DNA of 63,196 nt, counting the filler, from Reticulomyxa filosa (taxonomy: Eukaryota; Protista; Foraminifera): NCBI GenBank assembly GCA_000512085.1. It is 15 parts of 15 records of this genome, joined end to end, with 100 filler letters (N's around TTAATTAATTAA, not from the genome) between each part and the next. Parts side by side here need not be neighbours in the genome. Positions count along the whole stretch, not along the records: positions 2,581 to 26,303 come from ASPP01019678.1; 14 more parts are not named here. One strand, 5' to 3'. The translations under genes were made by a program, and so were the position numbers. Positions within the stretch are counted from its first letter, which is position 1, and the number at the start of each line of letters is the position of its first letter. Of this stretch, positions 1 through 63,196 are shown piece by piece. Under the pieces are notes generated by a model. The model did not search any database. It saw only the letters and a list, made by a program, of their open reading frames with translations, and was not told where the DNA came from.

Positions 1-1055
1 TTTCACAACCATTAACTAAAGACATGTTTTCATTTGGATTATCTGAGACTGGAGCTGACATATTGAGAATACGGAAATGGTCTATATTGCCGTAAAGCGG
101 CGACCTTTTACTCTTTCTAAAAAATTGAAAAAATTAAAAAAAGAAAAATTTACAAATAAAATAAAAAAACTTCGGCTAAATAGCCTACTATTTCTTTTAT
201 TTTATTATTTTCTTTTTTTAATTTATCTCTTAATGAGAGAAGAGCTCGAATTGAATTGATAGGAAAAACTATTTATTTACATGTTCAAACTTTGAAACAT
301 TAATTTTTGAAGCTATTTTCAAACTCAGAAATCATTTGCACTACATATACACATTTTGTTATTTTTTAAATTTTTGTCAAGTACATTGTGAAAATTTTAC
401 ACAATATACATTATCTGAATGTAAATTAAAAATTTAATTTTTATCATCTGATTCAAACAAATTAAATTTAATTTGGAAATTATTTCATTATAAATTTTTT
501 TTAATTTCTTTTTCTTTTTTTCAATATTCTTTGATCTTTTAATTTTATTTCTTGTTTTAATTTTCAATTCAGTTAAACATATTTTCTATTCAAATAAATT
601 TATTATATAATTCATAACGTATTTGTTTTTTTGTTATGTCTTTCTCATATTTGAAAAAACTTAAGTGATTGATTGACATGCTTTACATTGATAACGAAAG
701 TTAACAGAAAAAACAGGAAATGAAAAAGCTAAAGCAGAGTGGCCTCACTCTTTTGATCTGTGATTTGCCAAACTGAAAATTGTAAAGGAAACTATATCTG
801 CTTCCTTGAAATTTCATCCGAACAATATCTTATGAAATTTTTATTTTCGAAACAGGATTGCTATTAAGTTGTATATAAAGCTAAATAATAGTATCTATCA
901 CAATTTTAAAGCGCTCAATGTGACCCTTATTTTTTCTCCCCCATTTCGACATTAGAGCGAGGAAAGAAACGCGAAAATATGAGAAACACCAAAAAGAAAA
1001 TAAAAAATTAAATAAAAAGTAGTTTAAAAATGAACAAAAAAAAAACGCAACGATT

Positions 1056-2430
1056 TTACAATTGCTGATAGTCGCTCTTTATATCCCTGTCCCTTTTGTT
1101 AAGCAAATGATTAGCAATTACAATAATCAAATTAAGGAAAGAGCAAACCAAAAGTGCATTGTACGCAACAACGTATCGTGTTGTAGCCCGTGCAAGATGG
1201 CTGGTGTGCCGATCCGCTAATGCTCCAAAGATAATACAAAAGACCATTGCGGATAGATAGTTGCAAACGCAATTGAAATTTGCTACCGCATCTTGCAAAT
1301 GAGACGGGACATCAGAAAGTAACTCGTCAAAAGCAGTGGCCATGAAGCATTCATTCCCAAACACAAAGAAAGACACGGCAATTAGAGGCACATATAACGC
1401 GTCGCTTTCAACATACGCAAGCACTGCAAAGGCAATGCAAAAGGATACACAGCCAGCAATCAGAAAACCGCTTCGGCCAAATTTCTGCACTCCCGTTGAC
1501 ATTAAATGTGTGGGAAGAATCGAAACCAAAGGAATCAATGCCAACAGTGCATTTCCTGTGTAATTTCTAGCATAACAAGTACCAACAGATTTATAAACAA
1601 ATAAGCAATACTAAAATTACCAAACATCAACAACAAAAAAGAGTTGCTTTTGGATGGCTCCATTTTTTTTTTTGGTACGTATAACACACAAAAAAAAAGG
1701 AAGTGAAATGACTCAACGTATAATGAAATTGCTGGATTATCATTTCCAGCGAAAGCATCACAAAGGCAAAGAAAATGCCAAAGTAAATGGACAAACACGC
1801 AATGTTACATGCCACGATGATGTTGAGTCCTTCAAAGCTTTGGTTATACCAATCTTTCAAAGAACATTCCGTTAGAGAGCCTCTCTTTTTTTGACTGTTT
1901 GTATTCCAAAAAGCACTCTTTTTTTTTTTTTTTTTGAATTGGTCGAGATAAATAAAATAATAAAAAAAAAGAATGCATACAAAACTGAGTGCAATTCGAG
2001 CCATCTGTTGTCAAAGACGACGAACTGTCCGAGTCATACGAATTGTATTTGTTTGCAAAAGATTCGTAACCTTCTCGACCTATTTGTTCTCCTTGATCAG
2101 TATCTGTTTCATTTGCGCACATTTTCAATGCCTGCGAGTGGATATGCCCTTCCTCCAAGAAGTTGTAGGACACGCTTTGGAGGGTCGTCGTGGGCATCTG
2201 CTGTGCTAACGGGACTGGCCTATCAATCAACGGTGTGTCCTCAAACTTCTTCTCTGTGAATGTTTCTGTGACATATTGTTGTTGCATCAAAGGACTCCCC
2301 TTTTCGCACGTCGCATTCAACTGTTCTTGGTCCCGTCTCTCTTGTTTTGCAACGTATACAAAGGAAAGCCAACAAAGTGCTTCTAAAGCTGGATACGTAT
2401 ACGTCAAACCCAATCGCATACAACAACAAT
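1056..2430 (-). CDS. Multi-pass MFS-like transporter, 3' part (spliced; 5' end lost at contig edge)
   Basis: ORFs 1844-2419, 1627-2004, 1535-1798 and 1056-1544 join through GT-AG introns (e.g. LMF-G|gtaatt...cacag|NALLALIP). Several hydrophobic helices follow a polar loop; MFS-like loops 'QKFGRS' and 'FGALADR'. Confidence 0.6.
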
Positions 2431-2435
2431 TAACA

Positions 2436-2477
<42 letters not shown>

Positions 2478-2480
2478 AAA

Positions 2481-2580
2481 NNNNNNNNNNNNNNNNNNNN
2501 NNNNNNNNNNNNNNNNNNNNNNNNTTAATTAATTAANNNNNNNNNNNNNNNNNNNNNNNNNNNNNNNNNNNNNNNNNNNN
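2481..2580. other. Artificial contig linker N44-TTAATTAATTAA-N44. Same linker at 26304, 32464, 33861, 36027, 37381, 39830, 41187, 44753, 46769, 48732, 53387, 54795 and 61462 (100 bp each)
   Basis: Identical 100-bp spacer carrying stops in all six frames, seen 14 times. Confidence 0.98.
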
Positions 2581-3247
2581 AAAACTTGCTCATTCGGGCG
2601 CATAATATTCCAACAAATTTATTGATAGTACAAAGCTTTTTAAAATTGAGCTTTTTATTGGTTCGTTTTTGAGTTGTAAAAACAATTTTTTTTAACAATC
2701 GTGTTGGCTTTCATTTCTCAACATTATTTTTTCTATTTTACGCAAGATCGAAACTTCGATTTTGCTTTTTTCTGTAGTTAAAATCTTTTTCTTTTTTTTC
2801 CAACTTTCCAACTTTGCTTAGATCCATTTTTTTTAATTTCAAAGAAATTGATCTAACACACATGAAGTATAAACGACAACAAAACAAGAAACAACCAACA
2901 ATTTTTATCTACGTCTCCTTAGTGAGTTTTTTACTTTAAAACAAAAAACAGTGGAAACTTTAACACGTTTTTATAACATTGATATCAAAAACTTTTGAAT
3001 TTTTAACATTATTTTGAAAGCTTTTAACAGTACAAATTTTGAGTTGTTATGCTATGTTTTTTAATTTATTACAGCTCAAAGTGCAGACCGGACAAAGTTA
3101 TATTTAATCGCAAAAAATAATTTTTTAGAAAAAATTACAATATTTGTAAATTTCAAAGGATATTAATTTTATTTAAATTGCTTGCTCGAGCAAAACCACA
3201 GAGTTAATGAAATGATACTCAAAAGCAATTCAGTTTTGAGGCAACTT

Positions 3248-3619
3248 TGTAGGAAGAGTGTATGCGATTTAAGCGTAATACGAAAGGAACTTCGTTCTGA
3301 AAATAAGTTTTCAGTGAAACGAAATAAACTACATAAGACAAGAAAAGCTCTGGAGGAAGTGTACAAAAGTTCATTGCTTATTCACAAATTATAATAGCTA
3401 GCCGGGCTTTGACTACAAATCCAACATAATATGAAGAAAGTTGGGATGTGTTGACTGTCACTTTACAACTGGCACAAAGTGTAACACGAAAATATTGCGC
3501 TCTGAGTAATTTTCAATAAAACAAATAGCTAATTCAAAAAAGAAATAATGACGGCAAATAGCAAGAAGAAAAATTAGTAAGTTTAAAAGGGATTCCACTA
3601 GCCATGGGTCTTCCCTACA
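3248..3619 (+). mobile_element. Solo-LTR-like element (TGT...ACA), longer relative of 52048-52262
   Basis: Starts TGTAGGAAGAG, ends TCTTCCCTACA (imperfect inverted termini). Shares the exact 18-mer GTAATACGAAAGGAACTT, an internal AATAAA and AGTAAGTTT...TCCACT with the 52048 element. No clean target-site duplication. Confidence 0.6.
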
Positions 3620-3684
3620 CACGTTCACAGAAATTCCAGTAAAAAATTTTGGATTACCATTAGCGAAAATAATTTTTTAAAAAA

Positions 3685-6171
3685 ATGTATAATGTGGAGG
3701 ATGAAAAGAATAAAGAGGAAGGAAAAGTGGGAATGGATTCTCTCTTGTTTCAACAGTCCTGTTTTGACAAAAACTGGATTTTACAATTCAATCAAGATGA
3801 ACAAATTAAATACTATGTTTGTTTGATTTGCCAACAAGTTGCAAACAACGCCATGGAATTAAATTGTCCTCAACACGAAAGTGTGGATGAATCATTGATA
3901 GTTGGAGAGAATTGTTTAAGACAGTATTTGAATGATAACAACAATGCTTGTCCTATTCAATCCCACGACAACTGTATATATTCCAAAAACAAGCAGTTAC
4001 AACGGCAGATTGGCGATTTGGTGGTGCCATGTCCACGGCAATTTCAGCAAGAATCTGGCATATCTAATGAAATTGAAGAAGGACAAACATCGGAAATGAT
4101 CAAATGCGATTTCAAAGGAAAGATCAAGGAAGTGGGTGATCATTTGGACAATGCATGTCCCTTAAAACTATTCAATTGTTGGTTTAAGCCATTTGGTTGC
4201 AATTACACCTGTCTCGGCCAAGATATGAATCCTCATATTGTTTCCACTTTGCAATTTCATTTTGATTTGATTATGAAAACTTTTGTGTCGATGCAACAAA
4301 CTATCCAACTTTCTCAAGTGCATTGCTTTGTCTTATGTTTGTTTTTTATGTGTGTCATACAAAAGAAAATCACAAAAACAACAAGGAAGAGGCAAGACAA
4401 TTGCGATCGGAAAATGAAAAATTGAAATTGGAAATTTCATTGAATTGTAGAAAAGCTCAAGAAATTTCAATACCAGCCAATGAAAATTCTGCTTTGCAAC
4501 AACATCAGCAAGCCTATGTGCCTCAGGTCTTTTTAGTTCGTGTTTTTGCTTTCCAACATTCAAAACATTGTATTCATTGATATGTAGAAAAAGTGTCAAA
4601 TTACAGTATAACAGCCAATAAAAATGGAATTGCACCTGAATGCACAATACATCTTTTAAAAAATGTGAAAAATTAAACAGCAATCTGCAATTATAGAAGT
4701 TGTTGAAAAATTGAAAAAAGATATTCAGAATAATTTTCAACAAATTCAAGCAAAAGACAACGAAATTACACAACTGAAGGAAGAAATTCTAAAGTATCAG
4801 CAAAATGCTAATACCAAAGACAAAGAACTTTTGGAGAAGGACAATCAAATAAAAAAAATTCAAAGAGATTCCCACCAAGAATCGCTCAAACTTCGTGCTG
4901 ATTTGGAAATAATGAAAAGGGATTTTGCCGAAAAGGAGAAACAACTGGTGACGCATCGTGAGCAATTGGTCCAATTGCCGCAAGAAAAAAATGGTGAAAC
5001 TACTAACAGTGATAATGAACAAAAAGATCAAGCTAATAAAGATCCCTCTTTTTCTTTTGATGAAACTAATTCCACAATTTCTTTTTGTGACCGTTTTCAC
5101 TCTGCCAAACAACTCAAAACTTTTGTGGGACATTCCACTTATGTGTGGAGTCTTCAATATGTGTCACTCGATGGGAAGCATTTTCTTTGTTCTGGATCAG
5201 GTGATAAAACAGTTCGTATGTGGGATGTAGAGACCACCAAACAAGTCAACATATTTAACGGACATTCAGGTTATGTGTATTGTGTAAAATTTTCACAATA
5301 TTATAATCGGAATCATCATCGTCCTATTATCTGTTCTGCGTCATATGACAAAACTATTCGATTTTGGGATTTTCAAACTTCCAAAGAAATTCACATTTTA
5401 ACAGGACATACTGGTCCGGTTTATGGCATACAATTGTCCTCATTCAATGATGGTCGATATTTGTGTTCTGGATCATTAGATAACACTATTCGTCTGTGGG
5501 ATGTTGAGACATGCAAAATGTTACATGTTTTCAGTGGGCATACAAATGGTGTCTGGTGTGTTGAGTTTTCATCATTTCAAAGTGGCAATACTCAAGATAA
5601 TAAAAATGTTATTGTTGGTATGCTTGGTGGTGCTGGATACACAATTTGCTCGGGGTCACATGATAATACTGTCCGTTTATGGGATGTAGAAACGGCCAAG
5701 GAATTAATCGTTTTCAAAGGGCATGAAGGTTATATAAATAGTATTAAATATTCACCATATGAAACGCTTGATGGTGGGCATACTATCTGCTCTGGTTCAA
5801 GTGATAAAACTGTTCGTTTATGGGATATTCGATCCAAAAAAGAAACTCATGTTCTCAAAGGCCATACAAATACTGTGTGGAGTATTGAATATGCGCCGTT
5901 AGAAAAAAATTACGGTGATGGAATTGATGGTGCGAACATAATATGTTCTGGATCGTATGATAACTCGATTCGATTTTGGGATGTTCGAACTAATAAACAA
6001 TTGCATGAAATCAAAGGAAATGATAATGATGGAGGAATATTTTCACTTCAATTTCTGCCATGTGAAGATAATGCACAGAGAAATGAAAAAGACAAACCCA
6101 GAGAAATTCAAATGTATGGTTATAATTTATGTAGTGGATCAAAAAATGGCATCATTCATTTATGGGGATAA
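3685..6171 (+). CDS. RING-variant / TRAF-type Zn finger - coiled coil - 7x WD40 protein (TRAF7-like architecture)
   Basis: Exons ~3685-4317, 4387-4526 and 4681-6171 with phase-0 GT-AG introns. N-terminal CLIC..CPQH..GENC..CP, then TRAF-like 'CDFKGKIKEVGDHLDNAC' and 'CWFKPFGC', a coiled coil, and repeated GH..V..SGS.DxT.R.WD. Confidence 0.85.
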
Positions 6172-6953
6172 TAGTTTTGGAACCAGAATCTTTTGCTATT
6201 TTCTTGACTTTAACTTGAAAGAACTTGATATCTCATAGATTTGATCGTAAAAGTAGTACAAAGCATTTTTTTACTTTCTTTGGAGTATAACTTTTTGGCT
6301 TAAGTTTTATTAAACTAAATCACATCGCATTTTAACACATTACTCACAAACAATTTTTTAATAATCCCTGCAATATTAAAAGAGCAAAGACCGGTTCAGT
6401 CCAGCTGTGATAAAATGATAACAATTTTAAAGATCTTTAATTTTACTTAAGCAATCTAGAAGTTTGATTTTTACTCTTGCCTTCTGGAATTTTTACTTGT
6501 GGCGGATATACGACATCAAAAAAGTGACACGTGTGATTTTATGTAAAATTGCTTACTGGTCTTTTAATGCATTGTCTAACATTTTAAAAGTAAACAGCCA
6601 AAAAAAGTTAGCATTTTGTGAAATTAATTTTTACTACTCGATAGTACACTTAGAGATTTATTTTAATCACAGATTGAAATGCTTCATTGCGACATTATGT
6701 TACATCTACTACACCAGCTTCAGATTTAAATTTTTCCAGTGAATACTGAATTAAAATTTCATAGTTTTATTTAGAAAAAATACCATCAATGGCAATCTTA
6801 TGTCCTGCCGATTTAATTAGGATATCGCCATCGGCAAAAAAAGAGAGAAACAAAAAAAGCAAGGTAAAAACCATTAGCTTTTAAGAATTTATTAAAGGAG
6901 GTTTTCCACTATTTATGCAAAAGGGAAAAAAATTATTACAGCTAAAACAAAAT

Positions 6954-8446
6954 TTAATTCTTGGCCGGAATTACTTTTGGAAGTTCTTTCTTTTTGTTTT
7001 CTTCGCTGTAAGTTTCGTTGTAGAAATCCACAAACAAAAATAAATATGAGGTGAGAATAAAACATCCAACAAGTCCTGCTCGAACTGTGCCGGTGCATCT
7101 GTAACATTTACCAAAAAAAATCCAATCGGTACAACACATCTGAACATATTGGAAAATGTTTAAAACAACTTTTGGTTTACATACCTATCTGAGAAAAAGA
7201 AGATGTTGAGATATCCCTGAATTTATAAACAAACACCATACAATGATTGTATTCGTAGCAAAAAAAAAGCAGATAAAGAGATACGTAACATAGTAGCAGC
7301 CCACTAAATCGAGAATGAACTGTAATATTTGGAAAATTGTAACAATTTGCTTAAAAGGGATGTGAATGTGCATAGCTGCCAGTCCGTAGTAAAAATACAT
7401 GATCTAAAATGCCAACACAAAACAAGAACAGTTTTTTTAAGTGTTCCAACAGAATGAACACAATATACGTACCGTATGAACACAAAGATTCAACCTATAA
7501 AAACAAAACCAAAAAACACCCATTCATTTCAAAGAATATTCGTAAAAAAAAACAAAAAAGGTAAAGTAATAAACAACTTACCAAATCACCACCCATTGCA
7601 TGCCAGAAAAATCAACCAATTGTGTCCACGTCAAAACCAACGTAGCCGGATGATGATAGGCGTGCAAGAAACCAATCGGTTTTTTCTTCATGCCAAAAAT
7701 ATAGTATCCACCAACTATTAAAAAAAAAAGCCGCAACAAAAGTTTTAAATAATTTCTCTATTTTTATACGTAAAAAAAAAGACGCAACAAAAAAAACTAA
7801 AGAAAAAAATCCTATTAACTTCATAATATTTAAGTAAATGATTCCAGTAATACATTAGTGTCAGCAAACCTCTTTGCTCTCTAAATGTAAAACCGCAATA
7901 CACCTGTAGACAACACAACCGTTTTCAAAATTTTGTGCAATTGTGTACTTTCTCAAAAAACGACGAAAAGGGAAAGAAAGACAAGTGTCTTTACTAATAA
8001 AAAAAGAATATTATCAAACCTCAAATAAGGGAAGGCCAGCTTTATAAGAATTTACAATTTTGGAAAGCATCAAAATTGCTAAGAATCCGGACCCAAAAGA
8101 CAAGAAAAGGTTGTGAATAACGAGTGGCCACTTCAGCGATGGAGCGATTCTATTCTTCATTATCTATCGAATTTGCGAAGCAAAAAAAAACGTATGTCAA
8201 AAATTTTCTTACCCCCCTTTCTGACAACTTTTTTTGGTTAAAGATGAACATTATTTGCGACAGCTCAACTCTTTGTAACAGGGGAATCCCAATACAATAT
8301 GCTATCACAGTGCAAATTGGAACATGAAGCGGACTCATCATCGTATAGCCAACACGAAACTCAAAATCAGTAAACAGCGTTTTGTCCAGGCCAACGGTGT
8401 TAATAAGAAAATCTACCATCCTTGTTTCCAATGTTTGAGTAATCAT
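6954..8446 (-). CDS. GNS1/SUR4 (ELO) fatty-acid elongase, multi-exon; one apparent 1-bp frameshift at ~7695-7699
   Basis: Spliced motifs KYYE|LVDTIF, KKKPIGFLHAYHH (HxxHH box), NLCVHT|IMYFYYG, TIFQILQF and YLFLFVDFY. Confidence 0.9.
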
Positions 8447-8787
8447 TTTTTGTTTTGTTTATTATGTAAAATGAAAAACAGGCAAAGGTTATGGCCCTCT
8501 TGAGTTGTCAATGACACGACAAGCTGAAAAAAATTCCGTAAAGATTTTTTTCCCCAAACCCGTCTGAGCCTTTCAAAATATTCAAGCATAATAGCCAAGT
8601 GATATCTCTTTAAATATTTAATTTTTAAGAAGAACGAAAATATATTTCAAAAAGATGAAAATTTGCTAATAGTTTTTTTCCCAACTGCAATGAAAAATAT
8701 ATCAAGCGCAATTGCAAAATATGGTTACAAAGGCCGTCCACAAACACCAAAAAAAAAATCTTTCAAAAAACAGTTGAACATAAGCAT

Positions 8788-9894
8788 TTAATTGGCTTCT
8801 TTTTGTTCCACATCGGACTCATTTTGGAACAGCAAGTCGAGCATTGTTGGAGAGCAAGCAGTATTGATAAAGACAGTAGAACAGCCATCGACCATTCTTA
8901 TTCCACGTCCACCATGACTATGTCCATAAATATGGAGAAATGGCCTGACTCGCTGAGTGACTTCTGTCAACAGAGCGCTGCTGCCAATATGTCCAGGTCT
9001 CTCTAAATCCCCAATGCCAAAAGGAGGCGAGTGGGTCACCAAAATGTTGGTCTCACTTGGAATACTTTCAAAAATTTTTTTGATTTCATCCAATGGTCTA
9101 TCAAACGCATGTGCCGAAAAAAGGCATCCTATTTTTGTAATTTTGTTACCCTCATTTCTTTCTATTCTCCTAAAGTAAAAAAAAAAAGAGAATTTTATTT
9201 TGCACAATTGTCAAATGACCTCGTTGAGGATGCCATGGTGATCCGTAGATATTAACTCCCAATACGGACAGCATTTCGTCTTGCAAATAGTGGGTATTAC
9301 AACTTTCCATAAAATATTTTTTATTTTTTTCCACGTCATTTTCGTTCAAACCCCGTTCATGGTTCCCCGCGATAATGACTTTGTGTCGGTATTGGCTCAA
9401 TGATTTCAACCACTCGACTACCTTGGGGATGTCTGTTCGCGACGTCCTCCAATTCGTCCAGTCACCTGCTATTATCAATATGTCGCCCTCGGGCATGTCG
9501 AATTTGTTATGATTCATATGACTGTCGGACACCGTTACAATTCGAATTGCTGTTTTAGTCGTTGTTTTTGGATTTGCATGCTTGTCCATTGACATTGGAG
9601 TGAGTGAAGAGCAAGAGGATTACGTTGTTTTAGCAAACAAAATTCAAATACACGTTATACAAATGGAGAAATAAAGCAAGACGATCCAATGCTTATTTGT
9701 AACATACATGAACGCCCTTGAGGATGAGACTGGTTGGAATCTATCTCACAGACTTGATAGCGTGTTGTCGCTGTTTCATGAGTGCTGGTCTTTAAATTTG
9801 ATTCATTCCTGTCTATTAAAGGCACCTTTTCGTCAGCCACAGGAACTGTGCAACAACAAGGACACCAATGAAAAGCACTAAGAGAACAACCCAT
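8788..9894 (-). CDS. Calcineurin-like metallophosphoesterase (MPPED/239FB-like)
   Basis: Motifs SDSH, AGDWT, AGNHE, YLQDE, YGSPW, LVTHSPP and GHSH. A probable first exon (ORF 9655-9894) begins MGCSLS; its join to the catalytic exons is less certain. Confidence 0.85.
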
Positions 9895-10320
9895 CTTTCA
9901 AAATATCTCTACTTAAGCTAGTGTGAAAAAGCTAAAAGAATGAATCAAGCAGATATTTTTAATGCTCTTTAATTTTTTATCAACTTTTGGTTCCCTTTTT
10001 AACTGCAGATATGGTAAGGGTGATAGTTTTAATAATACTGGTGATCAAATAACAGTTTTAGCGCGGATAATGGCAGAAGGTGGTTGATAAACTTGCATTT
10101 TAAATATAGAACAGGTACAAGTACCTATCCAAATTTTTTAGAGTATAGCAACAAATAAAAAGCGAAAACTTAACACAATTATTTATAACATAAGCAGTGC
10201 TTAATTTTACTTGCACATATCCATATTATACTGGTACAGTTTTAAACTTCGTTTAGTCTTTTGTTAAAAGGAGAAAGCCACGTACAACAAAATTTGTAAG
10301 GTTGCAGCAAAAACGAACAA

Positions 10321-13300
10321 ATGGATACAACCGCAGGAGAACACATTTCATCTTTATCTTCACTTTCACCTACTCCAACCAAAAGTACGGCCATACTGTC
10401 CGAAAGTGGTGACGAGCCACTTAGTGCCAACGTAGTGGAAGTATACTTGCGCATTCGACCCAGCAGCGCCACTCAAAAGCCTGTTCATTTTTCTGTCTCG
10501 AATGACCACACTTGTATTGCAATTAAAAACGGTGGAGTTACGAATTTTTGCCCCTCTTTTCTATTCTTCTGTCGATAATTTTATAACACAACTCATATAG
10601 AAATCAGCCAATTTAAAGTTTACTCGCGTCTTTGACGATACCATGACAAACTCGCAAGTATCGTTTTGGATTTCATGATTAAAAATAATATTTTGTGTCA
10701 CACATAAAAGAAAATCATTTTTTTTCAATTGATGTATTATCATTGGCATGTCTTTTTTTTTTTGAAAGAACACACTCGCAATGGAAAAAAATTGTGCAAA
10801 AAATTTTTAAAATATTGTTATTAAGGTATTTGAATATTTTGCCCCTACTTTAGTGGATCGAATGCTGAAAGGATTCAATCATTTGGTGTTCACTTATGGC
10901 GTATCGAGAAGCGGCAAAACACATACAATAGTTGGAGAGAAAGGAGATCCCGGATTAGTGCAAAGGCTGGTAGAAAAACTCTTTACGATTGATTCAATCA
11001 CTAATCGCTCATATTTTGTACAAATTGCGTGTGCTGAAATTTATTGCGACAAATTGGGTGACCTATTGGCCCCAGAACATATTAATCAAGTATTTTTCTT
11101 TTTTCTTTTTTCTTTTTCTTTGTTTGTGTTTCTTTTAAAAAATGGTTTTTTGATTGGTTGTTTTTAGTGTATTGTCATTTTGATTGGTTTGAAACTATTA
11201 CAATTGATAGTAACACAACAACAAAAAGGAGATAGAATCACGCATAAAATCTGGAAATCCAGCAGCGCTGACAAAATATAGAATGGACAGTACCGTAAGG
11301 TTTGCAGAGCAAATGGACCAGGCTGCAAAACAGAGAAAATGGCTACAAACACAGCTCAATTTTGTTAGAACAAGCACATAAAAAAAACATTTACACATTG
11401 ATTTTATTTTTAATGATTTGCTGTTTGACAAATACACAATAGAATTCGAGTCGTAGTCACAATCTTTATTTCGTCGAAGTCGCGAGATGCGAGGATTCAC
11501 GAGTGATTGGTAAAGTATGTTTCTGTGACTTAGCCGGAGCCGATTGTGATGGACGAACGGAAAGTCCAATTGAACAGTACGAAGCCAAGTTCATTAGTTC
11601 GTCTTTGGTCTGTTTAAAGCAGCGCCTAATGCAGTCAAATGTAAACTGTGCCGAGTCTTCCACTTTCCAGGACTGTGCATTGACAAAGATATTGGAAGAG
11701 TATTTGACAGGGACTGGATTTGTTTCAATGATTGCAACTGCTGATTTTGGCCAGTTTCTAATATAAACAACCATACTTCGTATCTATCTCTTTTTTTTGT
11801 TTTAATCTCCTTCCTCTTTTTATGGTTTTTTTTATTGAATAATGTGTTTTTTATTTTCTCTTTGTTTTGTTCACTCAATCGACCTAAAAACATCCTCTTG
11901 TGAATGTTTTTGTTTACTGTAAAACGAAAGAGAAAATTTCGTTTCGTCGTTAGGTGCTTTGCATTTTGAAGATCAAAACATCCACAAATTTGCCGGTGCT
12001 CCAACAAAAGACTGTTGAGTCTGTTGCAATGCTTTGTTATGTTTTTTCAGGACGACATTTTATGACTGCATCTTTGTGTGTTTTTTTATTTGAAAAATAG
12101 ACAATGAAAACACAGAACAAGTCGTGAAGCCGTTATCCAATCAGGATGTGCCGTGGGAATTTTTTGACAAAGAAGCACTTTACAAAATTGCTGTGAGTGC
12201 TTGGACGTGTTGCAGGAACTTGGAGGTTGAAAATGAGGAAATTACTCAAGTTAGTTTTGTTTGACTTTGATAATACAAAATATAAACACAAAACATAAAA
12301 AAAAACGTAGCGTCACTCTGTTGCTATCCAGAAATTGGTATTGTCAAATAACCAACATCTTTCCAAATTGCGGCAAGAAATGATAGTTATTGAAACAAAC
12401 ATACGTTTTTTTGTTATCTCTCGTATTGAAATTGACATATTCAACCCGTTGTTTTTTGTAAACACAAGAATGAGAGAAATGAACTAATGATGAATCACTT
12501 TGAGGAGATCTTTGATTTGCAGTCAGAACATAACAAGTTGTTGCAGCTGCAATCTGAGAAAGTTGATTTTATTTGTCTTATTTTATTCTGTTAAGAGCGC
12601 ATCTATAACTGGTTAGCTTTGATGAAAACAGGTGCGGCAGCTTCAGAGCGAATCCAAAGCATTTGAAGAACAAGTGAAAAGGCGAGAAAAAGAGATATCG
12701 CAGAAAATGATAGAAATTGAAAAAAGTAGCCAGCATATTGAAAAATTAGTCCACGAAAACGAGCGTTTGTCCGACGAAGTGAAGCGTTTTAAAGCAAACC
12801 AGGTTGAAATTCAAAGCGAATGTCAATTACATATGAGAAAATTCCAACAACAAGAAACAAATGAAAAAAAATTTCATGAAAAATTCTTGCAAGCTCAAAG
12901 TGAAACTGCCACCGAAACTGAAAAGTGGCAAGTAAAATATGCCACCTTGGAACACCAGATTCACAATATAGGTTTGCATGTCTTTGTGTTTGGAATATAT
13001 TTTACCAGTGGCATTGACCTAAGGGAGAAGTGGTCTACACTCTGAACAAATAAACAAATCAATGTGGGCAATAAATGACATTCTTAACAGAAGAGCAGAG
13101 GAAACAGCAAATTGAGACCTTGGAAAAAAAGATAAAAATAACAACTGAAGAAAAGAATGTTCTTTGTCAGTCCATCGATTCAATTGTCGTTGAAAGGAAC
13201 GATTTTCGATCTAAGCTCGACGCGCTACGAGAAAAATATGAAAGTTTGAAAAGCATATGTCAAGGTTTGAACTCACAGGCGCAATGCTATCAACAACAAT

Positions 13301-15493
13301 TTGACGCTTGGGTATCTATACGTTTGTTTCTTTTCATTTTTTTTACCGTTCGTGTAATAAACATACTAATCAACATGGAAAAAATTCGACAGGCCAACGA
13401 AAAAATCGCTCTCGAGAAAAAATTAACTGAGTTCCATACACAAATTTGTGAAAAGGAGAATCTGATCAAACAACTAAATTCGAAATTAGCTGTATGTTAT
13501 TTGAAAATACGGACACTTTTCTTTATTTATTTTATTTTATTTTTTGCGATCACAGAAAAAAGACAAAGAGCAAGCCGAAAACATTACAAAATGGGATAAG
13601 TTAAAAAGTGAAGTCATGGTAATTCATGCCAACGTTTGTCAAGTCACGACTGAATTGAAAAATGAAAAGATAAAGCAATCTTTCGATATTCAGCAACTTA
13701 TTGCAAAAACATCACAAGTTAGTATGCTTCTCTTGTCTTCTTTTCGTTCAAAGTGTGTTATCCTTTTTGTTGTTGATCGAAGTTCTATAAACCGGGAGAG
13801 CTTAAGGCCATCAAAGAAGAAGTTTGGAAAACGGCTGTAGAACAAACGAAAGCATCTTTCAAATGCGAAAAGGAAGACCTAGAACGTAATCATCAAGAAA
13901 AAATCGAGGAACATCAAAATGTAATTAAAAAATTGAATGAAGAAATTCAGCAATTGAAATGCCTTCAAAATGCTACTTGTGATAATGTCCCTTCAGATGG
14001 TTTTTGGATTCACAAGGTACATATCAACAAATCTATTCTTTGCATCTTTTTTTGTACACATCATTGTATTAGTATTGGCTCATTATTTTCAAAAGGAAAA
14101 AAGAAAGCGTGAAGCAAGCGTAGAGTTGTTGCCGAATAAAAAGAAAAGGATGGTGGCCAAAATGCAGCGACAAAAGACGGCTTCATCTTTAGAAACTAAG
14201 AAAATCAATATAACTGAAGAAAAATGGTTTCCAAACAATGGTGACATTGTCAATACCATTGGCCGTCTCACAACACTTAACACAGAGATTTTAAGTAGTG
14301 ATATCGACAAACCATCCAACACATTAAAGAATCCTCCGATATCGCTCGATAGAAAACGTCAACCTACTAATTTGGATTGTGTTGCTCTTGGTATGAGACA
14401 ACAAGAAAAAAAAGAGTAGCAATATCTTGAACATTCGGACTCTTGATCACATTAACTCTGTTTTGTTGTTCCCTTACATTTAAGATATCTTGTCAACGGA
14501 CGAAGAAGATTCTGTAAAAGGAAATAAAAGAACAAATACAAGTATCTCCAGCAAAACGCAAATAATAATCCCTGATACACCCTTTATTCAAAGTAACTCG
14601 AAACATTCGAAAGATACAAGTATGCGACCTACATTGAGAAGAAGGGGTTTGACAACAAGTGACATCAAGAATGATGTTACGAATAAATTTATCAAGCACG
14701 AGAAAAATGACAAGGAAAAGAATACAACTGCTTATAATGAAAATTATCACAAAAATTCAATCAACCAAAGCACAAGTAGTGAAGCAGTTATTTGTTGGTG
14801 TGGAAAGCCGACAAGAGAAAGCAAAGGAAGAGTGTACTACAAAAAAGTGTGGATAAATGGAATCAAATACCGTCAATATGATAAATGTCAAATAAAATAC
14901 CCAGGGGATCAAATTTGGGTTAAGTAATAAAAATTAATTCATAAAAAAACGAGAAAATGTAAATCACTTTTAAACTGTATCACTTGTGTGTCACATGAGG
15001 AAATATTTAGCTGGCGAAGATTGTGGGAATGTTTGAAGAAAAAAAAAGTGGGAAAAAGTTTATGAAAAATTTATGGTATTGGGACCGAAGAGATTTGTTA
15101 AACAATGGATTGAAGGAAACACAGTTACCAAAAGAATCATTTCCAAATGAAAGATTTGAATGCATGCAATCAAATACAGATATCAATCCCTTAAGTTTGA
15201 TTGAAGCAAAAGTGACCATTTTACATAAATCGCAGCTGCCTCCAAATTTTACTATTAATGGAAAACATCCTGTTTATTTTACAAGATATTTTTTTGATCT
15301 GGCTACTCACGAGATCGTACCACAAACTGTTAATCTTTTACGTTTGTATTATTTCTTGTTTAGTTCGATCTACTACAGCCACTGTTTTCAATTGTCATAG
15401 TGTCCTGGTGATGATATCGGTTCCTCAGCATCTTCTTCAATGTCATGTGACGACATTGAAGGCAATGACAAAATCTTTAACGAACTACTTTGA
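10321..15493 (+). CDS. Divergent kinesin (kinesin-6-like motor) - long coiled coil - basic NLS - C-terminal BAH domain; multi-exon gene
   Basis: Motor motifs EVYLRIRP, FTRVF, TYGVSRSGKT, EIY..DLL, NSSRSH, FCDLAGAD and LTKIL. All introns through the coiled coil and BAH exons can be placed as phase-consistent GT-AG; stop TGA at 15491-15493. Confidence 0.8.
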
Positions 15494-16413
15494 GGATTGT
15501 CGATCTTTGAAAGTAATTTTTTCCGGTGCAATTTTTTGTTCTCACTTCTCAATAATTACTTAATGTAACTAAGACGCAATTAGAAAGAGGATCTTTGATG
15601 ATATGTTGGTGAATCTAGTATAAAATGCAAATATAAGTAGTTCATGAGGAAGGCTATGGTTTTTTTGTTTGTGGTCTTATGGACCAAGGTTGATGACGCT
15701 GTTCAAATTTGTCAAGTGCTGTATTTTGAAAATTAAGCACTTGATTCTCGAAAAACAAATATCTTCATCACACAACGTATCCATATTGAAAGCGCTTGTA
15801 CCGTCCAATATCCTTCATTAATAATAACTATGAGCTGGTAGATACTGTAAATCACAGAATCACTTTGAAACAGTATTAAAAATAAAACATGATGGTAGCC
15901 TGCAAAAACGTTCTCCTTCTGCTTGTTAATGTTCAGCAAGTGGCTGAAAAAAGGAAACCTAAACATTTTACTTACCAGTAAAATTCCTCGAAACATCTGC
16001 AACTATTGTGATTTACACTATGAAATTTTTTAAAGGTTATTTTCAATCCAAGATTTCTTGAATCAAGAGCGAAAACTATCCAAATTAAAAGATCATATAA
16101 TCACACTAATAATGTATTATCTAAAAAGAAAAGCGGATGATTTGTCTTATTTTGTTCTAGACAGCTGTAACTTTTCAATAAATCAATATTTTGATATAGC
16201 TTGAAAATATGTATTTTAACAATCCAAAGTCTTAAGATAAAAAGAAAAAATGTCAAGCTATTGTCTTTTACAATATTGGAGTATTTCCTCAAGACATTAT
16301 TCGTCGATATTATTCAACAAAAATAAGAGGTTGAAACAAGTACGCAAGACTTTTGTTAGTGTCCGCTCTTTTTTATTTCTCTTTTCTGTTGTTGTATTTA
16401 GTAATCTCGAGAG

Positions 16414-19400
16414 ATGAAACATCTATGGCTTGGGCTTATAATCTTATTATGGTTAAACAAAATTGGAAGTGCGCTTGGGACAGTAGTGACTGAATGCAGA
16501 AAACAACAAGAGTGCGAAAACCAAATATTAACTTGTACAGGCGCCAAAAAATGTGAGTTAATGTGTTTAGATTATCGCAGTTGTCACAACGTGTACTACC
16601 GAATACTCGATCCGGACGTTGAACAAGTTGTCGTCCAGTTAGCCGGAGAGTCAAGTGGAGAAAGTATGATCATTGACTCTTCAAATAGTACAAGAAATAG
16701 ACGGGTCATTCAAATAATGAGCAGTAATATTAGTGCTGCCAAAGCACTCCGTGTATTTGGGCAAAGAAATGATCTGATCGAACTGCAGTGTTTGACAGAA
16801 AACAGCTGTGAGGAAAATCAAATTCACGCCATCAAAAGTAAATCCTTGGCGATTGATTGTATTAGCAATAACTCATGCAATAATATTAAAATGTACTGTT
16901 CGTCAATACTTCCTGATTATAATCACAACGGTGAGTGTCGTATTCAATGCCATGACACGCTTAGTGGCGATCATAGCTGCCAAGTTAAATTGCTTACATT
17001 TTCTGTGTCCTTCACAATTAAAAAAGCAACCATGTTTTGCACAACTAATCGTAGGATATCGAAATATGGACGCGTCATTCGTCACAAGTGAAGATGACCT
17101 GTAATAACAGACATTTGTGTCCTCGCGCAATAATGGTTCGATGGAGGGAGAGTATACGTCGTTTTAAAAAAAAAATTTTGTAATTTAAAATAAACCCAAA
17201 AAAATTCAGATATCTAAAAAATCTAAGTAAAAACTATTGCGTGCAAAACAGCATTATGGGAAAAAATATGAAATAAACTGTACGTATGAACCTACCCTTT
17301 CGAGTGGTTGGAAGTGTCCCTTGCATGAAGAACTGAAAAGTGTGCTTGATGTAATTGGTAAGTAACTTTCGTGAATAAAAGTGCAGGGAGTGAATAAGTG
17401 GTAAATGTTTTTTTTGTAAAAAAAAAAGAAACCAACAACAAATTAAATCCATGGAAAAGTAATTTGGACGAAGTTCCTGAAACAAAAGTAATGTATTGCA
17501 ATACAACAAACGGAGAATGTGTTTGCACTGGCGACCAAAGGTGCATTTCATTTTTTTTTTTTTAAGTATACGTCCAAAAATATACCGTTCAAAAATTATT
17601 TGCTGGACATTTACTGATACCTAAAGTATATTGAAAAAGGGGCTTAATACGAAACAAAAAAAAAGCAGTTTGCACGTATATGTGTGTACAAATATGGGGG
17701 AATGGAAAATAGTTGTTATAGATATAGACTAATTTGTAAAGCTCCACATTGTAGTGTGCATTGTGCCGGAATGTCAGCCTGCGAAGAAACGATAGTAGAT
17801 GCGTCGAGTGTAGATCTAGAATCGCTGAAAGTGAAAATAGAAGGGGTTCGAGGTGGGGCCAAGATGCGAATCATTGGGTACGAAATGAACTTTACGGAAA
17901 GTAGACTGCAAAGTTCATTGCAGCGATTGAAAAATGGAAAACTGTTGTACATGGAAGTCAAAGTGAGTGGAGATCAAGGATTTGTGGAAGGTCAGATTTA
18001 TGCTGCTCACGGAACAAAAGTGCAAGTACAATGTGATGGGAGCTGGTCGTGTGCATGGAGTGAATTCCTTGTTTCCAATGCTCAGTCATTGCAAGTGCAA
18101 TGTACCAGTGCCAATGATGAAAACAACAGCACTACAAGCCATGCATTGCAATCACAAAAGAGCCACTGTTTGGAACGTGCAGTCGTGTACTGTCCAGTGA
18201 GTGCTGCTCTAGATCGTCGTCCGGAACAATGCATAGTTGATTGCGGACATGGTCAACACAATTGCAAAGCAATGAAGCTATTTCATATCGGAGGAGTGGA
18301 TGGAATGCATTTGAACTGCAAGTCCACGCTGCATTCGAGTCTGTGTGAAGAGATGCACGTATATTGTGGATTGGGTTTGGAACGCCATTGCATTATGGAC
18401 AAGACGTTGTCGAATGAGTTTGCTTCTAATGAATGTTCGATTTGTAGCTACATGGCGGACCTCCCCATCCAAGTCTCCAGTGGCAATTATTGGATTGCAG
18501 ATTACCCTTACAAGTACCGGAACAAAGTGATCAGTTGCGACCCGATCTTGGGCGGAGACTCGTGCGTTATTGTGAGCGGAACCCTGTCGTACGTGAAAAT
18601 GTCCAGAGCAGATGCGGAGCGATCCATTATTGTCCCGAATGATATCTCCAAAGTCTGGATTTATGGTCACTCGGAATACTCGTTTGCGCATTCCATAATC
18701 AACCCCGATCTCACCTCAAACACCAGCGAACTGCATCTGTTTTCCGTTCACAAGCACTCTATCTTTCAAAGTGCACAAATCTTTGTACCTTTGCAGTTGC
18801 TCGAGTTGCAATGCCATACCCTTGCATCGTGCTCCAACTCAGTCGTCTTTACGTCTCGGCGCCACTTGCAGACTTGGCCTCATGTCCACATTGCATGCAC
18901 AGCTCCATCCTCGTGCTCCAACAGTCTTTGGCACTTGCACTACACACCGCAACTACATACCAATATCACTTGCTTTCAATCGCATAATGCATGTAAACAC
19001 ACGATATTGCATGTTGGTTTATTGAACGACCTGGGATTGCCCTCAACGTCCATAGATCCAATGTCGTCGGCCAATTTGACATGCGTTGACAATGCATCTT
19101 TGTCTCCAATGCCGTGCAAATACATAAAGATACAGCGGCATATACTTCGTCGCTTGCTGCAGTTTCCTACATTCCCTCCTACAGTCAGTCCGACAAAGTC
19201 ACCGACAAAGCCACCGACGACAAAATCACCGACGACAAAGCCACCGACGACAAAGTCACCATCTAGGCATCCAACTAAGCGACCAACTAAGCAACCAACT
19301 AAGCAGCCAACTAAGCAACCAACGCAATTACCAACAATCGCTCCAACTACGCCGACAAAGAGTCCAACAAATAGTCCAACCATACCGACAAAGAATCCAA

Positions 19401-22400
19401 CAAAGAGCCCAACCATACCGACAAAGAGCCCAACAAAGAATCCAACCACACCGACGGTGGCCCCGACAATGGAGCCCACCAAACGCCCATCAAAACATCC
19501 AACCCAATATCCAACGATCAATCCAAGCAGATTCCCAAGTGTTCCTCCCACCCGATTTCCGACGCCTCGTCCAAGCAAATTCCCAAGTATTCCTCCCACC
19601 CAACATCCAACGATCAGTCCAAGTGTTCCTCCCACCCGATATCCAACGATCAGTCCGAGCCGTCATCCCAGTAGCTCCCCGACCATTCATCCGACCAGGC
19701 ACCCAACCAGGCATCCAACCAGGCATCCAACCAAGAGTCCGACCAAACTCCCAAGCAACTTTCCGACACCATATCCGAGCAAGCGACCGACGGTAGTTCC
19801 GAGTCACTTTCCGACAAAGATTCCGACAAAGATTCCAACAAAGAATCCGACAAAGATTCCAACAAAGAATCCGACAAAGAATCCCACAAAGAATCCCACA
19901 AAGAATCCTACAAAGAATCCTACCACAAAGAATCCCACCACAAAGAATCCCACAAAGAAACCGACAGTTAATCCTACCACAAAGAATCCTACAATAAACC
20001 CCACGAAGAATCCAACAAAAATTCCAACGCAATATCCGACAACAACGGCCATACCAACCACGACAACCGTAACACCGAGGCCAAGTACGTATCCAACACA
20101 GGCGCCCCAAAGGAAGCCTACGAAAACTCCGACGAAGCCCCCGACCACGGCAAAGCCGACATACAGACCCACGTTCCCTCCGGACGTGCTGACAGTGTCA
20201 TTGAGCATTCCCGTGTCCAACTCGGACAATACGGTGAATCCGAACGTGCGATTCCAGATGACATCGACCATCGACTTTGTGAGCGGGAGCAAGAACTATA
20301 GCATCATATCTTCGGCGAACGTAAAGAGTTTCTGGAAGCTGTATGACATGGCAGCGAACGTGCAATACAACCTGTCAACCAGTTACTCTACCTTGTCTAA
20401 TACATATGACTTTGTGTCTTCGCGTCAATCGGCCGCGCTTGTGCAAAGTACCAATGGCAGCACGACCTCTTACCACGTCGTAGACGCATTTGTGTTCAAC
20501 TCTAAGTTTGGATATGCGCAATCCAGTCTCTATACTATGGATATTTGCAACAAGGGAGGCGGCCTTCTGCTCGCGGGCCGTAGATACAGACTGTCGGTGC
20601 TTGCAGTCGTGTCGTATCACGATAGTCGAGGGAACCAAAATGTGTCGTCCACCCAATACTTGTATTTCCAAGTCAACTCGCCGCCAAACAACGGTACGTT
20701 CCGCAATGCCACGTGTTCGATCACTCCGACGCAGGGTAACGCGTTCACAGAGACCTTCACCATGTTTTGCACAAACGAGTGGACAGACGACACAAGCAGC
20801 GTCTTGTATTTCAACTTTGTCATGAACAGTGTGTTCGTATCGTCGTATTACACTTTCAACACAACCACCAAGACTGGGTCATCCTCCAATGACAACAACA
20901 ATAATAATGGTATTTATTACAATTCGATAAGTCATACTATTACGTACTCCACCACATTGTCCACGGACGTGAGCGAAGTGATTGCAATCATTATCGACAA
21001 CTACGCGGCGGCCACATGCATTCACATCCCCGTGACTGTGTTGGAAGGAAAAGCGTTCCAAAACACGACCCCGTCCAACTTTTTTAATGTTTCATCTCCG
21101 CAGTCGTCGATTGTGGGCTCGTTGCTGTTGGGCAGCTCCAATACGACAGTCGACCTGAACAACGCCAGCGAGGTGAAGGGACTGTTGAACACCGAACTGT
21201 ACGTGAACGGTACACTGGACTCGACCAAGGTCGTCCAAGTGATCTCCAATCTGACCAAGACCTCTTCCGCCTACACCTCATACGTCAACCAGCTATCCTC
21301 CGTGTCCCTCACCGATGTCCCCGTCATCGTCAACTTCTCCTACTCCGTCGTGAATTACGCGCTGGTCCTCGTCAATACTCTGCAGCCACAGAACTTGGAC
21401 AGCGTGTCGCAGGCCTTGACAGTGCTATCCTCGGCCACCCAAGGCATAGGTAGTATCTGCTCTGGCAGTCTTGCGGCCAGCAACGTGTCTTCCGCCGCGT
21501 CCAGAGCGGCATCTGCTCCAGAACACGTATCTCTGGCCAATCAAGTATTGAACACGACACAGAAACTCGTGTCCTCGGCGTCCACGCTATTGGTCTCATC
21601 GTCTTCCCAAGCGTCTCTCGACAAGACCACGGCGGTGAATGGACTGACGAGCATTGGCAATGTGCTCAACAACATTGCCTGTTCCACACAAGGAGCAACC
21701 GGAGACAATATCGGCGGTGGTGGTATTGTTGCTAATAAGTCCACCACTGGTAAAACCTTTTTGAACACGGCTCAACACATTGGTCAATTGGCATCCATCG
21801 ACTTGGTCATTGGTGAACGCGTCGAGGTAACCACGCCCGTACTCAATGTCACCGTGTCTCGTGTGTCAACTTCCACTTCTGTGACGAGTAGCAGCTCGTC
21901 CTCTTCCAATAACAAATACTCGACCAAATTGTCCACGAAAGCGACGACGGATGCAGAAGGCGGTGATTCCGAAACTATGGATACGTACCCATCCACAGCT
22001 TGTAGCGATACCGTGTCGTTGCCCGATTCCGCGTTTTCGCCATACGGAAACTATTCCTCCAAAGTAGATTGCGCCGTGGTGAGTTCCAATGTCGACCCTT
22101 ATAATCCGGGACAAGAACAAGTTAATGGATTCACAGGTATTGTCGTCAGCGTGAATGTGAGCGTCCCTTTGACAACGGCAGCTGCATACGGCGGAAACGT
22201 CCGTGTCGACTCTTACGCCGCCGAGACTTTTCCGCAGAAATGCAACCCTGTCATTATCCAAATCCAAAATAAACCCTGGGCGAATTACACGGATACGGAG
22301 GTATCGTATCCCTCGTGCGTGTATTACAATACGACACAGACCCAATGGCACGACTATGGCTGCTATGTGTGGGATCGCAACACCAGTGACAACAGTGTCG

Positions 22401-24565
22401 TTTGCGTATGCAATCACACCACTACATTCAGCTTGAAGAAGAGCACGTTCAAACCCAATATCAATTACGTAAAACTAAATTCGTTCCGCGTCATCACCAT
22501 TTCCAATTTGGCCAAGTATCCTGCTGGTTGGATCCTCGTATTGGTCGCCATTACTGTCTTTGCCATACTGCTGTATGTCGCTCCGGATGTCAATGACAAG
22601 CCTTTGATCGCTCACAGTCGAGGCGTGTGGAAAAGCTTTCGAGATGCCAATTGGTACGACTTTCGAGTTGGCATGGAAGCCAATATCTTGTGCAGCCAAG
22701 ATGTGTGGTGGTGGAAGATCATGCGACTCTGGTATATCGCTATTCGCTGTGACCATATGATCGTTGGATTGTTCTTCCGCTACAAAGGCACGGGATATCG
22801 TCGTCAAGCTCGGCTATTTGCGTTTTTGGCCAAGCTGTTCACCTTAACCGCCGCCAATGGTCTCTTCTATGGAAATCCAACCAATCCTTGGGGAAACGAT
22901 TGGATCATTTCCCTTTACGCATCGCTCATTCAAATGCCTTTGGTTTTCGTCAAGTTTTGTTTCAAGCGTTACCAGTCCAAGGAAAAAATGGACAAAGAAG
23001 AATTCAATGTCCAGCTGCGTGCCACGGTTACCTTTTTCTTCTTCATGCATGTCTTTGTCGTTGTTTATTGTTATTATTATTGTTTGTTGTATATATAATA
23101 GCTCGAATTGTTAAAAGCCATTGAAGTTATGTTGCATTAACACTGCTACTGTATATTGGAAGGAAGAACAATGGATGACATTTTGAACAATACCAAAAAA
23201 ATTTAAAAAATTTATGCTTTGTTTTTTTTTTTTTTCTCTTATCTTTTTTTCTTTCTCAAAATTGTTAGTTACAACAACTCGAGTATGGCAGGATAACGAG
23301 AGGTGAAACAACACTGGACAATGGAGAAAAAGGAGAGAAGCCAACGACAGAAACAAAGAGCGAAGAGAAAACAGACACGTTGTGGAATGAAACAAAGTCG
23401 GGCTCAAGTGAGGCAGTACACATGCAAGGGGATATAGAGATGATTACAACAGGAGATGATTTGAATAAACAACCGGTTTCTGCCACTGATGACGAGGCAA
23501 AGGTAACAGTAAAAACGTCGACATCACTGAAAACATCGAAAACACCGAAAACAAAACATTGGAATCCGCGGGACTTTGAAATGATGAACATTGACACACT
23601 GACAAGGATCCTCGAGACTTCTGCGGATATCAACAATGCCAATGCGACCACATCTCCAAACGACAATGCCCAAGATACAGCAGATACCAAATTTGCGCAA
23701 GAGTTGATTGTTTCTGCAGAGCAAAAGTACCTGGCAACTGCTGCATTACGTCGCAAAATTATGGACCAACAATATTCTTGGTGGCACTGGTGCAAGTATG
23801 TGGCATGGGCATTCACTATCTCATGGACTCTCATTTGTGCTATCGTCACTTTAATTTTTGTCATTCGCTTTGATATGCTGCGAAGTGCTAAAAATGGATA
23901 TGAGTCTGCTGTGATCAGCCAATGTCCAAATGGTATTGACATTACAGATATGAACACAATTCAGTACGATGAAACTGAAAAATCTATGGCCGATTATGTA
24001 ACGAAAGTTTCGACATCCACCTTAAATACAGATAACGGATTTGAATTTGGACAATCCGTAGACCGTTGGCTTATGTCCATTTTCATTGGCTTTTTGTTAT
24101 CGCTCTTTGTTTGGCAGCCCTTGTTCGATTTGATTTTACAGGCTATTAAAGTACTTCGATTTGATGTTGAGTGCAAGACTAATCTGTATTTGAAAAAAAA
24201 AAAATAATAAGAACAATCGTAGACAAATACAATTTTGTGTGTATGTAATCAAAAAGCCGAAAGCAGTAAATGAAATATATTTCTTTGCCAATACAAAATT
24301 GTTATTGACACTGGCCGAAAGGAATATCCTAGCCCAAGCAGGCGCCGATATAGAGTCAGATAACGATGTGGACAGCGGATCTGCGGATGAAAACGATGAT
24401 GCGGATTCTCAATCAATAAAAGAACACAAGGAAGAAGAAAATGTAAAATCAGAAATTAAAAATAGGACTAGCAGAATCCTCACCGTGATGAATGAAGTAG
24501 AAAAGAGAGAGTTTATGGAAATGTTGGGCTCTGATATGGATTTGTTACAACAAAACAACCCATAA
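16414..24565 (+). CDS. Polycystin-1/PKDREJ-like surface receptor: signal peptide, Cys-rich repeats, PT-rich stalk, REJ-like region, GAIN/GPS, 5 TM
   Basis: Signal peptide MKHLWLGLIILLW; REJ-like NSPPNNGT..CSITPTQG...F...C..WTDD; GPS CVYY...W...GC...VCVCNHTTTF; PKD1-like H....FFR....RQARL......NGLFYG and WWHWCKYVAW...WLMS..FLLSLFVWQP. Late exons 23269-~24165 and ~24257-24565 join in phase. The join of the first exons (16414-~17540) to the 17669 exon is less certain. Confidence 0.75.
19170..20175 (+). repeat. Coding tandem PTxx repeats (PTKN/PTKS/PTRH), mucin-like stalk
   Basis: Degenerate 12-bp units such as CCNACAAAGAAT inside ORF 17684-23098. Confidence 0.9.
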
Positions 24566-25057
24566 AAGTTACAAAAAAGAGAATTGACTTATTTTTTCCA
24601 TGCAGGTGCAACTACTTTTTTGGTGTAATTTGTTTATTTTCAGATAAAATTATGTAGATCTTTTTGCTGTGAGATATCTTTCTAGCCAATGGACATTCAA
24701 GTTTTGTTAGGATGTACTTGTTCACTAGATAAAAAATCAGGAAATCAGCAACTTTTTTATCTTAAAATCAAATAATTTCTTTTGGAATTGTTAAACATAT
24801 CAAAGTACAGTCGATTTCTTTTTGACTTGTATTTTTGTGTAACACTGCACAATTAATTTTGAAAAAGACAGTATATACGTGAAGTATGTTTTTTGACATA
24901 TAGTGCTGCCTTTTGTTCTTTTTTAAATTGTGAATAGACAATGTCTATGTAATCTTGATAAACAGATTTCTACACGTCTTTTGAAGAAGATATTGTTCAA
25001 CTTTTTTTTTGGGACCTTTTGCACAAAATAAGGATTAATCTACAATAAATATCACTT

Positions 25058-26303
25058 ATGGCACAAGAGAAACCAAAAATAGATACTGGAATGAGTTTAG
25101 CTCAGCGTCGAAGCGCGTTGGATCCAACTAAACTGGGTCTAATAGGCAAACCTCCTCCAAAAAGGGCTTCGCTACAACCAGGGACTGCAAATTCATCTGA
25201 GGCTGCAATCCCGACCGATTTAAATATCAACAAGCCGATCCAAAGTGCAAAAAGACCAAAAACAGTTAAACATTGGCTCTTTAGTTTTTGTTCTTAAAAA
25301 TGAATAGTGTACGTCGAATGATGGTTACTATATAATATTTTATATTTCTTTGTTTACAGAGCAGGCGAAAAAATATTCTCGAAGAAAATGAAGACGAAAA
25401 CGAGGAAGCAAAAGTTCAACTTAAGAGAGAAGAGAGTGAAAGAAAAAGGAGTCACAGCTTTTTTGTAGATTTTTAAAGTATAATTTTTGGAGTCTTTTTT
25501 TTTAGTTTGCAAACTATTGTGCTTACACACATGTGTAATATGTAATTGAAAAGATAACCGAGTATAAACAAAGCGACACGTCTTCTCATTCGCCAAGTTT
25601 CATCAAAACAGTTTGTGGAGAAAAGAAGTATAGCAAAAGGGGCGGCAACATTAAAATAAACATATAAAAAACATGTATTATGTCCATTATGAACAATGTT
25701 GTTTTTTTTTTTTTATTGATTACAAATCAACGAAATGACAAAGGACCAAGAAATTCACCAAAAACCTCTGAACTCGCTTTCTCCAAGCTCGAGACACAGT
25801 GATGTGTTGGCAGCAGCGAGTGATAAGACATCAATTCGAAGGGACACGAGTCCAGTAGTGACGACCCGCATTCAAGCGACGTCAAAGAAGGACACCACTG
25901 ATGTCAACTTGTTGGAGTTGAGCGAATAGATAATGTACATACGTATATACATGTGCATGCAAAAAAGGGAGTAAAGGATCTAAAAACAAAATAAACAATT
26001 GGAACTAGAGACTACAAAGGCCAAATTCAAAGATTGAAAAATGAAGTTTTGCGACTTGCGTTGGCATGTGTGTAGAGTGTAAGTTGATGATATTCACACG
26101 AGAGTTGTATGGTTTGTAGTTGCTGGCGGCAGAAAAGAGAGGGAAAGAGAAAGATGACGAAATAATCAAATTGAATACGCAGTCACTTGACCTAATGAAA
26201 AACTTACGATTGTTAAAATTGATGACAATGTGTTCGTGTGTGCTTTTTTCGCACTGTTTTATTGATTTGTTTGGTTTGTTTATTGCAATTCAAAAAAAAA
26301 AAA
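25058..26303 (+). CDS. Hypothetical spliced protein, low complexity then coiled coil; runs to contig end
   Basis: ATG at 25058 (MAQEKPK...), further coding-like exons near 25360, 25735, 26010 and 26120 flanked by GT/AG. Confidence 0.45.
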
Positions 26304-28781
26304 NNNNNNNNNNNNNNNNNNNNNNNNNNNNNNNNNNNNNNNNNNNNTTAATTAATTAANNNNNNNNNNNNNNNNNNNNNNNNNNNNNNNNNNNNNNNNN
26401 NNNTTTTGTACGCTCCTTTTTTTTTTTTTTTGTAGCTTTTGTGATATGTTTTGCTTGTGAATCCTCGTTTGAAACGTTTTTGTGTTTTGTTTGTTTGTTT
26501 TGTTTTTTGTACATAAAAAATCTTTTCGAATGCCTCCATGTTTTCAATTTTTAATTCAAATTTGTAACTCAAACTTCATCGCATAAACATACGGTCTAAT
26601 CAATGGATGACAGTCCAAAAAACAATTTGCTCATATCGTCACAAAAAAAAATTTTGCAGAGTGCGTCGCATTGTGCGAAAAGACACAAAAGAATGAACAC
26701 TTGCAAAGAGGGGCCAAATTAACAAAAATAATTAAATAGAAACGAATAATTTACATATGTGACATTACTGTCCAGGACATTCCTTCTTTTATTGATATGG
26801 CTTTCCATTGGTTTAGAACTCACTCCAAATTTGTTCAAAGACATGACACAGTTGCGTGAAATATCAACTACTGCTACTCAGCTGGAGTGTCTCTCCAATT
26901 TTTTGGTATTTCAAATTTAAAGCGTCCATTTCATATTTTATTTCTTTTATCGCTGCTATCTCTCATATTTGAATTGTCTTAATATTTCATTTGATTGTTT
27001 AGTGATCGACTTATCTTTTTATTGCTTTTCCAAAAACTTACGTTCCATAATCGTTTTGTTCTGTCAGCTGAACCTGGTACGAAATTTATCGTCTAAAGTT
27101 TTATGAAAGCTAACCCGTTGTGGTTTGTTGTCTCTTCGTCATTTTAGCAATATCCATTAATTGGGGAGAATATTGAACTTGGGAGACTCTTTGTTTTATC
27201 TTTTGCTGAACTTCTTTTGTTTGACACCTTTCTTTGTTCAAAAAAACACTTAGAAGTCGTTCAAAATATTTTTGTAGCTTTCTTGAATATGCTTTAACAA
27301 ATTTTCTTTATTTATTTGGCATTTTCTAAACGTAGAATTTTTTGGTTGGAAGGCAAGATCAGCTTGTTTTTGTGACTGAGTGTTTATGTAAATAATTCAG
27401 GAAGAATTACCTAAATCTCCCATAAATAAAAGCGGATTAAAATAACAATAACTGATTTTGCAAGCTTATACTTGTATTGAATGGAAATAAATCCGCAAAA
27501 ATAAGAAATATTTCTACCTTTCAACAAAAAAAGGGATTTACATTCCATTTCGTGCTTGTTCATTAAAAATAAAGTTAAATAACATTTCATGCACAGTATG
27601 TACATTTCTTTTGACTTATCAATTCTTTCCTTTTTTTGTAAAAAGGTTTCTTGGATAAAAATTCAAACGCAAATTTACATAAAAAACTTGTTTTAATTTT
27701 AATCAAATCCTCTTTCAATATTTTAGTTTTTCAATAATTCTTGCCATTTTTTCTTTTTCTGTTTCTTGTTTTTTGTTTTTAGTGTATGCAGAGATGTTGA
27801 GTTACTATCTAGGAGTTAACAAAAGGAATGATATTGAAATAATTAAAGCAAATGGTCAAGTCTATTATGTTTTAAAACTTTTTTAGTGGTCTAAAAAACA
27901 CATTGACAAAAAAAAACTAACCACCCAAATCAACGTGAAAAAAAAAGCACATTTTTCGATGTTCTAATCATAGTGTGGTTTTGTTTTTTGAAAAGGAAAT
28001 TGATGTTGACACAAAACAATGGATAAACAAACTTGTCCTTTTTTTTGCCGGGCTTGTTGACTGTCAGACTGACAGTGATTTTTTCAGAGGTTGTTTTTGG
28101 ATGACACCAATCGACACTGGTGTCAGACCTATTCTTAATCTGCTTGGCCCAGTCGGTTATTACAAAAATAAACTTCGTTTTGTGTACATTTCATTTTATT
28201 ATTCGAGGTGCCAATTTGTATGAAGAAAGAAGATTGTAATTTGTATTGCATCTTTATTTTTATTGGAAGTAATACACAAAAAGCACGTTTGAAAAATATT
28301 TTTACGAAGTAATTTACAAATATTTTCTCTCTACTTTTGCATTCCATGCATATTCTTTATGTGTTTTCTCATCAAGAATGTGATATATTGCTGACCTTGC
28401 AAACAAAATTTCACTTTCATGTTTGAATGGAGATATCCATGATACCTATTAGTTCAATTTTGAATATTTTAATTGGACGTTTATGTAATCCTATCATTAT
28501 CAATCCATCCAATATAATTATTCCTTTTTTTATTTATTTCATATTACATAAAAGTAAAGATAAAATTAAGAAAAAAATATATTTACTTTGATTATAGTAT
28601 TTTAATTTAACAAAAAATAAATTGGACTTGGATATGCCATTCACTTACCAAGCCTAACTACAGCAAATGATAATTCATATCTAAATATTTTGCAGACACT
28701 TTCGTTGGTCTTGAGAAAAAAGTTCAATCATTTTTTTTATCTTGCATCATCGAAGAAATCTAAAAAAAAACAGCTGAAACA

Positions 28782-30149
28782 ATGACCACTCATGGAAATG
28801 AAAAACAATCATTCCGATCAGTATTGGTAACTTTAATTCAATCTTTCAGAAAACTAGTTGTTTTTATGTTTTAATTGGTTTATGATTGATCACAGTCAGA
28901 AGAAGAAGAGACTCAAATAATTATCCAATATTGGACTCGAATATTAAAAATCAAATTAGGATGGATCCAGGATTTCAACAAACTTGTTGCTAAATATGTT
29001 AAGCCTGTTTGTTTACTTTATTCAATCACAAATATTTATTTGTTGTTTTTGCAATTTTTACAATTTAATACAGGCAACTGACTTCTTAATGTTTGAAGTG
29101 TTTCGTTCATCCAAATTAGTCAAGACTTTCACTGGACATACAAATAGTGTGCGGAGTATTGATTATTCAACACTTGATGGCGGCCAATTCATTTGTTCTG
29201 GATCATTTGATAATACAGTCCGTGTATGGGATGTTGATAATAACAAACAAATTCAATCATTCAATGGACATTCAAATTCTGTGAATTGTGTGAAATTTTC
29301 GCCATATCATCATTATAATAATAGTAGTAGTATCATTTGTTCTTCATCAACTGACAATACCATTCGTTTTTGGGATATCAAACACAATCAAAGATTGCAA
29401 ACATTCAATGAACACACAAGTTGGATTAGTAGCATTGAATTTTCACCATTTAGTAATGGTAGATACTTGTGTTCTGGATCTGATGACAAAACTGTTCGTT
29501 TATGGGATGTTGAAACATCCAAAACATTGCATATTTTCAGTGGACATATAAATACTATTAGATGTGTGGATATTTCACAGTTGCAAAGCAATAGCAATAG
29601 TGATAAAAGTAATAGTATTGGCGTGATTGGTGGAAATGGATATACTATTTGTTCTGGATCATATGATGAAACCATTCGAGTATGGGATATTGAAACAACA
29701 AAACAATTCAATGTATTCAAAGGACATAAAGGTTCAGTGTATAGTGTAAAATATGGATCAAATGAATTAAGAAGTACAATATTATCTGGATCAGAAGATA
29801 ATAGTGTTCGTTTGTGGGATATTCGATTAGGTAAACAAATTCAAATATTCAATGGACATACATATTGGGTTATGGCTGTGGAATATTCACCATTTGTAGT
29901 GAATAATATTGAAGTTGGTGGTAATTCAAATGTGATATGTTCCGGATCAATTGATAATACAATTCGTTTTTGGGATATTCGATCAAATAAGAAGGAATTG
30001 TATTTGATCAATGGAGATGAAAAAGATAGTGGAATACTATGTCTTAAATTTCTACAATTAAAAAAAATAAAAAAAGAAGTAATGCTAGCAGATGTGGTAT
30101 TAATTTGTGTTATGGTTCAAATAATGGTTTAATATATACCTGGGGATAG
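28782..30149 (+). CDS. WD40-repeat protein with a short N-terminal 'IIQYWTRILKIKLGWIQDF' module; apparent frameshift in the A-run at ~30060-30076
   Basis: ATG 28782, two GT-AG introns, 7 WD repeats paralogous to 4711-6171. The family ending NLCYGSNNGLIYTWG* lies in a shifted frame (TAG 30147-30149). Confidence 0.8.
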
Positions 30150-32064
30150 TCTAATTTTTCCACCAAAAAATAAAATAAAATAGTTTGAGTGATTTGATTC
30201 TTTTTGAGTAAATTCAATCAAATTATTTTCCTACGCTAATTAACATAAACATGTTGAACTTTTCTCATTAAATATTCGATTTGTAACTACTCCAACATTA
30301 AACAAAAAAATAATATCCAAAGTGGTCGAATATTGCAGCGTATGTGCACGAGTGTAAAATAAATTTAAGTTTTTATGAAGAACATGTATTCTTAACAATA
30401 TCATCTTTCTATTGAATCATTTTTTTGGAAAGGAGAGGAGTAGAAATATTTAAGCTTCGTTTTACAGTGTTTTCAATTGGATTTTGTATATATAATCTCG
30501 TTGTTGTGATTCTTTTTTTCAAAGCTTTTAGTCTGTTGTACAAATTTTCTTCTTGAGCGAAAACAAGATTTTTCAGTCCGACAAGAGTGGGGGAGTGATG
30601 TACCCCCCCCCCCCCTCCTTGCACTTGGATAATCGAGATCGGAAGACAACGGAAAAAGAATACAAGACTCCATTATCGGTGATGCCATCGTGTGTTTGAT
30701 CGCTGTTCCATTCTAAGCGATGAGGGATTCCTATCAATAGGTATTAATTCGTTGAAAAGGATTTTTACTAAATCGAACACATTGCCAATGGATTTGATTG
30801 GAATTATCTTTTGCATTTGAAAGGATTTCGCGATCAAATGAGGTTGCTTGTCATCCAACACATTGACGGTTTTCACGTACTTATATAATTTACTAGAATT
30901 GTTTAAACAGAGTGTTCGGGCTTGACGAAAGTGCTGATATAATTATAGAGCAGATTTTGCTGTTGGGAAGTTTGAACAAACACGCCTTTGTATAGCAGTT
31001 GGTAGTGTCGATACAACGCATTGTGATGGAATTGGATTTTGTATACCACTTCTGATCCTTTTTATTATTGTTGATGTTGCATTGTTAGGAATGTCTTGTT
31101 ATTTTGTTGTTTGCTTGCACATAGACCGCATACGTGCATATACATATATCCACGTAGGTGAAAATATCGTGCCAATATCGCTTACCACATAGAAAGCGTA
31201 CGTCAATGATGAAAAAATAATGCATAATTTACTTGTGTGCGTTCAATTATTGGAGGGGGGGGCTCACGTAATACATTTTCAACTCCACTTGTTTTTCGTT
31301 TGTAAAACCAACACAACTGAACTTTCGTTTCACTACAATACAAATTTTAGTTGAATGTCCAAAACACTACATTTACAAAGTTAAATTATTGTGAAATTTT
31401 TATACACGCAAAAATTTAGGTTACGTATATTACCAGAAGATTATAAAACAATTCAATTCAATTGTGAGCTTAAAGACAGGAGCTGAAATACAGAAATTGG
31501 AAAAATGTTGATGAGGATACTTACAAATACAATTGTTGTGCTCTTACAAGCTAAATCCTTATGATGAACAGTGAGTCTGCGTTTTTGAACTTCTAAAAAG
31601 TAGGACAAGTCTTTGTTTAAAATTTTGTACTTTGTATTGGACATTTTTTTAAAACAACCAAACATAAAAGGAATTCTTTAATAAAATAGGCGAATTTAAG
31701 GTCTGTCAAAAATTCTGTCTTAAGGTCTAAAAAAATACTTTTTTTCCTGCGAAAGTACGTCCTTATCCTTTTTCATTCAAAAGCTCTAAATGTTTGTTTT
31801 AGGAAGATGAGCAATCACGACAAGAAAAGCGAGGTAACACGACTTGAGACTAATCTTTTTTATTTGTTTTGGATAACAATGGGAAAAAAAGAAATACTTT
31901 ATCCTTCGATCAAAAATAGATAACAATTGGCATATTTCCTAAAGTATTGCGTGCGAATCTCCAAAACTACAGTTAATGATATAAACAATAATGGTATATC
32001 TCTTATATAAACAATGAAGATGTGCGATTTTGTTTTGATAGGCAAAGGAATGTGTAAAGGAGGA

Positions 32065-32463
32065 ATGCAAGACAACAATGGTAACAATAACATTAATGCC
32101 ACAAACGAAGGGGAAAAGGAATATGAAAAGGAAATAAAGACATTAATTCGACTATTCGGTGATTCAATTAATAAAAAAGATTTGAAAAAGAAAATAATAA
32201 ATAACAATGGAAGAATCGAATTGGTGATAAAAGAACTTGTTCAATTATCTGTTGAAAATGAGGTATATTACAACAAATTATAACAACATATCTTATTTTA
32301 TAATTGATGGTTTTTTTTATATTAAAAAGGATGAAAGCAAAAGCAATGAATTGGAGAACATTGAACAGGTAATAACAAAATTATTTTATTTATTTTACGA
32401 CTTTTTTTTTTTATCTTTATATTTCTGTTCTGAATAGAAACAAGCGCAAGAGCAAGAGCAAGA
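32065..32463 (+). CDS. 5' fragment with a CUE/UBA-like helical domain, truncated at contig end
   Basis: EIKTLIRLFGD...KKKIINNNGRIELVIKELV; paralogous to 53214-53386. Confidence 0.5.
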
Positions 32464-34015
32464 NNNNNNNNNNNNNNNNNNNNNNNNNNNNNNNNNNNNN
32501 NNNNNNNTTAATTAATTAANNNNNNNNNNNNNNNNNNNNNNNNNNNNNNNNNNNNNNNNNNNNTGTGTGTGTATGCATGTTGTTTAAGTCGATTTTCAAG
32601 AGAAAAAAAGCTTTTCTTTTAAAATTTGATTGATACAATCAATATTCTTCTTTGCATCACTTTTCTTCTCTGCCATCTTTTATAGTGTAAGAATATATAC
32701 ATATATTTAACTGGCAAGCTTTAAACCACTATTGGATTTTACGTGATGATGATTTCTTAGAAGATACAATTGAACTTCTCGAAAAGCTTTTGAGAAAATC
32801 TCTTTATCAATAAATTTCTTTTTTAACAAAATTTATAATAGTAAATTAAAATTTTTGTGCAAGATTTGTAAGTTCTTCTACTACACGTTAAGAAAAACAT
32901 AAAACTATTGAACGAAAACTAACTCCAAAAAAAGTGTTAAAAGATTAAGTATACGTTTTTAAAGTTTTTATCTTTTTTAACTTATAATTAAATTTTATAA
33001 ACTTTTGGGTGGTGAAAATCAAAACACTTGACGATCACTCGAAGTGGCTTATATATAATTTAAAAATAAAAATTAATTTATATATGATGTTGAATAATTG
33101 CAGTTTAGTTAAGCTGCTTTTATTCACACACAGACATATATTTTTTATTTTATATATTCGTAACATCAAGTTTCTCGAGGTCCGACTCGTGTTCTGTTGT
33201 GTGTTTGTTAATGAAAAAAGCTTAGTCTCCAAGAGCTAAAGTAATCGTCAAAGATTTCTATTCATTTTATTTTCTTCATCGCTGTAATCGTAATGAAGCA
33301 TTACAGCCAGAAAGACATATGAAGAAGAAAAGTAATGGAATTGGACAACTTTTTAATCATTGTGTTTCATTTTTGTTTTATTTATTTGCTTGCTCTTTGT
33401 TTCGTTTGTTTTTGTTTACGTTTTGTTCTTTTTTTTGTCTGAAAGTCGTCATGTGATTTATTAAAAAAAAAGTTTATGTAACAGATGCATGTTTCTTGTG
33501 GGCTTGTGCACATTCATTATCTGCTGGAGTACTTCCTCTTTTTTTTTTTTGGACTAATTAGAAATGTGGCGAAAGCCAAACATAAAACATTTTTTTTCCA
33601 ATGAGTGAAAAAACAAATCCAAATCGTTATCTTTATGATGGCTGTACTTTAATTAACAAATCCCTTCTTTATACAATACAACTTGTATTGCTTTTGATAT
33701 CACACAATGTTATATCTGTTTTCATTTGAATTATATTGAAATATATCTTCAAAGAAAACAGCCATTTCAAATACCAGATGATTAATTACAAAAATTTTAA
33801 TGCAAATTTAATTTTGAATGTTAATTTGTTATGTCATTCTACATGTTAAAAAACAAAAAANNNNNNNNNNNNNNNNNNNNNNNNNNNNNNNNNNNNNNNN
33901 NNNNTTAATTAATTAANNNNNNNNNNNNNNNNNNNNNNNNNNNNNNNNNNNNNNNNNNNNAAAAAAAAAAAAATTTCTTTTTTGTTTTTTTTAAAAATGT
34001 GAAGTCGTCGGAATA

Positions 34016-34501
34016 TTGACAACTTGGATGACAGTACTGACAGTCCCATTCTTGGGATGGATAACATTAGTGGCATTCGATACGTGCGTGAACTCGTGGT
34101 GTGTGTTTTTGTCGTATGGTGCCAATCGCAAGACGTTTGACTTTCTATGCAAGTACTGCATTTGCGCAGGGGTGGCATGCTTGTACTGGGTGAGCAATGT
34201 ACAATTGGTCCATGGCAAGGACTTGAAAGACGACAATCCTCACAAACAGTCAGACAGAAAAAGACAAATCCAAGAGATTGTTGTGTGGTCCATTGGCAAT
34301 AGCGCTTTCAAAGACGAACCACCTTCACAGCGGCAAGGAACTATCGTCACCGATGTTGCCTACTCGAGGGACACTGTCAACTCGCCCGTTCGCGACTTTT
34401 CTTCTGTTGTCGATGCGAAGGTTGAAAGTCCTAATGTTGGTCGCGATGCGAATAAGGACCAAAGCAGTACTCAACAGAGTCCCATTGGCGATCCGAATTA
34501 A
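34016..34501 (+). CDS. 3' end of a membrane protein, possibly the last helices and tail of a 7TM receptor-like protein
   Basis: Hydrophobic segments ending DTCVNSWCVFLSY, a Cys-rich juxtamembrane stretch and a Ser/Thr-rich tail; 5' part missing. Confidence 0.4.
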   Translation: MTTWMTVLTVPFLGWITLVAFDTCVNSWCVFLSYGANRKTFDFLCKYCICAGVACLYWVSNVQLVHGKDLKDDNPHKQSDRKRQIQEIVVWSIGNSAFKDEPPSQRQGTIVTDVAYSRDTVNSPVRDFSSVVDAKVESPNVGRDANKDQSSTQQSPIGDPN

Positions 34502-35065
34502 AAATTCATTTTTTGTTCATACTTTTCAATCTTAATACAAAAATACAAAAACAGTCTTTTTTTTTTTTGGTTGGTGTTTGTTCCAACTCTCCAAATTGTA
34601 GTATTTTTTTGTTGTTGTTGTAGAATGTAGTTTTCTCCTCTTGCAAGGATTTAACTGCTGGATCCACTTTTATGTCGAGACAAACCAAATTTCAAGGACC
34701 TTGTTTAAAGGACTGTCTTTTTGCTCTTTTTTCAATTTGTAATACAGATGATATATTTTAAGGGACTTACTTCCAATCAACCGTCAGTATTTTTCAAAGC
34801 TTTTTCCTTTTTTTTTGGTTTTATGCAGGCGTAGCGAGTATTACAAAGAAAATTCTATCGCATCCTAGTATTTTTTAATACTAGCTTCGAATATTATCTG
34901 GAGGATAGTATAATGTAATATCGACCAATTGCTTTTTAAAAGATATGTAAGCATTTGCACGATAAGTGAAAGGACAATAAATCAGAACAGAAAACAAAAA
35001 AAGCTAGTAGCAAAAGAAGCCTAGTGCTAAAACGCTAACATAAAGAGGGGAAAAACATATCCATT

Positions 35066-36026
35066 ATGGCTGATCTGAAAGAATCACTTTTAGAAAAACA
35101 AATGAATGGGATGGAGGACGAGAATGAAACACAGTCATTTCTTGGAGTTGCCTCCGCGGACAGAGCTGGAACAAATAGCTTGAATAACCTCGTCGAAAGC
35201 TCGAGTCGAAAAGAAAGTGATATGAATCGCTCATCTCAGCTTGAAAAAAGCGATATTACTTACGATCCAGACATCCACACTCAGTCGTATATGACTATTA
35301 CCGAGGAAGTTAAGGCTCATAGAGTCCATCGAGAAGTCATGCTCGTGACCACATCCATCTTCATGAGCTATTCATCACTAGTCGTCTTGCAAAAGAAACT
35401 ATATGATAAAGTGGAAGCAAACCATGCCAATGACTCCTTAACCTCATATCAAAAACAGTTGTTCGAGCATGGAACATCACTGGTTTATTGTTAAGTGTTT
35501 TTTTTGGTGAATGTTAAAAAACAAGTATCCATAAGGTTCCGCTTTTTCGAACCTCAGGAAGGGGAGAGGGAAAAAAAAATTTTGATCAAATTAAAACACA
35601 CTATTACAAACAACGAGTTTTGTGTGAATACATTTATATAATATTAGTTGGCAATTTGTTATTCAGATTATTACATAACATGCTTTTGGGTTTTTTGACC
35701 CCGAGAAATCGTGTCGTTTTATCACTGCTGTGCGGGTATGTTGTCAACAAAAAAAAAAAGGGAGCAGAGGAAAAAAAAGAAATCAAGCAAGAACATAATT
35801 TAGCAAATACTAAGTTCCTTTTTGTTGTAAATAGAACCACTTCCATGTTTTTGTTATGTTTTTTTATTTCTGGTTGGAAGTAACATCAATTGCTTGGGTG
35901 TACGTAGCTTATTTAATTGGCGGTGTGGGCATTGGATCAGTTTGTTTTTTTTTTTGCATGCATCCACATTTCCTCCTCTCCATTCTCATTACTTTTTTCT
36001 TTGTTACCTCCCCCTTTCAAAAAAAA
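35066..36026 (+). CDS. CLN3/battenin-like multi-pass membrane protein, 5' part
   Basis: Acidic N-terminus, then IFMSYSSLVVLQ, GNLLFRLLHN..GFLTPRNRV and WVYVAYLIGGVGIG, recalled from protist CLN3-like proteins; truncated at contig end. Confidence 0.55.
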
Positions 36027-36600
36027 NNNNNNNNNNNNNNNNNNNNNNNNNNNNNNNNNNNNNNNNNNNNTTAATTAATTAANNNNNNNNNNNNNNNNNN
36101 NNNNNNNNNNNNNNNNNNNNNNNNNNAATCCAAAAACATGGCTTCAAGATTAGAAATCTTAACGAAGTTTCCTGTAAAAAGAAATTTCTCAGAAATGATG
36201 TCAGAACTAAGTTTTGAAGACTCAGATAATACCGAAATATGTCAAAAAAACTAGCAGAAAAAGTAAATATTAAAACTGTAAACATGGAATAAATGCTAAA
36301 TAAATAAAATTGATGCTGTCTTTGTTTATTTTTTTAAAATAATTTTAAATTTTTTTGAAAATAAATTTTATATTGAATCAACACTTCGTCAAACATGCTA
36401 GTCTCTAAGCCAGAAGAAATGTGTTATAAGAATAAATCTGCCATGACAAAATCCATTACATAATTACAAAATTCTTTCAAAGCTAGATTTGACTTTTTTT
36501 TTAATTGTTATTATTTGTCAAAGCGTTATTTAATGCATACAGCACATATTGTACAAACACAAAATGTATTGTATATGCATACTATATCATGCATTATTAT

Positions 36601-37090
36601 TTATATCAAACATACCAAATGCTTTGAGATGTGTATTTCCAAATGACCCGAACAAAAGGAACGGATATTAATTTGTCCCGGCGTTGTAACGTCGTTGAAA
36701 TGGGAAGAAGAGTTAGCGTCGAGGATGCTTTGAATAACACTTAGAATGACAATTTGACGCGTTTGGATAGATGACGTAAAATGTGCATGTACGTGGACAC
36801 ATTTTCGGGAAAATTCTTCCACAACGAAATGAATTCCAGATGGTTTTTTCATTGGCACTTTGCCATGCAACGACAGCGTCACTAGCCCGTTCATCTCTTT
36901 GCCGACGTCGCTTACCAATGACTGTAACATGTTGTCAAGCATCCCCTCACTGCTCACAATTTCTGTCTCTTGTGATTGCAAATGAATTTGAATTTGAGTT
37001 TGACTTTGAATTGAGGTGGTGGATGCATTGTATCTCTCTTTCGACTTTTGTGTGCCATTCTTGTCCCCTGCTCCACTTCTGTTTGTACAA
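36601..37090 (-). CDS. Hypothetical protein, probable terminal exon
   Basis: GC-richer open frame within ORF 36601-37158; no recognised motif. Confidence 0.4.
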
Positions 37091-37519
37091 ACGAGACAAA
37101 AGAGAGGATTCGAGTACGTTATCTTAAATATCTTTCCATACGTCTTTATAAAATTCATTATTTTTTAATTTATTATTGTTGGTCAAATATACATATATAT
37201 ATGTATATGAAAGGGTAGACAACACCCAAACCAATATTGAATCATTTAAGAATATTATTAATTCTCAATCAAAACGCAATAAGAGAAGGGAATATGATTG
37301 TGGATTAAATGTGACTATCAAGAAAAGCATTATGGATGCACTATTTATGAAAATAATTACAAATTGAACAAATATAATATNNNNNNNNNNNNNNNNNNNN
37401 NNNNNNNNNNNNNNNNNNNNNNNNTTAATTAATTAANNNNNNNNNNNNNNNNNNNNNNNNNNNNNNNNNNNNNNNNNNNNTTTTTTTTTTTTTTTAAGTA
37501 AATATTAAATAACTTTCGA

Positions 37520-39760
37520 AATACTTCATCGCCGTATCGTGAACGGACTTGATTGCCTTTAATATCAAGTTGAGACCATTATCAGGCGATTCATAGATGT
37601 CAGTGTGTTTTTCGAATTTGCCAATGATATCAATTGCTTCAGCAAAAGGTACACCATCACCAGTTTGAAGTTCAGACTGGCTCTAATCTCGAACAACAAC
37701 AACAAAAAAAACGTATACATACATGAATGTGCATCACCTGAGACATACACACAGCTCTCTCTCTCTTTTTCTCTTCCTTTCTTTCTTCATAAAAGTAACA
37801 TGATGTTCGTGCTCTGCATCACTGGACGAGTCGTCATCAGCATTCTCTTTTATACAGAGATTGGCGCAGCAAGGCGTATACCAAAAGTCCTTTTCAATTT
37901 GCAGTTGATCGTGTTTCAGCGACTTCATCCAAATGATCTTCCTTTGAAAGATTTTGTCCAATTTGTGTAGCTCTTCAAACCGAACCGGCATAATGTCAGC
38001 GATTAATTTTTGAATAAGCGGTTGTCCCAATATGCAACGATATACAAATATGCGTACACATTTATAATACTGACTGCTTTTTTTTTTTTTTTGAAGAAAA
38101 AAAAAAAAAAAAAAGAGTGAGTTGTTATATTCCAAAGGATTACCACTAAAAAAAAAAAAAAAAAAAAAGAGTGACAAAACTTGGACAATTGATAAGAGTT
38201 AAGAAAAGTATGAGCCAGTTTGATCATAAAATCGCAGAGTGACTCCAAAGTGACACCTTGTTGTTTTTCAGTAGTCAATTTAAGCCAGCGTGAAGTGATG
38301 CGTCCTTCCTTTGTCCTCTGATCCAAAACGAAGCTATCGAAAGTGATCTGTTCGGCTTGAATGAACGCATGGAAATAGTGGTTCTCTTGACTTAGCGTCC
38401 CCAAGCGATGATGCTTCAATTTGGCCGTTTTGTGCAACTCGTATTGATTAAGAACCGATCGCAAAAACGTGACAACTTTCTCTTGCCTTTCTTGGAAAGA
38501 AACTTTTTCTTTTCCTAAAATCACCTTCTCACGGTCATAGTCTTGACGAAAAGATCTCATCAGTAGCTGCTGTCTAACCAGATTCTCCTGTCGGTGGGGT
38601 ACCTCATCCGACAGTCGGATCCTCCACGTTCCGTAAAACCCCATCTCCACCTCCTTTCGCACTTCGTCTATGGTCCAACGTCGGTTCACTAGAATCCGTT
38701 CCCACGACGCCTTCATCGTCAGCAACTTCTTTCTGAAACATGCGACATGCAGTTTTTCCAGAATTAATCGTTCTTCGTAATATGACATTGTAGTTCTATG
38801 GCAGTCACTACAATTCACATATTGCAACAAAATATATATATGTGTATGTATATGTGTATATGCATATACACATATACATATATATATATATATGTATATA
38901 TATAAGCTATTTTAACCAACAAATAGCTTGTAATTCAGGAATATGCCACGATTTCCATTTTTCCATATCTGCGGACATTTCGTCATTGAATGTGTCAATC
39001 TTCGCTTTCAATTTAATGACTTGCTGTGTATGTTGTTGGAATATTGCTTCTAGATTTTTTGTCGCCTTTTCCAATTCCGCTTGCAATTCTTTTTTCGTTC
39101 TGTTTATATGATGTGTATATACATATACATATTGATTCATTTTTTTTTTTTTTAAATATCAATCAAAAAGTGAACTCAATGTTCTTCAATCTCTTTCTCA
39201 TTTTTGCAGCGTCTTTTTGCGGGAGTTCAGAGATGCTATATCTGGTGGTCCAATATATGTCATTGTCCAGACCTTTGTCCTTCTTTGCAATATCACCATT
39301 GTTGTTGTTGTTGTTGTGATTGGTCAATGCACTTTGACTTGCATTGGTGTTCGACGACACGAGTGAGGCTCGTGCAGTGGAGGAAGCTTCTTCTTCTTTT
39401 CTATTGGACGCACTGGTGTCATCAGCACTATTCCCTACAATACGTTGCCAAATCCCTCCCCATTTCCATGTGTTGCCATTACTATTGCTATTGCTATTGC
39501 TATTGCTATTGCTATTGCTATTGCTATTGCCATTGCCATTGCCCTTGTCCACTTTATTCAAAGTATTCAAATTTGGATCAGACATGTTCTCTTTGTTTTT
39601 GTGAATATGTTTAGCCCAATTCACAAGTCACTTGGATTTGTCATATTTCAATATGTGTTGTTCCAAGCAAAAGACAGATAAAGCACAAAACTTGATGTGT
39701 CATGACCGTCGTCGTATTCTGTTGATATCACGTTAGACACTGGAGGAGCTGCTGTTCTGT
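37520..39760 (-). CDS. Hypothetical multi-exon protein, internal fragment (Asn/Ser repeats, coiled coil)
   Basis: Coding-like exons in ORFs 39163-39624, 38907-39140, 38003-38830 and 37734-38177, separated by homopolymer or microsatellite introns. Confidence 0.55.
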
Positions 39761-39929
39761 TTTCGCAGAACAATCAAAAGATTAAAAAAAAAAAAAAAAA
39801 AAACCAACAAATGTAACCAATTACCAATGNNNNNNNNNNNNNNNNNNNNNNNNNNNNNNNNNNNNNNNNNNNNTTAATTAATTAANNNNNNNNNNNNNNN
39901 NNNNNNNNNNNNNNNNNNNNNNNNNNNNN

Positions 39930-39963
<34 letters not shown>

Positions 39964-40004
39964 TATTAATATTAAACAAATAAAAAAAAATAAAAAAAAA
40001 GAAA

Positions 40005-52717: not shown

Positions 52718-53030
52718 GACTATCATAACAAGGACTGGTTTTTGTTGATCAATAAATCACAGAAATTAAACACACTAACCTGCTATCTTTGCAGTCAAAT
52801 CGCAAATAATGATTTTGTATTTAATTTCTTAATACTTGAATTATTAAAACATGAATTTATTGAAAAAAAAGCACAAATAATTGAATTTAAATTAGAAATG
52901 GATCAGAACATTATTCAATTCAAGAGCAACTTGAACAATGTTAAATGTACCAGACCGAAAGGACTTGTAAAAAAAAAAAGTAATACAAAACATCCCCTTT
53001 TTCAAACATTCCGAAGCTCTTTCAGAATAG
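52718..53030 (+). pseudogene. Collapsed remnant of another RING-variant/WD40 family gene
   Basis: NKDWFLLINKSQKLNTLTCYLCSQIANN matches [28 protein letters not shown] of the 3685 gene; it then jumps to coiled coil and FQTFRSS, the WD40 entry motif. Confidence 0.65.
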
Positions 53031-53213
53031 TTTTTGGTCACAAACTTTAAAACAAAAAACGCTCAAGAGTTGTTTGTTCCTGTGGTATTTGTTAGAACCA
53101 GGTTTAAATGATCTTTTTCTCCTCCTTCTGTCACCATCAAAAAAAAAAAATACTAGAGCGACGAAAATTCGAAATTCTCAAAGGTGAAAGAATCGAAGAA
53201 ACTGTTAGGAGGA

Positions 53214-53386
53214 ATGCAACAAGAAGATGAAAAAAGGAAATCAACAAAAGAAATAAAAGCATTAACACGATTATTTGATGGAATTGAAGAAGAAGAATTG
53301 AAAAAACAACTTCAACAAACAAGTGGAGATGTTTTAACTGTAATTGAAGGAATAGTTTCAATGTCAATTGATGAAACTGTATGTAT
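53214..53386 (+). CDS. 5' fragment with a CUE/UBA-like domain, truncated at contig end
   Basis: EIKALTRLFDGIEEEELKKQLQQTSGDVLTVIEGIV; paralog of 32065. Confidence 0.5.
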
Positions 53387-53998
53387 NNNNNNNNNNNNNN
53401 NNNNNNNNNNNNNNNNNNNNNNNNNNNNNNTTAATTAATTAANNNNNNNNNNNNNNNNNNNNNNNNNNNNNNNNNNNNNNNNNNNNAGTCTTGTTGCATA
53501 AAATGATCCAATACTTTTTCTTTTTTTTTTGCAGAACTGAAGATGGTAACGGTCCACTGCTTATCATAAACGCCTTTGTGGTCAAATCGCTTTGCGGTTC
53601 CTGCGTTTCTTCGGATCTCCCAGTTGGTTCACGGATTGCAGGTCCTGAACTTAGACTCCAACCGTTTGCCTTTATCATCTTTGGCTGCAAGTAATTTCTG
53701 GAAAATTGACAGATATTTCGCAAAGATGTGTTTGGAATATATTTGTAGCGTAATCCCACGCTACTGGTTGAAAACATGTGAATTGACTTTTCAATAAATT
53801 TAATCCAACTGGGATTAAAACAATAGGATTTTTTTGTTTTGTTGTGCCAACAAAAATAAGCAAAGTTTATTTCACTGCAAAGTTATTCAATAAAAAATGA
53901 AAAGTCTGCCAAAAACATCTTATACTCAAAGCATTGTGATCGATCAAAGGAGAACAGAAATGATGAGCAAAGTTATATTGCTTTGAATTTTGTCATTT

Positions 53999-54730
53999 TC
54001 AAAAAAAATAAATTGCGATAAAAATATTGTAGCGAGTACAAAACAAAATCAAAAAGATAGCAACAAACGGCCAAAGACTCAAACACATTGCAATTTGGAA
54101 TAAATTTCGTAGTTGATTTGATTGATGAATGCTTTTGTTAATATTGGCAATTGCAAGAGTATTACCTGTTTTAATAGTCAAAAATTTGCATGATAAACTC
54201 TCTAAAAGTTTCAACTGTTTATCCATTTCCAAGATTGTCATGTGCCGAGAATTTTTGTATTTATTGCAAAGTTTCTCCACCAATTGTTCATAGGGCATTG
54301 AATCTTTTTTTTCAGACACAAACGTCGATCGCACTAGACCGATCATATAACGCAAGTTCTCCCACCTCTGTTTTTTGTTTTTGGATTCGATGGGGTCCAA
54401 GACTTGTTTTGTTGCTGAACTTTTTGGCAAGGCTGCAGAGGCACTCATAGACTGCACTGAATGTCTTTTCATCAATATGTTTACTTTGGATCTCGCTTTG
54501 ATTCGGTCTAAAAAGTCTTCATTTAAAATGTTCCAATTCTTTGGGTATAATCACGGCTGGAGAGACCGATTGACTCAGCGCAGGAGTGTCTTTTTGGTTA
54601 ACTTTTGTACAGATTTATGAGTCAACTTGTCCAATGCTTTTTGATTATCGCTCGGTATGTATCTCAAGGGAGTCTCTACACCAGCTTGGTCGCGCTTTTC
54701 TGGAATTGCAGTGCTTTTCATTTGTTTCTT
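53999..54730 (-). CDS. CDT1: DNA replication licensing factor CDT1, C-terminal winged-helix region (two apparent homopolymer frameshifts; true stop uncertain)
   Basis: FLDRIKAR, then LVRSTFVSEKK..PYEQLVEKL...EMDKQLKLL....KFLTI, matching the CDT1_C pattern LRNVFVSERK...EMEKHLLLL. Confidence 0.75.
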
Positions 54731-54894
54731 GGCTCTCTCTTTCTAACATTTATACCCGATATTTTATTATTGCTATTATATTGTTTTTTTTTTTNNNNNN
54801 NNNNNNNNNNNNNNNNNNNNNNNNNNNNNNNNNNNNNNTTAATTAATTAANNNNNNNNNNNNNNNNNNNNNNNNNNNNNNNNNNNNNNNNNNNN

Positions 54895-54931
<37 letters not shown>

Positions 54932-55003
54932 CCCATTTATTGCAAAGTAATACAAACTCAGTGATAACAATAAAAAATAAAAAGCAAAGTATACGTATAC
55001 TCA

Positions 55004-56173
55004 CCTGACGACAATGGCGCAGTCTTTGTTCCGTGTGCATTTTTGTCATTTGTTGTTGCTTTGTTAGACTTGGCAGTTTGCACATGTGTTTGTGTTTGCG
55101 GTTGTGACTTGACCGTTGAAACTTTGGTCGAAGGGGTTTGCTCTTTTGCTGTTGTTGGCCCGGATGGCGATTTGCTCAGCGGCCTCGTTCCTTGCGTGGT
55201 CATGGTCTTGCGCGTTGATCGTGACACTTGCACGCTCGTCGAACGAGGCGCTTTGCTCTCCAGTGGAGACTGCGACTTCCCTTCTGGTCTACGACCACTC
55301 GCTGTCGTCTTTTGCGAGTCTGTCGAATGTTCGCGTGCGTACATGCAACCCCCATCCCCCCATCATCAACATGCAAACATGTCAAACCTACATTTGCAAC
55401 TCATCTCAAACACAACCAACAATAATAAGAAATTGTAAACTTTTGGCGTCAGAAATGGTGGGATTTGAAACAGCCTTTTGAAGAGAAGATGCAGCTCCTC
55501 CATACTTCAATTGATACGTTTTTCGGAATTGCGGAGGCATGTTGGAGACCAAGGCCTCGGACCGACTCTCGTTGATTGTGCTGAGGAGATTAGCGCACTC
55601 CATGGCTTCCATAAGCACAATTTTGTCTTTGTCTTTCAACCCCACTTTTAACGCCTCTGTCATCAAGTCCAACGTCTCCTTCGCAGGCGTTCCTGTTCCT
55701 GCTCCTGCTCCTGCTCCCAGTCGAGTTGGACTTGGAAGGTCACTACTCTTTTCCGTACTTTCTTTCGACTCTTTGTTCTCTGCACTCACCGCCACAATTG
55801 TGTCATTACCGTTTTGCGGAGTTGCCACCGGTGCCAATGCTGTCGTCGATGCCAATGCCAATGCCGATGCCGATGCCGATGCCAAAGTTGTTTTTGTCAA
55901 GTCGCTACCCATTTTCGTTTCCGATTTGGTGGCGACATACCTCTCCAAAATACTCTTTAAAAACACAAACGCTTGCTTTCGCACTACCGATGATTTGTCT
56001 TGTACCGACGCTGCAAACCCCGCCACTAATTTTCCTAAACAAACAATTAAAAATCCACGCGTCAAAGACATTTGTTTGTGTCTATTTCTTTTTTTATCAC
56101 ATTATATATACATATATATGTATGTGTAGTACATAAATGTATGTATATGCATATGCATGTACATACATATACA

Positions 56174-56207
<34 letters not shown>

Positions 56208-56497
56208 GTGAGAAATGAAAAACTAAACTAGGGTCGGCCATGACTTTGATGACTTCGACAATGGCCTTTTCACATGCGATGACGGACTTTGTATTTTTTT
56301 TGCTTAAATGAACCATCATTTTTTTAATGTAAAATACAGTGCTTCCATTGAACGCATCCGGATAATACTTGGCCATCGCAACAATTACGTCAAACACTTT
56401 TTCGTGGACTGAGACGTCTTGATCCCGCAACTAAGTTGGTTATTGCAAGCCATCACAAGTGTTACAATGTATATACATATACATATATATACATATA

Positions 56498-56537
<40 letters not shown>

Positions 56538-56916
56538 CACCTGTGTTTGCATTGGGTTTTTAAATTCAGCAATGGCATACTTGACATCTTCCGGTGATAC
56601 CTTTTCATCCTCACTGACAATGTATTTGTATTTGTCGATGGCTTCCAAACGCAACTGCAATGCGGAAGTGATTGTACTTAAACACGAAAGAAGGATGTCG
56701 ACAATCTCTTTTGGCGTCGCGTCTTTGGGGATGTCCAACGACACCTCTGGCGGGTTCACCACGCCTTGCTTTTTCGGCACTGACGTACTTTTCTGAAGTT
56801 CCAGTTTCTTGTTCACATTTAGCACTTTGCCCCCTCTCGTTGATTGACTTCGGTTTTTAGGGGGAGGTGATTTCATTCCGGAACGTCCACGCGATTGGAA
56901 GCGATCCACATGTATC

Positions 56917-56949
<33 letters not shown>

Positions 56950-57431
56950 GGGGAGGTATTAAAGTTATAAATAAATAAATAAAAAATCTTTTAACTGCTT
57001 TCTTCACAATAACACGAATCCTCGCTGGAACTACAAAAGTCCCTTTCCCTGGCGGACAGTCAAAGTATTTCGTTCCGTTGAATGTTCCGTTATTTCCATT
57101 CGCAATCTCTTTGTCGCATTCGATTCCTATGCACACGTTTCCTGTGATCCCATACCATACATGCATTTTTTTGTATATGCGTATGTACATGTGCATATTT
57201 TTTTTTTTTTACAATGCTGGAGGATCATTTGCCCATTTTTGTTGGGTAGAAACTTTTTCTTTTTTTTTATTTAATTGTGACGTATTGATAAAAGGGGGGA
57301 AAAAAAAAAGGTGCACAAGATAGCGGACCTATCGACGGAATTCTTCCAATAAATCGGACATATCCTCGACGGTTTTCTTTTGCCAATTGGATATAATCTC
57401 CTATTTCAAAATCTTTTCCTGTTAAAGCCAT
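55004..57431 (-). CDS. CAP-Gly domain + CLASP/TOG-like HEAT domain + Ser/Arg/Thr-rich region; 3' end lost at contig edge
   Basis: GYVRFIGRIPSIG|NVCIGIECDKEIANGNNGTFNGTKYFDCPPGKGTFV (CAP-Gly), then HEAT array LRDQDVSV..., QDKSSVVRKQA and LKVGLKDKDKIV; GT-AG introns. Confidence 0.75.
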
Positions 57432-57917
57432 ATGGGGGTTTGAAGTTTGATAGAGGAAGTAAAGAAATGCGCGAACATCAACTTTGAAACAAACTGATTC
57501 GTTACCTTTCCAAAAGTCTTTGACATAAGTGTATAAGTTAACTACAAATAAATATTTTATATTGTTCAAATATCAGAAAATGGACAGGGATGATAGTCTG
57601 CTCAAAGTGTATTTTTTATGAATTAAAAGTGATCAGAAATTTTTGTAGCCCAATTACGCGAGATAACTATTATTCTGCTAGAGTTACAAATGTTCTAAAC
57701 ATAACCATGCAATATTTTCGCTTGCAAAAACTTGCTTTCAATTTGTTCACAAAGTACAAAGTTAGAATGGTCATAAAATTTGAAATCAGAGCAATCACTT
57801 TTAGCAATTTAAAAATTTTTAAAAAAGTCTAAAATATTTTTTTGAGAAGTTTGAAGAGATTAGATAATAGAAAGAATTCGCAAAATAAAAAAATAAAAAT
57901 AAAACCACTATTAATAA

Positions 57918-58696
57918 TCATTTAGTGGCGTTTTGCTTTGTTTGGTTATTTTGTAAGTTAGCTCCTTGCTTATTGGCGGCGGCCTGTTTTTGTCTATTTT
58001 GATGGAGAAGCTCTTTTCGTTTAACATCAATAAGAAGTTTGGAAGTGGTGAGTAAGGCAGATACCAAAGCGATCAATGCCACGGAAAGTAGTGGCATCGA
58101 CCAAATCACAGAAATAAAAAAGCCATTTTTATCAAAGTAATTGTTTTGTGAAAATGTTTGCCAATTCGCGTGACACCATGTATTCAAATATTCTGCGAAA
58201 TATACGCCAGCGTCTTTATTTATATCAATACACAAAGAGTCTTTCTTTTGCAAAGGAGAAGAAAAAAGAAAAAGTTATCTTCATTAATTTTTTTACAAAA
58301 ATATGTACTGTTTCAACAACTCAACAACACAGGAGAAATAATGCGCCTTGCGCTTTGTAATTATGTCTGGTTTTTACCATCCACACAAACAACACGATAT
58401 GGAACAATAGGACTGCAATTATAAATGGCTCTGTGTGTATGTGTAAGAGTTGCTGTTTGAATCTTATTTTCTTTGTCTATTATTTGCTCAATTTTTGTTT
58501 ACTCACAAACGGACCAACCACTCCAATCGACTACGTAAAAAAATGTCTTGATTTTGTCCGTTACTGATTCGTTTTGTCTCAGCTCGTCCACCAAATGGCG
58601 GGCCCATGCATTAATTGAATTGATATCCTGCTCGTATGGCGTAGAAGAACAGGATGAATTTGAGCCTTCAGCACAATTAACATTATGCTCACTCAT
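57918..58696 (-). CDS. TMEM18: Transmembrane protein 18 homologue (3 exons)
   Basis: VDWS|EPFIIAVLLFH, VYFAEYLN, WQTFSQNNYFDKNGFFISVIWSMPLL and LLIDVKRKEL. Confidence 0.9.
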
Positions 58697-58951
58697 ATTT
58701 ACTCGATTTTTTTTTATCTAACAAAAAGCCCCTTTATCACAAGGTTCCAAAACGAGCAGACAATATTGTCTGTTTACATAAAAATAGTTTTAGTCTGGTA
58801 ATACATTTTGCAATTTTTATTTCAGTGTCTTAGTAAAATAAGTCAAAAGACAATTTGGCCCTCCAAACTATTAGTAGTTGCGTCGGACGTTGAAAAGTAG
58901 CCCAAAAGAAACAATGGAAATATAAGATAAGCAAAGGCTAAAGCAAAACAC

Positions 58952-60583
58952 TTAGGGTTTTCTTTTTTTTTTGTTTTTGTTGTTGTTAGCATTACTGTTT
59001 TTTTGTGTTTGTTCGGTATTGTTTGGTTCTGAATCAGGAGCAGTTTTGGCCTCACTTTGGGAGTCAGAAGCAGGTCGAGACGAAAGGGAAGCATTATTTT
59101 GTGCGTCAGTGTTCGGCAAATCAACGTCCATAGTTTTCTCCTCGACAGAGTTGGTAGGAGCAGGCGGTTCAAGTTCCCACCAAAGTGGAGGCGACGAGCT
59201 GGTGCGAGCAGTGAGCACTTCGCAACCGTCCTCCGTGACCAACAGAGTGTGTTCGAACTGAGCACTCCTTTGGCCGTCCACCGTGACGACCGTCCAATGG
59301 TCAAACGTCCAAATTTTGTCTTTCCACTGTCCAATGTTAATCATCGGTTCGATCGTGAACACCATCCCTGGCTTGGCCTTTCCAATCGCCTTGTTTTTTT
59401 TGTAGTGCGGGATATTGGGTGGGCAGTGGAACATCATGCCAATCCCATGTCCACAATAAGTGCGATTTGGAGTAAACCCGTATTTGCTCACATAATTGTC
59501 GATTATCTCACCCAACTTTCGAAACATTACGCCTGGTTTTACTATAAACATATAACAATTGATAATAATAATAATAAATAAATAAATAAACAAATAAATA
59601 AATAAAAAAAATAAATAAATAAATAAGTAAAAACGAACCATGTTTAATAGCTTCGGCCAAAGAGTCATGCGCCACTTTAATCAAATCTTTATATTTTTGT
59701 TCGACTCTTCCAACAGTGAATGTTTCGTTGAGATCGGCGTGGTACCCATCTTTGTAAACACTAATGTCAACGTTGACAATGTCGCCGTCCTCCAAGGGCC
59801 TGCAGTCGGGGATCCCATGACATACCACTTCGTTCACTGAAGTGCAGCACGACTTCAAAAACCCGTTGTAGTTCAGTGGGGACGGGTAGCATCCACGCTC
59901 GATGCATGCTTCGTGCACTGCCACGTCGATCTCGTCCGTCGTTATTCCTGGTCGCACCACACTTGCAGCGATATCTAGCACTTCTCGACCTTTATTTTTT
60001 TCAAAAAAAAAAAAGGAGGTTTATGTGAACTTTTTTTTTCCCAAAAAAAAAAAAAACTCAATGTTGTTGTTTTGTAATTAATAAACATACCTAATTTACA
60101 TGCGAGACGAATACCCTCAATATCTTGTGGCGTGTAAATGGGAATTTTGTTGGGTGTGGTTCGATGGAAGCGATTTTCCGAAAGTGGAACTCCTCCGCTG
60201 GCGTAGTCTGGCTTGTCGATCGAGTCCGGAACTGCTTTCACTGGCGTGATATATGACGGCCTCAACGTTCCCGTATACGCAAACTCTGGCGGCTTGTAAC
60301 GCTTCAGACCTTCGATTCTTTCTTGTTGCTCCTTATAGTGTATATGGACTTTGTTGTGCGTCTTCCAATTCTGTATGAAACATTCTTGATTGCAAAAATA
60401 ACAATCTGGAAGCCCTAGTTTTATGCACGTTGGACATCTCAGTGACGCTGGTTTTGTGCAGTTTGGAGAAGAACAGGTTCGAACATTACTGGGGGCAGTT
60501 GCTGTTGTTGTTGATGTTGATGTTGCACCCTTATCTGTTGACGGTGTTTCTGAGGTAACAACCGTACTCGATTCCGAGGCCAT
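58952..60583 (-). CDS. METAP1: Methionine aminopeptidase 1 with N-terminal C6H2 zinc finger (3 exons)
   Basis: [53 protein letters not shown] and SAQFEHTL. Junctions LACKLG|REVLD and AIKH|VKPG are canonical GT-AG. Confidence 0.97.
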
Positions 60584-61920
60584 TGCAAGTAGAGATTTTT
60601 TTTATATTCCAAGTTATTTAAAACACGCACAGGAGCGAAACAAAAAGAAAAACTTTTCCTCGAAATACTCCTCACTTAGCTGCTTCTTTACAATAAGCAC
60701 TTCAGTAAGCATGGCCAGTCAAAAACCCGCAATTGCACATAATGCAACATAATATCAAAATTTTAATGCTAGCATCAGCAAAAATACTTTATCGTTTTCT
60801 TGCAATGAAAAATTTTCATTTGTATTGATATTATAAACATTTTACAACTTTTGTTATGTTTTTCGGAAACTACTTTGTGGAAAAAATAAAAAAAAAAGGA
60901 AGAAGACAAAACCGAAAAGAAAAGTCTGTGCCAGAAGGTACCGCACAGTACAAATTTTTTTTTTGAAAAATCTTTATTGACGTTGCTGTAACAATGAAAT
61001 GTATCAGCATATAAAAAGTAAAGATAATGAAACTTTTATTAAAGCAATGTTTCTCTTATCGACATCAAGCAAGAAGTATGCATAAGCATTGCTACAATAA
61101 GTCGAATTAAACAAAAACTTTGTATTCGATGCAATTAAATTATCCAAAAACAAAAAAAGACTTCTATTGAAAGTCGGTTCAAGAAATGAAAGTAAATTAG
61201 TGTGTTTGATTAAGTTAATACAATTAGTGTTAACAGATCATTGTAAGAAGATAATACATTTGTTTCAACGTGTAAATAGATTATATCGCTAATGATTAAA
61301 AGATATAGTGAAAAACAAGAAACCTTAAATCAAGAAACTTCATCGTCTGATACGTTTAGCATTTGCTAAAACTTATTCTGGTTGTACTGTTTGTCAATTG
61401 AAGAAAGTATTATAGTAACTTCAATGTTTTTGGTAAAAAAAAAAAAAAAAAAAAAAAACAANNNNNNNNNNNNNNNNNNNNNNNNNNNNNNNNNNNNNNN
61501 NNNNNTTAATTAATTAANNNNNNNNNNNNNNNNNNNNNNNNNNNNNNNNNNNNNNNNNNNNTTTTTTTTTTCCTAAGCCTCTCTTTCTCCTTCTTCCCAC
61601 TCCATTTCGCATTTTTCAAAGTGCTTTTTTTTATTTTTGCGATCATGCGTGGGGGAGGAGGAAAAAACAGACACGAGCAAAACAACTCCAAATTCACTGA
61701 GTGTTATTGATCGTGGATATAAACAAGATCTAATGTTATCAAATAGAGATATATCAGGTTGTGCACAGAGTAAACGTGGTCGATATGTACAATCACCGAA
61801 AGTTATGTCTTTAGAGCCATTCACAATCTTACCCGATAAAACAGCGACAACAAAATGTGGTGTGCTGTTTTTGTTTAAAAAAAAAAAAAAAAAAAAAAGT
61901 AGGATCCCGAATTAAAACAG

Positions 61921-63196
61921 ATGATGATAAAAAAAGAGGTGAAAGCAATTGTACTTGGAGTAACAGGAGCAGGCAAGACAAGTTTGATCAATTTGTTTTA
62001 TGTCTGGTCCAAGGGGCTTCAAAGAATGCAAGACATTGACAAAGTATTGATTCCTACAAGATATCTTCCTGGAATAGTAAAATCCCACACAGAAATGGAC
62101 TCCAAATATCAAAACAAGAGCCAAACCCAAGGATGCACTACGTACGAATTTGACCTTGTGTACGAGTCGACATGGTACAATTTGAAATTTATGGACACTC
62201 CAGGTTTGGGTGACGTGGAGGGGATTGAAAAAGATGACGAACACGTCCAAAACATTTTAGATACAGTTTCGAAGACTCCAGAGTTAAACTCCATCGTCGT
62301 AATGATCAATGGCAGCGATCCAAGAGTAAGTTGTCGTTTGACGTATGTGATAACCAAACTAATTGGAATGATTCCAGACATTTGTCAACAAAATTTGATT
62401 GTGTTATTGTCCAACGTAAGTATCCGGCCAAATTTAGATGTAAAAACCCTTTTTAGCACTCCGATACCTGCCGAACATGTATTTTACATGAACAATGAGA
62501 TATTTTCAATCGACCCAAAAACAGAGGAAGAAACAACAATGAACGAGGCCAATTCCCTGTACGAGACTCTGAAAAAAAAAATGAAACATTTCTTGGATAC
62601 AGCAAGCGACATGAAGATCACGGACACTGACGAATTTAGAAAACTCAAGGAAAAAAGGGACAGCTTCAAAAATCAATTGATGCTTTTGCAAAAAAAATGT
62701 AATGAGCTCACAGAAGAAAAGTTAAGAATATCCAATGTGATAACCGAAGTGACTCAAATGACGGACCAAAAACAGAAGTTGGATTTGAAAAGATATAAAA
62801 AACAAAAACGAACACAATCCGAGCAGGAACCAACGCCGTATCACAGCACCGTCTGTTGCGTGTGTGATTCAAACTGTCATGAAAAATGTAGATTAAATGA
62901 AACCACGGTCAAGGGATCCGAAATTTTCAAACGTTGTACTGCAATGTCCGGCGATCATTGCAAGAGGTGCGATCATCGTTATACGTCTCATGTACACATG
63001 AGAGTGAAATGGGTGAAAAAGGAACAGTTAGTTGATGTCCTTGACATGGAGCAACTCAAGTTAATTGAAAAGGCTTCCACTGACATTGATTCCAAAAATC
63101 AATTGTTACAAAGCTTGAGTGCAACAGTGGATAATTATGAAAAGGAAATCGCAAGTAAACAGACAGAAATCAAAGACTTGATCATACAAATGAAAG
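61921..63196 (+). CDS. AIG1/septin-like P-loop GTPase + coiled coil + Cys/His cluster; open to the window end and absent from the ORF track
   Basis: 425 codons without a stop from ATG 61921: GVTGAGKT, SQTQGC, MDTPGLGD, then CCVCDSNCHEKC...C...CKRCDH...H. A possible upstream exon lies at ~61640-61861. Confidence 0.85.
   Translation, partial: MMIKKEVKAIVLGVTGAGKTSLINLFYVWSKGLQRMQDIDKVLIPTRYLPGIVKSHTEMDSKYQNKSQTQGCTTYEFDLVYESTWYNLKFMDTPGLGDVEGIEKDDEHVQNILDTVSKTPELNSIVVMINGSDPRVSCRLTYVITKLIGMIPDICQQNLIVLLSNVSIRPNLDVKTLFSTPIPAEHVFYMNNEIFSIDPKTEEETTMNEANSLYETLKKKMKHFLDTASDMKITDTDEFRKLKEKRDSFKNQLMLLQKKCNELTEEKLRISNVITEVTQMTDQKQKLDLKRYKKQKRTQSEQEPTPYHSTVCCVCDSNCHEKCRLNETTVKGSEIFKRCTAMSGDHCKRCDHRYTSHVHMRVKWVKKEQLVDVLDMEQLKLIEKASTDIDSKNQLLQSLSATVDNYEKEIASKQTEIKDLIIQMK

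What the first reader, a model, noticed from the sequence alone, without database searches (positions are those of the whole stretch)
10321..15493. Kinesin motor fused to a C-terminal BAH domain
Seen: the exons can be spliced in phase from motor through coiled coil and a basic NLS-like stretch (EKRKRE...NKKKR) into WCGKP...YYKKVWINGIKY..YD...IW|LAKIVGMFEE..GKK....WYW...ERF...DINPLSLIEAKVTI...YFTRYFFD. Established: this pattern fits a BAH domain, a nucleosome or methyl-lysine reader in ORC1, DNMT1 and Sir3. I know of no kinesin-BAH architecture. Inference: a chromokinesin-like motor that binds chromatin directly.
Basis: partly seen in the sequence, partly recalled or inferred. Interest (0 to 1): 0.8.

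Follow-up and report, generated by a model that had tools for sequence, protein, structure and literature searches.

The report
Foraminiferan kinesin with BAH chromatin-reader tail
In the amoeboid protist Reticulomyxa filosa, one 18-exon gene appears to join a kinesin microtubule motor to a nuclear-import signal and a histone-reader-type BAH domain, so it looks like a new kind of motor that couples chromatin to microtubules.

Summary
Window 10321-15493 (+) gives an 18-exon model: all introns GT-AG (64-177 nt), phases consistent, 1185 codons.

- **Source:** the piece is R. filosa contig ASPP01019678.1.
- **Motor:** Pfam Kinesin hits two exons (E 5e-21, 3e-14).
- **BAH domain:** below Pfam's cut-off in this copy (21.4 bits against 30.8). 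A family profile hits DNMT1 BAH1 (E 2e-8). The AlphaFold model of the window's own domain matches only BAH structures.
- **Public annotation:** it splits the locus into a 256-aa kinesin fragment and RFI_22477 (848 aa, stalk plus BAH). The switch I/II motor exon is left unannotated, so the split looks like an artefact.
- **Paralogs:** three other R. filosa loci are collinear, motor to stalk to NLS to SAP to BAH. In one, the residues on either side of the public gene boundary lie in a single exon.
- **Environmental contig:** one intronless contig carries stalk, NLS, SAP and the start of BAH in one ORF (one frameshift inside BAH).
- **Rarity:** an exhaustive search of 1.84 billion proteins found four relatives of this BAH. 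No paper describing it was found.

Best reading: a nuclear, chromokinesin-like motor. No RNA run was listed, so the fusion and the chromatin binding remain inferred. It is a new variant of a known kind.

The parts
10321..12013 (+). Kinesin motor domain, exons E1-E6 (E1 10321-10536, E2 10601-10657, E3 10826-11089, E4 11229-11363, E5 11443-11753, E6 11931-12013)
   Evidence: Pfam PF00225 hits E3 (E 5e-21) and E5 (E 3e-14). PDB kinesins match E3 and E5. Exon phases were checked. All six exons are collinear with L001 and L005.
10898..10921 (+). P-loop GVSRSGKT (fits GxxxxGKT)
   Evidence: Read from the E3 translation.
11443..11460 (+). Switch I NSSRSH (canonical SSRSH)
   Evidence: Read from the E5 translation. 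This exon is not annotated in the public record.
11527..11544 (+). Switch II DLAGAD (canonical DLAGSE; the catalytic Glu is Asp here)
   Evidence: Read from the E5 translation. Paralogs read DLAGAE (L002), DLAGAN (L001) and DLADGS (L005).
12121..12147 (+). Neck-linker-like VVKPLSNQD at the start of E7
   Evidence: Its homologue in L002 (IVVKPMVN) lies in the same exon as the end of the motor. The resemblance to the kinesin neck-linker consensus is from my own knowledge.
12101..14016 (+). Coiled-coil stalk, exons E7-E14 (E7 12101-12249, E8 12332-12385, E9 12469-12561, E10 12632-12971, E11 13091-13311, E12 13393-13491, E13 13556-13717, E14 13783-14016). The E14 acceptor could instead be 13807, also in frame.
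   Evidence: Only weak Pfam matches, all to coiled-coil families. Collinear in L001, L002 and L005. The public model P0005 covers it, but with retained introns and with E9 skipped.
14096..14390 (+). Exon E15. It opens with the bipartite NLS-like EKRKREASVELLPNKKKR (14096-14149).
   Evidence: The motif is conserved in L001 (EKRTRERSVELLPNPKKRR), L002, L005 and L004. The donor G|GTATGA is phase 1.
14485..14918 (+). Exon E16: acidic/Ser-rich linker, eroded SAP-like stretch (14574-14699) and the N-terminal part of BAH (14790-14918)
   Evidence: The acceptor TTTAAG| is phase 1 and gives the codon GAT. The start DILSTDEED matches DLLSTDEEG in L001. The same junction is used in public RFI_22477. There is no Pfam SAP hit here, but there is one in L002, L005 and L004.
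15011..15328 (+). Exon E17: the C-terminal, larger part of the BAH domain
   Evidence: Pfam BAH at E 7e-4. The family profile hits DNMT1 BAH1 at E 2.3e-8. The AlphaFold model of P0005:672-828 matches only BAH structures in Foldseek.
14916..14918 (+). Trp aligned to DNMT1 BAH1 pocket residue Y772 (last codon of E16)
   Evidence: Alignment. Pocket residues are taken from PMC9329655. The L001 paralog has Arg here.
15074..15076 (+). Trp aligned to DNMT1 BAH1 pocket residue W793
   Evidence: Alignment. The residue is invariant in the family.
15092..15094 (+). Asp aligned to DNMT1 BAH1 pocket residue D799
   Evidence: Alignment, with the same +6 spacing from the Trp. The residue is invariant in the family.
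15401..15493 (+). Exon E18: acidic Ser-rich C-terminal tail (CPGDDIGSSASSS...) plus the stop codon
   Evidence: The phase-0 intron 15329-15400 removes an in-frame stop. The tail is conserved in L005 (92% over 13 aa) and visible in L001. The public model misses this exon.

Best explanation
Window 10321-15493 (+) is a single protein-coding gene of Reticulomyxa filosa with 18 exons and about 1185 aa. Its parts, in order:

- a divergent N-terminal kinesin motor with a neck-linker-like segment
- roughly 600 aa of coiled-coil stalk, presumably a dimerisation region
- a conserved bipartite nuclear-localisation signal
- an acidic linker holding the eroded remnant of a SAP DNA-binding motif
- a DNMT1-BAH1-like BAH domain
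- a short acidic tail

The most likely mechanism is as follows. The protein is imported into the nucleus. Its BAH domain holds nucleosomes or a histone tail, possibly a methyl-lysine, because three of the four DNMT1 BAH1 pocket residues have equivalents. Its motor heads bind spindle microtubules. It would then act as a chromokinesin analogue that pushes or tethers chromosome arms.

**Shown:** exon structure and phase, domain identities, collinearity in paralogs.
**Inferred:** that the exons are spliced into one mRNA in this organism, nuclear localisation, chromatin binding, and motor activity.
For: **Gene model.** All 18 exons are stop-free with GT-AG introns and consistent phases.

**Motor.** Pfam Kinesin hits E3 and E5.

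**The public split is untenable.**
- The annotated kinesin gene ends at 11442, before the switch I/II exon E5.
- RFI_22477 starts at 12029.
- So half of the motor domain lies in the supposed intergenic gap.
- The public start exon is not conserved in paralogs.

**Motor-to-stalk link.**
- In paralog L002, homologues of the window's E6 and of the start of E7 are contiguous in one exon. At most 2 of 1000 shuffles reach each score.
- E7 has no ATG, and it is conserved upstream of the public start in L001.

**Stalk-to-BAH link.**
- Public RFI_22477 and RFI_11664 both join them.
- The start of E16 is conserved ahead of any ATG.
- The intronless contig L004 reads stalk-NLS-SAP-BAH in one ORF.

**Paralogs.** Four R. 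filosa loci are collinear from motor to BAH.

**BAH identity.**
- The family profile hits DNMT1 BAH1 at E 2.3e-8.
- The paralog domain reaches 31.7 bits in Pfam, above the cut-off.
- AlphaFold plus Foldseek gives a top 50 made up entirely of BAH domains, for the paralog and for the window's own domain.

**Chromatin context.** SAP is Pfam-significant in paralogs and relatives, and the NLS-like motif is conserved.
Against: - No RNA run could be listed for this locus, so no splice junction is observed directly.
- The window's BAH is below Pfam's gathering score (21.4 against 30.8 bits). The whole public protein gives no Pfam hit at all.
- The SAP motif is not detectable in this copy.
- Switch II has Asp in place of the catalytic Glu.
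- The loop-12 motif reads FQDCALT rather than YRDSKLT. This comparison with the consensus is from my own knowledge.
- The second half of the motor is very divergent. The best PDB match is 30 bits, so motility is uncertain.
- Two paralogs have clearly degenerate ATPase motifs. The family may be decaying or changing function.
- The fourth DNMT1 pocket residue (E816) aligns to Arg.
- The origin of L004 as cDNA is inferred only from its lack of introns.
Confidence: 0.62

Rival explanations
1. One gene with the same architecture, but not a moving chromokinesin. The motor would be a weak or rigor-like microtubule binder, as in the Drosophila NOD style of action. Alternatively, the BAH could serve as a protein-protein or cargo adaptor rather than a histone reader. 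The protein would then be a static tether, or would have a non-chromatin role.
For: - Switch II reads DLAGAD rather than DLAGSE, and the loop-12 motif is altered.
- The motor's C-terminal half is poorly conserved.
- Paralogs L001 and L005 have lost switch I and switch II residues, and L005 also has an altered P-loop.
- One pocket residue aligns to Arg, and the SAP motif is eroded here.
- BAH domains are known to mediate protein-protein contacts as well (PMC9329655).
Against: - The P-loop and switch I are canonical in this copy.
- The conserved NLS and the SAP motif in relatives point to a nuclear, DNA-proximal role.
- Three pocket residues (W, W, D) keep the DNMT1 spacing.
Confidence: 0.25
2. 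Two or more separate genes, as in the public annotation. A kinesin gene would be followed by an independent coiled-coil/BAH gene (RFI_22477). The in-phase splices between them would be coincidental.
For: - The public record has two models here, of 256 aa and 848 aa, and two in L001.
- P0002 (SAP+BAH, 307 aa) is called as a stand-alone ORF with its own ATG in L002.
- There are no transcript data.
Against: - The public models leave exon E5, which has a Pfam Kinesin hit, outside any gene.
- If the kinesin gene simply ended at the stop after E6 (12016-12018), only about 10 nt would separate it from the public ATG at 12029.
- E7 has no ATG, and the public start exon is not conserved.
- The sequence on either side of the supposed boundary is contiguous in one exon of L002.
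- The order motor-stalk-NLS-SAP-BAH is kept in four diverged loci.
- In L002, the SAP-BAH ORF is in the same frame as the preceding NLS exon. They are separated by one stop inside intron-like sequence.
Confidence: 0.08
3. A decaying member of an expanded kinesin family, that is, a non-functional or barely expressed pseudogene copy.
For: - R. filosa carries at least four diverged copies, and two have degenerate catalytic motifs.
- SAP is eroded in this copy.
- The genome is reported to hold many kinesin genes (PMC13746701).
Against: - All 18 exons of this copy are intact, with no frameshift or internal stop and with canonical splice sites.
- The P-loop, switch I, NLS, BAH core and C-terminal tail are all conserved.
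Confidence: 0.05

Closest known systems
Chromokinesins Kid/KIF22 (kinesin-10) and Drosophila NOD
   Same: They have an N-terminal motor, a coiled coil and a C-terminal nucleic-acid/chromatin-binding module. They are nuclear or chromosome-arm associated. See PMC13581288 and bioRxiv 10.1101/520460, both listed.
   Different: Their tail module is a helix-hairpin-helix DNA-binding domain, not BAH or SAP (my own knowledge). The motor here could not be assigned to kinesin-10 or to any other family.
Chromokinesin/KIF4 (kinesin-4)
   Same: It has a motor, a long stalk, an NLS and a C-terminal chromatin/DNA-binding region. The founding paper describes a DNA-binding kinesin-like nuclear protein (PMC2120390).
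   Different: KIF4 uses a basic-leucine-zipper-like/Cys-rich tail. No BAH is reported there, and no sequence affinity to kinesin-4 was shown here.
DNMT1 BAH1 domain (PDB 7LMK), an H4K20me3 reader
   Same: It is the best sequence-profile match (E 2.3e-8) and the best fold match (E about 1e-7, TM 0.56-0.59). The N-terminal I-x-W-x-G...YYKKV strand motif is shared. Pocket residues Y772, W793 and D799 have W, W and D equivalents.
   Different: Sequence identity is only 17-24%. E816 aligns to Arg. The domain sits at the end of a motor protein rather than inside a DNA methyltransferase. Binding has not been tested.
SAP-domain chromatin/microtubule linkers (SAF-A, NuSAP1)
   Same: Paralogs and relatives carry a Pfam-significant SAP motif next to the BAH. 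NuSAP1 combines a SAP domain with microtubule binding in mitosis (PMC10650578).
   Different: Those proteins have no motor domain. In the window copy the SAP motif is eroded below detection.
Public models RFI_22477 (P0005) and RFI_11664 (P0001), named 'BAH domain-containing protein' by UniRef
   Same: RFI_22477 is the C-terminal two-thirds of this very gene, window 12029-15400.
   Different: The public models lack the motor. They retain several introns, skip E9 and miss the last exon. The kinesin-BAH link is therefore not visible in the databases.

Membership tests
Kinesin superfamily (Pfam PF00225) | Motor-domain profile match above the curated cut-off | tested here: met
   E3 scores 75.5 bits and E5 scores 53.1 bits against a cut-off of 29.3. 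Together they cover profile positions 57-146 and 198-303 of 327.
Kinesin superfamily (Pfam PF00225) | P-loop GxxxxGK[ST] and switch I SSRSH | tested here: met
   GVSRSGKT at 10898-10921 and NSSRSH at 11443-11460.
Kinesin superfamily (Pfam PF00225) | Switch II DxxGxE with the catalytic Glu | tested here: not met
   DLAGAD at 11527-11544, so Glu is replaced by Asp. Paralog L002 keeps DLAGAE. The copy is still a kinesin by homology, but its catalytic competence is uncertain.
Named kinesin family (kinesin-4 or kinesin-10 chromokinesins) | Motor-domain phylogenetic placement inside the family | tested here: inconclusive
   Per-exon PDB searches give near-equal scores to kinesin-8, -1, -3 and -2 for E3. 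For E5 there is only 30 bits, to a kinesin-13.
BAH domain (Pfam PF01426) | Profile match above the curated cut-off (30.8 bits) | tested here: not met
   The window's complete domain (P0005:672-828) scores 21.4 bits, E 2.4e-4. Paralog P0001:548-705 scores 31.7 bits and passes.
BAH domain (Pfam PF01426) | Significant profile similarity to experimentally solved BAH domains | tested here: met
   Family profile A3 against PDB sequences: DNMT1 BAH1 at E 2.3e-8, rice ASI1 BAH at 1.4e-6, ZMET2 at 1.4e-4. The only non-BAH-named rows are absent.
BAH domain (Pfam PF01426) | BAH beta-barrel fold | tested here: met
   AlphaFold models have pLDDT 79.9 (paralog) and 72.2 (window protein). In Foldseek against PDB, all top-50 hits are BAH domains, with a best E of about 1e-7 and TM 0.56-0.59.
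Methyl-lysine-reading BAH (DNMT1 BAH1/ORC1 type) | Aromatic/acidic pocket residues (DNMT1 Y772, W793, D799, E816) | tested here: inconclusive
   By the alignment these positions read W, W, D and R, with Glu on either side of the R. Residue numbers come from PMC9329655. Pocket geometry in the model could not be inspected, and binding is not testable here.
SAP domain (Pfam PF02037) | Profile match above the cut-off (23.9 bits) | tested here: not met
   No hit at E up to 1 in the window's E16 or in P0005:560-700. The feature is met in P0002 (35.9 bits), L005 (38.2) and L004 (31.6). SAP therefore looks ancestral to the family and eroded in this copy.
Single transcription unit (fusion gene) | One mRNA spanning motor to BAH | not testable with these tools
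   No RNA run was listed. The indirect evidence is comparative only.

The most novel reading that the evidence does not exclude
The BAH tail is a genuine methyl-lysine histone reader, with a DNMT1-BAH1-like pocket. This kinesin would then be recruited to chromatin carrying a particular repressive mark such as H4K20me or H3K9me. That would make it a histone-mark-guided chromokinesin, evolved independently of the animal and plant chromokinesins within Foraminifera. It would be the first motor protein whose cargo selection is written in the histone code.
Probability: 0.25. Interest if true: 0.85.

Novelty: new variant of a known kind. Interest (0 to 1): 0.62.

Why it matters
Chromokinesins are known from animals and plants, and they hold chromosomes through DNA-binding tails. 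A kinesin whose tail is a BAH histone-reader module, with SAP in its relatives, would be an independent invention of the same principle in Rhizaria. It would also suggest that chromosome or nucleus handling by microtubule motors can be coupled to chromatin state.

There are two further points. The finding corrects the public annotation of at least four R. filosa loci, where the motor and the BAH part are filed as unrelated proteins. It also gives an entry point into the unexplored mitosis of foraminifera, organisms noted for their large kinesin repertoire (PMC13746701).

Tried and rejected
**Searches that gave nothing**
- RNA evidence: the look-up of sequencing runs listed no run.
- Whole-genome search of the window's assembly: no genome is held.
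- Two metagenome-contig scans, with the BAH alignment and with the L004 ORF, confirmed nothing. That collection does not even hold L003 or L004.
- A word search with the stalk (P0005:17-400) found only one further R. filosa paralog and no environmental motor-stalk ORF.

**Analyses that did not resolve**
- Assignment to a kinesin family by per-exon PDB searches was uninformative.
- Pfam on the whole public protein P0005 gave no family. The domain had to be cut out.

**Guesses I corrected**
- My first E7/E8 boundaries (donor at 12193, acceptor at 12311) were wrong. Conservation in L001 continues to ...NEEITQ, and P0001 and P0005 join at Q|KLVLS.
- I had hoped that L005 carries E6 and E7 in one exon. 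The frame is open, but the E6 similarity there is not significant (z 0.6). L002 gave the usable evidence instead.

Exons were searched one by one by reference. The public protein P0005 stood in for the C-terminal two-thirds.


Full report
**What the sequence is.** The piece (window 2581-26303) is identical to NCBI contig ASPP01019678.1 of assembly GCA_000512085.1, which is 23,723 bp long. The sources name its proteins as Reticulomyxa filosa, a freshwater foraminifer. It is AT-rich, at about 33% GC. Its genes have short GT-AG introns.

I derived an 18-exon model from reading frames, splice sites and conservation in paralogs, and checked it exon by exon.
- Every intron is GT-AG and 64-177 nt long.
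- No exon has an internal stop, and all phases agree.

Exons were searched one at a time by reference. For the C-terminal two-thirds I used the public protein P0005.

**Domain identities.**

*Motor.* Pfam Kinesin (PF00225) hits exon E3 (E 5e-21) and exon E5 (E 3e-14), both above the curated cut-off.
- The P-loop (GVSRSGKT) and switch I (NSSRSH) are canonical.
- Switch II reads DLAGAD, with Asp for the catalytic Glu.
- The second half of the motor is very divergent, and its best PDB match is only 30 bits. The motor cannot be placed in a named kinesin family.

*Middle region.* The stalk gives only weak matches, all to coiled-coil families. Exon E15 opens with EKRKREASVELLPNKKKR, which fits the bipartite NLS pattern. 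It is conserved in every relative.

*Tail.* The tail domain scores below Pfam's BAH cut-off in this copy: 19.9 bits for E17 alone and 21.4 bits for the full domain, against 30.8. Other evidence supports BAH.
- A profile of the small family hits DNMT1 BAH1 (7LMK) at E 2.3e-8, the rice ASI1 BAH at 1.4e-6 and ZMET2 at 1.4e-4.
- The paralog domain passes Pfam at 31.7 bits.
- AlphaFold models of the paralog (pLDDT 79.9) and of the window's own domain (pLDDT 72.2) each give a Foldseek top 50 made up only of BAH domains. DNMT1 BAH1 is first, at E about 1e-7 and TM 0.56-0.59.

*Histone pocket.* The DNMT1 BAH1 H4K20me3 pocket is Y772, W793, D799 and E816 (PMC9329655). By the alignment these correspond to W (14916-14918), W (15074-15076), D (15092-15094) and an Arg flanked by Glu. 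The pocket may therefore be retained, but this is not settled.

**One gene or several?** This is the crux, and no RNA run could be listed. The public record has a 256-aa kinesin gene (window 10321-11442) and RFI_22477 (P0005, 848 aa, window 12029-15400).

*Stalk to BAH.* The public model already joins the stalk to the BAH through the same E15/E16 junction that I derived (CVAL-D-ILSTDEED).

*Motor to stalk.* The split between motor and stalk cannot be right as annotated, for these reasons:
- Exon E5, with switch I and II and a significant Pfam hit, lies in the supposed gap.
- A kinesin gene ending at the stop after E6 would leave about 10 nt before the public ATG.
- E7 has no ATG in 49 open codons.
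- The 16-aa public start exon has no counterpart in the paralogs.

*Comparative evidence.*
1. Three other R. filosa loci are collinear with the window exon by exon, in the order motor, stalk, NLS, SAP-like region, BAH. They are L001 (RFI_11664), L002 and L005 (RFI_18265).
2. In L002, the homologues of the window's E6 and of the first residues of E7 (ENSDIVVKPMVN against ENTEQVVKPLSN) are contiguous in one exon. At most 2 of 1000 shuffles reach each score. So the sequence on both sides of the public gene boundary is one coding sequence.
3. The first residues of E16 are conserved ahead of any ATG (DILSTDEED against DLLSTDEEG).
4. Contig L004, 1.8 kb from JGI sample 3300030740, has no introns. 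It reads E11-E13-like coiled coil, the NLS, a Pfam-significant SAP and the start of BAH in one ORF. A single frameshift then leads to the rest of the BAH. It looks like a transcript of a relative, but I could not verify the sample type.

I put the single-gene reading at about 0.85-0.9.

**The family.** An exhaustive HMMER search with the BAH exon against 1.84 billion representative proteins returned only four proteins. Two are from R. filosa and two are short environmental fragments. A word search added the window's own model.
- SAP (PF02037) precedes the BAH in L002, L005, L003 and L004. It has decayed below detection in the window and in L001.
- L001 has lost the switch I Arg and the switch II Glu. 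L005 has degenerate switch I and switch II and an altered P-loop.
- The window copy and L002 are the best preserved of the four.

**Mechanism.** The most likely reading is a nuclear, dimeric, chromokinesin-like protein. In this reading the NLS brings it into the nucleus. The BAH, ancestrally together with SAP, holds nucleosomes or DNA. The motor heads engage spindle microtubules to push or tether chromosome arms. My recollection, not checked here, is that foraminiferal mitosis is closed and intranuclear, which would make an NLS a requirement. Only the architecture is shown. Localisation, chromatin binding and motility are inferred.

The main rival keeps the architecture but has a static or non-histone role (0.25). 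Separate genes (0.08) and a decaying copy (0.05) are less likely.

**Comparison with what is known, and novelty.** Kid/KIF22, NOD and KIF4 share the logic of motor, stalk and chromatin-binding tail, but they use other tail modules. I found no paper describing a kinesin with a BAH or SAP domain. The public records hide the link, because motor and BAH are filed as separate proteins. I therefore rate this a new variant of a known kind, with moderate to high interest. The interest is limited by the lack of transcript and biochemical evidence and by the narrow taxonomic range.

Noticed in passing
window 11443-12028: The public annotation of this contig leaves exons E5 and E6 outside any gene. These hold kinesin switch I and II and have a Pfam Kinesin hit at E 3e-14. 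The public models P0005 and P0001 also retain several short introns in frame, skip E9 and miss the last exon. R. filosa gene models in this family need re-annotation.
   Followed up: yes
L005 1098-6162; L001 1552-6330: Two R. filosa paralogs of this kinesin-BAH gene have degenerate ATPase motifs. L005 reads GVSGSCKT, NDSHN and DLADGS. L001 reads NSDSSH and DLAGAN. L001 also has Arg in place of the first BAH pocket Trp. These copies may be pseudo-motors or decaying.
   Followed up: partly
window 17684-23098 (+), with 16414-17091 upstream: A single 1804-codon open frame has a long PT-rich mucin-like repeat (Pfam PT, E 3.5e-18) and a GPS autoproteolysis motif (E 2.3e-7). Cys-rich N-terminal modules and predicted membrane segments follow. 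Its GC content is 45-55% against about 33% for the rest of the contig. The public record splits it into two genes.
   Followed up: partly
window 3685-6171 (+): A gene with a TRAF-type zinc finger (E 7.7e-5, below the cut-off), a coiled coil and a seven-blade-type WD40 propeller. It is annotated publicly as a 766-aa protein.
   Followed up: partly
window 8788-9595 (-): A calcineurin-like metallophosphoesterase gene (Pfam Metallophos, E 3.3e-6) in two exons. It is transcribed divergently from the kinesin gene, and the two start codons are 725 nt apart.
   Followed up: no
L004 1233-1285: The environmental contig L004 has a +1 frameshift inside the BAH domain, and L003 has several around homopolymer runs. 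These could be assembly errors or real defects. The sample type (metagenome or metatranscriptome) could not be checked.
   Followed up: no
L002 2885-3808: In paralog L002 the BAH domain has no intron at the position that splits it in the window, L001 and L005. This is an intron loss or gain within the family. The motor of that copy also carries a long Ser/Thr-rich insertion in the loop after switch II.
   Followed up: no
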